From an uncultured Desulfobacter sp. (GTDB lineage: Bacteria > Desulfobacterota > Desulfobacteria > Desulfobacterales > Desulfobacteraceae): DNA of 64,000 nt. Made by a program: the position numbers and the translations under genes. The first letter of the stretch is position 1. Every line of letters begins with the position of its first letter. This document shows positions 1 to 64,000 of this stretch, in pieces. The notes below the pieces were generated by a model, which was not told where the DNA came from, did not search any database, and saw only the letters and a program-made list of their open reading frames with translations. The stretch covers positions 4,608,001-4,672,000 of the forward strand of contig OY762069.1 in assembly GCA_963665095.1 (NCBI GenBank). The letters are read 5' to 3'.

Positions 1-1421
1 ATCGTCACATGGCTGCGCACGGCATTGATCAGATCAAGATCAAATCCCGAATTAGTGCCGTCTTTATCTATGCAGTTTAAAAGAATTTCTCCGGCACCAA
101 GTTCCTCACATGCCGTTGCCAGGGCAACCGCATCAAGATCCATGGCCTTGCGCCCGCCGCTGACCGTGCACTGGTACCAGCAGAAAGTTTCGCCATTGGG
201 CCCCGTCTCCCCGGAGGTCACAGGCATGACATGATGCTTTGGGGCATCATCCGCACTTTTAACCCAGACTCTTCTCGGATCAACGGAAATCACCACAGCC
301 TGGGCACCATAAACCCTTGAAATTTCTTCGATGGCTGATTTCCCGGTTTTTTCCCCGGTTTCAAGATATGCCATGGCAATGGTGACCGCATCGGATCCAA
401 TGGAAATCTTGTCTGCACCGGCTCTGAAATACCTGGTTGCGACATCCAGAGAGGAGTAGTGCCGGCCGTCTGTATCGGTGAATTCCCGGATGCCTCCGCC
501 GATGGTCAATGGAACAAACACCTGTTTTGAGGTCTCTTCCAGCACCTGGAGCATGGGCATGTCCTCCAGCGGAAAGTCCCGGAATCCTGTAATATTCAAA
601 AAGGTAATCTCGTCCGCCCCCTGTTCGTAATACTTTTTGGCCAGGGCCACGGGCTTGCCAAGATTTCTGACATTACCCTCTTCCCGGACATCGTACTGGT
701 CCCCTTTGGTGACCACAAGGTCGCCATTATCGTTGGACCGGACATCTAGACAGGCGATCACCCTTTTGGACAGACCTCTGGAGGGAACGTCTGCCGGCCC
801 CCGGGCCCGAAGACTGTCTGAATGAATAAAATTATCCAGCAGTGTCATGCCGGCAGCTCCGCTTTTTTCAGGGTGAAACTGGGTGCCGATGACATTGCCC
901 TGCTGAACAGCCGAGGCATACGGGTAGTCATAGGTGGTAGTGGTGAGCACCACATCAGGGTCGTCAGGTACGATATGGTAAGAATGAACAAAATAAAATT
1001 TGGTATCCGGGTCAACACCGTCAAGAAAAGGGGAATCCTGTTTGATATGAATCCCGTTCCAGCCAATGTGTGGAACAGACAGCTCGGTTCTGAAGCGTTT
1101 GACCCGGCCTTTAAAAAAGGCAATGCTCTCATTGGGAACCAGCTCTTCCTCACTGCCTTCAAAAAGTGCCTGCATGCCCACACAAATCCCTAAAAAGGGT
1201 CTGTCCGCCGCCAGATACTCTCGCAGCGGCGCAACAAACCCGCGCTCGTGCAGGATCTCAAGCATGGCTCCATAGTTTCCCACGCCCGGAAAAATAAGTT
1301 TTTCAGCCTTCAGGATATCATCCGGTGTTTCAACCATTTTGACCCGGCCACCCATTTTCTCCACAGCATTGATCAGGCTGCGCACATTGCCGGCCCCATA
1401 GTCTAATACGGTAACTCTCAT
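1..1421 (-). CDS. hisHF: Fused imidazole glycerol phosphate synthase HisH-HisF (His7 type), 3' end outside the window
   Basis: Hand translation from ATG at 1421 (absent from the ORF track): MRVTVLDYGAGNVRS...PGVG...FLGICVGMQ...YFVHSY...QFHPEKSG (glutaminase). It continues in frame into KRVIACLDVRSNDNGDLVVTKGDQYDVRE...FVPLTIGGGIR...GAGEILLNCIDKDG (cyclase). Confidence 0.93.
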   Translation of the reverse strand, partial: MRVTVLDYGAGNVRSLINAVEKMGGRVKMVETPDDILKAEKLIFPGVGNYGAMLEILHERGFVAPLREYLAADRPFLGICVGMQALFEGSEEELVPNESIAFFKGRVKRFRTELSVPHIGWNGIHIKQDSPFLDGVDPDTKFYFVHSYHIVPDDPDVVLTTTTYDYPYASAVQQGNVIGTQFHPEKSGAAGMTLLDNFIHSDSLRARGPADVPSRGLSKRVIACLDVRSNDNGDLVVTKGDQYDVREEGNVRNLGKPVALAKKYYEQGADEITFLNITGFRDFPLEDMPMLQVLEETSKQVFVPLTIGGGIREFTDTDGRHYSSLDVATRYFRAGADKISIGSDAVTIAMAYLETGEKTGKSAIEEISRVYGAQAVVISVDPRRVWVKSADDAPKHHVMPVTSGETGPNGETFCWYQCTVSGGRKAMDLDAVALATACEELGAGEILLNCIDKDGTNSGFDLDLINAVRSHVT

Positions 1422-1538
1422 TCTTTTATTCCAACCACTTTTTATTTAAACCTTTTTACGCTACCCCGCAGCAAAACACCAACTCCCCAGAAACAAAAAA
1501 AGCAGGATAGCCCAATTTCCAACAGGTGTCCACCCGCG

Positions 1539-2918
1539 TTAGAAATCAATGGACCCGGGCGTTCTTGGAAATGCAATCACATCCCGGATATTGGTGATCC
1601 CGGTGATCATCATCAAAAACCGCTCAAACCCCATACCGAACCCTGAATGGGGTACCGTTCCAAACCTGCGGGAGTCCAGGTACCACCAGTAGGCGGATTT
1701 ATCCAACTCCATCTCATCCATCCGGGCTTCCAGCCGGTCCAGGCGCTCTTCCCTCTGGCTGCCCCCAATGAGTTCACCGATGCCCGGCACCAGAAGATCC
1801 ACTGCAGCCACAGTGTTGCCGTCATCATTCATCCGCATGTAAAAAGGTTTGATCTCTTTGGGGTAATCTGTGAGAAACACCGGGGTTTTGCAATACTCCT
1901 CCGCCAGAAACCGCTCATGTTCCGACTGAAGATCAATACCGTATGTAACAGGAAACTCAAAGGTCTGGCCTGATTTTTCCAGAATATTCACGGCTTCAGT
2001 ATATGTCAGCCGGGCAAAGGGTTTATTGACAAGAATCTCCAGCCGGGGGGCCAGTGTCTTATCCACAAACCGTGTAAACAGCCCGAGATCCTCTTCACAA
2101 TCCGCCATGGCTGTTTTGACCAGATGCGTCACCAGCTCCTCAGCATGATCCATGTTGCCGTCAAGGTCGCAGAAAGCCATCTCCGGTTCCAGCATCCAGA
2201 ATTCTGCCACATGGCGGCGGGTATTGGAATTTTCCGCCCTGAAGGCCGGGGAAAAAGTATAGACATCACCAAGCGCCATGGCAAACATTTCAGCAGAGAG
2301 CTGTCCAGACACTGTCAGGTTGGCTTCCTGCCCGAAAAAATCCCTGGAAAAATCCATTTTCCCCTGTTTTTGCACATCTTCCGGATTAAGGCTTGTGACC
2401 CGGAACATCTCCCCGGCCCCTTCACAATCCGAGCCGGTTATCAGAGGGGAGTGCAGGTAAAAAAAGCCTTTTTCACGGTAAAAGGCGTGAATGGCCTGGG
2501 CCATAACAGATCGGATCCTGAATGCAGCCCCGTATTTGTTGGTCCGCGGCCTGAGATGGGCAATGGATCTTAAAAATTCATCCGAATGCCGCTTTTTCTG
2601 CAGGGGGTAATCTTCCGGGGCAAAGCTGATTACCTCAAGTGAGGTTGCCTTAATTTCCCATTTCTGGCCCTTGCCCGGGGACTCTGCCAGATGCCCTGCC
2701 ACACTAATGGCCGAGCCGGTGGTCAGCTTTTCCACCTGGCTGTAATTGGCCAGACTGTTTTCAGCGATCACCTGGATATTGGAAAGGGTTGAACCGTCAT
2801 TGAGTTCAAGAAAAGAAAACTCTTTTGAGTCCCGTCTTGTCCTCACCCAGCCCTGTACAAAAACCTCCCCCGGGGAGGCCGTCATCTTCAGAAGTACCTT
2901 GATCTTGGTTCTTTTCAT
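1539..2918 (-). CDS. asnS: Asparagine--tRNA ligase
   Basis: GWVRTRR OB fold, LTVSGQL, FRAENSNTRRH, GELIGGSQREER, PHSGFGMGFER. Confidence 0.97.
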   Translation of the reverse strand: MKRTKIKVLLKMTASPGEVFVQGWVRTRRDSKEFSFLELNDGSTLSNIQVIAENSLANYSQVEKLTTGSAISVAGHLAESPGKGQKWEIKATSLEVISFAPEDYPLQKKRHSDEFLRSIAHLRPRTNKYGAAFRIRSVMAQAIHAFYREKGFFYLHSPLITGSDCEGAGEMFRVTSLNPEDVQKQGKMDFSRDFFGQEANLTVSGQLSAEMFAMALGDVYTFSPAFRAENSNTRRHVAEFWMLEPEMAFCDLDGNMDHAEELVTHLVKTAMADCEEDLGLFTRFVDKTLAPRLEILVNKPFARLTYTEAVNILEKSGQTFEFPVTYGIDLQSEHERFLAEEYCKTPVFLTDYPKEIKPFYMRMNDDGNTVAAVDLLVPGIGELIGGSQREERLDRLEARMDEMELDKSAYWWYLDSRRFGTVPHSGFGMGFERFLMMITGITNIRDVIAFPRTPGSIDF

Positions 2919-3001
2919 TGCAATTTCCGTATAAAAATTCTATAGTTATTGATTTTTTAGTAAACACAGACAAATAATTAAACCATAGAAAAATCAGTAT
3001 C

Positions 3002-5524
3002 ATGCACAAACAAAATTATCAATATATCCTTAACCGGGTGCAGACTCCGACCCGGTATTCCGGCAATGAAATCAATGCCGTAAAAAAAAATCATGATGAT
3101 GTCCAACTGACCTTTGCACTGGCCTTTCCTGACCTGTATGAAATCGGGACCTCTCACTTTGGCCTTCAGATCCTTTACTCCATCCTAAATGCCAGGCAGG
3201 ACATCGCGGCCGAACGATTTTTTACCCCTGCCCCGGATATGGAGGCCCTGATGCGGGAAAGACAGGTACCCTGCCTTTCCATGGAGACCCGGACCCCTAT
3301 GCGCAAGTTTGATATCATCGGGGTCAGCCTGCTGTATGAACTTAATTTTACCAATATTCTGACCCTGTTTGATCTTTCCGGCATCCCTTTTTATGCAGAC
3401 CAGCGGGACGACAGCTACCCCCTGATCATTGCCGGAGGCCCCTGCGCCTTTAACCCGGAGCCCCTGGCTGATTTTTTTGACGCCTTTGTCATTGGTGACG
3501 GAGAAGAGACAATCACCCAGGTGGCTGATGCGGTAATCGCATTCAAACAGGAAGGGGATAAAAAAAAAACAACCCTTCTGAAGCAGCTTTCTCAAATCCA
3601 GGGGGTCTATGTTCCCTCCTTTTTCACAGCGTCCCGGGATGCAGCCGGCTGCCAGATTCTCACACCGAACTGCCAGGACCATAGCCGCATCCGACGGGCC
3701 ATTGTGCCGGAACTGACCCTGGCCCATTTTCCCATAGCCCCCATTGTGCCATACGCCAAGCCGGTCCATGACCGCCTGCGCCTGGAAATTGCCCGGGGAT
3801 GTTCCAGGGGGTGCCGGTTCTGCCAGGCCGGGATGATCTACCGGCCGGTGCGGGAGCGAAGCCTGAAAGACCTTATGGATATAACCCATGCCTCCCTGGC
3901 TGCCACGGGATATTCAGACATTTCACTTCTCTCCTTAAGTACCGGAGATTATTCTGAACTTTCCGTATTAATGGAAGCACTGCTTGCAGCCAGCACCGGC
4001 CAGTGCAATGCCATCTCCCTTCCCTCCATCCGGGCTGAAAAACTGACCCCCCGGCTGATGGAACTGATTAAAAGCGTACGCAAAACAGGATTTACCATCG
4101 CCCCGGAGGCCGGCACCCAGCGCCTGCGTGACATTATCAACAAAAACCTGACCGAAGAGAGTATTGCCAAAACCGTTGAAAATGCTCTGGCTTTGGGCTG
4201 GAAAAATATCAAACTGTACTTTATGACAGGCCTGCCCTTTGAGCAGATGGCGGATATCCAGGGAATTGCCGACCTCTCCCGGCGGCTGGCATCGGCCCAT
4301 GCCAAAGGAAAACAGATGATCCATGTCTCGGCCACCTGTTTTATCCCCAAAGCCCATACCCCGTTCCAGCGCCATGCCCAGATGCATTTGGAGGAGACCC
4401 TTGAAAAACTGCAGTTTCTGAAAGACAATTTAAGACATCCAAAGGTCAAGTTGAAATGGCAGGACCCGAAAATGAGCCTTCTGGAAGGTGTCTGGGCCAG
4501 AGGAGACCGCAGAATTGCACCGTTACTGGTTAAAGCATATGAACTTGGCTGCCGCCTGGACGGGTGGAGCGACCATTTTAACTTTAATCTGTGGGAAGCG
4601 GCGTTTGACGCCACAGGTATTGATCCGGCCTTCTATACCTCACGGCCGCGCACACCGGAGGAACCCCTGCCATGGGATCACATTGATTCGGGCATTAAGG
4701 CACAGTTTCTGGAAAATGAATTTAAAAAAGCAGAAAAGATGGCCCTGACACCGGACTGCCGGGAAACCAGCTGCACAGGATGCGGAATCTGCGATTTTAA
4801 AACCATCCAGCCGGTAATACAAAATAGTAGTGAGAACCATCAGGATTCAAACCTGCCCAAAAAAACAGAAGCACCTTCTCAGCCATCCCCTTTCTCAGAC
4901 GAGGCCTTTATCAAGTATGAAATCAGGTTTTCAAAACTGGATGACGCCCGCTTTTTCGGCCATCTTGAAATGGCCACCATTTTTGAAAGGGCCGTGAAGC
5001 GTGCAGGCCTTGCCGCGAAATATTCCAGAGGATTCAACCCTGCCATGCGTATCTCTTTTGATACAGCCCTGCCTTTAGGCATGGAAAGTGAAGATGAAAT
5101 CCTCTACATCTACTTTGAAAAAGGGAAAAAACCTGAAAAGATCATGGCAGCCCTGAATGCTCAGTTGCCGGAAGGATTCCGTGTTACCACAAGCCTGCTT
5201 TATTCCAAAAAGCGACAGATAAAAAAACCGGACCAGGCGTACCAGGTTTTTTTTAATACGCCTTGTATCAGCCAGCCCGATATAGACCGGTTTCTGGATT
5301 TGTCTGAATTTCTGGTTGAAGATATCAGCAAAAAAGGTAAAATCCGTAAGACGGATTTGCGAAAAACACTTTCATCCATCCAGCTGACCGCACCGGACAA
5401 CCTGGAAATGACGCTGACACCTTACAATGAGCGGACCGTTAGGCCCTCAGAAATTTTAACCAAAGGGTTTGGGCTGGATGAGGCCGTTATCCACGATGCG
5501 AGAATAAAAAAACTCAAAATGTAA
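3002..5524 (+). CDS. B12-binding-domain-type radical SAM protein (TIGR03960-like) fused to a radical-SAM-linked DUF2344/TIGR03936-like domain
   Basis: FPDLYEIGTSH, RGCSRGCRFC (CxxxCxxC), TIAPEAG, CRETSCTGCGIC, and C-terminal FSK..ARFFGHLE..YSRGFNP..ALPLGMES. Confidence 0.88.
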   Translation: MHKQNYQYILNRVQTPTRYSGNEINAVKKNHDDVQLTFALAFPDLYEIGTSHFGLQILYSILNARQDIAAERFFTPAPDMEALMRERQVPCLSMETRTPMRKFDIIGVSLLYELNFTNILTLFDLSGIPFYADQRDDSYPLIIAGGPCAFNPEPLADFFDAFVIGDGEETITQVADAVIAFKQEGDKKKTTLLKQLSQIQGVYVPSFFTASRDAAGCQILTPNCQDHSRIRRAIVPELTLAHFPIAPIVPYAKPVHDRLRLEIARGCSRGCRFCQAGMIYRPVRERSLKDLMDITHASLAATGYSDISLLSLSTGDYSELSVLMEALLAASTGQCNAISLPSIRAEKLTPRLMELIKSVRKTGFTIAPEAGTQRLRDIINKNLTEESIAKTVENALALGWKNIKLYFMTGLPFEQMADIQGIADLSRRLASAHAKGKQMIHVSATCFIPKAHTPFQRHAQMHLEETLEKLQFLKDNLRHPKVKLKWQDPKMSLLEGVWARGDRRIAPLLVKAYELGCRLDGWSDHFNFNLWEAAFDATGIDPAFYTSRPRTPEEPLPWDHIDSGIKAQFLENEFKKAEKMALTPDCRETSCTGCGICDFKTIQPVIQNSSENHQDSNLPKKTEAPSQPSPFSDEAFIKYEIRFSKLDDARFFGHLEMATIFERAVKRAGLAAKYSRGFNPAMRISFDTALPLGMESEDEILYIYFEKGKKPEKIMAALNAQLPEGFRVTTSLLYSKKRQIKKPDQAYQVFFNTPCISQPDIDRFLDLSEFLVEDISKKGKIRKTDLRKTLSSIQLTAPDNLEMTLTPYNERTVRPSEILTKGFGLDEAVIHDARIKKLKM

Positions 5525-5546
5525 ATATAAACCCTAAGGATATACC

Positions 5547-7121
5547 ATGCTCAAGGAACTTGTTGTAAATTGGGCCCCCCATGAGACCCGGGTGGCCCTT
5601 CTGGAAAACGGCACCATTGCAGAAGTTTTTATTGAACGCAGGGATGAAACAAGCATTGCCGGAAATATTTATAAAGGCCGGGTCCAGCGGGTGTTGCCGG
5701 GTATGCAGGCCGCATTCGTAGACATTGGATTTGACCAGGCCGCATTTATTTATGTGGATGATGTGCTGGATTCAGCCAGTCTTAAGTTGTGCAAGCAGTT
5801 TGAACAGGACGCTTACAGTGATGACGACCGTGAAGAAGGCAGCATGGATGTCGGCCGTCTTGAAGATGAATCTGAATCCTGGGAACCAATGGCACCGGAC
5901 TGTGCCATTGAAGGGCTTTTAACCGAGGGGCAGGAAATACTGGTCCAGGTGGCAAAATCCTCCATCGGTTCCAAAGGCCCCAGGGTCACCACCCATATCT
6001 CCCTGGCCGGCAGGTATATGGTGCTTATGCCCACTGTGGATCATATCGGTATTTCCAGACGAATCACAGACGAGACCGAGCGTACCCGTCTCAAGGAGAT
6101 GCTGCTTAAAATACGAAAAAGCAATTTCGGATACATATTCAGAACCCAGGCCAGGGATATTGATGAAGCCACTTTGACCAAGGAGCTGGAATTCTTAAAC
6201 AACACCTGGCAGGACATCCAGGATAAAAGCCAGACCCTTTCCGCCACCGCCCTGATTTACAAAGACCTGAATGCCACATTCCGCGCGGTCAGAGATCTGC
6301 TTGCCAATGAGGCGGACAAACTTATCATTGATTCCAGAGAAGAATACGATAATGTCCAGAATTTTCTAAAAAAGCTGATGCCAGACGTCAACCTTTCCGT
6401 TGAACTGTACGAAGGAAAGGAATCCATATTCGACGCATATAATATCGAAGGAGACATCACCCGGGCATTAAAAAAGAAGGTCTGGCTAAAATCCGGCGGC
6501 TATATTGTTATTGAGCAGACAGAGGCTCTGGTGGCCATTGATGTGAACACAGGCAGGTATGTGGGCAAGCGCAATTTTGATGAAACCATCCTTAAAACCA
6601 ACCTGGAAGCGGTAAAGGAAATCGCCTACCAGGTCCGGCTGCGCAACATCGGCGGTATCATTATTATTGATTTTATCGACATGCGTAAAAACTCCCACAA
6701 GGAAAAGGTCATGGCCCAGCTGCACGAAGCAGTGAAAAAAGACAAGAGCCAGACAAACATCCTGCCCCTCACCGAGCTGGGCCTGGTCCAGATGACGCGC
6801 AAGCGCACCCGGCGCAACCTGACCCGGACCTTGTGCGAGCCCTGTTTTTACTGCAACGGCAACGGATACCTGCTGTCCGGCAAATCCATCTGTTACAAAA
6901 TTTACAGAGATCTGATCTCAGAGGCTAAAGACATGATGGGAAATCAGTTTACCGTCAAAGTACACCCTGAAATCGCCCAGCTCCTTCATGGCAGTGAAAA
7001 TCATCTGCTGGTCGGTCTTGAATCCAGATTCTCAAAGCCTATTGCCATTTATCCGGAACCCCATTATCACATTGAGGAGTACCATATCTTTGAATCCCTG
7101 ACACCAAGACCTGGAAATTGA
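5547..7121 (+). CDS. rng: Ribonuclease G/E family
   Basis: GNIYKGRVQRVLPGMQAAFVDIG, IDVNTG, RLRNIGGIIIIDFIDM, CFYCNG zinc link. Confidence 0.95.
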   Translation: MLKELVVNWAPHETRVALLENGTIAEVFIERRDETSIAGNIYKGRVQRVLPGMQAAFVDIGFDQAAFIYVDDVLDSASLKLCKQFEQDAYSDDDREEGSMDVGRLEDESESWEPMAPDCAIEGLLTEGQEILVQVAKSSIGSKGPRVTTHISLAGRYMVLMPTVDHIGISRRITDETERTRLKEMLLKIRKSNFGYIFRTQARDIDEATLTKELEFLNNTWQDIQDKSQTLSATALIYKDLNATFRAVRDLLANEADKLIIDSREEYDNVQNFLKKLMPDVNLSVELYEGKESIFDAYNIEGDITRALKKKVWLKSGGYIVIEQTEALVAIDVNTGRYVGKRNFDETILKTNLEAVKEIAYQVRLRNIGGIIIIDFIDMRKNSHKEKVMAQLHEAVKKDKSQTNILPLTELGLVQMTRKRTRRNLTRTLCEPCFYCNGNGYLLSGKSICYKIYRDLISEAKDMMGNQFTVKVHPEIAQLLHGSENHLLVGLESRFSKPIAIYPEPHYHIEEYHIFESLTPRPGN

Positions 7122-7150
7122 TTGACAATATTAGATATATGAATTAGTAT
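7122..7150 (+). promoter_or_regulatory. sigma70-type promoter for the rpmH cluster
   Basis: TTGACA-N17-TAGTAT, 72 nt upstream of the rpmH ATG. Confidence 0.65.
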
Positions 7151-7222
7151 TTTTTGTTTATTGTGGCCAGTGTGGTCATTTGCAACTGACAAAAACCTGA
7201 CAGGACAAGGAAACAAAAACCC

Positions 7223-7360
7223 ATGAAACGGACTTATCAGCCAAGCAACCGGAAAAGAACCAGAAAACACGGATTCCTGAAAAGAATGTCTACCCCGGGC
7301 GGCAAACGCATTATCAACGCCAGACGTGCCAAGGGAAGAAAAAGACTGACCACGGTGTAA
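7223..7360 (+). CDS. rpmH: 50S ribosomal protein L34
   Basis: Hand translation (below the ORF track cutoff): [45 protein letters not shown]. Confidence 0.97.
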
Positions 7361-7375
7361 CTTCTCAGGGGTTTA

Positions 7376-7723
7376 TTGACTAACTTTTCTTTACCCAAAG
7401 ATGTTCGGCTCCTGAAGCGGGCCGATTTTTTAAAGCTTTCACAACATGGCAGAAAGATACGAACCGGTTATTTTATAGCCGCTGTTTCCAAGGGAACAGA
7501 AAAAAACAATCGAATTGGAATTACCGTATCGAAAAAAGTGGGGAATGCAGTCGCGCGTAACAGAATAAAAAGGCTTATAAGAGAATATTTCAGACACAGG
7601 AAAAATAGTTTACCCGGAACAAACGACATCAGCATTATTGCACGCAAAGGTCTGACAACACTGTCCAATAAACAGATTAATGAAAAGCTTGATAAACTTT
7701 TCCAAAAAATACCATTAGTATAA
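7376..7723 (+). CDS. rnpA: RNase P protein component
   Basis: RIGITVSKKVGNAVARNRIKRLIRE motif; follows rpmH; TTG start. Confidence 0.96.
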   Translation: MTNFSLPKDVRLLKRADFLKLSQHGRKIRTGYFIAAVSKGTEKNNRIGITVSKKVGNAVARNRIKRLIREYFRHRKNSLPGTNDISIIARKGLTTLSNKQINEKLDKLFQKIPLV

Positions 7724-7936
7724 ATGATCAGACAGCTGTTAACCATATTGATCAGATTTTATCAGATTTTTATATCTCCGCTTTTAGGGACCCATTGCAG
7801 ATATGAACCAACATGTTCTGCCTATGCCCTTGAAGCGGTTAATAAATACGGCAGTATTAAAGGTGGCGCCATGGCATTGAAACGCATTCTGCGCTGCCAC
7901 CCGTTCCGACCCGGCGGCTATGATCCGGTTCCTTAA
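7724..7936 (+). CDS. yidD: Membrane protein insertion efficiency factor
   Basis: YQ..ISPL...[10 protein letters not shown]...RILRCHP...GGYDPVP. Confidence 0.96.
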
Positions 7937-8020
7937 ATCGCCTTTTAGAACAAACTGTTAGCCATCTTCTGCATCCCTCTTCTTTAAATTTAGACATTTT
8001 GCTTTTTATTAGGAGAGAAG

Positions 8021-9697
8021 ATGGACGAGCAAAAACGATTATTACTCGCTGTGGTGCTGTCAATTATAGTCCTGTTGGGCTACCAGTATTTTTTTGCACC
8101 CGCTCCCCAGCCTGATAATCCCGCCCAAAATACCCCCTCCCAGGCCCAGCAGGAAACCAGCCAGAACGGTTCTCCAAAGGTATCGGATTATACCCCTCAG
8201 ACAGCGCCAGCACAAGCTAAGACACCCCCGGCAGACACCAGAGAATTTCGGACCATCACCTTATCCACGCCACTGTATACCATTGCGCTCAGCGAGCATC
8301 TGGCCACCGTCACCAGCCTGACGCTGAAAGATTACAAGGAGACCATGGCTGAGGACTCTGCCCAGAAACAGCTGGTCTCTAAGGAACTTGCAGACCAAAC
8401 TGGCGGGGTTTTTACCCTGGATACGGAACAGGGCAGCATCAGGGGCCTGAACGATGCGGTTTACTCCTCAGACACTCCCGAAACGGCTCTGACGCTGAAT
8501 GAAGGAGAAAAAACCATTACCTTCTCCTGGACTAATCCAGACGGAATCACGGTCAAAAAGGTGCTTACATTCAAAGCAGATACCTACCTGATCCATTGCG
8601 ACATCCTGGTTCAGAACGGATCAAACATGCCTGTCAATGACAGCATGATTATCAGCGTACCAGGATATTTTCCTGAAGAGGCCAAGCACCGTTCACGGTT
8701 TGCCTTTGAGGGCCCGGTGGCCTACCTTGACAGCTCCTTTACCACCATCAAGCCGGATGACATTGAAGACAAAGATACGTACACCGGCACTGTGGACTGG
8801 GCCGGTTACACCACCCGGTATTTTCTGACGGCTGTGTCACCGGACGTACCGGAATCCGCCACGTTAAAACTCTCCTTTGCCAATGAAGTCGTGACCAGCC
8901 GGCTCATAGCCAAAATGCCCCGCCTTGACCCCGAAAAGCAAAACCGTTATGCCTGCACCCTTTACATGGGCCCGAAAAGCCATAAAATTTTGAGTCAGTA
9001 TGACAATCTGCTGAAAAAAGCCGTAAATTTTGGATTTTTCGATATTCTGGCAAAGCCGCTGCTTATCGGCATGAACTTTATCCATGGCATTATTCCCAAC
9101 TACGGGATAGCCATCATTCTTCTGACCGTTATCATAAAGTTGATCTTCTGGCCCCTTGGCACCAAAAGTTACAAGTCCATGAACGAGATGAAAAAGGTGC
9201 AGCCCCTGATGATGGAACTCAGGGAAAAGTACAAGGATGACAAGCAGCGTATGAACCAGGAGATTATGGGCCTTTATAAAACCTACAAGGTCAACCCGGC
9301 GTCAGGCTGCCTGCCCCTGCTGGTTCAGATGCCCATTTTCTTTGCTCTTTACCGCATGCTGTACATGGCCATTGAACTGCGCCATGCCCCATTTATTGGA
9401 TGGATCACAGACCTGTCCGGGCCTGACCGCCTGTTTCACTTTAACTTCAGCATTCCATTTATGGAGCCCCCATACGGGATTCCTGTGCTGACCCTGATCA
9501 TGGGTGCATCGTTCCTGATTCAGCAGAAAATGACACCGACTGCCGGTGATCCCATGCAGGCCAAAATGATGATGCTCATGCCCATATTCATGACCGTCCT
9601 GTTTATCAATTTTCCGGCAGGTCTGGTTTTGTACATGTTCGTCAACAACATCATCTCAATGGGCCAGCAGTATTACACACAAAAGATATTAGCCTAA
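8021..9697 (+). CDS. yidC: Membrane protein insertase YidC
   Basis: NYGIAIILLT, GCLPLLVQMPIFFALY, FPAGLVLY; large periplasmic domain. Confidence 0.96.
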   Translation: MDEQKRLLLAVVLSIIVLLGYQYFFAPAPQPDNPAQNTPSQAQQETSQNGSPKVSDYTPQTAPAQAKTPPADTREFRTITLSTPLYTIALSEHLATVTSLTLKDYKETMAEDSAQKQLVSKELADQTGGVFTLDTEQGSIRGLNDAVYSSDTPETALTLNEGEKTITFSWTNPDGITVKKVLTFKADTYLIHCDILVQNGSNMPVNDSMIISVPGYFPEEAKHRSRFAFEGPVAYLDSSFTTIKPDDIEDKDTYTGTVDWAGYTTRYFLTAVSPDVPESATLKLSFANEVVTSRLIAKMPRLDPEKQNRYACTLYMGPKSHKILSQYDNLLKKAVNFGFFDILAKPLLIGMNFIHGIIPNYGIAIILLTVIIKLIFWPLGTKSYKSMNEMKKVQPLMMELREKYKDDKQRMNQEIMGLYKTYKVNPASGCLPLLVQMPIFFALYRMLYMAIELRHAPFIGWITDLSGPDRLFHFNFSIPFMEPPYGIPVLTLIMGASFLIQQKMTPTAGDPMQAKMMMLMPIFMTVLFINFPAGLVLYMFVNNIISMGQQYYTQKILA

Positions 9698-9706
9698 GGA
9701 GGAGAC

Positions 9707-10666
9707 ATGAACCAACCTCTTGAATTTACAGGAAAAGACGTCAACCTGGCTGTTGAGAAAGCCTGCAAGGAACTTAAACTGGCCAAAAAAGAACTGAAGT
9801 ATGATGTCATTTCCACCGGGACCTCCGGTATTTTTGGCATTGTGGGCCGTAAAGATGCCCGTATCCGGGTAACGGTTCCCAAAGCGCAAACTAAAAAAAC
9901 AACTGAGGATAAAGAAGGAATTCTTTCCATTGTGGATGAGGCTTTTGGTCAGGACACTCGGATTGAACCCAAAAAACCGGCACCAGCACCTAAAAAAGCA
10001 GCGCCCATTCCAGCACCTGAACAGGAAACGGATGAAACCGACACAGAGTTATGGTCTGATGAACCTGATGTGGACAGCGATGACGATTATGAAGATGAAG
10101 ATACCGGCCGCTGGGATGCCCACCCGGCACCAAGATCGGGAGAGCCTGATGTGGAAGAGCTTCCGCCGGTACCTGTATCCCAGGCATCCATTGATTTAGG
10201 GGTTGAAGCCGTGCAGAAAATGGCAGACCTGATAACAGAGGATGCCCATGTAGACGCTGTCACCCAGGAGGACAGGCTGACCCTTCAGATCACGGGGGGA
10301 AACACCGGCATCCTTATCGGACGCAAGGGCCAGACCCTTGATGCCATGCAGTTTCTTGCAGATAAAATCATCAACCGTCAAAGCGAGGCACGGGTACGGG
10401 TTAAAGTCGACATTGAAGGCTATATGGAAACCCGGAAAGCCAATTTAAGGCACCTGGCCCTGAAAATGGCGGAAAAAGCAAAAAAGACCGGTCGGCCGGC
10501 CACCATCAACCAGATGAGCGCCCAGGACCGCCGCATTGTGCACCTGGCTCTGAAAGAGGATTCCCAGGTCCGGACCCAGAGTATGGGAGACGGGTATTAC
10601 AGACGGCTGGTAATTTTCCCGAAAAAACGTAACAGTTTCAGGGGAAAGAAACGGTTCAAAAAATAA
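9707..10666 (+). CDS. jag: RNA-binding protein Jag/EloR/KhpB
   Basis: Jag_N, acidic linker, KH domain (LIGRKGQTLDAMQ), R3H domain (RRIVH). Confidence 0.93.
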   Translation: MNQPLEFTGKDVNLAVEKACKELKLAKKELKYDVISTGTSGIFGIVGRKDARIRVTVPKAQTKKTTEDKEGILSIVDEAFGQDTRIEPKKPAPAPKKAAPIPAPEQETDETDTELWSDEPDVDSDDDYEDEDTGRWDAHPAPRSGEPDVEELPPVPVSQASIDLGVEAVQKMADLITEDAHVDAVTQEDRLTLQITGGNTGILIGRKGQTLDAMQFLADKIINRQSEARVRVKVDIEGYMETRKANLRHLALKMAEKAKKTGRPATINQMSAQDRRIVHLALKEDSQVRTQSMGDGYYRRLVIFPKKRNSFRGKKRFKK

Positions 10667-12037
10667 ATGGATACAATTGCCGCCATAGCCACCCCTTTTG
10701 GAAGCGGCGGTATCGGGGTTATCCGGGTGTCAGGCCCAAAATCCTTTGAGCTGGCATCCCGAATTTTTTCAAAGACACCGTGCCGGGTGACAAAAAGCCT
10801 GACTTTTGAGTCTCATAAGGTAATTCACGGATTCATATGCGACGGTGACAGTGTGGTGGATGAAGTGCTTGTCATTCCCATGAAGAGCCCCCGTTCCTAC
10901 ACAGCCGAAGATGTTGTTGAGATCCAGGCACATGCCGGCACCATAGTTCTGCGGCGTATCCTGGATCTGCTGTTCAGTCTCGGGATCCGGCCGGCAGAGC
11001 CGGGAGAGTTTACCCGGCGGGCATTTCTGAACGGCCGCATTGACCTTACCCAGGCTGAGGCCGTGGCCGATATTATCAATGCCCGGTCAGATTCCGCTCT
11101 GAAATTTGCAGCTGCCCAGAACCGGGGCACCCTGCGCATCCGCATCGAGGAAATGACAACCGTTCTAACCACCCTGCTTGCCCGGCTTGAAGCAGCCATT
11201 GATTTTCCAGACGATGCCGGTATGTTTTCCTACACCGAGGAAGACGAAAAAGAGCTTAATACCATTGAAGACAAATGTGCGGAGCTTATCCGGCAACATG
11301 AAGACGCCTGCTTTTTAAAAAGCGGAATACGGCTGGCCATCTGCGGCGAACCCAATGTGGGCAAATCCAGTATCATGAACAGAATACTGGATAAAGAAAA
11401 GTCGATCATCACCGCCGTTCCCGGAACCACCCGTGACCCCATTGAAGACAGCATGAACATTGAAGGGGTTCCCTTTGTCATTGTCGACACTGCAGGCATC
11501 CACCAGACAGATGACCTTGTGGAGATCATCGGCATTGAAAAGGCCAGGGATCAGATTAAGGTAGCTGATCTGATATTATTTGTGCTTGAGCCGGGAAAAC
11601 CCTTTTGCACCAAAACTGCATCAAAAATTTTGCCTGATGGGAAACAGGTTATCTATGTCATAAATAAAATGGACCTGGCCGATGAACTGCCTGTACCGGA
11701 ACTACCGGAAGCAGTGGCTGCATCCCGGCCGGTGGAAGTCAGTGCATTGACCGGGAAAGGCATTAACACGTTGCGCGCAAGGATTATGGAAACCTGTATT
11801 GGCAGCCTTGAGATTGAAAATAATACGGTGATACCCAACCTGCGTCACAAAAACGCCCTGGTCCAGGCGCTTGCCAGTATCACCACGGCCATGAAGGGCT
11901 TTCGCAGGGGCCAGGAAGAAGAGACCCTGGCAATAGATATAAAGAACGGTATTGATCATCTGGGCACCATTACCGGGGCAACAGCACCGCCGGATATCCT
12001 GGATGCTGTTTTTAATAACTTTTGCATCGGAAAATAA
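10667..12037 (+). CDS. mnmE: tRNA modification GTPase MnmE
   Basis: DTIAAIATP, GEPNVGKSS, GTTRD, DTAG, C-terminal FCIGK. Confidence 0.97.
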   Translation: MDTIAAIATPFGSGGIGVIRVSGPKSFELASRIFSKTPCRVTKSLTFESHKVIHGFICDGDSVVDEVLVIPMKSPRSYTAEDVVEIQAHAGTIVLRRILDLLFSLGIRPAEPGEFTRRAFLNGRIDLTQAEAVADIINARSDSALKFAAAQNRGTLRIRIEEMTTVLTTLLARLEAAIDFPDDAGMFSYTEEDEKELNTIEDKCAELIRQHEDACFLKSGIRLAICGEPNVGKSSIMNRILDKEKSIITAVPGTTRDPIEDSMNIEGVPFVIVDTAGIHQTDDLVEIIGIEKARDQIKVADLILFVLEPGKPFCTKTASKILPDGKQVIYVINKMDLADELPVPELPEAVAASRPVEVSALTGKGINTLRARIMETCIGSLEIENNTVIPNLRHKNALVQALASITTAMKGFRRGQEEETLAIDIKNGIDHLGTITGATAPPDILDAVFNNFCIGK

Positions 12038-12107
12038 CGGTAGCGGGCACGCCTGGTTTTATCCCGGCCACAACCCGCAACCAAACAGAAAAGATAAAGG
12101 TTTTTCC

Positions 12108-12758
12108 ATGGATTTAGATAAACATTTTGTTAAATACGAAGCTGTGGTCAGTATGGTGGACCAGGTATTTGACCGGGTCAAAAAAGAATTTCCAAAAGAG
12201 GTGTTCTGCAGGGAAAAATGTTCGGACTGCTGCTATGCTATTTTTGATCTGACCCTGATTGAGGCCTTGTACCTGAACCACAAGTTTAAGGAAAAATATA
12301 CCGGACATGAAAAAGCTGAGCTCGTTGCCATTGCGGATAAAACGGACCGGGCACTGGTAAAAATGAAACGGGAGGCCTATAAAAAGGTCAAGGAAGGGGC
12401 TGATCAGCTTGAAATTGTGGGGAGAATGTCCCAGGAGCGGGTCCGGTGTCCCCTGCTGGGGGAAAACAACCTTTGCCTGATGTATGAGTATCGACCCATC
12501 ACCTGCAGGGTTTACGGCATTCCGACGTCTACAGCCGGCGCTTCCCATATCTGCGGCAGAACCAATTTTGTCCAGGGAAAGGCTTATCCCACCCTGAATA
12601 TGGATAAAATCTACACCCAGCTCCAGCTGTTGTCCGCAGAATTGGTCAAGGAGATTAAATCCACCAATATCCGTATGCATGAACTGCTTATTCCGGTGTC
12701 CATGGCCATGATAACTGATTTCAATGATGACTTTCTTGGAGTGAAAAAAGATGAGTGA
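12108..12758 (+). CDS. YkgJ family cysteine-cluster (CxxxCxxCC) Zn/Fe-chelating protein
   Basis: CREKCSDCC, RCPLL..CLMYEYRPITCRVYG; start moved to ATG 12108 behind AAAGG. Confidence 0.85.
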   Translation: MDLDKHFVKYEAVVSMVDQVFDRVKKEFPKEVFCREKCSDCCYAIFDLTLIEALYLNHKFKEKYTGHEKAELVAIADKTDRALVKMKREAYKKVKEGADQLEIVGRMSQERVRCPLLGENNLCLMYEYRPITCRVYGIPTSTAGASHICGRTNFVQGKAYPTLNMDKIYTQLQLLSAELVKEIKSTNIRMHELLIPVSMAMITDFNDDFLGVKKDE

Positions 12759-13110
12759 AACACACTTCACCCCGGAAGAGGTTGAGGCAAGAAAAAAGGC
12801 GATTTTCGATGCCATGGGAAAACGGGGTCAGCGCCAGATAATGAAAAAGGGTTATGACCAGTGGGACCCGTTTCAGGAACCCAAAGATCCCATTGATATC
12901 AGAAAGGATAAAACAAAGCGCACCTCACAGGAGCTGATCAGGGAGTTTCTCACTGCCATTGATGCAGATGAATACTCCAACAGCTACGCCCAGGGTGCCC
13001 TTGAGATGTGCCTTGGCATCATCAATGATGAGGAGAAAATACGGGGCATGTTCGATTTTGCCCACTGGTATGCAAGGTTGCTTGAAAAAGAGGGACATGA
13101 CCCCCTCTGA
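12751..13110 (+). CDS. Hypothetical protein (119 aa)
   Basis: Overlaps both neighbours (translational coupling); GGAG RBS. Confidence 0.75.
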   Translation: MSETHFTPEEVEARKKAIFDAMGKRGQRQIMKKGYDQWDPFQEPKDPIDIRKDKTKRTSQELIREFLTAIDADEYSNSYAQGALEMCLGIINDEEKIRGMFDFAHWYARLLEKEGHDPL

Positions 13111-13909
13111 GAGATCCAAAGCCCTTGAAATCCTTTTTAATGCCACCTCACGGCTGACTGCCGGGGCATATATCCTTGCAATCAGTAAAGCGCTGTCACT
13201 GCCCAGGGCTATGGCAAAAAAACTTCTCAGGCAGCTCGTGGAAAACCAGGATGTGGCCTACCAGGATCTTTACGGGGCTACCTATGTCATGGAAGGCTTT
13301 TCAAAGCCGGTACGGATAACGGACCGGTTTTACATTCTCCCCCCTGACATTCCCGGCACCCCTGACACCCATAGCATTGATATTCGAATTGCCGCCGGAA
13401 TCTCCTTTGGCACAGGACATCACCCAACCACCCGACTGTGCCTGAATGCCCTTGACAGACTTTTTTTTTCATCCTCCTGCCGGCATCGCCTATATAGCGG
13501 CAGGGCTGCTGATATCGGCACTGGGTCAGGCATACTGGCTATAGCAGCCTGCCTTGCCGGCATTTCGTCCTGCACGGCCTTTGAAACCGACCTCAATGCC
13601 GTGAGTGAGGCAGACCGGAATGTGGCAGCCAATGACCTTAAGGGTAGAATTGATGTGGTCCACGGCCCCATGGTTCCTTTGGACAAACCTCTGTCTATGA
13701 TCATGGCAAACTTAAGATTTCCAACACTTAAGCAGCTGGCCCCAGATATTCATAGCCTTCTTGAGCCCAACGGCACCCTGGTGCTTTCCGGTGCCAGGGA
13801 ATGGGAAATGAAGGATCTTTGCACCCATTATAAAAGCACCGGTTTTATTGTTGACTGGAAAAAAATAGAAAAGCAGTGGGGTGTGCTGATCCTGACGCGC
13901 ACACCGTAA
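13097..13909 (+). CDS. PrmA-like SAM-dependent methyltransferase
   Basis: SFGTGHHPTTRLC, DIGTGSGILAI, MANL, LVLSG; N-terminal region unlike canonical PrmA. Confidence 0.82.
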   Translation: MTPSERSKALEILFNATSRLTAGAYILAISKALSLPRAMAKKLLRQLVENQDVAYQDLYGATYVMEGFSKPVRITDRFYILPPDIPGTPDTHSIDIRIAAGISFGTGHHPTTRLCLNALDRLFFSSSCRHRLYSGRAADIGTGSGILAIAACLAGISSCTAFETDLNAVSEADRNVAANDLKGRIDVVHGPMVPLDKPLSMIMANLRFPTLKQLAPDIHSLLEPNGTLVLSGAREWEMKDLCTHYKSTGFIVDWKKIEKQWGVLILTRTP

Positions 13910-14082
13910 TACCTCAACGCGCCTTTTAAAGGCTTTCACCTTGCAGCATCGCATCAAAGTTTCACAACATCCTTTTAATTCAAACCCAGTTGCCATTAAA
14001 ATTTGTTTTATACTTTATTCAGAAGGCAGCTTCGGGTACACTTTCTAAAATCACAATAATTCAAAGCCTTGCAGGAAAATCA

Positions 14083-14700
14083 ATGCGGCCTGTTTTACAA
14101 ATGTTCCTATTCCTGATTCTGGTATTAAGCCTCTCCCATGCGAAAGGGGAGGTCTATTTCTGGACCGATGATAACGGGATTCGGCATTTTTCAAATGTCT
14201 GCGCGCCAGCTGGTAAAAAAGTGAAACAGCTTCCTGAATCCAAAGCTTCTGTTCTGGATGAATCACCGTTTACAGTAACAAAGGTTTTTGACGGAGATAC
14301 CATAGAGGTTCAGGGAGAGGATCTGGAAATCAGAATCCGTTTAGTGGCCATTGATGCCCCTGAAACAGGCGGTGGCAGACAAAATTGGCAGCCCTACTCC
14401 CGAAGGGCGAAAAACAGGTTAACAGAACTTGTCCGGGGCAAAAAGATTCGTTTAAAACAATACGGCACTGGCGGATACAACAGAATTCTGGCTGAAGTAT
14501 TCTGCCGGGGAGAAAATATTAACCTGACCATGATCCGCCAAGGCCTGGCTGAAGTTTATCGGGGCAGGTTTCCGGATAATCTGAATATTTCTGAATATAA
14601 AAATGCTGAAAAAGAGGCCCGGCAGAAACGGAAAGGGATCTGGTCCCAGGGAAGCTCTTATAAAAGCCCTAAAATATGGCGAAAAGAAAACCCCAGATAA
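14083..14700 (+). CDS. Secreted thermonuclease (SNase) with an N-terminal DUF4124-like domain
   Basis: Signal peptide, VYFWTDDNGIRHFSN, DGDT, IRLVAIDAPE, YNRILA, RKGIWS; start uncertain. Confidence 0.88.
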   Translation: MRPVLQMFLFLILVLSLSHAKGEVYFWTDDNGIRHFSNVCAPAGKKVKQLPESKASVLDESPFTVTKVFDGDTIEVQGEDLEIRIRLVAIDAPETGGGRQNWQPYSRRAKNRLTELVRGKKIRLKQYGTGGYNRILAEVFCRGENINLTMIRQGLAEVYRGRFPDNLNISEYKNAEKEARQKRKGIWSQGSSYKSPKIWRKENPR

Positions 14701-14706
14701 CCTTAG

Positions 14707-15798
14707 CTACAAACTTAACGAACAACTCGTGGAAGCCGCATCATTATACTCAGGCAGTTCTTGTCTGTGTACCTTTATCAGGCCCGGCATAACCGTGTTC
14801 CTGCCGTTAAGCTTTGCCTTGTACAGCATGGCATCGGCATCCTCCACCAGCTTTGTAATATCGGAATTCGGGGTCATCTGTGCGACACCAAAGCTGGCTG
14901 TTACCGGTATGGTGGTATTATTAAAAGAAATATTCAGTGCCGCTATTTTCTGCCGAAGCCTGTCTGCCAGTTCCATGGCACGGGCTTTATCTGTTTCCGG
15001 GAGAATGGCAATAAACTCTTCCCCTCCAAACCTGGCAAGCACATCCTCCGTCCTCATATTCTGGCGAACCAGCCGGCTCACTTCCCTTAATACCTGATCT
15101 CCTCCCAAATGACCGTATGTATCGTTTACTGATTTAAAGTGGTCAAGATCAAACATAAATACGGACAAAGAATTTTTATGGCGTTCGGCTGCTGCAACAT
15201 ATCCTTTGATCTGGTCTTCAAAGGCTCGGCGGTTGTAACATTTTGTTAACGGATCTATGACGGCTGCATCCTGAAGATGCTGCATTTTAATTTGCCTGGA
15301 AAGGGCTGTGGTGCATCCCTGAAGAACAATGCGAATCACTTCATCGTGAAAGACTGTAATGGGCCGGCTGTGCATCATATACAGCCGTGAATAACAATTT
15401 TCTTCTTTATGATCGTAATGGACCAATGACTCAAGGGAAAATTTTTCCAGGCACTCCTCCCGGCCGGGGTTTAGATAATTTAAATCAGCAGCGCTTTCAA
15501 CCTGAAAGTCCTTAAGAATAATGTCTTCTATAGAGTTTTTATACATTCTTGGATCCAGCCAGACATCCATACCACCTGTATTTTTTTTAACCACAAAGGC
15601 AAAAAGGCGATAGCCAAGGATATCCTTGAGGCAGTCGGCCACTTCAGTGATGATTTCTGCGGAGCCGGATTTTTGACTTAAGGCCACAATATGGCGGGCA
15701 AGCTTGTTCTGCGTCTCGGCCCTTTGCAGGGAAGATCCGAATACCAGTCCCATGAAGGCGGATAATTTATGGCTGAATTTGTCAAGTGTATTATTCAT
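14707..15798 (-). CDS. Diguanylate cyclase
   Basis: DPLT..NRR, DLDHFK, RTED I-site, GGEEF, YKAK. Confidence 0.92.
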   Translation of the reverse strand: MNNTLDKFSHKLSAFMGLVFGSSLQRAETQNKLARHIVALSQKSGSAEIITEVADCLKDILGYRLFAFVVKKNTGGMDVWLDPRMYKNSIEDIILKDFQVESAADLNYLNPGREECLEKFSLESLVHYDHKEENCYSRLYMMHSRPITVFHDEVIRIVLQGCTTALSRQIKMQHLQDAAVIDPLTKCYNRRAFEDQIKGYVAAAERHKNSLSVFMFDLDHFKSVNDTYGHLGGDQVLREVSRLVRQNMRTEDVLARFGGEEFIAILPETDKARAMELADRLRQKIAALNISFNNTTIPVTASFGVAQMTPNSDITKLVEDADAMLYKAKLNGRNTVMPGLIKVHRQELPEYNDAASTSCSLSL

Positions 15799-15852
15799 GG
15801 TTCTTCCTTTAGCTCTAAAATTACAGGTGGCTGACCAACAACCTGAGTATTG

Positions 15853-15868
15853 AGCAACAAATATGCCA
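15853..15868 (-). promoter_or_regulatory. sigma54 -24/-12 promoter of the diguanylate cyclase gene
   Basis: Minus strand TGGCAT-ATTTG-TTGCT matches TGGCAC-N5-TTGC in spacing; 54 nt upstream of the ATG. Confidence 0.72.
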
Positions 15869-16024
15869 AACCCCTATAAAAAGGAAGATTACACTATATT
15901 TCAACGCGTTATCAAAAATCTATTCGGTTACAATTTTTGCCGGACCGGCAAAAATTGCAGCTTTAACCGTCAGGGATCAGCCGGAACCTGCCAAAGCCGT
16001 GACGCTTTATGCCATCTGCTCAGT

Positions 16025-16606
16025 TCAAAGGTTCCCTTTTAAACCAATCTGCTCAGCCACAGGCAGCATGCCGGCAATGGTCTGGGTAATCAGCTCAGAC
16101 AGTTCCATATCCAGCATTTTTGCCCCGTTACGGATCACCTCCCTGTCCACGGCAGCAGCAAAGGATTTATCCTTGAATTTTTTCTGTACCGATTTTGCTT
16201 TAATATCCAGAATGCTTTTAGAGGGACGGACTAACGCGGCACTGGCCACAAGGCCTGTGAGTTCATCAGTGGCATACAGCGTTTTTTCAAGCAGGTTTTG
16301 GGGCTCCACATCGCTGCAGATGCCCCAGCCATGACTGACAACCGCCCGGATATACTCCTGTGGCCAGTTATGAAATTCAAACAGCTCGACACATTTCACA
16401 CAATGCTGGTCCGGATACATTTCGTAATCCAGATCATGAACCAGACCCACCACCTTCCATTTTTCAATATCTTTCTGATCAAAATGTTTTGCAAAATGTC
16501 CCATGACTGATTCCACGCACAGGGCATGGCGAATCAGGCTCTCTTTTGAGTTATATTTTTTAAGCAGGTTAAAAGCTTCTTCACGGGTCGGTGTATAAGT
16601 GGTCAT
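16025..16606 (-). CDS. HD-domain hydrolase (HDIG-like)
   Basis: RHAL.VE, GLVHDLDYE, SHG, YATDELTG, VRPSKS. Confidence 0.88.
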   Translation of the reverse strand: MTTYTPTREEAFNLLKKYNSKESLIRHALCVESVMGHFAKHFDQKDIEKWKVVGLVHDLDYEMYPDQHCVKCVELFEFHNWPQEYIRAVVSHGWGICSDVEPQNLLEKTLYATDELTGLVASAALVRPSKSILDIKAKSVQKKFKDKSFAAAVDREVIRNGAKMLDMELSELITQTIAGMLPVAEQIGLKGNL

Positions 16607-16704
16607 GATATTTCCTTGTAATCAGTTGCGTTTCAAGTTATGGAATTACAATTTATTATCGATTAATCGATTTTAAGTCAATGAATGAAACAGGTCGAAA
16701 ATGA

Positions 16705-18447
16705 ATGCATTTTCCGGATAAAAAGAATGGCGTTCTCTCCTTTCCCAGATTCAGAACCCTGTTAAAAAAAATTATAGGGGTCTTACGTATCTGGGCTGTC
16801 TTGTCGGCGACTTCCCTTGTTGTGGTATTTCTTATGCCCGCTCAGGCATGCAAACCTTTTTTTATAGCATTTCTGCTTCTCAACGGCCTGTGCCTCATCT
16901 TGATTTTTTCCCGGTTCCGGGCATTTAACAGATTAACAGACGAGATTCGATTTTTATTGTCACATACCAGAAACATGATGTGGACCATGGATTCCCAGCT
17001 GATGATCACAGGAATCTGCGGAAATGTTAAGCATATCACCGGAAAAGACGGCTTGGCGTTGATGAACACAACGCTGTCCGCCTTTCTGCCGGGCAATGCC
17101 CTGGAAGAGTTCAATGGGTTAATTCGTAAAAACAAAGCGTTCAGCATGGAATGCACCATTTGCACAGACCCTCAAAAACCACTGCCGGTGCAGATCCAGG
17201 TCACGCCCATTCATGGACTTGGCCAGGACGCTTTCCAGGGTATTATACAAGATGTATCAGATCAGGTAAAAATCCGGCACCTTGAAAAAAAACTTAAAGA
17301 CGGTAACAAGTTAAAAAATTTAGGCGTCATTGCCGGCAGCGTTGCCCATGATCTGAACAACATCCTGGCCGGCATGGCCACATTCCCGGAAATACTTCTT
17401 CTGGACAATACGCTACCGACCAAAGTCAGGGAAAGTTTAACTATTATCAAGGATTCCGGACAAAAGGCATCAACAGTGGTAGGGGATCTTTTAACTATTT
17501 CCAGAGGAATTAAAGCGGACCGGCAAATACTTAATATCAATGCAGTGATTCAGCGATTCATCACTGCGCCGGAATTTAAAAAAATTCGACAGTCCTTCAG
17601 CCAGACATGTCTGGATATTGATCTTGAGCCGGAGCTGCTGAATATCAGCGGCTCTTATATCCATATTGAAAGAACCATCATGAATCTTCTGGTCAATGCC
17701 TTTGAACAGACAGCAACCATGGAAAATGGAGACATTGTCCTGTCCACAGCAAATTTTTATGTAAATGAGACCTGTACGTTTAACAGTGAAATAAAGCCGG
17801 TACCGGGGGAGTATGTGATGCTTATGGTGTCAGATAATGGTCCGGGCATTCCCCAAGGCTGCCTTGATAACATTTTCGATCCTTTTTTTACCAGTAAAGA
17901 ATTAGGGCTCTCAGGCACTGGCCTTGGCCTGACGGTGGTATTAAATACAGTTGAAGATCACAGAGGCGACATCCAGGTGGCGTCCAGTTCAAAGGGTACC
18001 CGGTTCACACTTTTGTTTCCGGCTGTCCGTGCAGAAATTCCGGCCGCAGCCCAGCCCGTATCTCTTGAAGAAATAACTGGAAATGCACAAACCATTCTGG
18101 TGGTTGACGATCTTTCCACCCAGCGCAAGATTGCCGAGGCCATTCTTACCCGGCTTAACTACAGGGTTTTTTCAGTGGCTGACGGGCTCTCTGCCATTGA
18201 ATTCATTAAACAAACCCCTGTGGATCTTATTTTACTTGATGTGTTCTTAGGTCCCGGGCTTTCCGGGCTTGAGGCCCTTGAACAGATCAGGGAGATCAAC
18301 CCCGGCCAGAAGGCCATCATTGCAAGTGGACATTCAGAGTCAGAAGAGGTATTAAAAGCCCAGGAACTCGGTAAAGATGCTTTTGTAAAAAAACCATTCA
18401 CTGTTATGGAAATGGGCATTGCCGTAAAAGAGGAACTTGACGGATAG
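16705..18447 (+). CDS. Membrane hybrid sensor histidine kinase (PAS-HisKA-HATPase-REC)
   Basis: Two TM helices, AHDLNN, NLLVNA, DNGPG, PFFTSK, GTGLGL, C-terminal receiver. Confidence 0.9.
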   Translation: MHFPDKKNGVLSFPRFRTLLKKIIGVLRIWAVLSATSLVVVFLMPAQACKPFFIAFLLLNGLCLILIFSRFRAFNRLTDEIRFLLSHTRNMMWTMDSQLMITGICGNVKHITGKDGLALMNTTLSAFLPGNALEEFNGLIRKNKAFSMECTICTDPQKPLPVQIQVTPIHGLGQDAFQGIIQDVSDQVKIRHLEKKLKDGNKLKNLGVIAGSVAHDLNNILAGMATFPEILLLDNTLPTKVRESLTIIKDSGQKASTVVGDLLTISRGIKADRQILNINAVIQRFITAPEFKKIRQSFSQTCLDIDLEPELLNISGSYIHIERTIMNLLVNAFEQTATMENGDIVLSTANFYVNETCTFNSEIKPVPGEYVMLMVSDNGPGIPQGCLDNIFDPFFTSKELGLSGTGLGLTVVLNTVEDHRGDIQVASSSKGTRFTLLFPAVRAEIPAAAQPVSLEEITGNAQTILVVDDLSTQRKIAEAILTRLNYRVFSVADGLSAIEFIKQTPVDLILLDVFLGPGLSGLEALEQIREINPGQKAIIASGHSESEEVLKAQELGKDAFVKKPFTVMEMGIAVKEELDG

Positions 18448-19295
18448 TGGATATTTTAAAAACAAAATCAGATATGCAGGCCTGGTCCGCTGCTAAAAAA
18501 AGGCAGGGAAAAACCATCAGTTTTGTTCCCACCATGGGATATCTTCACAAAGGCCATGTTTCATTGCTGGACATAGGAAAACCCTTAAGTGATGAACTGG
18601 TTTTAAGCATTTTTGTCAATCCCACCCAGTTTGGCCCCAATGAGGATCTCGACGCCTACCCCAGTGATATTGGGAATGATCTGGATTTGGCTGAAACAGC
18701 CGGCGTAACAGCCGTGTTTCTGCCCAACAGGGAAGAGATGTACGAATCCGGGTACCAGACCCATGTTTTCCTTGATCATCTGCCCAACTACCTGTGCGGT
18801 AAATCAAGACCGGTTCACTTCGGCGGCGTGGCCACAGTGGTCACCAAACTTTTTAACATAGTCCTGCCCGATGTGGCCGTTTTCGGCAAAAAGGATTTCC
18901 AGCAGCTGGCCATTATCCGGCAGATGGTAAAAGATCTGGATTTCAATATTCAAATTATTGGCGGAGAGATCATCCGGGAAGACGACGGTCTGGCCATGAG
19001 TTCACGCAATGCTTATCTGGACGCGGATCAACGCCAATCTGCCGTATGCCTTTCCCGGGCCATCACCCGTGTCAGGGACCAGGTGGCACAGGGAGTCAGA
19101 TCTGTAACAGCCCTGAAAAGAGACACTGAGGCCTTTATTCACACCTTTAATCATACCCGGGTGGATTATATAGAGTTATGCGATCCCGGCACGCTTGAGC
19201 CGGTGCAAACCATTGCCACCACAACGCTCATGGCCCTGGCAGTACAGGTGGGTAAATCCAGGCTGATTGACAACGGACTTATTGAGCCGGACTAA
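18447..19295 (+). CDS. panC: Pantoate--beta-alanine ligase
   Basis: VPTMGYLHKGH, SIFVNPTQF, FGKKDFQQ, GLAMSSRN, RLIDN. Confidence 0.97.
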   Translation: MDILKTKSDMQAWSAAKKRQGKTISFVPTMGYLHKGHVSLLDIGKPLSDELVLSIFVNPTQFGPNEDLDAYPSDIGNDLDLAETAGVTAVFLPNREEMYESGYQTHVFLDHLPNYLCGKSRPVHFGGVATVVTKLFNIVLPDVAVFGKKDFQQLAIIRQMVKDLDFNIQIIGGEIIREDDGLAMSSRNAYLDADQRQSAVCLSRAITRVRDQVAQGVRSVTALKRDTEAFIHTFNHTRVDYIELCDPGTLEPVQTIATTTLMALAVQVGKSRLIDNGLIEPD

Positions 19296-20154
19296 ACGGT
19301 TTCACCAGAATAACCACCCGGCACTCCTTTAAAAAGGCATGGCGTTCCGTGGCCCGGTCCAGTGTCTTGGCGTCCGCCATGCTGACTACAATAGCACCCG
19401 TTTTGTCCCCGGTTTTCCGTAAGGCCTTGAATATCAGTGGATTCGGACCGATCCGATCCACGTTATTTTTTGCATCCCCATCACACACATAAGCGCAAAC
19501 ACCATACTGAACCGCAAACTCACGGCTTACAAAAAGGGAGGAATAAATTTCTTTTCCCTGCTCACTTACAATGGTGGGGTAAAGAACCGGTTCGAGTTTC
19601 AACCCTCTTGCATCCACAACAAGTCCTGTATAAGGCACGGTGCCAACGGGAGCAGTCACCTCGTTTTGCTCCTGCTTTTTCGGGTCGGGTTTAAGTTCAC
19701 TGATTTTTGGAATCTGCCGGATATGATCCGGCAATACCAGTTGAAGAAATCCGCCGTACAGAGATACCGTCATCCGAACCTCCACATCCAGGGCAGAGGT
19801 ATACAGCTGACGCTTTATCTGAACGTCCTGGGCAATCTTTTCAATTCCGGCAAGAATAACATCATGGCTTGACGCATATTCACCTACGGTCAGGCTTCCG
19901 GAAATCTTTATCTGTTTGAGAACGGCGATGAGATTGCGGATGGCAGAAGCCCTGGCTGACCCCGGCATGGTCACAGCATTGCCCTCTGCGTTTATTTCAG
20001 GCAATGCCCGGCCTGTGGTGGTTACAAGGCCTGACGCCCAGTCAATAGTACTGTTTTCAAACACCTGCAGGCACTGAGACCAGGCCAGGTCCCAGGGCAG
20101 GGCCATACTAAAAATAAAAAAAAAACATACTGTTACAACGGCATGCTTTCTCAC
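19279..20154 (-). CDS. Exported hypothetical protein (LPP20-like)
   Basis: Signal peptide; IDW..G and YTGLVVDARG motifs; overlaps the mobB stop. Confidence 0.6.
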   Translation of the reverse strand: MRKHAVVTVCFFFIFSMALPWDLAWSQCLQVFENSTIDWASGLVTTTGRALPEINAEGNAVTMPGSARASAIRNLIAVLKQIKISGSLTVGEYASSHDVILAGIEKIAQDVQIKRQLYTSALDVEVRMTVSLYGGFLQLVLPDHIRQIPKISELKPDPKKQEQNEVTAPVGTVPYTGLVVDARGLKLEPVLYPTIVSEQGKEIYSSLFVSREFAVQYGVCAYVCDGDAKNNVDRIGPNPLIFKALRKTGDKTGAIVVSMADAKTLDRATERHAFLKECRVVILVKPFSPAQ

Positions 20155-20669
20155 AACGGCCCCGCTGTTGACAATCGTCCAGATAGATAGCGGCTTTCAA
20201 TCAGATCAGAAAGAAGAACCGTTTCATCAAGACCAAATACCGGTTTTGGGGGGCTGATATCCGTATCTGTTACAAAGGCCACAAGCTCAGGATCTTCAAG
20301 ACATAGAGGTGTTTTATGAGGGCCATCTTTCCTGAACACCTCAATCTTGGGCAAAGACAGTGTTTTAAACCCTTCAGCAAGGATGATATCCATGTCACCC
20401 AGATAGTCAAAAAACCTATCCCGTGGGGGCCGGCTGTCTTCTTTTACGAGTGCCACCCTGGTCTCTGTTATCACAAGGGAAGATTTTGCACCGGCATTTT
20501 TATGGCGCCAGCTGTCTTTTCCCTCTTTATCAAAATCAAATTTGTCATGGGTGTGTTTTGCCGAGCCCACGCGATAACCGCGTCGGCTTAATTCCCGGAT
20601 GAGCTTTTCCATCAGGGTGGTTTTGCCTGAATTGGATTTGCCAACAATTAAAATTATTTGGGGCATCAT
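20151..20669 (-). CDS. mobB: Molybdopterin-guanine dinucleotide biosynthesis protein B
   Basis: VGKSNSGKTTL, KHTH, GKDSWRH, EGFK; start at 20669 or 20666. Confidence 0.92.
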   Translation of the reverse strand: MMPQIILIVGKSNSGKTTLMEKLIRELSRRGYRVGSAKHTHDKFDFDKEGKDSWRHKNAGAKSSLVITETRVALVKEDSRPPRDRFFDYLGDMDIILAEGFKTLSLPKIEVFRKDGPHKTPLCLEDPELVAFVTDTDISPPKPVFGLDETVLLSDLIESRYLSGRLSTAGPL

Positions 20670-20866
20670 TTCACCACTCATTGCTGTCGGGCTTGAACTC
20701 AAATGTTTCAGACCATGGGGATTAAAAAATCAGGCTAAAGATAAAATGGGGGGGTAAGAAAGTCAAGGCAGCCTGTTTATCATAATTTTCCTTGCCTTTT
20801 GCTTTTGTAATGATAAATAAAGACATATTAATTTTCACTATTTATTTCTTTTATCTGGAGTCCTGT

Positions 20867-23140
20867 ATGAAGCGTATATACCCTCTTTTTTTTCTGATCC
20901 TTTTCATTGCAGCCGGATGCGGTTCTGAACAGCAAAACGCGGAAAAATATATTAAAGAAGGAAAAACGTATTTTGAAAACCAGGAGTTTGCAAAAGCTGA
21001 AATCCAGCTTAAAAATGCACTAAAAATTGCACCTGATTCCATAGAAGCGTACAAGCTGATCAGCCAGACCTTTATGAAGCAGTCCAAGACAAAAGAAGCC
21101 TTTAACGCTTATTTAAGGCTGGAACAGCTGGCTCCCGATGACCTGGAAACCAAACTGGTTCTTGCCTCCCTGTTTATTCTGGCCAAAAAACCATCAGAAG
21201 CAGAAACGCGGATTGATCACGTCCTTAAAGTTGAGCCTGACAATATCAAAGCGCTTCTGGTCAAAGCCGGGATTCTGGCAGCAAATAAAAAAGATATACA
21301 GGAAGCTGAAACCCTTTTGAAACGAATTCTGGAGATTGATTCCGGGCAGACCCAGGCCATGGGGGTATTGGCCAAGCTCTATCTTCAGACAGGACAGATG
21401 CCCAAAGCGGAAGAGATGCTCAAAAAAGCCATTGCCACAGATCCGGACAACGCCAGTTTCCAGACAAGCCTGTTTTATTTATACCTGAAAAATAAACAGG
21501 TGGACCAGGCCCAGGGTGTGCTTGAAACCATGGTGGAACACCATCCGGATCAAATTGAACCCCGGGCCATGCTGGGCAATTTTCATGCGGCAAGAAGGGA
21601 GCTGGACCAGGCAGAGGCGCAGTTTCTAAAAATTATAGAAATGGCGCCGGAAAAAAGCATTTCCCATCTGCTTGCGGCACGCTTCTACAACTCCATAGAA
21701 GAACCCGATAAAGCCGAAAACTATATCAAAAAAGCCCTGGAGCTGGACCCGGAAGATGCCGGGGTCAAGACAGCCTATTCAGAATTTCTTTTTCTGCATA
21801 AAAAATTCGATGAATCAGAAAAAATGGTGGATGAGGTATTGGCCAAACGGCCGGATTATCCCCAGGCAAAGGTTATTAAAGGCAAGCTTTTCATGGTCGG
21901 TAAAAAATGGGATCAGGCCCAGACTATATTTACCTCGCTGTTGGAAGAAGAGCCGGAGTCCGCTGAATACAACTTTCTTTTAGGATCTGTTTTCCTTGAA
22001 AAAAATGATCCCGGCCAGGCCAAACCCTATCTGTCAAAGACCCTTGAGACAAATCCCAGACATTTCAAAGCCCGTCTGATCATGGCGGACCTCTATTTCA
22101 GAAGCCGGGACTTTTTCCTGGCAGAAACAGAGATCAACACAGCATTGAAATTTAAACCCGATGATTACAGGGCTCATTTGCTTAAAGGCCGTATCCTGAC
22201 CGCCCAGAAAGAACTGGATAATGCCATGGCAGAATATGAGGGGCTGATCCAAAAGCATCCCGACATGCCGGCAGCCTATTTTTCAATGGGCAACCTCAAG
22301 CTGAGCCAGGGGGACGAGACATCTGCTCTGGCATTTTATAACCAGGCATTGGACATCAATCCCGCACTCCTTGATGTCTTCACCAATGTCATCCGCATCC
22401 ATATGCACAAAAAAGAGTTCAAAACCGCCCTGGCCAAATGTGATGACAAAATCGTACTGTTCTCAGACCAGACCATTGCCCGCGCTGTGGTTCTTGCCCT
22501 GAAAGGTAAAATTTTAGCGGCAACCAAGGACCTGAGCGGGGCTAAAGCCGCTTTTAGCCAGGCCATTGAAGACAATCCCAAATTTCCTCAGCCCTATTTG
22601 GATCTGGCGGCTGTTTACACCATTGAAAACAACGATTCCGAATTGGTCACGCTGTATAAAAAGCTGATTGCCAACAGGCCGGACCAACCCATTGCCCACA
22701 CCCAGCTCGGAGCCCTTTACGAAAAATCCGGGGAACCCGGTCTTGCTGAAGATTGTTATAAAAATGCCCTGGCTCAGAATCCGCAATATATCCCCGCCCT
22801 TAATAATCTGGCCTATCTGTATGCTGACGGAAACAGAGAAATGAACAAGGCCCTGGAATATGCCAGAAAGGCCAGAGGCCTGGCGGGCGAAGTGCCGCCG
22901 GTCATGGATACTTTGGGATGGGTTTATTACAAAAAGGAGCTCTATGACTCTGCCATTGAGGAATTTAAACTCTGTGTGGAAAAAGAGCCTGAAAATCCGG
23001 TTTTTAACTACCACATAGGCCTGGCATATCAAAAGAAGTGGGATGATGCCAATGCAAAAAAATATTTATCCAGGGCCCTTGAACTTGACAGTTCGTTTAA
23101 AGGCGCTGATAACGCCAGGAATATATTAAAAAAGCTTTAA
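20867..23140 (+). CDS. Long TPR-repeat lipoprotein (PrsT-like)
   Basis: Lipobox IAAGC, many TPR units, LNNLAY..DTLGWVYY; start moved to the ATG behind GGAG. Confidence 0.85.
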   Translation: MKRIYPLFFLILFIAAGCGSEQQNAEKYIKEGKTYFENQEFAKAEIQLKNALKIAPDSIEAYKLISQTFMKQSKTKEAFNAYLRLEQLAPDDLETKLVLASLFILAKKPSEAETRIDHVLKVEPDNIKALLVKAGILAANKKDIQEAETLLKRILEIDSGQTQAMGVLAKLYLQTGQMPKAEEMLKKAIATDPDNASFQTSLFYLYLKNKQVDQAQGVLETMVEHHPDQIEPRAMLGNFHAARRELDQAEAQFLKIIEMAPEKSISHLLAARFYNSIEEPDKAENYIKKALELDPEDAGVKTAYSEFLFLHKKFDESEKMVDEVLAKRPDYPQAKVIKGKLFMVGKKWDQAQTIFTSLLEEEPESAEYNFLLGSVFLEKNDPGQAKPYLSKTLETNPRHFKARLIMADLYFRSRDFFLAETEINTALKFKPDDYRAHLLKGRILTAQKELDNAMAEYEGLIQKHPDMPAAYFSMGNLKLSQGDETSALAFYNQALDINPALLDVFTNVIRIHMHKKEFKTALAKCDDKIVLFSDQTIARAVVLALKGKILAATKDLSGAKAAFSQAIEDNPKFPQPYLDLAAVYTIENNDSELVTLYKKLIANRPDQPIAHTQLGALYEKSGEPGLAEDCYKNALAQNPQYIPALNNLAYLYADGNREMNKALEYARKARGLAGEVPPVMDTLGWVYYKKELYDSAIEEFKLCVEKEPENPVFNYHIGLAYQKKWDDANAKKYLSRALELDSSFKGADNARNILKKL

Positions 23141-23212
23141 GCATCTCATAGATTAAAGTTGTGGTTCCAGTTTCAAACTTGCGTTTTAAGCTGGAAGACA
23201 CGTCACCCCGTT

Positions 23213-25909
23213 ATGACAAGCGCTTTGAATGAATGTCTTTCTTTGTTGCCGGCGTCAGTAAAAAACAGTCCCGGCACCACGGAACTGCCCGTTGTAGCTG
23301 TACTGAAACAGCTGGAAAAGGCTTTGGATAAAACCGGGCGGGCACTGTTCCAGGCCCCGCCCGGGGCCGGAAAAACCACACTTGTGCCCCTGGCACTCAT
23401 GAGCCGCCCCTGGCTTGAAAACAAAAAAATTATCATGCTGGAGCCCCGACGTCTGGCTGCCAGAGCCTGTGCCGCACATATGGCGGCCCTTCTTGGAGAA
23501 TCTGTTGGACAGACCATTGGATACCAGGTGCGTATGGACCGGTGTGTTTCAGATTCAACCCGGGTGGAAGTTGTCACGGAGGGTATTCTGACCCGCAGAA
23601 TACAGCATGATCCAGGGCTTGAGGGGGTGGGGCTTGTAATCTTTGATGAATTTCATGAACGCCACCTTCACGGAGACCTTGCCCTGGCCTTATGCCTTGA
23701 TGCGGCTGAGGTCTTTTGCCCCGATCTGCGTCTCCTGATCATGTCCGCCACCCTGGATACCAGTGCGTTGTCACGGCTTTTGGGCGATGCCCCGGTGATA
23801 ACCTCCAAAGGAAAAGCCTGGCCTGTTGAAACAAAATATGTGGACCCTCAACATCAAAAGGGAACCGGTATCCGGAATAGTGGATCAGGCCCTAAATGGG
23901 CGCGGATTTTACCCACATGCCTGAACACCATCATAAAGGCTTTGGCTGGCCATGACGGCGATATTCTGGTTTTTCTGCCAGGTGCCGCTTCCATCCGGGC
24001 GCTTGCAGAAAAATTGAATACAATCTTCAAATCGGACCCGAAGATCCGGATCTACCCGTTGTTTGGCAATCTGTCCTACAAAGAACAGCAAGCTGCCATT
24101 GTGCCGGCTCCAGCCGGAACCAGAAAAATTGTTCTTGCCACCCCGATTGCCGAGACCTCCTTGACAATCCAGGGCGTCCGGATCGTGGTGGATACAGGTC
24201 TGGTAAACCAGCCGGAATTTTCACCCGGCCGGGGTATGACACGGCTGGAAACCCGACCAGTGTCCCGGGCGTCGGCGGACCAGCGCAGGGGCCGGGCCGG
24301 ACGTACAGCTCCCGGTATCTGCTTTCGGCTGTGGCCGGAACATGTACACCAGGGACTGCTCCCTTTTAACCGGCCTGAAATTTTAATGACGGATTTAACC
24401 CACCTGATGCTTGAACTCAGTCTGTGGGGGGTAACAGACCCTGCTGATCTCAAGTGGCTGGATGCGCCTGCCGGACCTGCTGTTGACAGCGCACGTGCCC
24501 AGCTTATCTCCCTGAACGCCATGGACCCACACTACCGGATCACCAGTCATGGACGCCGGATGCTCACTGCAGGTATCCATCCCCGCCTGGCTCACATGAT
24601 AATTCGTGCCAAAGAGATGGGGCACGGGTTTCTGGGGTGCTGCCTGTGCGCTCTGTTTGAAGAGCGGGATATTATTGCTTCCGGTCGCGGCCGCATGGAT
24701 CCGGACATTGTGCTGCGTCTTGAGATCCTGGAGCAGTTGTCACAGGCCCCAAGGCAGGAAAACTCCCCAGGTCATCCGGATCGGGCTCGGTCCGTCCTTG
24801 CCCAGGCCCGGCGCCTGGCCACCATGTTAAAAATTTCGGACCGGCCGGGAAAAACGTCGGACGCAAAAATTTCTGCCTGGGATTTGTCGGCGGCAGGAAG
24901 GCTTCTGGCTCAGGCGTTTCCAGATCGAGTTGCGGCCCGGCGCACTCAAAAAGGCCTGTCATATTTAACTGCAGCTGGCAGCGGCGTCTTTTTTGAAGCA
25001 GAAAATGCCTTATCCAACCAGGAATTCATTGTAGCGTTTGAGGTGGATGGGAATCCGAAAAATGCCCGTGTTTTTCTGGCGGCCGCCCTGGACCGGACCG
25101 ATCTTGAACATGATTTTGCTCATGATCTGATCCTTCGGGATGTGGTGGCCTGGGATAGTGCGTCTCGGATTGTTAAAGCCGTGTCTCAGACCTGCCTGGG
25201 CGCCATCGTGGTCAGGGAGACGCCTTTGTCCTGTCCGGACCCGGAAAGGGTTCAGGACGCTTTGATGCAAGGTGTCAGAGAGACAGGGCTTCAGATGTTT
25301 GACTGGCCAAAAAAGACAGTGGATTTCAGGCACAGGGTGCTTTTTTTAAAATCGTTGGCAACAGACAGCACGTTAAATCCCACCTTGCTACGGTTCTCTC
25401 AGTTGCCGGATGTAAGCGATCAGGGCCTTGTTAAAACCCTGGAGAGATGGCTTGGGCCATTTATTTCGGGGACAGCATCCGGGGCCGGGCTAAAGCACCT
25501 GGATCTGGATGCCGCGGTAAAAAGTCTTTTTACCTGGAATCAGCTCACACTGATAGACCAGGAGACACCTACCCATTTCCGGGTGCCATCAGGTTCGTCC
25601 ATACCCATCCGCTACACAGACAAAAACGGTCCACTGGCCTCTCCTGTACTGGCGGTCAGAATCCAGGAAATATTCGGGATGACCGCTACACCGGCCATTG
25701 CCGGCGGTCATGTGCATCTCACCCTTCACCTGCTGTCTCCGGCGTCCCGCCCTGTCCAGATCACCACAGACCTTGCGAATTTTTGGGCACACACCTATCA
25801 GGAGGTTAAAAAAGATCTCATGGGACGTTACCCAAAACATTTCTGGCCACAAGACCCGTTATCCGCCCCTGCCACATCGCGGGCAAAACCACGGAAACAG
25901 CACCGGTGA
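23213..25909 (+). CDS. hrpB: ATP-dependent RNA helicase HrpB
   Basis: APPGAGKTT, DEFHER, MSAT, QRRGRAGR, LLSPA.RP.Q.T.DL, GRYPKH.WP; start uncertain. Confidence 0.95.
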   Translation: MTSALNECLSLLPASVKNSPGTTELPVVAVLKQLEKALDKTGRALFQAPPGAGKTTLVPLALMSRPWLENKKIIMLEPRRLAARACAAHMAALLGESVGQTIGYQVRMDRCVSDSTRVEVVTEGILTRRIQHDPGLEGVGLVIFDEFHERHLHGDLALALCLDAAEVFCPDLRLLIMSATLDTSALSRLLGDAPVITSKGKAWPVETKYVDPQHQKGTGIRNSGSGPKWARILPTCLNTIIKALAGHDGDILVFLPGAASIRALAEKLNTIFKSDPKIRIYPLFGNLSYKEQQAAIVPAPAGTRKIVLATPIAETSLTIQGVRIVVDTGLVNQPEFSPGRGMTRLETRPVSRASADQRRGRAGRTAPGICFRLWPEHVHQGLLPFNRPEILMTDLTHLMLELSLWGVTDPADLKWLDAPAGPAVDSARAQLISLNAMDPHYRITSHGRRMLTAGIHPRLAHMIIRAKEMGHGFLGCCLCALFEERDIIASGRGRMDPDIVLRLEILEQLSQAPRQENSPGHPDRARSVLAQARRLATMLKISDRPGKTSDAKISAWDLSAAGRLLAQAFPDRVAARRTQKGLSYLTAAGSGVFFEAENALSNQEFIVAFEVDGNPKNARVFLAAALDRTDLEHDFAHDLILRDVVAWDSASRIVKAVSQTCLGAIVVRETPLSCPDPERVQDALMQGVRETGLQMFDWPKKTVDFRHRVLFLKSLATDSTLNPTLLRFSQLPDVSDQGLVKTLERWLGPFISGTASGAGLKHLDLDAAVKSLFTWNQLTLIDQETPTHFRVPSGSSIPIRYTDKNGPLASPVLAVRIQEIFGMTATPAIAGGHVHLTLHLLSPASRPVQITTDLANFWAHTYQEVKKDLMGRYPKHFWPQDPLSAPATSRAKPRKQHR

Positions 25910-26367
25910 TCAGGCTAAAACTAAAAATGTAGATTTAAAACAACCCGTTTTGTTTCAAATGGTGGCAAAAGTAGTCTAATTCATCCATTCATCGAATTTC
26001 CACATAAAACCTGAAATAATTTATTGAATTCTAAGTGAATCGGTGCTAAGAAACCTATCCTGTAGAATAGAATGTTTTGCCTCTCCTACAGGCAACCGAC
26101 GCGAAGCGATTGCAACAGGACTGAGCAGGTATTGAACTGGTTTTATGGAAGGTTTTTGATTTATTAACTTTTGAACGGCATCTGAACTTGTAACGGATTA
26201 CGGCAATAGCGGCGTTGCGTTTCTTTTAGGGCAATACCCAAAATATATAAAATTTTTGCGTATCCCAAATATTGAAGCATACAATTCCTATTTCCATATA
26301 GTTTACCAAGGGCCTTGTTGCGGCCTTAGAAATAAGCAGGTGCCGGAAATTTTAAAAAGGATTTATA

Positions 26368-27672
26368 ATGGAAGGCGCACTGATCCCCATTATTGTGTTT
26401 CTGGCTGTATACGCGGTAATTACCTTTGAGCTTGTCAACAAGGCTGTGGCCGCTTTATTAGGCGTTATGGTACTGCTGATTCTCCACGTTGTGGATGAAC
26501 ATGAAGCCGTACAGATGATTGATTTTGAAACCATCATGCTGCTGCTGGGCATGATGTCCATTGTGGCAATTCTGCGACGGTCCGGTGTGTTTGCCATGCT
26601 TTCGGTCAAAATCGCCAGTCTGACCGGTGGCAATCCCTTAAAAATCCTGGTGCTGTTTTCCGTTGTGACGGCAGTCATGTCTGCATTTCTTGATAATGTT
26701 ACCACTGTTCTGATCATTATTCCCATCATTATTGAACTGTCCAAGGGCATGGGGCTGGATCCCAAAATTTTTGTCATCAGCCAGGCCGTGATCTCCAATA
26801 TCGGTGGAACCGCCACCCTCATTGGTGATCCGCCCAATATTATCATTGGTTCAAAGGTGGGATTGTCCTTTAATCAGTTTATGATTTATCTGACAGGGCC
26901 TGTTGTTGTGACATTTTTCGTTGCACTGTTCTACCTGTGGTACACCAATCGGGACAAATTCAAACCCATTGATGACAGCCTTGTGAAACTGTTCAATATC
27001 CAGCTGCTGCTGGAAAAAATAAAAATAGAATTTGTAAATACCAAAATCGATAAAAAGATGATGATCAAGGGCCTTGCCTGTCTTGGCATCGCCATTCTGC
27101 TTTTTGTGACCCAAACCATTACCAAAATGTCCCCGGGCGTGGTGGCCGTATTTATGGCCATGATTCTGTTCGTTGTTTCCGGTGCTGATGTTGAGCACAT
27201 GCTTGAGGATGTGGAATGGTCCACGCTGCTGTTCTTTGCCGGTCTTTTCATTCTTGTTGGGGTCCTGGAGCATAAAGGCGTTATTGAGTGGGTGGCCCAC
27301 AAAGTCTTTTTACGCATCGGTGACAATCCGTATGTCATGGTACTCACAGTATTGTGGGTATCGGGAATCGTGTCCGGTTTTCTGGATAACATCCCCTTTA
27401 CCATTACCATGATCCCCATTGTTCACCTGATGCTCGAGAACACCCCTATTCCCCACAACATTCTGTGGTGGGCGTTAAGTTTAGGGGCGTGTTTTGGCGG
27501 CAACCTGACCATGATCGGGGCGTCTGCCAATATTGTATCGGTGGGCATCGCCAAACAGTCCAAGGTGAACATCAGTTTTCTTGAGTTCATGAAGGTGGGC
27601 GCTGCTGTAACGTTTATCAGTTTAATTATCAGTTCTATCCTTTTAACCCTATTTTTATGGTGGGCATTATAA
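26368..27672 (+). CDS. ArsB/NhaD (ion transporter superfamily) permease
   Basis: SAFLDNVTT, GGTATLIGDPPN, SGFLDNIPF, GGNLTMIGASAN; highly hydrophobic. Confidence 0.9.
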   Translation: MEGALIPIIVFLAVYAVITFELVNKAVAALLGVMVLLILHVVDEHEAVQMIDFETIMLLLGMMSIVAILRRSGVFAMLSVKIASLTGGNPLKILVLFSVVTAVMSAFLDNVTTVLIIIPIIIELSKGMGLDPKIFVISQAVISNIGGTATLIGDPPNIIIGSKVGLSFNQFMIYLTGPVVVTFFVALFYLWYTNRDKFKPIDDSLVKLFNIQLLLEKIKIEFVNTKIDKKMMIKGLACLGIAILLFVTQTITKMSPGVVAVFMAMILFVVSGADVEHMLEDVEWSTLLFFAGLFILVGVLEHKGVIEWVAHKVFLRIGDNPYVMVLTVLWVSGIVSGFLDNIPFTITMIPIVHLMLENTPIPHNILWWALSLGACFGGNLTMIGASANIVSVGIAKQSKVNISFLEFMKVGAAVTFISLIISSILLTLFLWWAL

Positions 27673-28643
27673 TGAATAAAAAAAACCAAGCCAATATGTA
27701 TAAGCTGATCCGGGACCTCAGCGAAGTCCAGGGGACAGCCCGGATTACCGAAATGTGTTTAAAAGCCTTTATTGAGTCCATTCGTCTGCTTAAATGCAAA
27801 CGGGACCAAATGGTGGCGCTTTACCGGGATCTGGCCCGGGCCATCCGCTCTTCCCAACCGGCCATCATTCCCCTGATCCGTCTGCTGGAGTACTTTGAGT
27901 CGGATATGGAACGTGAAATTAAACCTGAAATGGATGTTGATGAGGTTAAGAAGGTCAGCATCAGAAGCCTTGAGGAACGGATTTCCCAGTTCCGTCGTAA
28001 TACCACCCGGGTGACTGAAAACGGCCTGGCTTATGTGAAAAATCGTGACGTGATCATTGTCCATTCCCCCAGCACCGTGGTTAACAATATCCTGGTCCAG
28101 GCCAGAAAAGAGCTGAAGCGGGAGTTCAAGGTGATTGTTCTTGACCTGCTGACTGAAAGGACCCGCCAGACCGTTCAGGCTCTTCAGGATGCCGGTGTGG
28201 AATATATTGTAACTCCGGCCCATAACTTAAGCCACCATGTTGACAATGCAAACAAAATGTTTCTCGGTGCCATGACCATTACCAAGGACCGCAAAATTGT
28301 GGCACCTGTTGGTATGGCCGGTTCTGTATCCATGTGCCGTCATCACGGTGTTGAGGTCCATCTGTTTGCCAATACCCTGAACTGGTCCACCAGAACCTCG
28401 GCAGAACAGAACATTTTTCAGGCTGAGGAAGCCGCTCAGATCGGCAGTACGGATTTTTCCATGACCACCCATTCCCACAGTCTGGTCAGCCTTGATTTGA
28501 TTGACCATATTGTTACAGAAATCGGAGAGGTCTCTGCTGAAGGCAAACTGGTGATTCCGCCCGTTGAAGCGACATCCGGCGTTCCCAACGATGAAAAAAT
28601 GTCGTTTACAACAACAGGTATACCGGAAATGTCTCCATCCTGA
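27672..28643 (+). CDS. eIF-2B alpha/beta/delta / ribose-1,5-bisphosphate isomerase-fold protein, probably non-catalytic
   Basis: Helical N-terminal domain, DVIIVHSPSTVV, FKVIV, KMFLGAM, IDHIVTEIG; ATG overlaps the upstream TAA. Confidence 0.78.
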   Translation: MNKKNQANMYKLIRDLSEVQGTARITEMCLKAFIESIRLLKCKRDQMVALYRDLARAIRSSQPAIIPLIRLLEYFESDMEREIKPEMDVDEVKKVSIRSLEERISQFRRNTTRVTENGLAYVKNRDVIIVHSPSTVVNNILVQARKELKREFKVIVLDLLTERTRQTVQALQDAGVEYIVTPAHNLSHHVDNANKMFLGAMTITKDRKIVAPVGMAGSVSMCRHHGVEVHLFANTLNWSTRTSAEQNIFQAEEAAQIGSTDFSMTTHSHSLVSLDLIDHIVTEIGEVSAEGKLVIPPVEATSGVPNDEKMSFTTTGIPEMSPS

Positions 28644-28728
28644 TGAAAATCCAAAAGACGACTGCGGTCGTATTTTAAGGAACACTGCGTCACACCCAGA
28701 TAACACTGGGTGACGGCAGGCAATAGAT

Positions 28729-28769
28729 ATATCCCGTCCGGGGTCACAACCCGGTCGGGATATTTTTTT
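28729..28769 (+). terminator. Intrinsic terminator of the permease operon
   Basis: ATATCCCGtCCGGG-loop-CCCGGtCGGGATAT followed by T6. Confidence 0.75.
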
Positions 28770-29150
28770 AAGGCCTGTGTACGAACATCTCTTTTATGCA
28801 CCTTTTAATATGTACGGATTTCCAGGCGATATGCCACGGGAAGCTCTTCTGGTCTCTTGAAAAATTCGCTTTACATCCCTGGACCGCCATCGTATTATTC
28901 TACCATATGGTGCCTGGCATACCTTACAACCGGGGAGTAGTCAGGCGCTCTGTCGTTTACATTCGCTCACACTAGAAAACTGCAATCCCAAAAATCTTGA
29001 CCTTATACACTTAAAGCGAAGAGGGTTGAAATATAAAGACAGACGTTCGTCTTCAGGAAATATTTCGCTATTTCTTATCGTCCCGATAAGATGTGGCGGG
29101 CTTTCTTTATATCAGCCGGTATTTTGAAGCAATAGCCAAGGAGATGCAGG

Positions 29151-31625
29151 ATGTCTCATACTGCAAAAATTTTGATTGTTAATGACGACAAACATGTTCG
29201 ACAAAGCGTTGACAGTTTTTGCCAGTCCCTTGGATTTGAATCTGTCTGCGCAGAAAACGGCCAGGCAGGCCTGCATCTTCTTGAGGCCCAGAATCCGGAT
29301 CTGATACTGCTGGATCTTGAGATTTCCGATATGAACGGCCTGGACATACTGGCGCAAAGCAGAAAAATAGTCCCTGACACCCCCGTGATTGCAATCGCTG
29401 AAAAAAAACTGGCGGAAAAAATGGTGCAGGCCTTGAAACTTGGGGCTTGTGACTGTCTGAAAAAACCAATTCACAATTTTTCAATTTTAGAGCACTCAAT
29501 CAAAGAGGCCCTGGATAAAGCCCGGTTAATTAAAGAAAATCAGGATTACCAGTTTCATCTGGAAAAAATGGTCAAAAATCGAACGGCAGAGCTTGAAAAG
29601 GTCAATTCGAATTTAACTCTTTTTAACAACCGGTTGCACTCACTTGTGGAGACCATCGGGGGGCTGGCCTTGTGCAAAGACATGGTTCAATACCCCGGCC
29701 TGGTCCTGGAAAAATTTTCAGCACAGATAGAGGCAGACGGCGGTAGCCTCTATGTGGTAAATGAACACGGGTTAAGGCTTATGGCAGCCATAGATCCCGG
29801 TCATGCCGCCATATCCCTTCCTTTTCCTTTGCCTGCCGGCTCCATTCTCCATCAGGTACTTGCCCAAAAAAAGCCGTTGCTGGTAAAGGATATTACCCAG
29901 GTTGAAGATATCAGGCCCAGCTCATGGCACGGGTATACGGACGGCTCCCTGCTCAGTTTTCCGGTCCTTGATGCCAGCGGCGGCCAGGTAGAGGCGGTTA
30001 TCAGCCTGCACAGCAGGCAAAATGCCCCGTTTACAGAACAGGATAAAGAGATCGGCACTATCCTGGCGTCCTATTCAAGCGAAACCCTGCGGGCTGTCCG
30101 GGCCTTTTATGCGGTTCAGAAAAGCGAGGTCCGTTACCGGACACTTTTTGAAAAATCAAACGATGCTATATTTATCGTGGATAAGCACACCGGACAGTAC
30201 AGGGACTGTAACAAAGCAGGTGCTGCCCTTGTCGGCCGCCCGATTAACGAGATCAGGAAGCTGACCAGAAACGATTTAACGGCCGAAGTGGAGGCTTCCC
30301 AGGGGCGACGACAAGGGACAAGGCGAGCCCCATCGCATCTGTTACCGCCGGAGACCGTCATGTACCTGCGTCCGGATAGCACCCGTCGGCCTGCAAAGGT
30401 AAATATTGTTCCTCTGGATAAACAGCTGGAAATCGAGATTGCAAGGGATATCTCCCAGGACCTTGAAATGGAACGGCAGCTTAGACACTCCAGAAAAATG
30501 GAGGCCATTGGCACCCTGGCAGGCGGCATTGCCCATGATTTTAATAATATTCTGTCCGGTATTCTTGGATATTCCCAGCTTGTGGAGATCCATGCGGATA
30601 ACCCGGAGGCCGTTAAAAGAAACCTGGCACAGGTAATCAAGGGGGCTGCCCGGGCCGGAGAATTGGTTCAGCAGATTCTGACTTTCAGCCGCCAGGTGGA
30701 GCACGAGCCCAAACCCCTTCGGCTCTACCTTATCGTTAAGGAGGCTGTAAAGTTTTTACGGTCATCCATTCCCTCAAGCATTGAAATTATAGAGAAAATC
30801 ACCAGTCGTAACCAGGTCATGGCAGATGCCACCCAGGTCCACCAGGTAATCATCAACCTGTGTACCAATGCCTACCATGCCATTGGCGACCATTGCCAGG
30901 GCCGGATGACGGTTGCCCTGGAAGATATTGAGCTGGATCAGACACAGGCCCGGCATGGCTGCGACCCCGGCCGCTACGTCCGGTTACGGGTGGCAGATAC
31001 AGGAAAAGGCATCGACCAGAGTATCATAGACAGAATTTTTGACCCCTATTTTACCACCAAGGAGATGAGCCAGGGCACCGGGCTCGGCCTGGCTGTGGTG
31101 GACGGCATTGTAAAAAAACACAATGGATTTATCAGGGTTAACACCCAGGCGGACCATGGGACTGAGTTCAGCGTGTTCTTTCCCGAGGCCGACATGGCTG
31201 TGAACACTGCTGAAGACCGGCCTGCGTCCCGGGAACTTGTAAAAGGATCCGGGCATGTACTGCTGGTGGAGGATGAGGTGCCCATTCTTGACACAGTCTG
31301 TAAAATTTTAGAAAAAATCGGATACCAGGTGGACGATTTCCTGGACGGAAAATCTGCCATGACGGCTTTTGAACAGGACCCGCACAGATACGACATTGTC
31401 ATAACTGACATGAGCATGCCCCAGATGAACGGAAGGGACCTGGCAAGGGGAATTCTGGCATTACGGCCTGATATGCCCATTATCCTCTGCACAGGATTTC
31501 ACGAAACCTTTACCCGGGAAAAGGCGCTTAAGGAGGGCATCAGGCGGTATATCCAGAAGCCGGTCACCGGCCGGGAGCTGTCTGTCATTATCAAAGAGGA
31601 GATCTGTGGAAGAAAAGGCCGATGA
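29151..31625 (+). CDS. Cytoplasmic hybrid kinase (REC-GAF-PAS-HisKA-HATPase-REC)
   Basis: N-terminal receiver, GAF, YRTLFE PAS, AHDFNN, NLCTNA, GTGLGL, C-terminal receiver. Confidence 0.9.
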   Translation: MSHTAKILIVNDDKHVRQSVDSFCQSLGFESVCAENGQAGLHLLEAQNPDLILLDLEISDMNGLDILAQSRKIVPDTPVIAIAEKKLAEKMVQALKLGACDCLKKPIHNFSILEHSIKEALDKARLIKENQDYQFHLEKMVKNRTAELEKVNSNLTLFNNRLHSLVETIGGLALCKDMVQYPGLVLEKFSAQIEADGGSLYVVNEHGLRLMAAIDPGHAAISLPFPLPAGSILHQVLAQKKPLLVKDITQVEDIRPSSWHGYTDGSLLSFPVLDASGGQVEAVISLHSRQNAPFTEQDKEIGTILASYSSETLRAVRAFYAVQKSEVRYRTLFEKSNDAIFIVDKHTGQYRDCNKAGAALVGRPINEIRKLTRNDLTAEVEASQGRRQGTRRAPSHLLPPETVMYLRPDSTRRPAKVNIVPLDKQLEIEIARDISQDLEMERQLRHSRKMEAIGTLAGGIAHDFNNILSGILGYSQLVEIHADNPEAVKRNLAQVIKGAARAGELVQQILTFSRQVEHEPKPLRLYLIVKEAVKFLRSSIPSSIEIIEKITSRNQVMADATQVHQVIINLCTNAYHAIGDHCQGRMTVALEDIELDQTQARHGCDPGRYVRLRVADTGKGIDQSIIDRIFDPYFTTKEMSQGTGLGLAVVDGIVKKHNGFIRVNTQADHGTEFSVFFPEADMAVNTAEDRPASRELVKGSGHVLLVEDEVPILDTVCKILEKIGYQVDDFLDGKSAMTAFEQDPHRYDIVITDMSMPQMNGRDLARGILALRPDMPIILCTGFHETFTREKALKEGIRRYIQKPVTGRELSVIIKEEICGRKGR

Positions 31626-31641
31626 TCGTCGTAAGTTGTTC

Positions 31642-31667
31642 TCCGGCACAGAAAAATCTGTGCCGGA
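31642..31667. terminator. Hairpin between convergent genes (probable terminator)
   Basis: TCCGGCACAGA-AAAA-TCTGTGCCGGA, perfect 11-bp stem. Confidence 0.6.
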
Positions 31668-31760
31668 AATTTTGCCGTGTCGCATCTGGCAGGGATTTTC
31701 CGGCAGAACAAAGGATTGTAAGATAGAGGGAATCTCTTTTGCAATGCCGAAAAACTTCAG

Positions 31761-33233
31761 TTAACGCAATGCTTTCATGGCACCCATATAGCCGCGCAGC
31801 TTTTTGCCCACAATTTCAACAGGATGGTTACGAATGGCCTCATTGACTTTAATCAGCCGGATATTATCGCAGCCGTTGTCGGAAAGATCAGGTCCTTTTC
31901 CAATAACATCAATATCAAGGCCTTCCATAAACTCTTTAAGCAGGGGTACTGCTGTATGGGCAAACAGGTAACAGCCGTATTCCGCAGTATCTGAAATCAC
32001 CACATTCATCTCATACAGTTTTTTCCTGGCAATGAGATTGGCAATGAGCGGCACCTCATGCAAAGATTCGTAATAGGCCGATTCTTCAATGATGCCGGCT
32101 GAAACCATGGTGTCGAATGCAAGCTCCACACCGGCTTTAACCATGGCAATCATGAGGATACCGTGGTCAAAATATTCCTGCTCGGCAATGTCGGCATCCT
32201 GGGAGACAGATGTCTCAAAGGCCGTATCCTGGGTTGCGGCCCGCCACTTGAGAAGATTGGCGTCATTATTGGCCCAGTCCTCCATCATGGTTTTGGAGAA
32301 AAAGCCCGTCATGATGTCGTCCATGTGTTTGTTAAACAGCGGCGTCCATATATTCTTAAGCTGTTCGCTCAATTCAAAAGCTCTGATTTTGGCGGGATTG
32401 GAAAGCCGGTCCATCATGTTGGTAATACCGCCATGTTTCAGTGCTTCGGTGACGGTTTCCCACCCGTATTGAACCAGTTTGGAAGCATAACCTGCATCCA
32501 TGCCCTTCTCAATCATCTTGTCATAACAGAGCAGGGCACCGGTCTGCAGAACGCCACACAAAATGGTCTGCTCACCCATGAGATCCGATTTTACCTCAGC
32601 CACAAAAGAGGACTGCAGCACCCCGGCTTTGTGGCCACCGGTACCTGCTGCGTAGGCTTTGGCCAGCTCCAGACCCTCGCCTCTGGGGTCGTTTTCACGG
32701 TGTACTGCGATCAGGGTAGGAACGCCAAAGCCCCTTTTGTACTCTTCCCTGACTTCAGTGCCGGGAGATTTGGGAGCCACCATGATGACTGTCAGATCGT
32801 CTCTGATCTGCATGCCCTCTTCCACGATATTGAACCCGTGGGAATAGGAGAGGCAGGCATCTTTTTTAATCAGGGGCATGATGGACTCAATGACGTTGGA
32901 GTGCTGTTTATCCGGGGTCAGGTTGATGACCAGATCAGCTGCGGGCAGCATCTCTTCATAGGTACCTACGGCAAATCCGTTTTCCGTGGCATTTTTCCAG
33001 GACTGCCGTTTTTCTGAGATGGCAGCCTCCCGAAGTGTATAGGAAACATCCAGCCCGCTGTCCCTTAAGTTCAGACCCTGATGCAGGCCCTGGGCCCCAC
33101 ACCCCACAATAACAATTTTTTTACCCTTAAGCGCCTCCACCCCGTTGAATTCCGACGGATCCATGAACCGGCACTGGGAAAGCTCCTCCAGCTGTAGCCT
33201 TAGGGGCAGAGAGTTAAAATAATTTGTGCCCAT
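31761..33233 (-). CDS. ilvC: Ketol-acid reductoisomerase, long (class II, E. coli-type) form
   Basis: 490 aa; [28 protein letters not shown], duplicated C-terminal domain ([16 protein letters not shown]). Confidence 0.97.
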
Positions 33234-33284
33234 GTTTTGCCTCCTTTATCTAAAATTTTTTGTAAATAAAATGACTTAAAAAAT

Positions 33285-33336
33285 GTGTTGCGTCAAATGA
33301 ATCATTTGCAATTTTACGTTGCATATTTTGAAATGA
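33285..33336. promoter_or_regulatory. Tandem IlvY operators (O2/O1)
   Basis: GTGTTGCGTCAAATGAATCAT and ACGTTGCATATTTTGAAATGA, 31 bp apart, between divergent ilvC and ilvY; resemble the E. coli IlvY operators as recalled. Confidence 0.7.
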
Positions 33337-33440
33337 CTGATTAGAATGGCCCTGTGGCAAAGGACTTCCCCCTGAAAAAAAAGGCCAGGGGCAATACTCA
33401 ACAAAAAAACCGTATCTTCAATTCCCGGATCAGACATAAT

Positions 33441-34325
33441 ATGGATATCCGTACCCTGGAACTTTTCCGCCATCTCAGCAGAACCCTCCACTTCACCCGG
33501 ACCAGCAGGGAGTGCAACCTCTCGCCATCGGCGCTTACCCGGGCTGTACAGCGCCTGGAAACAGATGTGGGAAAACAGCTTTTCCTGCGCGGGAACCGGT
33601 CTGTGGAACTGACCTATGCCGGCCGTGCGTTTAAAACATACGCAGAGGACGTGCTGGACCGCTGGGATCGGTTGCAGGAGGAGTTGTCCCAGGAGGAGTT
33701 CCTCTCAGGCCAGCTCTCCCTGTACTGCTCTGTAACAGCGGCCTACTCCATTTTACCCGGTATCATTACCCGGTATCGGGCTGTGCATCCCGGAGTGCAG
33801 ATCCTTCTTGAAACCGGAGACCCGGCCGAGGCCCTGGACAGGCTGATGAACCTGGATGCCCATGCCGTGATCGCAGCCATGCCCGAAAAACCCGGTGCCC
33901 AGATCAGCTTTTTGAACATGGCCACAAGCCCGTTGGTGTTCATTGTGGCCCGCCCGTATACAGATATTGTGGTCCGGGACAGCACAGGACAACCTGACTG
34001 GGATAAAATTCCCATGATACTGGCAGACAAGGGACTAAGCCGGGAACGCATTGATCTCTGGTTTGAAGAAAACAATGTGGCACCACGTATCCACTCACGG
34101 GTCACGGGTCACGAAGCGATTATTGCGCTGGTGAATCTGGGGTTCGGCATGGGTCTTGTTCCCAGGCTGGTTTTGGAAAAAAGCCCCCTTTACCGAAATA
34201 TGGTGGTTCTTGACAACATGCCGGAACTACCTCCTTATGAAATTGCCCTTTGCACCCGGTGCAACAACCTGTCTAATCCCCGGGTCCGGGCCTTATGGGA
34301 CATCTCTGCCCAGCTTTGCCGGTGA
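33441..34325 (+). CDS. ilvY: LysR-family regulator IlvY
   Basis: MDIRTLELF.HL..TLHF, LYCSVTAAYS, LETGD, GHEAI; divergent from ilvC. Confidence 0.93.
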   Translation: MDIRTLELFRHLSRTLHFTRTSRECNLSPSALTRAVQRLETDVGKQLFLRGNRSVELTYAGRAFKTYAEDVLDRWDRLQEELSQEEFLSGQLSLYCSVTAAYSILPGIITRYRAVHPGVQILLETGDPAEALDRLMNLDAHAVIAAMPEKPGAQISFLNMATSPLVFIVARPYTDIVVRDSTGQPDWDKIPMILADKGLSRERIDLWFEENNVAPRIHSRVTGHEAIIALVNLGFGMGLVPRLVLEKSPLYRNMVVLDNMPELPPYEIALCTRCNNLSNPRVRALWDISAQLCR

Positions 34326-34536
34326 CTTAATTTTTTAAGGCGTTTCTGGGGGAGGGCAAAATAAGATTTCCTCTGTAATATGACACAGCTTTACGGCTTT
34401 TGCTGAACCAGACCTGTCTATATACCAACGTGATGCCGGGCGAAGCCGTAAATATTGACTTTGGCTTTAAATTCACCTAAAAATTGGCAGCGTGAAAATT
34501 GCTGTTTGCAGCATCCTTGAATAACAGGAAATAATA

Positions 34537-35955
34537 TTGGTTCATATAAAACATTATCCATCACAAACATATCCCGGCCGTAAATGGTTAAAGACCCTTT
34601 TTTCCATCGCGGTACTGTTTACGTTGCTGCAGCCAGGCACTATGGCCCGGGCGGAATCGCTTACCATTGCCTGCTATCAGGACTACCCGCCTTATTCCCA
34701 TGTGGGGGACAAGGGGGAGCCCCAGGGCCTGCTGGTGGATTTCTGGCAGCTCTGGGCAAAAAACAATCAGGTATCCGTAACCTTTGTACCCGGCCCTTTG
34801 AGCCAGTGCCTTGAGCAGGTGAAAAGCGGTAAAGCGGATTTTATGATCGGACTTTTTAAATCCGAAGACCGTGCGGCATTCCTGGATTTTTCCAAGCCCT
34901 TCATGACTGTCCACACCAATCTTTATGTTCAACAGGACATGGAAATTGATACCATTGAGCAGATGCCTGCCGACGTTGTGGTGGGTATGGTAAAAGAGGA
35001 CTTTTCCGTCTCCTTTTTTCATTCCCGGTACCCCAAAGTGAAAATAAAAGAGTTTTCCGGGGCCCAGGCTGTGCTTGAAAATGCCATGGCCGGAAAAATA
35101 AAGGCTTTTGCCCTTGATTTTCCCAATGCGGTGGTGCTCATGGCTGAACACAATTCCCTGGAAGAGTTCAAAAACCTGAAAACATTGTATACTGAACAAC
35201 TGCGGGCCGGGGTAGCCAAGGGCAATACGCGGCTTTTAGAAAAAATTGACAAAGGGCTTGCCATGGTGCCGGACAAAGAGATCAAGGCCCTTTACAGCAA
35301 ATGGGGGATTGCACCCAAACCGCTTCTTATTCAGTACCGGGGATGGGTAATCGCGCTTGTTGTACTTCTGCTTGCCGGATGTGTCGGCTTTGGTCTTTAT
35401 GTATTCCGGCTTAAAACCCGCATTCAAAACATGAAACAGGATGATGGATCCTCTGACGTAAATGCTTGGGAAAAAATTGTCTCTGGCGGTGAGAATGACG
35501 CGGTTGAATTCAAAACCTCCCTTCGCTGGAATGTCAAAGAGGAAAAAACAGATAAGCGCCTTGAAGCGGTGGTGGTTAAAACCCTGTCTGCATTCATGAA
35601 TGCCCGGGGCGGTTCACTGTTCATCGGTATTAATGACAATGGCGAACCAGTGGGCATCGAAGCTGACTACCGGACTTTTCAGAAAAAGCCTAACCAGGAC
35701 GGCTTTATGCTCAAACTCTCCGATCTGATTTCCAAAAACCTGGGCGCCCAGAGCCATAAATACATTGTTGCCGATATTCGGGTAATGGATGGTAAAGATG
35801 TGTGCCGGATTTCGGTCAAACCCTCTGACAAGCCTGTTTTCATCACCGATCAGGGTAAAGAGGCTTTTTATATCCGGGCAGGGGCCTCATCCATTCCCCT
35901 TGGTATGAGTCAGGCCCACGAATATATAACCTCCCACTGGCAACGGAGTGTTTGA
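34537..35955 (+). CDS. Periplasmic solute-binding domain (SBP family 3) + TM helix + cytoplasmic Schlafen/AlbA_2 domain
   Basis: Signal peptide; DYPPYS..G..VD, R...LDFSKP, GVAKGN..LL..IDKGL..KW; TM WVIALVVLLLAGCVGFGLYVF; GENDAVEFK, SAFMNARGGSLFIGINDNG, FYIRAG. Confidence 0.85.
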   Translation: MVHIKHYPSQTYPGRKWLKTLFSIAVLFTLLQPGTMARAESLTIACYQDYPPYSHVGDKGEPQGLLVDFWQLWAKNNQVSVTFVPGPLSQCLEQVKSGKADFMIGLFKSEDRAAFLDFSKPFMTVHTNLYVQQDMEIDTIEQMPADVVVGMVKEDFSVSFFHSRYPKVKIKEFSGAQAVLENAMAGKIKAFALDFPNAVVLMAEHNSLEEFKNLKTLYTEQLRAGVAKGNTRLLEKIDKGLAMVPDKEIKALYSKWGIAPKPLLIQYRGWVIALVVLLLAGCVGFGLYVFRLKTRIQNMKQDDGSSDVNAWEKIVSGGENDAVEFKTSLRWNVKEEKTDKRLEAVVVKTLSAFMNARGGSLFIGINDNGEPVGIEADYRTFQKKPNQDGFMLKLSDLISKNLGAQSHKYIVADIRVMDGKDVCRISVKPSDKPVFITDQGKEAFYIRAGASSIPLGMSQAHEYITSHWQRSV

Positions 35956-36029
35956 ACGGCTCGAAGAGGGGCATGCGCCCCTCTTCGAGCCGTTCAAACA
36001 CCAAACACGGGGTTTTCGTTCAGGCACTA
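35947..36029. repeat. MITE-like palindromic element with a perfect 25-bp stem
   Basis: 35948-35972 is the exact reverse complement of 35977-36001 (4-nt loop); outer ends AGTGTTTGAACG / CGTTCAGGCACT match at 10/12. Confidence 0.6.
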
Positions 36030-36067
36030 GAAGCCATCTCAAAATAAATATTTTGAGATGGCTTCTA
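36028..36067. mobile_element. Collapsed MITE (19-bp inverted repeats only)
   Basis: TAGAAGCCATCTCAAAATA-AA-TATTTTGAGATGGCTTCTA; the same arm recurs at 58742-58760. Confidence 0.6.
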
Positions 36068-36148
36068 ATTAATCCCGGTATCGGGGTCTCTCTTTAAAAT
36101 CCTTTTTTTGTTCTCCAGAACCTAACCATATAAAATTATCGTTCTTTA

Positions 36149-36172
36149 CGTTTTGCCAATATTGACATAGCG
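36149..36172. promoter_or_regulatory. ModE-like palindrome overlapping the -35 TTGACA of fdhF copy 1
   Basis: CGTTTTGCC-N6-GACATAGCG; 18/24 identical to the site at 41684-41707. Confidence 0.55.
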
Positions 36173-36239
36173 GATTGTGTATGGTACCCAGACCTAACTG
36201 AGTAGTTGCGGATAAATTTGAAACGACTGAGGAGAGTAC

Positions 36240-39017
36240 ATGCCAACCCTTCTGATCAACAATCAAAAAGTCGAGTTTCAGCCCAGGCAGACCATTTTAG
36301 ACCTGTGCAGTTCTCTATCAATTAATATTCCTACTCTTTGTTATCTCAAAGGAACTACCCCGGAAGGCGCCTGTGGTGTCTGCCTGGTAAAGGAAGCTGC
36401 CCGTGGCATGATACGGGCTTGCGATACTGAAGCTGCCCCGGGAATGGAGATACGCACTGACGGCCATGAAGTCCGGGCTGCCCGGAGGAAAGCCATTGCA
36501 AAGCTCGTCGCCGGGGGCAACCACAATTGCGGTGTGGCCGGGACCATGAAAGGCAGCTTTACCGATTTTCAGATGGATTCGGGCCAGGTGACCTCCGGTT
36601 TTGATCTGTGTCCGGCATGGGGAGACTGCCGGCTCCAGGATTTGGTTTATGAATATCAGGCCCATGCCGAAGCCTTCACAATGGAATGGAAAAACGAGGT
36701 GCCGGATGTGGCCAACCCCATGATTGTCAGGGATTACTCCAGGTGCATCGGCTGCGGCCGGTGCGTAAAAGCATGCAATGAGGTGCAGGCAAATATGGCT
36801 ATTAAAATGGATGATACAGGTAAACGGGATAAGGTGACCACCACCACGGGCTCAGACTCTTTGATGGATACCAGTTGCGTCTTCTGCGGAGAGTGTGTCC
36901 AGGCCTGTCCGGTGGGGGCTCTGGTTGAAAAAAAGGCTAAAGAAAACTGGCGGCCCTGGGATGTTGAAAAAATTCGAACGACCTGCCCCTATTGCGGTGT
37001 GGGCTGCCAGCAGCTTCTTCATGTCCAGGACGGAAAAATTGTCAAGGTAACCGGCGTGGAAGATGGTGCCCCCAACAAGGGTCGACTTTGTGTCAAAGGC
37101 CGGTTCGGGTATGACTTTATCTATTCGGATGAACGCATTAAAATGCCGGTGATCCGCCAGGAAAACGGAGAATTCAAGGAGGTCTCCTGGGATGAGGCCC
37201 TGGACTATACGGCGGACCGGCTGAAAGCCATTATCGCCGAATCCGGTCCCGATGCTGTGGCAGGCGTCTCCTGCGCCCGCTCAATCAACGAAGACTCCTA
37301 CCAGATGCAGAAACTTTTCAGGGCGGTGTTCAAGACAAACAACATCGACCATTGTGCCCGTACCTGACATGCGCCAACTGTCGCAGGTCTTGCGGCTTCA
37401 TTTGGTTCCGGCGCCATGACAAACTCCTTTGGGGAGTTTTCAAAAGCAAAAATGTTCTTCGTGATCGGGTCAAACATGACCGAGGCCCATCCAGTGGCTG
37501 CCACATTCTTGAAAAATGCAGTGCAGAACGGGGCCAAGCTCATTGTGGCGGATCCCAGGAAACACCGTCTGGCTGATTTTGCGGACATCCACCTGCCCTT
37601 GAAAGTGGGTTCGGATATCGCACTTCTCAACAGCCTGATGCATGTGCTGATCAAAGAAGATCTTTATGATAAAAACTTTGTAAACAACCATACAGAAGAT
37701 TTCGATAAGCTGAAAGCCACTGTGGACGCCTATCCGCCCGAGCGGGGGGAAGAGATTTCCGGAATTCCGGCCCATCAGATTGTTGAAACAGCAAGAATGC
37801 TGGCCTCTGTCAAGCCTTTGATGCTCTGTTATACCCTAGGCATCACCGAGCATACCTGCGGCCGTAACAATGTGGTCTCCACGGCCAATCTCCAGATGCT
37901 TTTAGGCAACCTTGGCGTGGAGTGCGGCGGCGTCAACCCCCTGCGTGGCCAGAACAATGTCCAGGGGGCATGCGACATGGGGGCACTGCCCAATGTCTAC
38001 CCCGGATACCAGGCTGTCACAGCGCCTGCGTCCAAAGAGAAGTTTGAAAAATTCTGGGGCGTGGAAGGGATGTCAGACAAACTCGGCCTGATGATCCCCC
38101 AGATGATGGACGGCCTGGTGGACAAAACAGTCCGGGCATTCTGGATATTTGGCGAGAACCTGGCCAATACCGAGCCGGACATCCGCAAGGTGGAACATGA
38201 ACTCGCCTCTGCGGAGTTCCTCATCTGTCAGGATATTTTCTTCAATGAGACCACGAAGTTTGCCGATGTGGTGTTCCCGGCCCAGGCCTGGAGTGAAAAT
38301 GACGGGACCTTTACCAATAGTGAACGAAGGGTCAACCGGGTCAGAGGCGTCAGCAAGGCGCCGGGTCAGGCCCAGCCCAACTGGTGGATCTTCCGTGAAA
38401 TCGCCAAACGGTTCGGCCAGGAGTGGGCATCCAACTCCGCACAGGAGATCTGGGATAATGAGTTGTCCGAACTGGGGCCTGCCTTTGGCGGCATAAAATA
38501 CCACCGCATTGAAAACGACGGACTCCAGTGGCCCTGCCCCACCCTTGAACATCCGGGTACGGGGTTTCTGCACAATCAGGGGGCGTTCACCCGTGGCAAG
38601 GGCGCGTTCCTGCCGGTGGAATGGACACCACCTGCCGAAGTACCGGACAAGGAGTATCCCTTTGTCTTAAGTACAGGCAGACGGCTGTATCATTACCATA
38701 CCAGGACCCAGACCGGGCGCTGCGCCGGACTCAATGATCTTTTGGGTGAGGAAACAGCCGATATTTCACTGAAAGAGGCCCAGCGCCTGGGTATTGAGCA
38801 TGGAGAGTACATCCATGTCAGTTCCCGGCGCGGGCAGGTCAGAGTCAGAGCCAATGTCACCGAAGAGATGCCGGACGGCATGGTGTGGATGGCTTTCCAC
38901 TTCAGGGAGGGCAATGCCAACTGGCTGGCCAATCCGGCCTTTGACCCCATCACCCTTACGGCTGAGTACAAGGCCTGTGCGGTTAACATTGCAAAAATAG
39001 AAAAACAGAAGGCGTAA
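36240..39017 (+). CDS. fdhF: Selenocysteine formate dehydrogenase alpha subunit, copy 1 (925 aa, Sec at TGA 37365-37367)
   Basis: The two track ORFs are in frame across IDHCART-U-HAPTVAGL; N-terminal 2Fe-2S and 2x[4Fe-4S], CPYCGVGC, RGQNNVQG; no Tat signal. Confidence 0.93.
37365..37396 (+). promoter_or_regulatory. UGA + bacterial SECIS hairpin (copy 1)
   Basis: GTCGCA-GGTCT-TGCGGC stem-loop beginning 12 nt after the TGA. Confidence 0.8.
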
Positions 39018-39035
39018 AACAACGCACCTTTGCTT

Positions 39036-39077
39036 AACCGGGGGATGGTTTCTGTTTGAAACCATCCCCCGGTTTTT
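39036..39077. terminator. Terminator hairpin between convergent genes
   Basis: Perfect 17-bp stem AACCGGGGGATGGTTTC / GAAACCATCCCCCGGTT plus a T run. Confidence 0.8.
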
Positions 39078-39372
39078 AATTGCTCTCAATCCAGAAGGTG
39101 GCCAGGGAAATCCTTTCCGACTTGCACACAGGACATTTCCCGGGCCGTTTGAAATCACTGCGCTTACTGAATTGAAACCCGCACTTCAGACAGTGGCCGG
39201 CAGATTTGCGCAGCTTTTTATTCTTATGCCGCAGACTTTTCTCAATGGATGCCAGGTGAAACCTTACATCCTTTTCCATGACCCCGGCATCCCGGGACAT
39301 GTCCTTCACCGTCATCTGCCCTTGTTCCAGCAGGTCGATAATTTTTTGTCGAATGGTTTTGGATTCATCCAT
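39076..39372 (-). CDS. Small HTH + zinc-ribbon transcriptional regulator (COG3357-like)
   Basis: TIRQKIIDLL...HL..I.KS, CLKCGFQF...RPGKCPVCKSERI. Confidence 0.82.
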   Translation of the reverse strand: MDESKTIRQKIIDLLEQGQMTVKDMSRDAGVMEKDVRFHLASIEKSLRHKNKKLRKSAGHCLKCGFQFSKRSDFKRPGKCPVCKSERISLATFWIESN

Positions 39373-39484
39373 ATTTCGTCCCAAACAAAGATAAATGGAT
39401 AATGGGCATGGATTCCGTGCATAACCGCTTTTTGCATCGTGTTCATGATATTAAGTCAGAACGCGCACAACCCCTGCAGCCGGC

Positions 39485-40786
39485 TTATCCATTGACCGAA
39501 AAAGTACTGTTGGGGTTGATCTCCCTCTTCCGTGAAAAGGCCCCTGCATTGATCTCAAGACCGGTGTACCGGCATTTAAAAATTATGGGGCAGGCATCAT
39601 GGTCTTCACCATGCTCACAGTACTCAATCAGATCAACCATCAGCTGCCCCACGGCCGGCCCGTTTTTATACTGGTTGCCGCTGGTCCCCACAGCCATGTA
39701 AAACCCCTTTAGACTGGACTTATCATAAATGGGGATCCAGTCATCGGACACATCGTAAAGATCGACCACGCCTTTTGGCTCATTTGGAACAGCCAGTCCC
39801 TTGACGCGTCTGGCCAGACGCATCGCTTGAGCATGCCACTGGGCTTGTGTCACAGAGCGGTTAAAGTCATCGGGATCATCCACCCACTCTTTGGGATCGC
39901 AGTCCGGGTCTTCACTGCCCACCAGGATCAAATTGCCTGACTCAGGCCGGTAATACGCCCCGGAGTCCCCGTCTCCAATATGCATGCCGAAGGCCTCAAA
40001 ATCAACCCCCTGGGGGGATGGTACATAATGAACTTCGTGGCGCAGGGGCCGGGTCCGGATATTCATGTCGTCGCACACACCGGCCATTTTATTGATTACA
40101 CCGGAGTGGGGGCCTGTGGCATTAACCACGATATCAGACAAAATTTTACGACCGTCTTCAAGAACAACACCGGTTACCCGGTCATCTTCTTTCAAAATAT
40201 CTACCACCCTTGCCTGAAACAGAAATTGAGCCCCCTTGGCTTCAGCCCCGCGCATGAGATTGTGGCAGGAGAGAACAGGATCATTAATATACCCTGTCTG
40301 CGGGGTATACATGCCCCCTTGGATATACGCATCCGGTTCCTGGAAAAAAAGATCATCCTCAGGTCTTCTGGGGGGATAGAACTTTTTCAGGTTGAAAAAC
40401 GGCACTTTTTGTTCCAGCTTTTCTTTGTCCCAGTATTCCCAGGTTATTCCGGCTCTGTCGTATCGGTCCTGGAGGGCCTGATGACTATAACTCGGGTAGG
40501 TCAGTTCAAGGGAGCCTTTATTGATGAATTTTATCAGACCTTTTTCATCTGCCGCACCAACATAATTTCCCCAATCCGCCCAGTATGCCCGTGATTCCCA
40601 GGAAAGAGCCACACCTTCATGGGTTGAATAGCTGAACCGGATGATGGCGCAGGAATTTGATGTGGACCCCGCCCCGGGTTCTCCTAAAGCATCCACTACC
40701 AGAACTGCGTATCCTTTTTTGGCAAACTCATATCCTATGGCGCATCCCATAATCCCTGCGCCAATAACAACGATATCTTTTTTCAT
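39485..40786 (-). CDS. FAD-dependent oxidoreductase (DAO / sarcosine oxidase beta-like)
   Basis: VIGAGIMG, VNATGP, YDVSDDWIPI, GTSGNQYKNGPAVG; GGAGG RBS. Confidence 0.87.
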   Translation of the reverse strand: MKKDIVVIGAGIMGCAIGYEFAKKGYAVLVVDALGEPGAGSTSNSCAIIRFSYSTHEGVALSWESRAYWADWGNYVGAADEKGLIKFINKGSLELTYPSYSHQALQDRYDRAGITWEYWDKEKLEQKVPFFNLKKFYPPRRPEDDLFFQEPDAYIQGGMYTPQTGYINDPVLSCHNLMRGAEAKGAQFLFQARVVDILKEDDRVTGVVLEDGRKILSDIVVNATGPHSGVINKMAGVCDDMNIRTRPLRHEVHYVPSPQGVDFEAFGMHIGDGDSGAYYRPESGNLILVGSEDPDCDPKEWVDDPDDFNRSVTQAQWHAQAMRLARRVKGLAVPNEPKGVVDLYDVSDDWIPIYDKSSLKGFYMAVGTSGNQYKNGPAVGQLMVDLIEYCEHGEDHDACPIIFKCRYTGLEINAGAFSRKREINPNSTFSVNG

Positions 40787-40832
40787 TACACACAACCTCC
40801 ATACATCATCATTGCCTTGAAGCAGAATCCTA

Positions 40833-41465
40833 CTATTTCAAAGAAAAGGAAAGAAAAATAGCCATGGGATTCACCGTATCATAGTAGATCAGGGTGGAGC
40901 TATCCCGCTTGAGGGAGGTTTCAACTCGCACATCCTCTGCATTTTCAACCTGTACCGGGGCTTTATCAGGAAAATAAATGTCAGAATAGTATTCTGGATC
41001 ATAGGGGGAAAGGATAATCTGTTTTGGTGATTTTATGGCTGAGACATGGCAGGGAATAAAAAATTCATAACAAAGAACCCCATTGTCAATCCATGCGTTA
41101 AACTCTTTTATAAATTTAACGGCAAAGGGTTTTCCGTCAATTTTCACATGGATGTAGTAATTGTAGGGGGCGATGTACCCGAATGCTTTTTCCCTGATGA
41201 TTGCCACCTCTTTTGCATCCAGCACCTGATTGTGGTCTGAATCAAAATCCTCACAGATCATCACGGAAAACATTTCATCAAAGGACCAGGTTATCCGGAA
41301 ACCGGAAAGGCCCTTGTCATCGAACATAACGCCGGTTCGCTGGGAAATAAATACATGGGGATGGCTGCCTCCCGAACCAGGGGAAAGGAGCACAAACAAT
41401 ATTATAAAAACAGACAGTAGCCGGAAAAGATGATTCAATCGGGGCATAGGTTTAAACGCCGTCAT
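40833..41465 (-). CDS. DUF1007 family periplasmic protein
   Basis: Signal peptide, then HPHVFI, W.FDEMFS, YDPEYY. Confidence 0.82.
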   Translation of the reverse strand: MTAFKPMPRLNHLFRLLSVFIILFVLLSPGSGGSHPHVFISQRTGVMFDDKGLSGFRITWSFDEMFSVMICEDFDSDHNQVLDAKEVAIIREKAFGYIAPYNYYIHVKIDGKPFAVKFIKEFNAWIDNGVLCYEFFIPCHVSAIKSPKQIILSPYDPEYYSDIYFPDKAPVQVENAEDVRVETSLKRDSSTLIYYDTVNPMAIFLSFSLK

Positions 41466-41683
41466 CGGTTATCAAATTCATTGGTATTTTATATATGTAG
41501 CGGCCGTTGTTTTCAAGTAAGACAGGCCTGGACATAGTTGTCTTCCAGAGAATAACGGGTATAACTTCCAGCTGCCATTCTTTCTTATGGATCATGATTC
41601 CTAGTAATAATTCATTGCCTTTCCGGCAGATTATATTTATTGCATGGTCAAAATTCCCTTAAACAACTATTTAATATCACAGT

Positions 41684-41707
41684 CGTTCTGTCGAATGTGA
41701 CATAGCG
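41684..41707. promoter_or_regulatory. ModE-like palindrome upstream of fdhF copy 2
   Basis: CGTTCTGTC-N6-GACATAGCG, about 55 bp upstream of TTGACA at 41762. Confidence 0.55.
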
Positions 41708-41855
41708 AAACTGCCTACAACGGACTTTTTTTATTTTACTTTCTATTTCTTAATTCCCGCATTGACACAATGCCCTATTTTTTTTATTAATGGATACTGA
41801 TAAATAGGTGTAACAACAACCAGCAAGTCTAAATAGTGATGGAATCAACTGCCTC

Positions 41856-44618
41856 ATGGAGAAGAACATTTTAACGCTTAATGAAAACCGATTGGAATTC
41901 ATTCCGGGCGAAACCATTCTGGATGTTGCCAATAGGAATAAAATAGATATTCCCACCCTGTGCCATCTTGCAAACACCACACCCACCAAAACCTGCGGTA
42001 TCTGTGTGGTTGAAATAGAAGGCCAGAAGGATCTGGTCGAGTCCTGCGCCACCCAGGCCCGGGACGGTATGGTCATTTTTTCAGAATCCTTAAAGGTTGT
42101 GGCCAGAAGAAAACAGATACTTTCAGACATGCTCGCAAAGGGCAATCACAACTGTGCCATCCGTGTCATGGAAGCGGATGAATGGACCGATTTCCAGATG
42201 GATGTCCATGCGGACGAGGGCAAGCAGGCCCTTTGCCCGGTATGGGGGGATTGTGAACTCCAGAATCTGGCCTACCGGTATCAGGTCCGGGTCAGCCATA
42301 TGCCCCAGCAGGCCTGTGTTCATGAGACAGAACGGGTCAATCCCTTTATTATCAGGGATTTTTCAAGATGTATCCTGTGCGGCCGGTGTGTCAAAGCCTG
42401 CCGGGAAATTCAGGTTAACAACGCCATCGAATTTGGCGGTCAAGGAGATGAAATGAAAGTCGTTGCCGGAAATGATGCGCATTTAAAAGACTCAGACTGC
42501 GTCTTTTGCGGAGAATGCATCCAGGCCTGCCCGGTTGGGGCGCTGGTTCCGGAACGTGAGTTCCGTGACGACCGGTTCAAACCCACCAACGTTACCCGCA
42601 CCACCTGCGCGTTCTGCGGGGTGGGCTGCCAGATGGATGTCTATACCCAGGACAATAAAATCGTTAAGATTGACGGTGCAGACCCGGATTTGGCGCCCAA
42701 CAACGCCCGTCTCTGCGTCAAGGGCCGTTTCGGATATGAATTTGTCGGTGCCCCGGATCGTTTAACCACACCGTTGATCAAGAAAAACGGCAAACAGGTC
42801 AAGGCGTCATGGGACGAAGCCCTGGACCTTGTGGCCTCAAAGTTTGCCGAAATCCGTGACAAGAGCGGATCAGACACCATGGGGGTCCTCACCTCAGCCC
42901 GTATGACCAACGAGGACAACTATGCGGCCATGAAATTCACCCGGGCCGTGTTAAAAACAAACAATATAGATCATTGTGCCCGACTGTGACATAGCTCCAC
43001 CGTAGCCGGTCTGGCTGCAGCATTTGGAAGCGGCGCAATGACAAACACCATCGCCGATATTGAAGAAGCAGACGTGATCCTGGTCACAGGATCCAATACA
43101 ACTGAAAACCATCCGGTCCTGTCCACCTTTATTAAACGGGCCGTACTCAAAGGCAAAAAGCTTTATGTGATTGACCCCCGTCGGGTCCGGCTTTCCGACC
43201 ACGCTGAAAAGTGGCTGCGCCCCAATCCGGGTACAGACATTGCCTGGATCAACGGCATGATGAACGTCATCCTGTCTGAAAACCTTCAGGCTCAGTCCTA
43301 TATCGACCAGCGGTGTGAAAACTTTGACGAGCTGAAAGCCATTGTTGAAAAATACACGCCTGAATATGTGGAAGGCTTGACCGGAATTGCCGCAGAAGAC
43401 CTGAAAACTGTAGCAAGAGATTTTGCCAAAGCCGGTGCCGCCTCCATCTGCTACTGTATGGGCATCACCCAGCACACCTGCGGTACGGACAACGTCAAGA
43501 GCCTGGCCAACCTCTCCATGCTCTGCGGTCATTTAGGCAAACCCGGCGGCGGTGTGAATCCGTTGCGCGGACAGAACAACGTCCAGGGCGCCTGTGACAT
43601 GGGGGGGCTTCCCAATGTCTTCACCGCCTATCAGCCTGTGGCCAATGAACAGGCCCGGGCGATCTATGAAGAGGCATGGAATGTCACCGGTCTTTCAGGC
43701 ACCGTAGGGTTTACAGCCACGGAGATGTTCAACAAAGCCCACGACGGCGAGCTGAAATCCCTGTTCATCATCGGGGAAAATCCCATGGTGTCGGACCCGG
43801 ATCTCAACCATGCCCAGAAAGCACTGGAACACCTTGAGTTTTTGGTGGTTCAGGATATTTTTGAGACTGAAACATCCGCTCTGGCCGATGTGGTATTGCC
43901 TGCCTTCTGTTTTGCAGAAAAGGATGGCACCTTTACCAACACAGAAAGACGTGTTCAGCGGGTCAGAAAAGCGGTAGATGCACCTGACGGCGCAAAACAG
44001 GACTGGGAGATCATCTGTGAGATCGCCACCCGCATGGGATACCCCATGTCCTGGGAGAACAGCGAAGCGGTCTTTACAGAGATTACGGCTTTGACGCCGT
44101 CCTACCGGGGCATTACCTGGGACCGCATTGATAAGGTTGGGCTTTTCTGGCCCTGCCCGGATGCCGAACATCCTGGCACCCCAATTCTGCACACCAAGGT
44201 GTTCACCAGGGGCAAAGGCATGTTCCACGCCATTGACCACAGGCCGCCTGCAGAAGAGCCGGATGAAAAGTATCCCTTTATCCTCACCACCGGCCGGGTG
44301 CTTTATCACTACCACACAGGTACCATGACCATGCGCACCGCAGGTCTGAACACCCTGTCTCCGGAGTGCTTTGTGGAGATTTCCGGAAGCGATGCCAAAA
44401 AGATCGGCGTGGAAAATGGAAAGATGGTCAATGTCTTCTCCCGCAGGGGTAAAATCAAAGCCCGGCTCCAGGTATCGGAAAAAGCTGTGGACGGCACCAT
44501 TTTCATCCCGTTCCACTTTGCCGGCGCCGCTGCCAACAGGCTGACCAATGCAGAACTTGATCCCACAGCCAAAATCCCGGAATTTAAGGTCTGTGCCATC
44601 AACATAGAAGCAGCATAA
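41856..44618 (+). CDS. fdhF: Selenocysteine formate dehydrogenase alpha subunit, copy 2 (920 aa, Sec at TGA 42987-42989)
   Basis: In frame across IDHCARL-U-HSSTVAGL; same domain layout as copy 1. Confidence 0.93.
42987..43018 (+). promoter_or_regulatory. UGA + bacterial SECIS hairpin (copy 2)
   Basis: GTAGCC-GGTCT-GGCTGC, 12 nt after the TGA; same loop as copy 1 with a different stem. Confidence 0.8.
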
Positions 44619-44641
44619 AAACCACCAGCTAATACTGATTT

Positions 44642-44668
44642 AAAGGGGGACACCATGTCCCCCTTTTT
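44642..44668 (+). terminator. Intrinsic terminator after fdhF copy 2
   Basis: AAAGGGGGACA-CCA-TGTCCCCCTTTTT. Confidence 0.8.
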
Positions 44669-44807
44669 ATTTGCCCCGCCATGGCCAGTCGGTAAAACAG
44701 CGTCATTTTTTTCACCACTCCCAAATAAATTCTATACATTATCATTCGCATGGTTCTTTTGGATTCGGACTAATCCGTAAAAAAGTTGATGAGACCTCCC
44801 AGTTTCC

Positions 44808-44866
44808 TTGACAAATTTTGTTTCTGCATATAGAAACAAATATCTTGTTTCTTTATAAAGAAACGA
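44808..44866 (+). promoter_or_regulatory. trpB2 promoter with two tandem palindromic operators
   Basis: TTGACA at 44808; TTGTTTCT-N6-AGAAAC(A/G)A at 44818-44839 and 44845-44866. Confidence 0.6.
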
Positions 44867-44919
44867 TTTATATATGGCAAACTGATATTCACATGCTTAA
44901 TCCAAAGGAGCCTTGCGAG

Positions 44920-46293
44920 ATGCACAGAAAAATTTTTCTAAGTGAAGATGAGATCCCCCGTCAATGGTATAACCTGGCAGCAGACCTGCCCGGAGCCATC
45001 AATCCGCCTTTAGGCCAGGACGGTAAACCCATCAGCCCGGACATGCTGGCCGCGGTGTTCCCCATGAACCTGATCGAACAGGAGATGTCCCAGGAACGGT
45101 GGATTGACATTCCCGAAGGTATCCTTGATCTGCTTTACAGATGGCGGCCCTCACCTTTGCACCGGGCGATCCATCTGGAAAAAGCCCTGGGAACCCCGGC
45201 CAAGATTTTTTATAAAAATGAAAGCGTCTCCCCTGCCGGCAGCCACAAACCCAATACGGCCGTGGCCCAGGCCTGGTACAATAAAGAGTTCGGTATCAAA
45301 CGGCTGACCACGGAAACCGGGGCCGGCCAGTGGGGATCTGCGCTCTCTTACTCCTGTGCCCTGCTCGGCATGGAGTGCAAGGTGTTCATGGTCCGGGTCA
45401 GTTTTGACCAGAAACCCTTTAGGAAAGTCCTCATGCAGACCTGGGGCGGAGAGTGCATTGCAAGCCCGTCAAACGAAACCCAGGTGGGCAGGGATATTCT
45501 GGGCCAGATGCCGGATACGCCGGGATCTTTGGGTATTGCCATCTCCGAGGCCATTGAAGCGGCGGTCAGCGATGAAACCGGGCAGACCCGCTACTCCCTG
45601 GGTTCCGTTCTTAACCATGTCATGCTGCACCAGACCATTATCGGGCTTGAAGCCAAAAAACAGCTGGAAAAAGCTGGCATTAAAAAGGTGGACACAGTCA
45701 TCGGGTGCGCCGGCGGCGGTTCCAACTTTGCCGGACTCTCCTTTCCCTTTGTCCTGGACAAAATAAACGGCGCAGACATTGAGATCATCCCGGTGGAGCC
45801 GGCCTCCTGTCCCACCCTGACCGCCACGCCCTTCTCCTACGACTTCGGAGATGTGGCCCAGATGACCCCCATGCTGCCCATGCACTCCCTGGGGCACAAA
45901 TTTATTCCGGCTCCCATCCACGCAGGCGGGTTAAGATACCACGGCATGGCCCCGCTGGTATCCCACGCCGTGGAAGCAGGTCTCATGTCCCCCATGGCCA
46001 TCAAACAGCTGGAGTGCTATGAAGCAGGGCTTTTATTTGCCCGCACTGAAGGGCTGCTTGTTGCCCCGGAAACCTGCCATGCCGTGGCCTGCGCCATCCG
46101 CTCCGCCAACCAGGCCAAAGAGGAGGGCAAAGAAAAAACCATCATCTTCAACCTCTCAGGCCATGGCCTCATGGACCTGGCCGGGTATGAAAAATTCATG
46201 GCAGGAGAACTTCAGGATATTGTCATGTCTGCCCAGGATGTGGAAGAATCCAGAAAATTAAGTCTTTCCGGATATCCTGTGCCCAAAATTTAA
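44920..46293 (+). CDS. trpB2: Stand-alone tryptophan synthase beta type 2 (TrpB-like PLP enzyme)
   Basis: [57 protein letters not shown] before ATG 44920. Confidence 0.92.
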
Positions 46294-46732
46294 AAAGGAT
46301 ACACCAAAAAAATTATTAAGATTTTCAGCAATACCACCCTGGTCGCCACAGGCTTTAGCATGTTGCGTCTTGTGGCGACCGGTGGCTGTCACCACACCCC
46401 CACCAAACCAACCGTATAAAAAACGGCGGATGTATACAGCAGAGCCGTTCTGATTGCAGCTTTTTCGCCAGTCAAGCAAATTATAATACGGCGATCGTAA
46501 TGAAACATTTGCCTTCCTGCAAAATTTCTGTTTTTATAGTACTATACTCAGGGGCTGCCAGATAAGGTACAGCTGCCAGAAAAACAAATTAAAAATCCGG
46601 CCTATACGAAAAAACTGTAAGCAGCATTGATCCGCCATCGTCCGTTCCAGTCATAGATATGAACTAAAACTGTATTCCAGCTTCACCATTTTCGATAGGG
46701 CAAAAAAAACCTTTAACACTTGAGATGATGTC

Positions 46733-48037
46733 ATGCCATATACATTAATGGACAGGATGCTAGCATTAAGCGACTTGGTCGGACATGCTGATATTGCCTA
46801 CATTGAAGCCGATCGTAAACTCGAAGTTCTTTCGTGGAACAAGGGGGCTGTCAGGGTTTTTGGCTTCAGTGAGGATGATGCCATGAAACAGCATTTGTAT
46901 GAGCTGGTCCCTTTGAGCAAAAGAGAGTTGATAGCATGTGCCGAAACAACGGTTAAGACCTTCGTTCGTACGGACGTCAAAGGCTTCAAGATACCGTATA
47001 TTCTTTATTATTCCCCTATCATGCAGGTAAAAGGTGAAAAATACGGAGTTGCTGTACTGGCAAAGGAAGTCCAGGGAAATGAAAAGGAAAAGGCACAGGT
47101 TGAATGCCAGGATAAGCATTTGGAAGATATCTATGAATTCGCGCCCATGGGCATTTTTCATGTGAACAAACAGGGCAATGTTGTGTCAGCCAACTCCGAA
47201 TATGCCTGGATGCTGGGATATGAGTCTGCAGAAGTGGTTGCCGATCAAATTTCAAATTTTGCAGAACAAACCTTTTACGATCCTGACAAAGCTGAAGAAT
47301 TTATGTTCGGAGTATATGAGGCCGAAGAGGTGATTCGATTCAGGGCCCGTTTAAAGAAAAAGGATGATTCCTTTGTGTGGGCAATGTGTTATGCCAAGGC
47401 CACAAAAGATGAGGATGGCCGGCTAAATGGGTTTAACGGATTTTCCATTGACATCAGCGAGATGGTTCGCACAGAAGATCAGTTGAAAAAGGCCAACGAA
47501 AAATTACAAATGCTCTCCGTTCTGGACGGCCTGACCGGAATTCCCAACAGAAGACGGTTTGATGAATACCTTGAAGCAGAATGGAAGCGGCATTTCCGAG
47601 ATAAAAATCAACTTTCTATTATCATGTGTGATATTGATTTTTTCAAGCTGTATAATGATAATTACGGCCACCAGGCCGGTGACGACTGCCTGATCAAAGT
47701 AGCAGGGACCATTGCCGGCAGCGCCATCCGGGCCTCAGATCTTGCTGCCCGGTACGGCGGTGAGGAGTTTGTGCTTATTCTGCCCAATACCGATGCCGAA
47801 GGCGCCATGACCGTTGCAGAAGAAGTCCGGACCAATGTCCAGACGCTGCAGATTCCCCATGAGCTGTCAAAGGTCAGCAACTATGTCAGCCTGAGCCTTG
47901 GTGTCGCCACCATGGTCCCCGAAGAAGGAGGCTGTGCCGAAGATATCGTTGCCATGGCAGATAAAGCTTTATATAAGGCAAAAGAGAGTGGCAGAAATCG
48001 AAGTATCGGAAGCACCGGAAGACAGAACGATCAATAA
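46733..48037 (+). CDS. PAS-PAS diguanylate cyclase
   Basis: Two PAS-like domains, DGLTG..NRR, RASD I-site, GGEEF. Confidence 0.92.
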   Translation: MPYTLMDRMLALSDLVGHADIAYIEADRKLEVLSWNKGAVRVFGFSEDDAMKQHLYELVPLSKRELIACAETTVKTFVRTDVKGFKIPYILYYSPIMQVKGEKYGVAVLAKEVQGNEKEKAQVECQDKHLEDIYEFAPMGIFHVNKQGNVVSANSEYAWMLGYESAEVVADQISNFAEQTFYDPDKAEEFMFGVYEAEEVIRFRARLKKKDDSFVWAMCYAKATKDEDGRLNGFNGFSIDISEMVRTEDQLKKANEKLQMLSVLDGLTGIPNRRRFDEYLEAEWKRHFRDKNQLSIIMCDIDFFKLYNDNYGHQAGDDCLIKVAGTIAGSAIRASDLAARYGGEEFVLILPNTDAEGAMTVAEEVRTNVQTLQIPHELSKVSNYVSLSLGVATMVPEEGGCAEDIVAMADKALYKAKESGRNRSIGSTGRQNDQ

Positions 48038-48039
48038 TT

Positions 48040-48170
48040 GTGAACTGAGGGGCAATCCCTAAAGACCTTATGAATAATGAGCTGTTCGGCCACGAAAAAG
48101 GGGCGTTTACCGGTGCCGTAACCCTGAGGGCCGTTTTGAACGGGCCGACAAGGGGACTCCTGTTTCTGGC
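48040..48170 (+). pseudogene. Fragment of a sigma54-dependent AAA+ activator
   Basis: [25 protein letters not shown], then frameshifted GRFERADKGT / LFL. Confidence 0.8.
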
Positions 48171-48187
48171 TATCTCAAGATATCGGA

Positions 48188-49573
48188 TTAATCCATTCTT
48201 CGAAAAAACAACTTTGAAAAAGCAGTGTTTATCAAAATTTCTTGTGGATACCCTTTTTCATCCTTCAATATTTTTCCGGTCATGTTCCCAAACACGGAAT
48301 TGTGCATCAGGAACTGATGCCTGTTCTCAAACAGTACAGACATCTCCATGCCATTCAGCCGTCCCTTAATGCAGTGGCCCTTTGCGACCAGGTCGAGTTG
48401 CAGATTTTCACACCGATAGGTTCCGTGGAGTGCGCTTAAGGTCCGCACGTCGGGATTGATGAATTTTTTTTCCTCCAGTTCAGGCAGAATGGCAGGAATG
48501 ATATAGTTTACGAGCATCCCTGAAAACTGAAACTCAAGGATGGAGTTGAAATTGCCTCCCGTAAACACGGCTACCAAATCTAACTCAGGGCTGACGAATA
48601 TAACCTGTCCACCGTTTCCCTGGGCCCAGAAAGCTTCTACCATTTTCCCTGTGACTGACTGCTTCCCTCTCCACCACAAATAGCCGTATTCCATGCCATA
48701 TTCAGAATGGGAATGGCACTGAGTCGCCTTTTTCAACCAGCTTTCCGAAACGATGCGTTGATCGTTCCAGACCCCTTTCATCAGGCACAGTTGACCAACC
48801 TTGGCCATGTCCCGGGGGCGCATGAAGGCATTGCCCGCAAGCCATGCAAGACCTTTTGGAGAATATCCCCATTTAAAAGAATCAATTCCCAAAGGGCCCA
48901 TCAGATTTTTATTCGCGAATTTTTGGACAGACAAACCTGAAGATTTAGACATCATGTAACTCAGAAGAATGAGGCTTGAAGAGTTGTATGCCCAGTGTGT
49001 TCCTGGTCGATGTAACATTGGCAGTGCAAGGGCGAACTCGACCCAGTCATCTGATTGATGCATTGCCTGTTCACATTTAAATTTCTGAGTTTTGTGATCG
49101 TCACATTCAAATCCCGAAGTCATTGTCAACAAAGACTCAATCGTCACGGCCATGGATAGCTCATTCCAGTTCGATGTCCGGTTTTCAAAATAGTTGAAAA
49201 TATGATCGTTAACCCCGGAAAAATATCCCTGGTCTATTGCAATACCGACTAAAACAGAGCCTATTGATTTCGTTGCTGACCTCAGCGGATGAAGTTTTTC
49301 CCTGTCATAGCCATTAAAGTATTCTTCAAGAACCAGCTTTTCATTTTTAATCAACAGGACAGAATGGATATTTGTGAAATACCCCTGCTGGATTGCCTCA
49401 ACCATATCAGCCACAGGGCCTGCCTTGATTCCCACTTGAGACAGAGAAGCAACTTTCCATCCATCTCCTGTTTTCTCTGGAATTTTTGTGGCAGCCCATC
49501 CTTCTGACATTAAATAAAGGAAGAGGATGCAGAATAATCTTATCAGGAAACTGAAAAAATATATTTGAGTCAT
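48188..49573 (-). CDS. Exported serine hydrolase (class C beta-lactamase-like family)
   Basis: SATK (SxxK), LLTMTSG, AYNS, YGYLWW, GNGGQ. Confidence 0.88.
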   Translation of the reverse strand: MTQIYFFSFLIRLFCILFLYLMSEGWAATKIPEKTGDGWKVASLSQVGIKAGPVADMVEAIQQGYFTNIHSVLLIKNEKLVLEEYFNGYDREKLHPLRSATKSIGSVLVGIAIDQGYFSGVNDHIFNYFENRTSNWNELSMAVTIESLLTMTSGFECDDHKTQKFKCEQAMHQSDDWVEFALALPMLHRPGTHWAYNSSSLILLSYMMSKSSGLSVQKFANKNLMGPLGIDSFKWGYSPKGLAWLAGNAFMRPRDMAKVGQLCLMKGVWNDQRIVSESWLKKATQCHSHSEYGMEYGYLWWRGKQSVTGKMVEAFWAQGNGGQVIFVSPELDLVAVFTGGNFNSILEFQFSGMLVNYIIPAILPELEEKKFINPDVRTLSALHGTYRCENLQLDLVAKGHCIKGRLNGMEMSVLFENRHQFLMHNSVFGNMTGKILKDEKGYPQEILINTAFSKLFFRRMD

Positions 49574-49950
49574 TTATTTCCCCGGTCAGGACATATCTTG
49601 AAATAAAATAACCCATTGATAAACAATTACAATAAATCATAGGCCAATCATATTTCGGAAACCTGCCGTTTTAATCTGATGGTGAAGAAGCCTGCGTATT
49701 CGCAATTGAAGCCAGACCTTTATGTTTTAATACCATATTTCGTATTTTTAACACGATATTTTGAATTCCAATATGGAGCTACACATAAATCGTTATAAAA
49801 ACAGATAGTTAAAAACTTCCACACATCTTGAGTTGTATAAATCAGATTACGAAGACCGAAACTTTGTCATAGGTTCGAAGGTTTTCCCGGACAAGAGAAA
49901 TAGTGCAGCAGGCGACTATTTGATTGCTGTTTGCAATAAATAAAAAACCA

Positions 49951-50090
49951 ATGGAGCCGCATGGAGGAGATACACTCCGGAAGTGAAGCATCAGAAAATA
50001 TACTGACCGGCAGGTACCTTATGCCCAGGTGAAGAAACTGCTGGCAGCGGCCATGCAGGCACCCAGAGCGGGAGATAAACGGCCATGGAC
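49951..50090 (+). pseudogene. N-terminal nitroreductase remnant
   Basis: LRK*SIRKYTDRQVPYAQVKKLLAAAMQAPRAGDKRPW resembles RRSIRKY...AAM.APSA.N.QPW. Confidence 0.7.
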
Positions 50091-50189
50091 CGGCTTGACC
50101 AGACAGAGATCCATCACAACGCATGGGAGCAACGAGTCTGATATCCGGGTTTTTCCTTGACAATTTAGCCGCTCTCTTTGATAAAGAAC

Positions 50190-50347
50190 AGGTCCGGGTG
50201 CCGTTTGTGCCGAACAGGGAACCCTGTGAAAATCAGGGGCGGACCCGCCGCTGTAACTGGGGACTAAGCCGCAAAGATCCACTGTGATGCAATATCATGG
50301 GAAGGGGCGGTCAGGTGTGATCCAGAAGTCAGAAGACCTGCCCGGAT
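50190..50347 (+). ncRNA. Cobalamin riboswitch
   Basis: GGTG...AACAGGGAA-CCCTGTGAAAATCAGGG-GCGG-ACCCGCCGCTGTAA...CCACTG...TGGGAAGG...AAGTCAGAAGACCTGCC (B12 box); upstream of corrinoid uptake genes; TTGACA at 50157. Confidence 0.95.
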
Positions 50348-50404
50348 GAAGGAGTGCTTTCTGTGGAAAAGAAAGTACTTAAGGTATCCAGGAGAAAAAA
50401 GGGG

Positions 50405-50453
50405 ATCCCCGGGATCAAAACCGCTTAACACAGCATTGATCCCGGGGATTTTT
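50405..50453 (+). terminator. Riboswitch expression-platform terminator
   Basis: 14-bp stem ATCCCCGGGATCAA / TTGATCCCGGGGAT followed by a T run. Confidence 0.7.
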
Positions 50454-50496
50454 CGTCGGGTCAAGCCAAACAGTTTTCCAGTTGAAAGGAAAAAGG

Positions 50497-52554
50497 ATGC
50501 GCTTGGATTTACAGACGCTTCGCCGGCACGGCATACTTCTATCGTGCTATATTTTAAGTTTTTTATTAATCACTTTTTTTCCGGTTCTGGTTTATCCGGC
50601 TTTGGCCGCCAAGGTTCAGGTCACGGACAGTACCGGAACGGTTTTAACCTTTGACAAACCGCCGTCGCGCATTGTCAGCCTGGTGCCCACGGCCTCGGAA
50701 GTTCTTGTGGCCATTGGTGCCAAAAATCTTCTCAAAGGGGACACCTACCATGATGTGACCCTTGAAGGATCGGACAACCGCGAAGTGGTGGGCGGATTTT
50801 TCAATCCATCCACCGCCCATGTCCTTAAAGCCCATCCAGACCTGTTGATCGCATCGTCGCTTCACAGCCGCCTCCTTGACGATATTAAACAGTCGGGAAT
50901 TCCCGTTTTTATATACGGAACAGGACCTCTGGACCAGGCCTGGGAGATGATGCAGGTTTTAGGCAGGATTACAGGCCATGAGAAAGAGGCTGAAGACCTG
51001 GTGAAAAAAAACAGGGATGAACTGGCCCATGTCAAAGCAAAACTGGCCAAAGCAAACATAACACCCAAACGGGTGATCCGCCTCATGGGCCGGGATACCA
51101 TCAACACGCCGGGACCGGACTCATTCCAGGCAGACATGATCCGGGCGGCCGGAGGAACTCCGCCGGATTTCGGCAAAACCGGCAAGATCGTCCCTGTAAC
51201 CCTTGAAGAGTGGACCGCCTTTAACCCTGAAGTGATTTACGGATGCGGGGACGATAAAAAGGCGGCAGAGAAATTTTTCTCCATGCCGGGCTGGAAAGAT
51301 GTGGATGCGGTGAAAAACCACCAGATCTTTTATCTTCCCTGTAATCTGACCTGCAGGGCGTCTGTGCACACCGGCGCGTTTGCGGCCTATCTTTCTTCCC
51401 TGGTTTATACCGCAGAGTTTGCCAAAGCATCCAATGACGTTCATCCGGCAGGCATTATTGATGAAAAGCCGTTGTACCGGGATATCCGTGAAAACCTGCC
51501 CTATGTCAAAAAGGCCGCCATTATTAATGCTTACGTTTTTGACTATCCCAACAAGACACTTATGGTGGATCTGAAACACCCCATGACGGTTCTCTCCACC
51601 CTGGAAGGCTGGCGGGACAACATCACATCCGTGAGCAACCACTACACCCCGCCGCCCACCTGGATGCCGGGGCATATGCGGGGCATCAACGCCATTAATA
51701 AAAACATCCTCAATGCCCTGGGCAAAAAGAAAGAAACCACCTCTTTGCTTATGACAGGGGCGGACATGGGCAATCTCTCCATCCAGACCCAGACCTTTAA
51801 GGAGATGACCGTAACAGCCCTGGTAACAGCCGGCGTGATCTCCAATGCCGTGCGCATGAGTGAAGATGAGGGGATGTATTATGAACCCGGCACCATTAAC
51901 ATCATCATCCTGCCCAACATGCACCTGACCCACAGGGCCATGTCCCGGGCCATTATTTCCGTCACCGAAGCCAAAACAGCTGCACTGCAGGACCTGGACA
52001 TCCGGTCCGCCTATACCGGCGCAAAAAATCCTGCCACCGGCACCGGCACGGACAATGTCCTGGTGGTGGAAGGTGAAGGAACAGTCATTGACAATGCCGG
52101 CGGTCACAGCAAAATGGGGGAACTTATTGCACGGGCCGTCTATGCCGGGGTTAGAGATGCCGTTAAAAAGCAGAACGGTGTGCTGGGAGGCCGCCACGTA
52201 ATCCAGCGGCTCAAGGAGCGCAAAATAAACATTTACGGCCTTACCTCGGGTGCCCAGTGTGACTGCCAGGAGAAAAAAAGCGAGTTCTCGGCCATGGTGG
52301 AGTATCTGCTGCTCAATCCTGAAATCGACGGATTCATGGAAGCGGCCTTAAGCCTGAGCGATGCCTATGAAAGCGGCAAGCTGACAGATCTGAGTGCGTT
52401 TAACCTGTGGTGTGGACAGATGGTGGAAACTATTGCAGGCCAGCCCGCAGAACCCAGGGAAATGATCCAGGACGAAAAGATGCCTGTGGTCCTTAAAAAA
52501 GCGCTGAATGCCATTATGACCGGGGCAAAACTCAGAATCGCCGAGGAGAACTGA
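50497..52554 (+). CDS. cbiZ: BtuF-like binding domain fused to adenosylcobinamide amidohydrolase
   Basis: RIVSLVPT.SE binding-protein domain; LLMTGA, VTAGV.SNA, GTINII, TEAKTAAL, ATGTGTD (CbiZ motifs). Confidence 0.88.
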   Translation: MRLDLQTLRRHGILLSCYILSFLLITFFPVLVYPALAAKVQVTDSTGTVLTFDKPPSRIVSLVPTASEVLVAIGAKNLLKGDTYHDVTLEGSDNREVVGGFFNPSTAHVLKAHPDLLIASSLHSRLLDDIKQSGIPVFIYGTGPLDQAWEMMQVLGRITGHEKEAEDLVKKNRDELAHVKAKLAKANITPKRVIRLMGRDTINTPGPDSFQADMIRAAGGTPPDFGKTGKIVPVTLEEWTAFNPEVIYGCGDDKKAAEKFFSMPGWKDVDAVKNHQIFYLPCNLTCRASVHTGAFAAYLSSLVYTAEFAKASNDVHPAGIIDEKPLYRDIRENLPYVKKAAIINAYVFDYPNKTLMVDLKHPMTVLSTLEGWRDNITSVSNHYTPPPTWMPGHMRGINAINKNILNALGKKKETTSLLMTGADMGNLSIQTQTFKEMTVTALVTAGVISNAVRMSEDEGMYYEPGTINIIILPNMHLTHRAMSRAIISVTEAKTAALQDLDIRSAYTGAKNPATGTGTDNVLVVEGEGTVIDNAGGHSKMGELIARAVYAGVRDAVKKQNGVLGGRHVIQRLKERKINIYGLTSGAQCDCQEKKSEFSAMVEYLLLNPEIDGFMEAALSLSDAYESGKLTDLSAFNLWCGQMVETIAGQPAEPREMIQDEKMPVVLKKALNAIMTGAKLRIAEEN

Positions 52555-52559
52555 TCCTA

Positions 52560-53459
52560 GTGAGCATACATATAAAAAAAGACAGATCCCGGCTTATCCC
52601 TGCAGGTCTTACCTGTTTTCTGATCCTGTTTTTTGCCGTAACAGCCGCGGCATCTGCACAAGGCCCGGCAGTCCGGGTGATCTCCTTGTCCCCCATTATT
52701 ACGGAGACAATATTTCTCCTTGGCGCCGGAGATCAGCTGACCGGGGACACCACCTATTGCAACCAGCCCCCGGAAGCGGATAAAAAGGAGAAGATCGGAT
52801 CGGTCACCCAGGTGAATGTGGAAAAGATCATCAGCCTGCGGCCGGATCTGGTGATTACCTCGGCCCTTACCCGGGAAAAACAGATCAAAATTCTCAAAGC
52901 CCAGGGCATCCGGATCATGGAGATTGCCAACCCAAAGGTCTTTGATCAGATGTGCGCCCTAACGCGAAAAATCGGTGCCGCCCTGGGAAGAACCAAGGAA
53001 GCTGAAAACATCATTAAAACAGCCACGGCCGATGTAGACAGGGTCCGGGAGCAGGTAAAGGGGTTCAGTCCCCGGCGGGTGTTTATCCAGATCGGGCTCA
53101 AACCACTGCACACAGTGAACAAAGATATGTTCATCAACGAATTTATTGTGTTGTCCAATGCCGTGAACATTGCCCAAGACCAGCCGTCAGGGGTTTTTTC
53201 CCGGGAAAAGGTGATTGAGGAGAACCCGGATGTGATCCTTGTGGCCACCATGGGCAGCAGCAAAAAAGCGGCTGTCCTTGAAAAGGAGCGATGGATGGGA
53301 TTTCCCTCCCTGAAAGCCACCCAGACCCATGAAATTCACGTGCTGGACCCCGAAGCGATCTGCAGCCCGACACCGGTGAGCTTTGCCCAGGGGCTGGAGC
53401 AGGTGGCTGTTCTGATACATCCCCAGATCAACAACACTGCCAAAGGAGTCGCCCCATGA
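52560..53459 (+). CDS. btuF: Cobalamin ABC transporter substrate-binding protein
   Basis: RVISLSP.ITE, EKIISLRPDLVI, NPDVI; riboswitch context. Confidence 0.85.
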   Translation: MSIHIKKDRSRLIPAGLTCFLILFFAVTAAASAQGPAVRVISLSPIITETIFLLGAGDQLTGDTTYCNQPPEADKKEKIGSVTQVNVEKIISLRPDLVITSALTREKQIKILKAQGIRIMEIANPKVFDQMCALTRKIGAALGRTKEAENIIKTATADVDRVREQVKGFSPRRVFIQIGLKPLHTVNKDMFINEFIVLSNAVNIAQDQPSGVFSREKVIEENPDVILVATMGSSKKAAVLEKERWMGFPSLKATQTHEIHVLDPEAICSPTPVSFAQGLEQVAVLIHPQINNTAKGVAP

Positions 53460-54463
53460 CCCCTAGTGTTCGGTCCTGGGGCCTGCTCTCTTTGTTCCTT
53501 CTGGCCCTGCTGTTGTTGTCGGCCGGGCTTTCCATGTCCGTGGGCAGTGCGGACATCGGGGTGTTCGACATTCCGGGCATCCTGCTGGCAGGCCCCGGCT
53601 CTGCCGAATACGGGATCTTAACGGGCATCCGCCTGCCGCGCACCCTTTTAGGCCTTGCCATGGGCGGGGCTTTAAGCCTTGCCGGCACACTTCTCCAGGG
53701 CATGTTTAAAAACCCCCTGGTGGAGCCCTATACCCTGGGCATTTCCGGGGGCGCTTCTTTAGGGATCTGCGTTAATATTTTGTTCAAGCTCTATGCCCAT
53801 ATCGGTATCATTGCCTATCCCCTGTCAGGGTTCGTAGGTGCAAGTCTTGTGATTTTTCTGGTCTACGGCCTGAACCGGCAGACCCGGCACATCCGGTCCA
53901 ACCGCATGCTGCTCACCGGCGTCATGATATCTTATGTGGCCTCTTCCCTTGTAATGCTGCTCATGGCCCTGGTAAGCTCGGATGACCTCCAGTCCATTGT
54001 ACTCTGGATCATGGGCTCTTTAGACGAACCGGATATGAACCTGATCCAGCTTGCCCTGATAGGTTCCGTACTCGGGCTGTTTTTCTCCTACTTCTTCTGC
54101 CTGGATCTCAACGGCCTGGCCCTGGGCGAGGAGGAAGCCGCAGGCCTTGGGATCAACACATCCAGGGCCAAAAAAGGCATTTTCTTTATTGCCTCGTTTT
54201 TAACAGGTCTTTCCGTATCCGTTGCCGGGGTCATCATGTTTGTGGGGCTGATTGTTCCCCATTTCATGCGCATGGTCACAGGACCGGATCATCGCATTCT
54301 GCTGCTCTCCTCCTATCTGGCCGGAGCCGTGTTTCTGATTCTATGTGATGTACTTGCCCGTACGGTGATTGCCCCTTTAGAGCTGCCCGTGGGCGTTATC
54401 ACCGGCATCATCGGCGGCGTGGTCTTTATCTGGGCGCTTTCCAGGAAAAAGGGGGAAATATGA
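53456..54463 (+). CDS. btuC: Cobalamin ABC transporter permease (FecCD family)
   Basis: RLPR, NPLVEPYTLGISGGA, LGEEEA..LG, FVGLIVPH. Confidence 0.88.
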   Translation: MTPSVRSWGLLSLFLLALLLLSAGLSMSVGSADIGVFDIPGILLAGPGSAEYGILTGIRLPRTLLGLAMGGALSLAGTLLQGMFKNPLVEPYTLGISGGASLGICVNILFKLYAHIGIIAYPLSGFVGASLVIFLVYGLNRQTRHIRSNRMLLTGVMISYVASSLVMLLMALVSSDDLQSIVLWIMGSLDEPDMNLIQLALIGSVLGLFFSYFFCLDLNGLALGEEEAAGLGINTSRAKKGIFFIASFLTGLSVSVAGVIMFVGLIVPHFMRMVTGPDHRILLLSSYLAGAVFLILCDVLARTVIAPLELPVGVITGIIGGVVFIWALSRKKGEI

Positions 54464-55296
54464 CAGATACGCCTCTGCTGGAGGTCCGGGATGTCAGCCT
54501 GGCCTTTGGAGACCACAATATTCTTACCCACATCAGCTTTAACGTGCTGCCGGGCCAGATTGTTTCCGTTATCGGCCCCAACGGCACCGGCAAAACCAGT
54601 ATGGTCCGGGCCGTAAACGGCAACCTGGCCCTGGCCCAGGGAAAAATCCTGCTGGCAGGAGAGGACATAAAAACCATGTCCGGCAGCACCATGGCCCGGC
54701 AGATGGCCGTGGTCCGCCAGAATCTGGACACCCTGCCCATGCAGGTCCAGGCCTATGTCATGCTGGGACGCCTTCCCTTTTTTAAACCCATGCAATTTTT
54801 TGAAACCCGGGAGGATAAGGCCCTGGCAGAAAACTACATGGAGGTGACCGCCATTCAGCACCTGGCAGAAAAGGCCATGGACCAGATCTCCGGCGGAGAA
54901 CGACAGCTGGCGGCCCTTGCCAGGGCGCTGACCCAACAGCCAAAATTCCTGGTACTGGACGAACCCACAGCCCATCTGGACATCACCCACCAGGCCAAAA
55001 TTCTGAACCTTATTTCCAGCCTGCGAAATCAGCTGAATCTCACAGTTCTCATGGTCATCCATGACCTGAACCTGGCTTCTGAGTATTCTGACCAGCTGGT
55101 ACTCTTAAACAAGGACAACGGCAGTATCCACGCCATGGGCACCCCGGACCAGGTACTGACCCGGGAAAATATTGAGGCCGTATACCACACCCGGGTCCGG
55201 GTGGAAAAAAATCCTGAATCGGGGAAACCCTGCGTGTTTCTCAACAAAGCCGGAAATGGCAGTGTGGCTGAATCTTCTCTACAATGTCAAAAATAA
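54460..55296 (+). CDS. btuD: Cobalamin ABC transporter ATPase
   Basis: GPNGTGKT, ISGGERQ, LDEPT, HDLNLA. Confidence 0.88.
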   Translation: MTDTPLLEVRDVSLAFGDHNILTHISFNVLPGQIVSVIGPNGTGKTSMVRAVNGNLALAQGKILLAGEDIKTMSGSTMARQMAVVRQNLDTLPMQVQAYVMLGRLPFFKPMQFFETREDKALAENYMEVTAIQHLAEKAMDQISGGERQLAALARALTQQPKFLVLDEPTAHLDITHQAKILNLISSLRNQLNLTVLMVIHDLNLASEYSDQLVLLNKDNGSIHAMGTPDQVLTRENIEAVYHTRVRVEKNPESGKPCVFLNKAGNGSVAESSLQCQK

Positions 55297-55434
55297 ATAA
55301 TAATCATTTGGGCTCCTGTTCGTTTTAAAAAAATGTTAAGTATAAGAGGTCTAAGCTGTCGCTTGTCCTGTGCATGTCTTTAAAAATCGTATAGTATATC
55401 CATGATAATCCACGAAAACATGGAGGGCCTGACC

Positions 55435-57084
55435 GTGATACATGACCTTGCTGGAAAGCCTGCACATGACAACGTGCTGGCCAATATTCCGAGACTGGTG
55501 TCCGCTTATTACACCATTATTCCTGACGCTGCAGATCCCTGTCAGCAAATAGCCTTCGGCACTTCCGGGCACCGGGGTTCCTCCCTGAAGGCGAGCTTCA
55601 ACGAAAACCATATTCTGTCCGTCACCCAGGCGGTATGCGACTATCGGAAGGGCCAGAAAATTACGGGGCCGGTTTTCATGGGAATGGACACCCACGCGCT
55701 CTCCGAACCGGCTTTTGCAAGTGCCCTTGAGGTGCTGGCCGCCAATGGGGTGACGGTGATGGTCCAGGAGGGGCTCGGGTATACACCGACTCCGGTGATC
55801 TCCCATGCGATCCTTTCCCATAACCGGGGCCGGACCCAGGGACTTGCCGACGGCATCGTGATCACCCCCTCCCATAATCCTCCCGAAGACGGCGGTTTTA
55901 AGTACAATCCACCCCATGGGGGACCTGCGGATCAGAAAACCACCCAAGCCATCGAGGTCCGGGCCAACGAGATATTGGAAAACGATCTAAAGGACGTCCG
56001 GCGGCTCTCATATTCAAAAGCCCTGAAAGCCCCCGGCACCTGCTATCATGATTACATCGGGCCTTATGTGGCGGATCTTGGAAATATTCTTGATATGGAG
56101 GCCATCAGGACGTCGGGGCTCAGGATCGGCGTGGATCCACTGGGTGGAGCGGCTGTGGCGTTCTGGGATCCCATCGCCGATACCTACGGGATCTCCTTGG
56201 ATGTGGTGAGCCACCGGGTGGACCCCGCATTCTCCTTTATGACCCTGGACAAGGATGGCAAAATTCGGATGGACTGCTCCTCGCCCTGGGCCATGGCCCG
56301 GCTTATCGAGATGAAAAACCGTTTTGATGTGGCCTTCGGCAACGATACAGACACGGATCGCCACGGCATCGTAACCCCCAGCGCGGGGCTTCTCAATCCC
56401 AACCATTTCCTGGCAGCAGCCATCTGGTATCTCTTCCGGAACCGGCCGGGCTGGCGGAAAGATGCGGCGGTGGGAAAAACCCTGGTCTCCAGCGCCATGA
56501 TTGATCGAGTAGCTTGTGCCCTGGGACGTAATCTTTGCGAAGTCCCGGTGGGATTCAAATGGTTCGTGGACGGGCTTATTTCGGGCGACTACGGATTCGG
56601 GGGCGAGGAGAGTGCCGGCGCCAGTTTTCTTAGAAGTGACGGCAGTGTATGGTGCACCGACAAGGACGGTATTATAATGGGGTTTCTGGCCTGCGAGATG
56701 ACGGCCCGGACAGGGAATGATCCCGCTCAGATTTACCAGGAACTTACCGACAGGTTCGGTGCGCCGGTGTACGAACGGATGGATGCGCCGGCCAGCCGGG
56801 AGCAGAAAGCGGTGCTCAAGGCCCTTTCGCCCCAGTCTGTTACGGCCGAAGTCCTGGGTGGGGAACCCATCCTGGCCAAATTGACCCATGCCCCGGGAAA
56901 CGGTGCGCCCATCGGCGGACTGAAGGTGGTGACGAAAAACGGCTGGTTTGCAGCCAGGCCGTCGGGAACTGAAGATATTTATAAAATTTATGCCGAAAGC
57001 TTTCTGGGAAAGGACCATCTTAATCAGATCCAGGACGAAGCCCAGGGGATCGTGGGGACGGCGTTTTCTGCGGCGATGGGTTAA
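55435..57084 (+). CDS. pgm: Phosphoglucomutase (alpha-D-glucose-1,6-bisphosphate-dependent)
   Basis: [35 protein letters not shown] start behind GGAGG. Confidence 0.95.
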
Positions 57085-57118
57085 AATCTGACCACAGAGT
57101 AAGGAATCGGTCGTTGAC

Positions 57119-57589
57119 ATGTTTTTTGGATTTTGTATAACTTTAATTGTTAATTGCAGTGACAATCGCAAACCATCAGGCAGACACTTCGCCCAGCAGA
57201 CGGCAGAAGCCACCGAGCAGATCAGTCACAAGCTTACCGGTGTGACCTCAAATACCGCCGATGCGGTCAAGGCTATAGAAGGAATCGTGGGCGTTATCAA
57301 TGACATCCACGAAATGACGGAAGCCGTGGCATCATCCATTGAAGAGCAGTCCGAGACAACCCGGGATGTGTCCCGCAACATCAACCAGGTCGCAGAAGCC
57401 TCTACAGAAATAAAAAACGATATTATCCAGGTGGCCGGCGCCATGGAAGAAGTGCTTGGCAATTCCGAGCGGGTGCGTGTTGATTCCGGCCAGACAATGG
57501 ACGGCAGCCGCAAACTCAGGACAAAGGCCCAGGAACTGTCCGGCCTGGCGGATTATTTAAAAATGATGGTGTCAGAATTTAAAATTTAA
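57119..57589 (+). pseudogene. C-terminal fragment of a methyl-accepting chemotaxis protein
   Basis: AQQTAEATEQI...IEEQSETTRDVSRNI..LSGLA..L..MVSEFKI; similarity starts near 57191; lacks the NAxIEAAR/GFAVVA hairpin tip. Confidence 0.75.
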
Positions 57590-58593
57590 AGACCAGCATC
57601 GTCAAAGCCTCTGCCAATTGGGTGGCATGGATCTATTGGTTCAACCTTGTAAATAGGGGCAAAGGCCTTTTCTGAGGTAATAAAAATATTTCCTGTACCA
57701 TGGTCAATCCCCAGGGCCTCGCGCTGGATCATGATCAGGGAGGGGTCCGGCAAAGAGATCTGCTGCGGCGGGGTTAAAAACGCAGCATCCCAGGTTTGGT
57801 CTTTCTTCCGGGTGTATAGATAGGCATGCTTGTAGGTCAGAATAAACAATTTTTTTCCGTCGTCGCTTATGTCCATGGCCGTGGGTTGTGACCGGTATCG
57901 TCCAAACCTTTCCCTGCGGTCTTCAGGTGTGGGCGCAGGGATGTTTTTCACCTTTGCCACAGCCCGGGCCGTATACATTTTCGTTCCTGAAGGCGTTTCC
58001 AGAGGCAGTTCATAGAGTACTGGCACGGCTTTACGTTTGCTTAAAAGAAGAATGCGCCTGTTTGCCGTGTCAACGCATACTGCCTCACAGTCCAGAGCCC
58101 CGTCCTCGTATCTAAATCGCATTTCCCATTCCAGGGCCAACCTGCCCTGATTCTGATTTGGGGTCTGATTCAAATCCGGGTCCAGGTCCGGCTCCTTTAC
58201 ACAGTAGAGTGTGCAAAAAGACCTTTGGGACCAGTTGTCCCCCACATCGGCAATGAGCAGGTAATCCTGCTTTCCCAAACGAAATCCGGAAAGGTCCTCC
58301 CAGTCGGTATTTTCCGCCCCGTCCACCATGAACTCGTTAATAATGGCACCTTTGGGAGAAATGCAAAAAACCGATGCCTGGTTGCCGCTGTCGTTGAGCA
58401 CCCACAGAACCTCTGAATTTTTCCGGGATACGGATAAGCCCGACACCTCCCTTAACCGCGGAGAGGAGATAACACCACTGCGCACCCCCTCTTTATATGG
58501 GGCCGGTTCAATAACACTTTTATACTGGGCCGGACAGATCCCGGGTGCAAACAAAATACTGAACAGTACCAGTAAAATTCTTATGTTTTTCAT
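57586..58593 (-). CDS. Exported hypothetical protein, probable beta-propeller
   Basis: Signal peptide; EVSGL, W.LNDSG, DWEDL, IADVGDN, DCEA, QREA. Confidence 0.7.
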   Translation of the reverse strand: MKNIRILLVLFSILFAPGICPAQYKSVIEPAPYKEGVRSGVISSPRLREVSGLSVSRKNSEVLWVLNDSGNQASVFCISPKGAIINEFMVDGAENTDWEDLSGFRLGKQDYLLIADVGDNWSQRSFCTLYCVKEPDLDPDLNQTPNQNQGRLALEWEMRFRYEDGALDCEAVCVDTANRRILLLSKRKAVPVLYELPLETPSGTKMYTARAVAKVKNIPAPTPEDRRERFGRYRSQPTAMDISDDGKKLFILTYKHAYLYTRKKDQTWDAAFLTPPQQISLPDPSLIMIQREALGIDHGTGNIFITSEKAFAPIYKVEPIDPCHPIGRGFDDAGL

Positions 58594-58686
58594 ACCGCTG
58601 TCTTTAATCTGCATGTTGCATAAAATAATTCGGCTCTAAAATATCCGGTTCAGGCGGGCAGTTCAAGCGTATTCCCCAGAATATTA

Positions 58687-58760
58687 TAAACGCTATCTCA
58701 AAATAAAGGTTTTGATCCAATCCGGAAGCTGGGCTAAAAATTATTTTGAGATGGCTTCTA
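58687..58760. mobile_element. 74-bp MITE-like element
   Basis: Inverted ends TAAACGCTATCTCAAAATAA / TTATTTTGAGATGGCTTCTA (17/20); right arm identical to 36049-36067. Confidence 0.6.
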
Positions 58761-58790
58761 TTTATTGATTCCATTTAATTGAATAATTCG

Positions 58791-61700
58791 TCAGCTTTTT
58801 TCCTTGAAAGCGGAGGAACGCTCTTTCAGGGAGATATCTTTTACCCGGTGCAGGCGTTTTAAGTAATACCGGTAGGAACTCAGATAAAAAGAGAGCGGTC
58901 TGGAAAAATTTCTGCCGAGGACACCGTCCACAAAGAGCCGGCTGATATGGTGCTCATGACGCAGCATATCCTGGGACTGGAAAAAGATCTCCTGTTCTTC
59001 CGGGGTCATCTCCGAAACCATATCAATGATAACGGACTGGGCACGGGGCAGGTACATCCAGAAGTAAAACAGGTCAAGGGAATTGATAATGATCAATGTG
59101 GCAAGATCCCGGACTTCGGAATTCTTATTGTCCAGCAACGTGCCTGATTTTTCAAGTATATGGAGCTCTTCAGCTTCAGGGAACAGCATTACAAGCCGTG
59201 AGTAAATCTGGAAAAGATCCTTTATTTTCCTGTGGATATTCTGTTTTCTCAATCTGGTATAGGTGGCCCGGTCCGCTGCCCCCTCAATAAAGCCGGCCAC
59301 AATGTCGGACGCCCCTTTTGAAATAATGGCGGCCCACTTCTGCAGTACCCCATTGACATCAGGAACATGGGAAACCCCTAAAATACCGCCGATGGCGCTG
59401 CTTAAGACCACGGCAACCGGTATGGATAAGATACTTCTGAAAAAATTACCGGTGACAGCGCCCCTGGGAAGCCCGCGCAGAAAATTATGGGTGGAGAGAT
59501 ATATACCGTTGGCAAGGCCCATGACAGCATAAAGGGCCACGGGATTGTTGGACATGGTGATACCCAGGCTCTCTTTTAACAGCAGCACTTTGACCAGATA
59601 ATCCAGAAGTGGCACTGAAAACCCGGTAAACAGAAGGGAATCCGCCAGCCGGTCCCAGCTGACATAGTCGTTCCATTTCAACAAAGAGGCCCGTTTGATG
59701 CCGCCGCCCCCAAGGACAGACTGCAGCACATTCCTGATGCCGGTGATACTGAACCAGATGGTTGCACCCAGCCAGGCCAGAAGCCACCAGTCTTTGGTCA
59801 TCATAAAACAAAGCTGGGCCGGAATAAATCCGAGCAGAATCTTGAGGGTATTCTTCAGCCATGTATTCAGGTATCGCCCGGGTCGCTTTTTTTCAGGCAA
59901 ATCTGATCCGACAAAGCCGTTCCGGATCTCCGAAGAGGATTTCCCCAGGGTTGCCAGATTTCCGCTGCCTGCCTTATCCAGCAGATACGGTCCGACCTTC
60001 CATTGCCGTTTTTTATCGGCCAGCAGCAATTTAATACCCGGAATCCAGGCCAGAGACCGCGGTAAATGATCCGGCAAAAACATGGTTACATTCAGATGGG
60101 TCACGATATTAACCGGCAAAATCAGTCTCTCCCGGTTGCGCCGCCGGAACCCTGACCGGACCCTGGCAGGCAGTGTATCAATCACCGCAAAGCCCATGCC
60201 GTATACCTGATGGGGCTTGCCTGTTGAGTCAGACCCGATTCTGAGCTTGATGGGGCGCAGGTCAAACATGTGTTTGAACTCGTCAATGTCGTTGAGAAGG
60301 GATGACAGGTCTTTCAAACGATCTTCCCGACCCTTTTTTTCAGCCCCGGCGATGATCTTTGATATGATCCGCTTCAGCTTCAGAATACTGCCCTGGTTAA
60401 TGGCGCGTTGAAGTTCATTGACGCAAATAATCAGGTGCGTATCCCCGGAATTGAACTTTTTGAGGTTTATCAGTTCAATCCTGGAAACCCTGCCGCAGCT
60501 TTCATACAAAAGTTCAAGAACGTCTTCAGGGTCAAGCCGGTCAAGATTCAGCGTGATGCGGTAGTCGTGGTGAAGTGTGTCAATGCGGTCAAGAAACCTA
60601 TTAAAGGGAATGGTGAGCCTGTCAGGAACCGACACACTGTTTTGTTCAGCATATTCCCGAAGGCCGCTGAAAAAGTGGTCTGCATCAAGATACTGTTTTA
60701 AAAGATCGCTCACCGTAAAACAATCGAGCTTTTCCATGACCATGAATACGTCATTGTCTGTATTGCCGGTGCGGTTTTTTTTCAGGCGGTTGATATGGAC
60801 GTTCATGGCACGGACGACTTTCGCGTGGATAAACTCACCAAGAGACTCAAGGGTGGGCTGTCCCGGTGAAACAAACGCTAAAAACTCATCCGCACGAACC
60901 TCATTCATGAAAATTTCCAGGTCCTGGTTCATGGCTTTGCGCCCGGATTGATTAAACCTTTCCAGAAGATTAAGAACAAAGTTATTCTGGAATTCCTGAA
61001 CCGCCTTTCCCTGGTCCATGAAAGCCACGATATGAGGTTCCGCCAGAAAGCACAGAAAAGACTCAAGGCTTGGCAGGCTCCTTGAGACCCAGATAAAAGA
61101 GATGTATTTATCCCTGTGAAGTGCCCAGAATTCAATCCCGATCCTCAGGTCGATTTCCATGATCTTCGCCGCTTCAATCAGTTCAAGTGCGCATCTGGGC
61201 TCAATATAATGGTAATAAATAACCCGCAGCCTGCGGATGCCCTTGATCCAGGCATCCATAATCAGGTGGGTGGGACTTTTCCTGCCCGAGGTGTTGGCAT
61301 CATGGACATGATCGTCAAATGTGATCTGGTTCCACTCCTCGGGCATTTCAAGAAGGTGATACTGATTGAGCAGATTCCGGATGTTCCTGGGCTTTCCAAA
61401 CGCGGCGATCCGGAAGTCATGGGCAAGCCGCAGCTGGCGTACCGGATCTCCTTTAGCCCGAACCAGATCCTTCATAATCTGCAACAACACCCTTGCCGTA
61501 TTTTTTGGCATGGGCCCGCCCACCGTATCCACGATATCATCCTTAAGTCCGGCCAGGGCCTTAAGCCGGCTGGCAATGCCGCCGTGCTCAATGGACTCCA
61601 TCAGATTAACAATAGAATAGGCCGTACGAAGGCCCCTGGATTCGGCAAGTTCCTTTATTCCCAGGGGATGAAAAAAAGGGTAAAGCAGCTTTCCGGTATA

Positions 61701-61796
61701 TTCCAGTGAATTAGGCTCATTGTAAACGGACGTGACGATCTCGATCAACTTATAATCGCGTTTATCAAAAAAAACCGAATCCATCGCCCGTGCCAT
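58791..61796 (-). CDS. Large hypothetical membrane protein with a divergent PHP-like domain
   Basis: About 1000-codon ORF; DDHVHD..SG.KSP, RIGIEF, RIGSDS; C-terminal hydrophobic helices; start uncertain. Confidence 0.7.
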   Translation of the reverse strand: MARAMDSVFFDKRDYKLIEIVTSVYNEPNSLEYTGKLLYPFFHPLGIKELAESRGLRTAYSIVNLMESIEHGGIASRLKALAGLKDDIVDTVGGPMPKNTARVLLQIMKDLVRAKGDPVRQLRLAHDFRIAAFGKPRNIRNLLNQYHLLEMPEEWNQITFDDHVHDANTSGRKSPTHLIMDAWIKGIRRLRVIYYHYIEPRCALELIEAAKIMEIDLRIGIEFWALHRDKYISFIWVSRSLPSLESFLCFLAEPHIVAFMDQGKAVQEFQNNFVLNLLERFNQSGRKAMNQDLEIFMNEVRADEFLAFVSPGQPTLESLGEFIHAKVVRAMNVHINRLKKNRTGNTDNDVFMVMEKLDCFTVSDLLKQYLDADHFFSGLREYAEQNSVSVPDRLTIPFNRFLDRIDTLHHDYRITLNLDRLDPEDVLELLYESCGRVSRIELINLKKFNSGDTHLIICVNELQRAINQGSILKLKRIISKIIAGAEKKGREDRLKDLSSLLNDIDEFKHMFDLRPIKLRIGSDSTGKPHQVYGMGFAVIDTLPARVRSGFRRRNRERLILPVNIVTHLNVTMFLPDHLPRSLAWIPGIKLLLADKKRQWKVGPYLLDKAGSGNLATLGKSSSEIRNGFVGSDLPEKKRPGRYLNTWLKNTLKILLGFIPAQLCFMMTKDWWLLAWLGATIWFSITGIRNVLQSVLGGGGIKRASLLKWNDYVSWDRLADSLLFTGFSVPLLDYLVKVLLLKESLGITMSNNPVALYAVMGLANGIYLSTHNFLRGLPRGAVTGNFFRSILSIPVAVVLSSAIGGILGVSHVPDVNGVLQKWAAIISKGASDIVAGFIEGAADRATYTRLRKQNIHRKIKDLFQIYSRLVMLFPEAEELHILEKSGTLLDNKNSEVRDLATLIIINSLDLFYFWMYLPRAQSVIIDMVSEMTPEEQEIFFQSQDMLRHEHHISRLFVDGVLGRNFSRPLSFYLSSYRYYLKRLHRVKDISLKERSSAFKEKS

Positions 61797-62152
61797 GAAC
61801 CTGCCCGCCTCCTTCAATTATGAGAGAACCAACCGCAAATTAAAGAAAAAGCAATAACCGCACCACCAGGGGGTATATTTTCCTGAAACCCCTGTGGCCA
61901 GGGATTATAGATCTGTTTTGAGTTATACAGTACCTGGATGAAGTGACAAATTATTTTACCAGGTGTAAAAATTTCAGAACAGGCCGGGGATTATTCCCCA
62001 TGCTCTTTTCCAAAAAATTCTAAGTTTCACCTCCCGATCCCCCCTCAGTAATTAGGAGCACTTCCAGGCATGAGAAGATTATGCTATACGCTATATGACC
62101 CTATTGAAATTCCCTTAGACGGTAAAATATATAGTCAGCAGAAGGAGTATCC

Positions 62153-64000
62153 ATGATCAAAGCGATAAAAAAATCGGCCATGGGGCTCGTGGCAGGGGGG
62201 GTGAACAAAGTTGATTTTACCCGGCTTCTGTACCGCATCGCCCAGAGCCCTTCCGGCCGCCCCCACCTTGACGCCTACCAGGACCTTCCCGGGGACTGGG
62301 ACAATGCAGACGGGATAAGCGATCTGGCTGTATCCCTTACCCTGGAACAGCTGCGGCAAGAAAATGAAGCTGTTGACGGTAATGAGATCACAGGGCTTAT
62401 AGACGAAATTAAAATCAGGTATGACAGAGATCTGCATATTCATGGGGCGGCTGCCCTGCGGGTGATATTTGACCATCTGTTTGACCATGACAACCCGGAT
62501 CTTCCCTTTACTTCGCCGGACGGCCGGGATCTGAAATATATTAACCGGTTAAGACAGTACAGGAAAGAGGGCTTAGGGGTTCTCTACCTGATCAATCACA
62601 ACTCTCATCTGGACGAATTTATATTTGACAGTCTCATGCAGAATCTGGGGATGGGCCTGCCGGTATTTGCCGCCGGTCAGAATATGATGGTCATAGACAG
62701 TATTGCAAAGGTTCTCATGACAGGCTCCTATGTGGTCCTGCGCAAGGGGGCCTCCCGCCACCAGATGGCGGCCCTGTACAACTACTGCTCCGCCTTGAGC
62801 CGGGGCGGGGCCCAGCAGGGCATTTTCCTGGAAGCCTGGCGGGGCGGGGCAAGAACCCGGGATGGGAGTCTGCGCTATCCCAAGCGGCTGGTGGCTGTGC
62901 GCGGGGCCATAGACCTGGATGAGGGACAGGATATGATTATCCAGCCTGTTGCCCTGTCCTACTCCGTTGTACCTGAAGATCTGATGATGTGTTCAGGGAA
63001 AAGTGCAAAAACCTGGATCAACGGCCTGCGCTGGTTCAAGGCCCTGATGAATTTCCCTGTTCACCCCACCACCTTCTGGTGGCAGGCCATGGAGAATATT
63101 TACTCCCGGTGCTATGTATCTTTTCCCGAACCCAAACCCCTGAGCCACCTGAAGGCAGAATGGCGGCAAGACAAGCGCGGCACAGAGTTTGATGAATTTG
63201 TGGCCCTGGATGCCATCAGCCAGATTGCCCGGACCAAAAAAATCATGGCCGGCCAGCTCACGGCCAGGGCCATAACCCAGGCCCGTAAAAAAGGATCAAA
63301 AGAGCTGGAAAAATCGGTCCGTGACGAAGTGAAAACCATTAAAAGCTACCATGAACAGACCTTTGGGCAAGGGCCGGACTTTGAAGACTTTATTGGAAAA
63401 AATGACGAAGCCGCTGTAATGACCGACGGGATAAAGACCCTTCGCAACCGGGGGGTATTAAGCCGCTGGACAAAGGACAGCCTGGAACTGCCCACCGTTC
63501 TCAATGAAATAGGCTTAAGCTACTACGCCACCCATGGAGACAGGCGTCTTTATTCTCCAACGGCGGACCAGAACATTGTTGTGGTGGGTGCGGGCAGCTG
63601 GGGATTTGTACTGGCCAGCCTGGTGGCTGGCCGGCTCCTGGAGGACAAGGCTTATACCAACGCCAGTATCACCATTTATGACCCAAGAAAAAAACTGGTC
63701 AGACATATGGGTAAGGAGCGCCTGGGACCGGGACGATTTAAGGATAAACCCCTGAAGAAAAATATATTTGTTACCTGGGATCTTGCTTCTGCGTTCAGAA
63801 AGGCCAGTGAAGTCATTATTGCCGTAAAGCCCGAATTATTTGAAGCACAGATGAGGGAAATTATTTCTGTTTCCGAACAGCATCTCAAGATCATCATCGC
63901 CACCCGGGGCTTTATGCCCGGCACCACCCTGTTACCCTTTCATATGGTGCAGAACCTTCTGGTGGAATACCAGCGTACTGATATGGATGTCCTGGCCCTG
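62153..64000 (+). CDS. Glycerol-3-phosphate/DHAP acyltransferase fused to a GpsA-like dehydrogenase domain, 3' end outside the window
   Basis: Hand translation from ATG 62153 (GAAGGAG RBS): NHNSHLDE (HX4D), AAGQNM, FLE...GARTRDG, PVALSY, then NIVVVGAGSWG; open to the window end. Confidence 0.85.
   Translation, partial: MIKAIKKSAMGLVAGGVNKVDFTRLLYRIAQSPSGRPHLDAYQDLPGDWDNADGISDLAVSLTLEQLRQENEAVDGNEITGLIDEIKIRYDRDLHIHGAAALRVIFDHLFDHDNPDLPFTSPDGRDLKYINRLRQYRKEGLGVLYLINHNSHLDEFIFDSLMQNLGMGLPVFAAGQNMMVIDSIAKVLMTGSYVVLRKGASRHQMAALYNYCSALSRGGAQQGIFLEAWRGGARTRDGSLRYPKRLVAVRGAIDLDEGQDMIIQPVALSYSVVPEDLMMCSGKSAKTWINGLRWFKALMNFPVHPTTFWWQAMENIYSRCYVSFPEPKPLSHLKAEWRQDKRGTEFDEFVALDAISQIARTKKIMAGQLTARAITQARKKGSKELEKSVRDEVKTIKSYHEQTFGQGPDFEDFIGKNDEAAVMTDGIKTLRNRGVLSRWTKDSLELPTVLNEIGLSYYATHGDRRLYSPTADQNIVVVGAGSWGFVLASLVAGRLLEDKAYTNASITIYDPRKKLVRHMGKERLGPGRFKDKPLKKNIFVTWDLASAFRKASEVIIAVKPELFEAQMREIISVSEQHLKIIIATRGFMPGTTLLPFHMVQNLLVEYQRTDMDVLAL

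Follow-up and report, generated by a model that had tools for sequence, protein, structure and literature searches.

A conserved bacterial protein family in which a periplasmic flytrap sensor is joined through one membrane helix to a Schlafen domain: a candidate receptor RNase

The gene at positions 34537..35955 (forward strand) of the 64,000-nucleotide stretch of DNA analysed here (the window) is an ORF of 472 aa with a TTG start, encoding a receptor-like protein in which a periplasmic SBP (Venus flytrap) sensor is joined through a single transmembrane (TM) helix to a cytoplasmic Schlafen domain. The receptor is real and conserved, its layout makes it a member of both the Schlafen family and the flytrap receptors, and it does not behave as a defence-island gene. 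It is tentatively proposed, at slightly less than even probability, to be a one-component inner-membrane receptor serving ordinary physiology, with a metal-dependent RNase, probably directed at tRNA, under the control of a periplasmic ligand. The conserved one-component, receptor-like architecture put forward in an earlier sequence-only reading of this DNA is supported, together with an intact nuclease motif and a promoter of the gene's own.

The order of signal peptide, SBP_bac_3 domain, single TM helix and Schlafen/AlbA_2 domain described in that reading was borne out by Pfam, hydropathy and structure modelling, with the signal peptide assigned by eye; these, with the cytoplasmic output, are the elements of an SBP_bac_3-type receptor. 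A ribosome-binding site, AGGA, was read at 34526..34529 (+), 7 nt 5' of the TTG start. It is followed by a probable cleavable signal peptide (aa 1-39, 34537..34653, +) with a basic start, a hydrophobic stretch and an AxA end (A-R-A, then E40), features that were read by eye and are retained in homologues, and hydropathy analysis gave a weaker hydrophobic stretch at aa 17-39. The database product of the gene, P0002, begins at M36 and therefore lacks the signal peptide. The sensor-type SBP_bac_3 domain (34660..35307, +) was found by Pfam at aa 42-257 (E 6.7e-26) and has structural matches, whereas SLFN_AlbA_2 occupies aa 319-454 (E 6.6e-19), so that the HMM scan proposed earlier returned both domains above their curated cut-offs. 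Between them lie the TM helix (aa about 270-291, 35344..35409, +), identified by a hydropathy peak and the model and followed by the basic sequence RLKTR, and a modelled juxtamembrane helix with a short linker (aa 292-308, 35410..35460, +). The only strongly hydrophobic segment is the 19-mer from aa 271 (aa 271-289, KD 2.68), and the spacing from TM helix to catalytic motif is 19-31 residues across SBP-type relatives. The full-length AlphaFold2 model (mean pLDDT 80) shows the flytrap domain, a continuous helix from 268 to 301 and a compact C-terminal domain. The single-lobe Schlafen/AlbA_2 domain spans 35461..35940 (+) by Pfam, model, Z scores and column counts; the extent of 35485-35952 given earlier was right as to the domain and slightly off as to its start, the Schlafen fold beginning near 35461. 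The GC content of the gene (48.5%) is close to that of the genome (48.7%). Judged from the names of homologues, the host belongs to Desulfobacteraceae and probably to Desulfobacter.

The sequence-only reading had left room for the C-terminal domain not to match AlbA_2 at all, and the match to PF04326 reached 69 bits against a curated cut-off of 25.3. Modelled by itself (pLDDT 92), the domain resembled 3LMM (DIP2311; Z 13.7, rmsd 3.2, 141 aligned), the human SAMD9 AlbA tRNase domain 7KSP (Z 13.2, rmsd 3.3, 152 aligned), the rabbit SAMD9 tRNase domain (Z 12.8) and mammalian Schlafens (Z 7-10, with 8-10 for SLFN5/11/12/13/14), while unrelated folds reached Z 4.8 or less, which identifies a Schlafen C-lobe fold. 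The E-x4-EFK, SAFxN-xxGG and GIxD motifs claimed for it occur as E319-NDAV-E324-F-K326, SAFMNARGG and GIND367, the catalytic-motif codons being E319 at 35491, E324 at 35506, K326 at 35512 and D367 at 35635 (+). Residues E319, E324, K326, D367, K348, D377, D388 and R447 are invariant in all 41 proteins of a wide alignment, in which the sensor diverges while the Schlafen active-site residues stay the same, and the catalytic E/E/K and D are present in 36/36 SBP-type rows; R330, K340, K348 and R447 are the conserved basic residues of the domain. The predicted active site is thus intact. Its equation with an E/E/D ribonuclease site of mammalian Schlafens needs one correction: human SLFN11 depends on E209, E214 and K216, and the D252A substitution did not lower its activity (PMC9482658), although the Asp is required in Avs9 (PMC12680541). 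The E-x4-E-x-K motif is essential in SLFN11 (PMC9482658), RorSlfn5 (PMC13056530) and Cash (PMC13462974). In RzAgo, two single-lobe Schlafen domains together rebuild an RNA cleft: the active site comes from one of them, and its partner contributes a basic patch located 14-15 residues past the catalytic Asp (bioRxiv 10.64898/2026.05.29.728809). K337 and K340 of the receptor, each kept in 38/39 proteins of a Desulfobacteraceae-centred set, have a similar spacing and are a lead, from spacing only, towards a comparable patch; a homodimer prediction of aa 258-470 scored 0.01.

The possibility that the fusion is a strain-specific chimera, raised with the original description, was rejected: both Pfam domains occur together in 40 other proteins retrieved by a protein search (39 counted as full length or nearly so; 49-78% identity), and an intact gene is carried by 18 of 161 Desulfobacteraceae genomes, in five genera. 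An order-wide sample of 301 genomes held the gene in two, adding one further full-length carrier (G095), and a 401-genome phylum sample gave none besides the window's own. The ESM Atlas contains a 61-member SBP_bac_3 + SLFN_AlbA_2 cluster with Bacteroidota as its commonest phylum. Among 19 orthologues, the median dN/dS over 39 unsaturated pairs of 171 was 0.13 in the Schlafen domain, 0.18 in the SBP domain and 0.27 in the TM helix and linker; on these ratios, both domains are under purifying selection. A protein tree built by a quick method largely follows GyrB, with G447 and G407/G408 misplaced; these also lie off the usual chromosomal site described below, which suggests occasional transfer. 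One further copy, in G324 (L011:7900-8650), is decayed, with most of the SBP domain missing and the frame broken, the TM end and Schlafen domain still being open; in that genome an unrelated SBP gene lies between the decayed copy and ilvY.

In the window, the upstream neighbour is the LysR regulator gene ilvY (33354..34325, +; NCBIfam NF008722, E 8e-105), from which the ketol-acid reductoisomerase gene ilvC (31761..33233, −; NCBIfam NF003557) diverges. The receptor gene stands at ilvC/ilvY in 12 of 19 carriers, in two genera, ten directly behind ilvY and two with one gene between. An obligate link was rejected, as 30 ilvY loci of non-carriers have other downstream genes. Since ilvY is present in 103/161 genomes, mostly without the receptor gene, and the receptor keeps its promoter at unrelated sites, ilvY may be a mere address. 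That promoter, predicted to be of sigma-70 type, is the TTGACT-N17-TAAAAA noted in the sequence-only reading (34455..34483, +). The pattern TTGAC[TA]-N16/17-TA lies upstream of 16/19 orthologues, which are kin and not independent, compared with 2% of 340-nt windows drawn at random. It is also kept in orthologues at other chromosomal sites, and the intergenic DNA around it is not conserved. Genome-wide, 105/150 TTGACT-N17-TA sites fall between genes, where the background is 15%, whereas a consensus scan by itself was at chance level (4 found, 3.7 expected), so the prediction draws on conservation and genome-wide enrichment. An AATTCA-N4-TGAATT palindrome over the −10 element of some orthologues was dropped as an operator, being degenerate at the 34537 gene; of its 16 matches in the genome, 6 lie between genes, and no theme shared by them was seen. 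Downstream, a perfect hairpin with 25-bp arms covers the stop codon (35948..36001, +) and possibly serves as a terminator; copies related to it occur at other places in the genome, and none lies 3' of orthologues. This hairpin and a second perfect one with 19-bp arms (36028-36067) belong to two dispersed palindromic repeat families of the genome. Further on, two formate dehydrogenase alpha genes (36240-39017 and 41856-44618) are each interrupted by an in-frame TGA (37365-37367 and 42987-42989, after DHCART/DHCARL), as expected for selenocysteine. At two Bacteroidota-like loci, a DUF4252 lipoprotein-like gene lies 3' of the receptor (L109:9444-9944 and L110:1856-2419).

Association with defence genes was assessed from 196 neighbour ORFs of 18 loci, represented by 117 proteins, from which 12 edge-cut or doubtful ones were removed and to which 7 others were added, giving 112. 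PADLOC matched 11 of these, all via common domains (NUDIX, receiver, methyltransferase, sigma-54 ATPase, radical SAM, phospholipase D, FAD and kinase), and only a kinase at L047, 3 kb away, covers most of a profile (PD-T4-6). At six metagenome SBP-Schlafen loci, 5/45 neighbours matched, all partially, and there is a weak AbiP match at the edge of L115. As a positive control, 11/12 hand-picked neighbours of four soluble-Schlafen loci matched, with full-length matches to type I RM, Avs4, Septu and PD-T7-3. None of 72,556 plasmid or 50,697 phage records covers 80% of the receptor protein, and a viral-contig scan gave three Schlafen-only matches and no full-length copy. Across these 112 + 45 neighbours and the plasmid, phage and viral-contig scans, no association with defence islands or mobile elements was found; the receptor neighbourhoods are housekeeping, unlike those of the soluble DUF262-Schlafen relatives, which lie among defence genes.

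These data bear chiefly on the alternative that survives best, a stand-alone antiviral or danger sensor, in which tRNA cleavage that limits phage yield would be triggered by envelope damage, part of a phage or a metabolite set free when neighbouring cells lyse. The bacterial Schlafens characterised in the literature surveyed are all defence or cell-killing effectors triggered inside the cell (PMC13056530, PMC12680541, PMC13462974), the receptor's own Schlafen domain nests among defence fusions in trees, and, according to the catalogue of prokaryotic Schlafens, there are defence hot spots that lack annotation (PMC13056530). The distribution is patchy, transfer within the family appears to have occurred at least twice and one copy is broken, a pattern typical of defence genes also. 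Against this stand the contrast between the receptor neighbourhoods and the control loci, the chromosomal address shared by most carriers, the lack of full-length copies on the plasmids, phages and viral contigs scanned, and the purifying selection on the sensor. Membrane-bound Schlafens, moreover, score low for defence in the catalogue of 5,930 proteins, at 0.36 for pSlfn12 ('Cache.Cache.pSlfn', 25 members; Supplementary Table 2) and 0.16 for pSlfn10 (the group labelled PsaK-like), compared with 0.71-0.76 for pSlfn1, 2 and 7 (PMC13056530). The lean of the sequence-only reading towards an anti-phage function has so far found no support in the PADLOC data, and the antiviral explanation is considered unlikely, at roughly one chance in four.

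The relatives of the Schlafen domain were surveyed with a profile of 15 rows, 10 of them SBP-type, which biases the ranking towards that type. At a threshold of E 1e-30 it retrieved 2,460 representatives, of which the best 150 were typed by domain layout with manually assigned labels, leaving 149 after one repeat protein was dropped. SBP-TM proteins account for 29 of these best 149 (22 have a Pfam SBP match, 7 match our own SBP profile only, and one carries the name of the Bacteroidota genus Draconibacterium). Pfam matched a Cache-type domain in 10 others, whose two-TM layout recurs in a further 11, and the remainder comprise 11 TM fragments, 10 two-TM, 1 multi-TM, 5 receiver and 5 bPH proteins, 21 fusions of defence-like type and 46 further soluble proteins. 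DUF262-type proteins match the receptor's Schlafen domain at 36-49% identity. When 157 domains were placed in a FastTree phylogeny, one branch (98) took in 32 of the 36 SBP-type rows; it lies among defence-type fusions such as BrxL, DUF4420 and DUF262, the closest relatives, and apart from the Cache branch. IQ-TREE on 42 rows agreed (SBP 94, Cache 98). Separate recruitment of the Schlafen domain behind SBP and Cache sensors is thereby suggested, although a topology uniting the two types was not rejected (AU p 0.156). The genome of the window holds four further Schlafen genes (G000:C1:5661459, 3451203, 4350510 and 2483752), all with the domain N-terminal, two of them lying, by eye, among restriction- or BREX-like genes. 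Four other Desulfobacteraceae genomes carry dCache-like TM-Schlafen receptors (L051-L054), none with the SBP version. Two-TM-Schlafen proteins of 270-310 aa occur in several Desulfobacterota genomes (L091-L097), those of L092-L095 adjoining a gene identified by eye as a molybdopterin-type oxidoreductase. The receiver-Schlafens (P0098, P0175, P0185, P0188 and P0203) keep the motif in 5/5 cases and are scattered over the tree, so that phosphorelay control may have arisen repeatedly; CheY-Schlafen has been catalogued as pSlfn18 with a defence score of 0.5 (PMC13056530).

The use of the subfamily behind receiver domains, in the manner of a regulatory output, would also fit a narrower function, in which the domain processes or binds one mRNA, sRNA or rRNA site and so regulates genes instead of stopping translation, possibly touching branched-chain amino-acid metabolism. 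The frequent position beside ilvC/ilvY agrees with such a role, as does the standard promoter, which would be costly for a broad tRNase. However, characterised members that keep E-x4-E/D-x-K cut tRNA (PMC13056530, PMC9482658, PMC13462974, bioRxiv 10.64898/2026.05.29.728809), Pfam shows no DNA-binding domain in the receptor, and the ilv association is weakened by the many ilvY loci without the gene and by the promoter kept off-site; a narrow output is accordingly held to be improbable.

The best structural matches of the sensor are the PBP of RmcA (7EJG) and a histidine-kinase sensor (3H7M). RmcA, an arginine-sensing receptor, has a signal sequence, a VFT domain at 21-265, a TM helix at 267-286 and a linker at 287-308, boundaries nearly equal to those of the receptor (PMC10423028). 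As sequence identity to RmcA is only about 23%, its ligand cannot be transferred. Close sensor matches in Desulfobacteraceae genomes are multi-domain proteins of 1,200-1,900 aa, the closest plasmid-record matches include sensor diguanylate cyclases, and BvgS domains are among the best sequence matches. An ABC-transporter binding protein was rejected, since all NCBIfam binding-protein scores were far below cut-off (for example, 64 vs 256); the flanking genes are ilvY and formate dehydrogenase, with no permease or ATPase neighbour. In two other genomes (G104 and G718), a closely related SBP-TM input is followed by an output of another kind, rich in Cys. These proteins (L098:1462-2577 and L090:175-1428) consist of the SBP-TM sensor, a coiled coil and a short CxxC...HxxCxxC domain without a Pfam match, and represent another unstudied receptor output.

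In the Desulfobacteraceae-centred set, Y47, Y50, F107, S109, R112 and N197 are invariant in 39/39 proteins and D155 and D194 in 38/39. R112 is kept in only 24/41 of the wide family, which indicates no single ligand class; ligands probably differ between lineages. We take the canonical alpha-amino-acid pocket to comprise, by role, Thr/Ser, Arg and Asp. In alignments to 4ZV1 and 5T0W, the Arg (R112) and Asp (D194) are kept, the Thr, presumably the binder of the alpha-amino group, is replaced by F107, and an acidic residue, presumably the reader of basic side chains, is replaced by Tyr. The polar-amino-acid ligand implied by the family assignment of the sequence-only reading is thus not supported so far, with Phe standing where Thr was expected, and the predicted pocket points weakly to a hydrophobic carboxylate; RmcA likewise has no pocket Thr yet binds arginine (PMC10423028). 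That the flytrap binds no diffusible ligand, and controls the nuclease as a scaffold or by sensing a partner protein or the state of the envelope, would accord with this non-canonical pocket, with pocket residues that vary across the wide family and with the similarity to BvgS domains, which signal without an activating ligand, but seems quite improbable given cleft positions as invariant as expected of a binding site.

The favoured reading, a ligand-gated receptor RNase of ordinary physiology, may be envisaged as follows. After signal cleavage, the flytrap domain would face the periplasm and close on a small ligand, probably bearing a carboxylate and hydrophobic, such as a non-polar amino acid or a related acid. 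Closure would be transmitted through the TM and juxtamembrane helix and would change the pairing of the single-lobe Schlafen domains of neighbouring receptors, a step proposed because the RNA cleft of other bacterial Schlafens forms only when domains pair. The E-E-K/metal site might then cut RNA, with tRNA the likeliest substrate, and thereby slow translation and growth; the shifted pairing would leave RNA cut or spared, tuning translation to outside conditions. We lean slightly towards a nutrient ligand that holds the RNase off, which would fire on scarcity, over a ligand that switches it on, as the sequence-only reading had proposed. Counted for this reading are the invariant catalytic residues beside a diverging sensor, with purifying selection; the RmcA-like geometry and the reuse of the SBP-TM input with a Cys-rich output; the occurrence of the same Schlafen subfamily behind the standard signalling inputs dCache-TM, two-TM and receiver; the housekeeping neighbours, lack of full-length plasmid or phage matches and GyrB-like tree; and the pairing seen in RzAgo (bioRxiv 10.64898/2026.05.29.728809) together with ligand gating in Cash (PMC13462974). 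Counted against it are the defence or killing roles of characterised bacterial Schlafens and the defence fusions nearest in the tree, the patchy presence, transfers and decayed copy with the PD-T4-6 and AbiP matches, and the limited retention of R112. More broadly, and with somewhat less confidence, ligand-gated receptor RNases could be a bacterial class in which a defence-derived Schlafen has been reused, perhaps twice independently (SBP and Cache), as a signalling output beside kinases and GGDEF domains, with an extracellular nutrient or cue directly controlling tRNA integrity and growth and no role in immunity.

The SBP-Schlafen layout was not found in the literature searched, though further supplements or subscription journals could list it. 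In PMC13056530, the main text uses 'cache' and 'membrane' 0 times and Cache-Schlafen is listed only in the supplement; the accessible part of the catalogue has no SBP, PBP or periplasmic label (Table 2, including 16/22 Marinilabiliales rows), and none of its 41 Desulfobacterales rows outside the kinase-fused groups is labelled or sized as the receptor. The six supplements of the Cash paper (PMC13462974) gave no SBP-Schlafen match, and the available portion of PMC8050422 has nothing on Schlafen fusions; a census of 103,533 Schlafen architectures is included in the RzAgo preprint (bioRxiv 10.64898/2026.05.29.728809). The earlier statement that no characterised protein has this architecture therefore stands as far as the literature searched goes, with the amendment that a sister Cache-Schlafen had already been catalogued (pSlfn12), unstudied. 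The same catalogue places 30% of Schlafens outside defence islands and leaves non-immune roles open (PMC13056530). The receptor family makes that question directly testable, because its soluble flytrap sensor can be screened for ligands and its output can be mutated at a known catalytic motif. The receptor's relatives sit among everyday, not antiviral, genes, which suggests that in some bacteria RNA cleavage is coupled directly to a chemical cue from outside the cell. If true, RNase would join the short list of bacterial transmembrane signalling outputs; if the function is defence instead, a Schlafen would be sensing danger from outside the cytoplasm.

Among known systems, pSlfn12 is the nearest, sharing an extracytoplasmic-type sensor, a C-terminal Schlafen of the same subfamily, occurrence in Desulfobacterales and a weak defence association (PMC13056530). 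It differs in having a dCache domain between two TM helices, whereas the receptor has a signal-cleaved SBP_bac_3 domain, by Pfam and fold, and one TM helix, and the two types form separate clades in trees in which a single origin is not rejected. EcoSlfn7 (DUF262-Schlafen, pSlfn7) and RorSlfn5 (Schlafen-Ig) are likewise sensor-fused single-lobe Schlafens with Ex4(E/D)xK, the likeness to EcoSlfn7 being drawn through DUF262-type proteins and not from its own sequence; they are, however, cytoplasmic, lie in defence islands and have been shown to defend, RorSlfn5 being triggered by a phage protein (PMC13056530), whereas the receptor is membrane-bound, with periplasmic input and a housekeeping context. 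In Cash (Schlafen-Csx15; PMC13462974) and SLFN-pAgo (bioRxiv 10.64898/2026.05.29.728809), a ligand- or target-gated rearrangement of single-lobe Schlafens switches on tRNA cleavage, a likeness proposed for the receptor, but the signals are intracellular and immune (cA4 and guide-target DNA) and no membrane is crossed. With prokaryotic Schlafen anti-phage systems in general, the receptor shares the fusion of a nuclease domain to a sensor domain. Eukaryotic IRE1 has a luminal sensor, a single TM helix and a cytosolic RNase under oligomer-state control, although it also has a kinase and senses unfolded proteins; its likeness to the receptor is one of logic only, the folds being unrelated. With flytrap receptors of the RmcA/BvgS type the receptor has in common the signal peptide, SBP_bac_3 domain, one TM helix and short linker, at lengths nearly those of RmcA, but where their outputs are c-di-GMP enzymes or kinases, its only output is a predicted nuclease domain.
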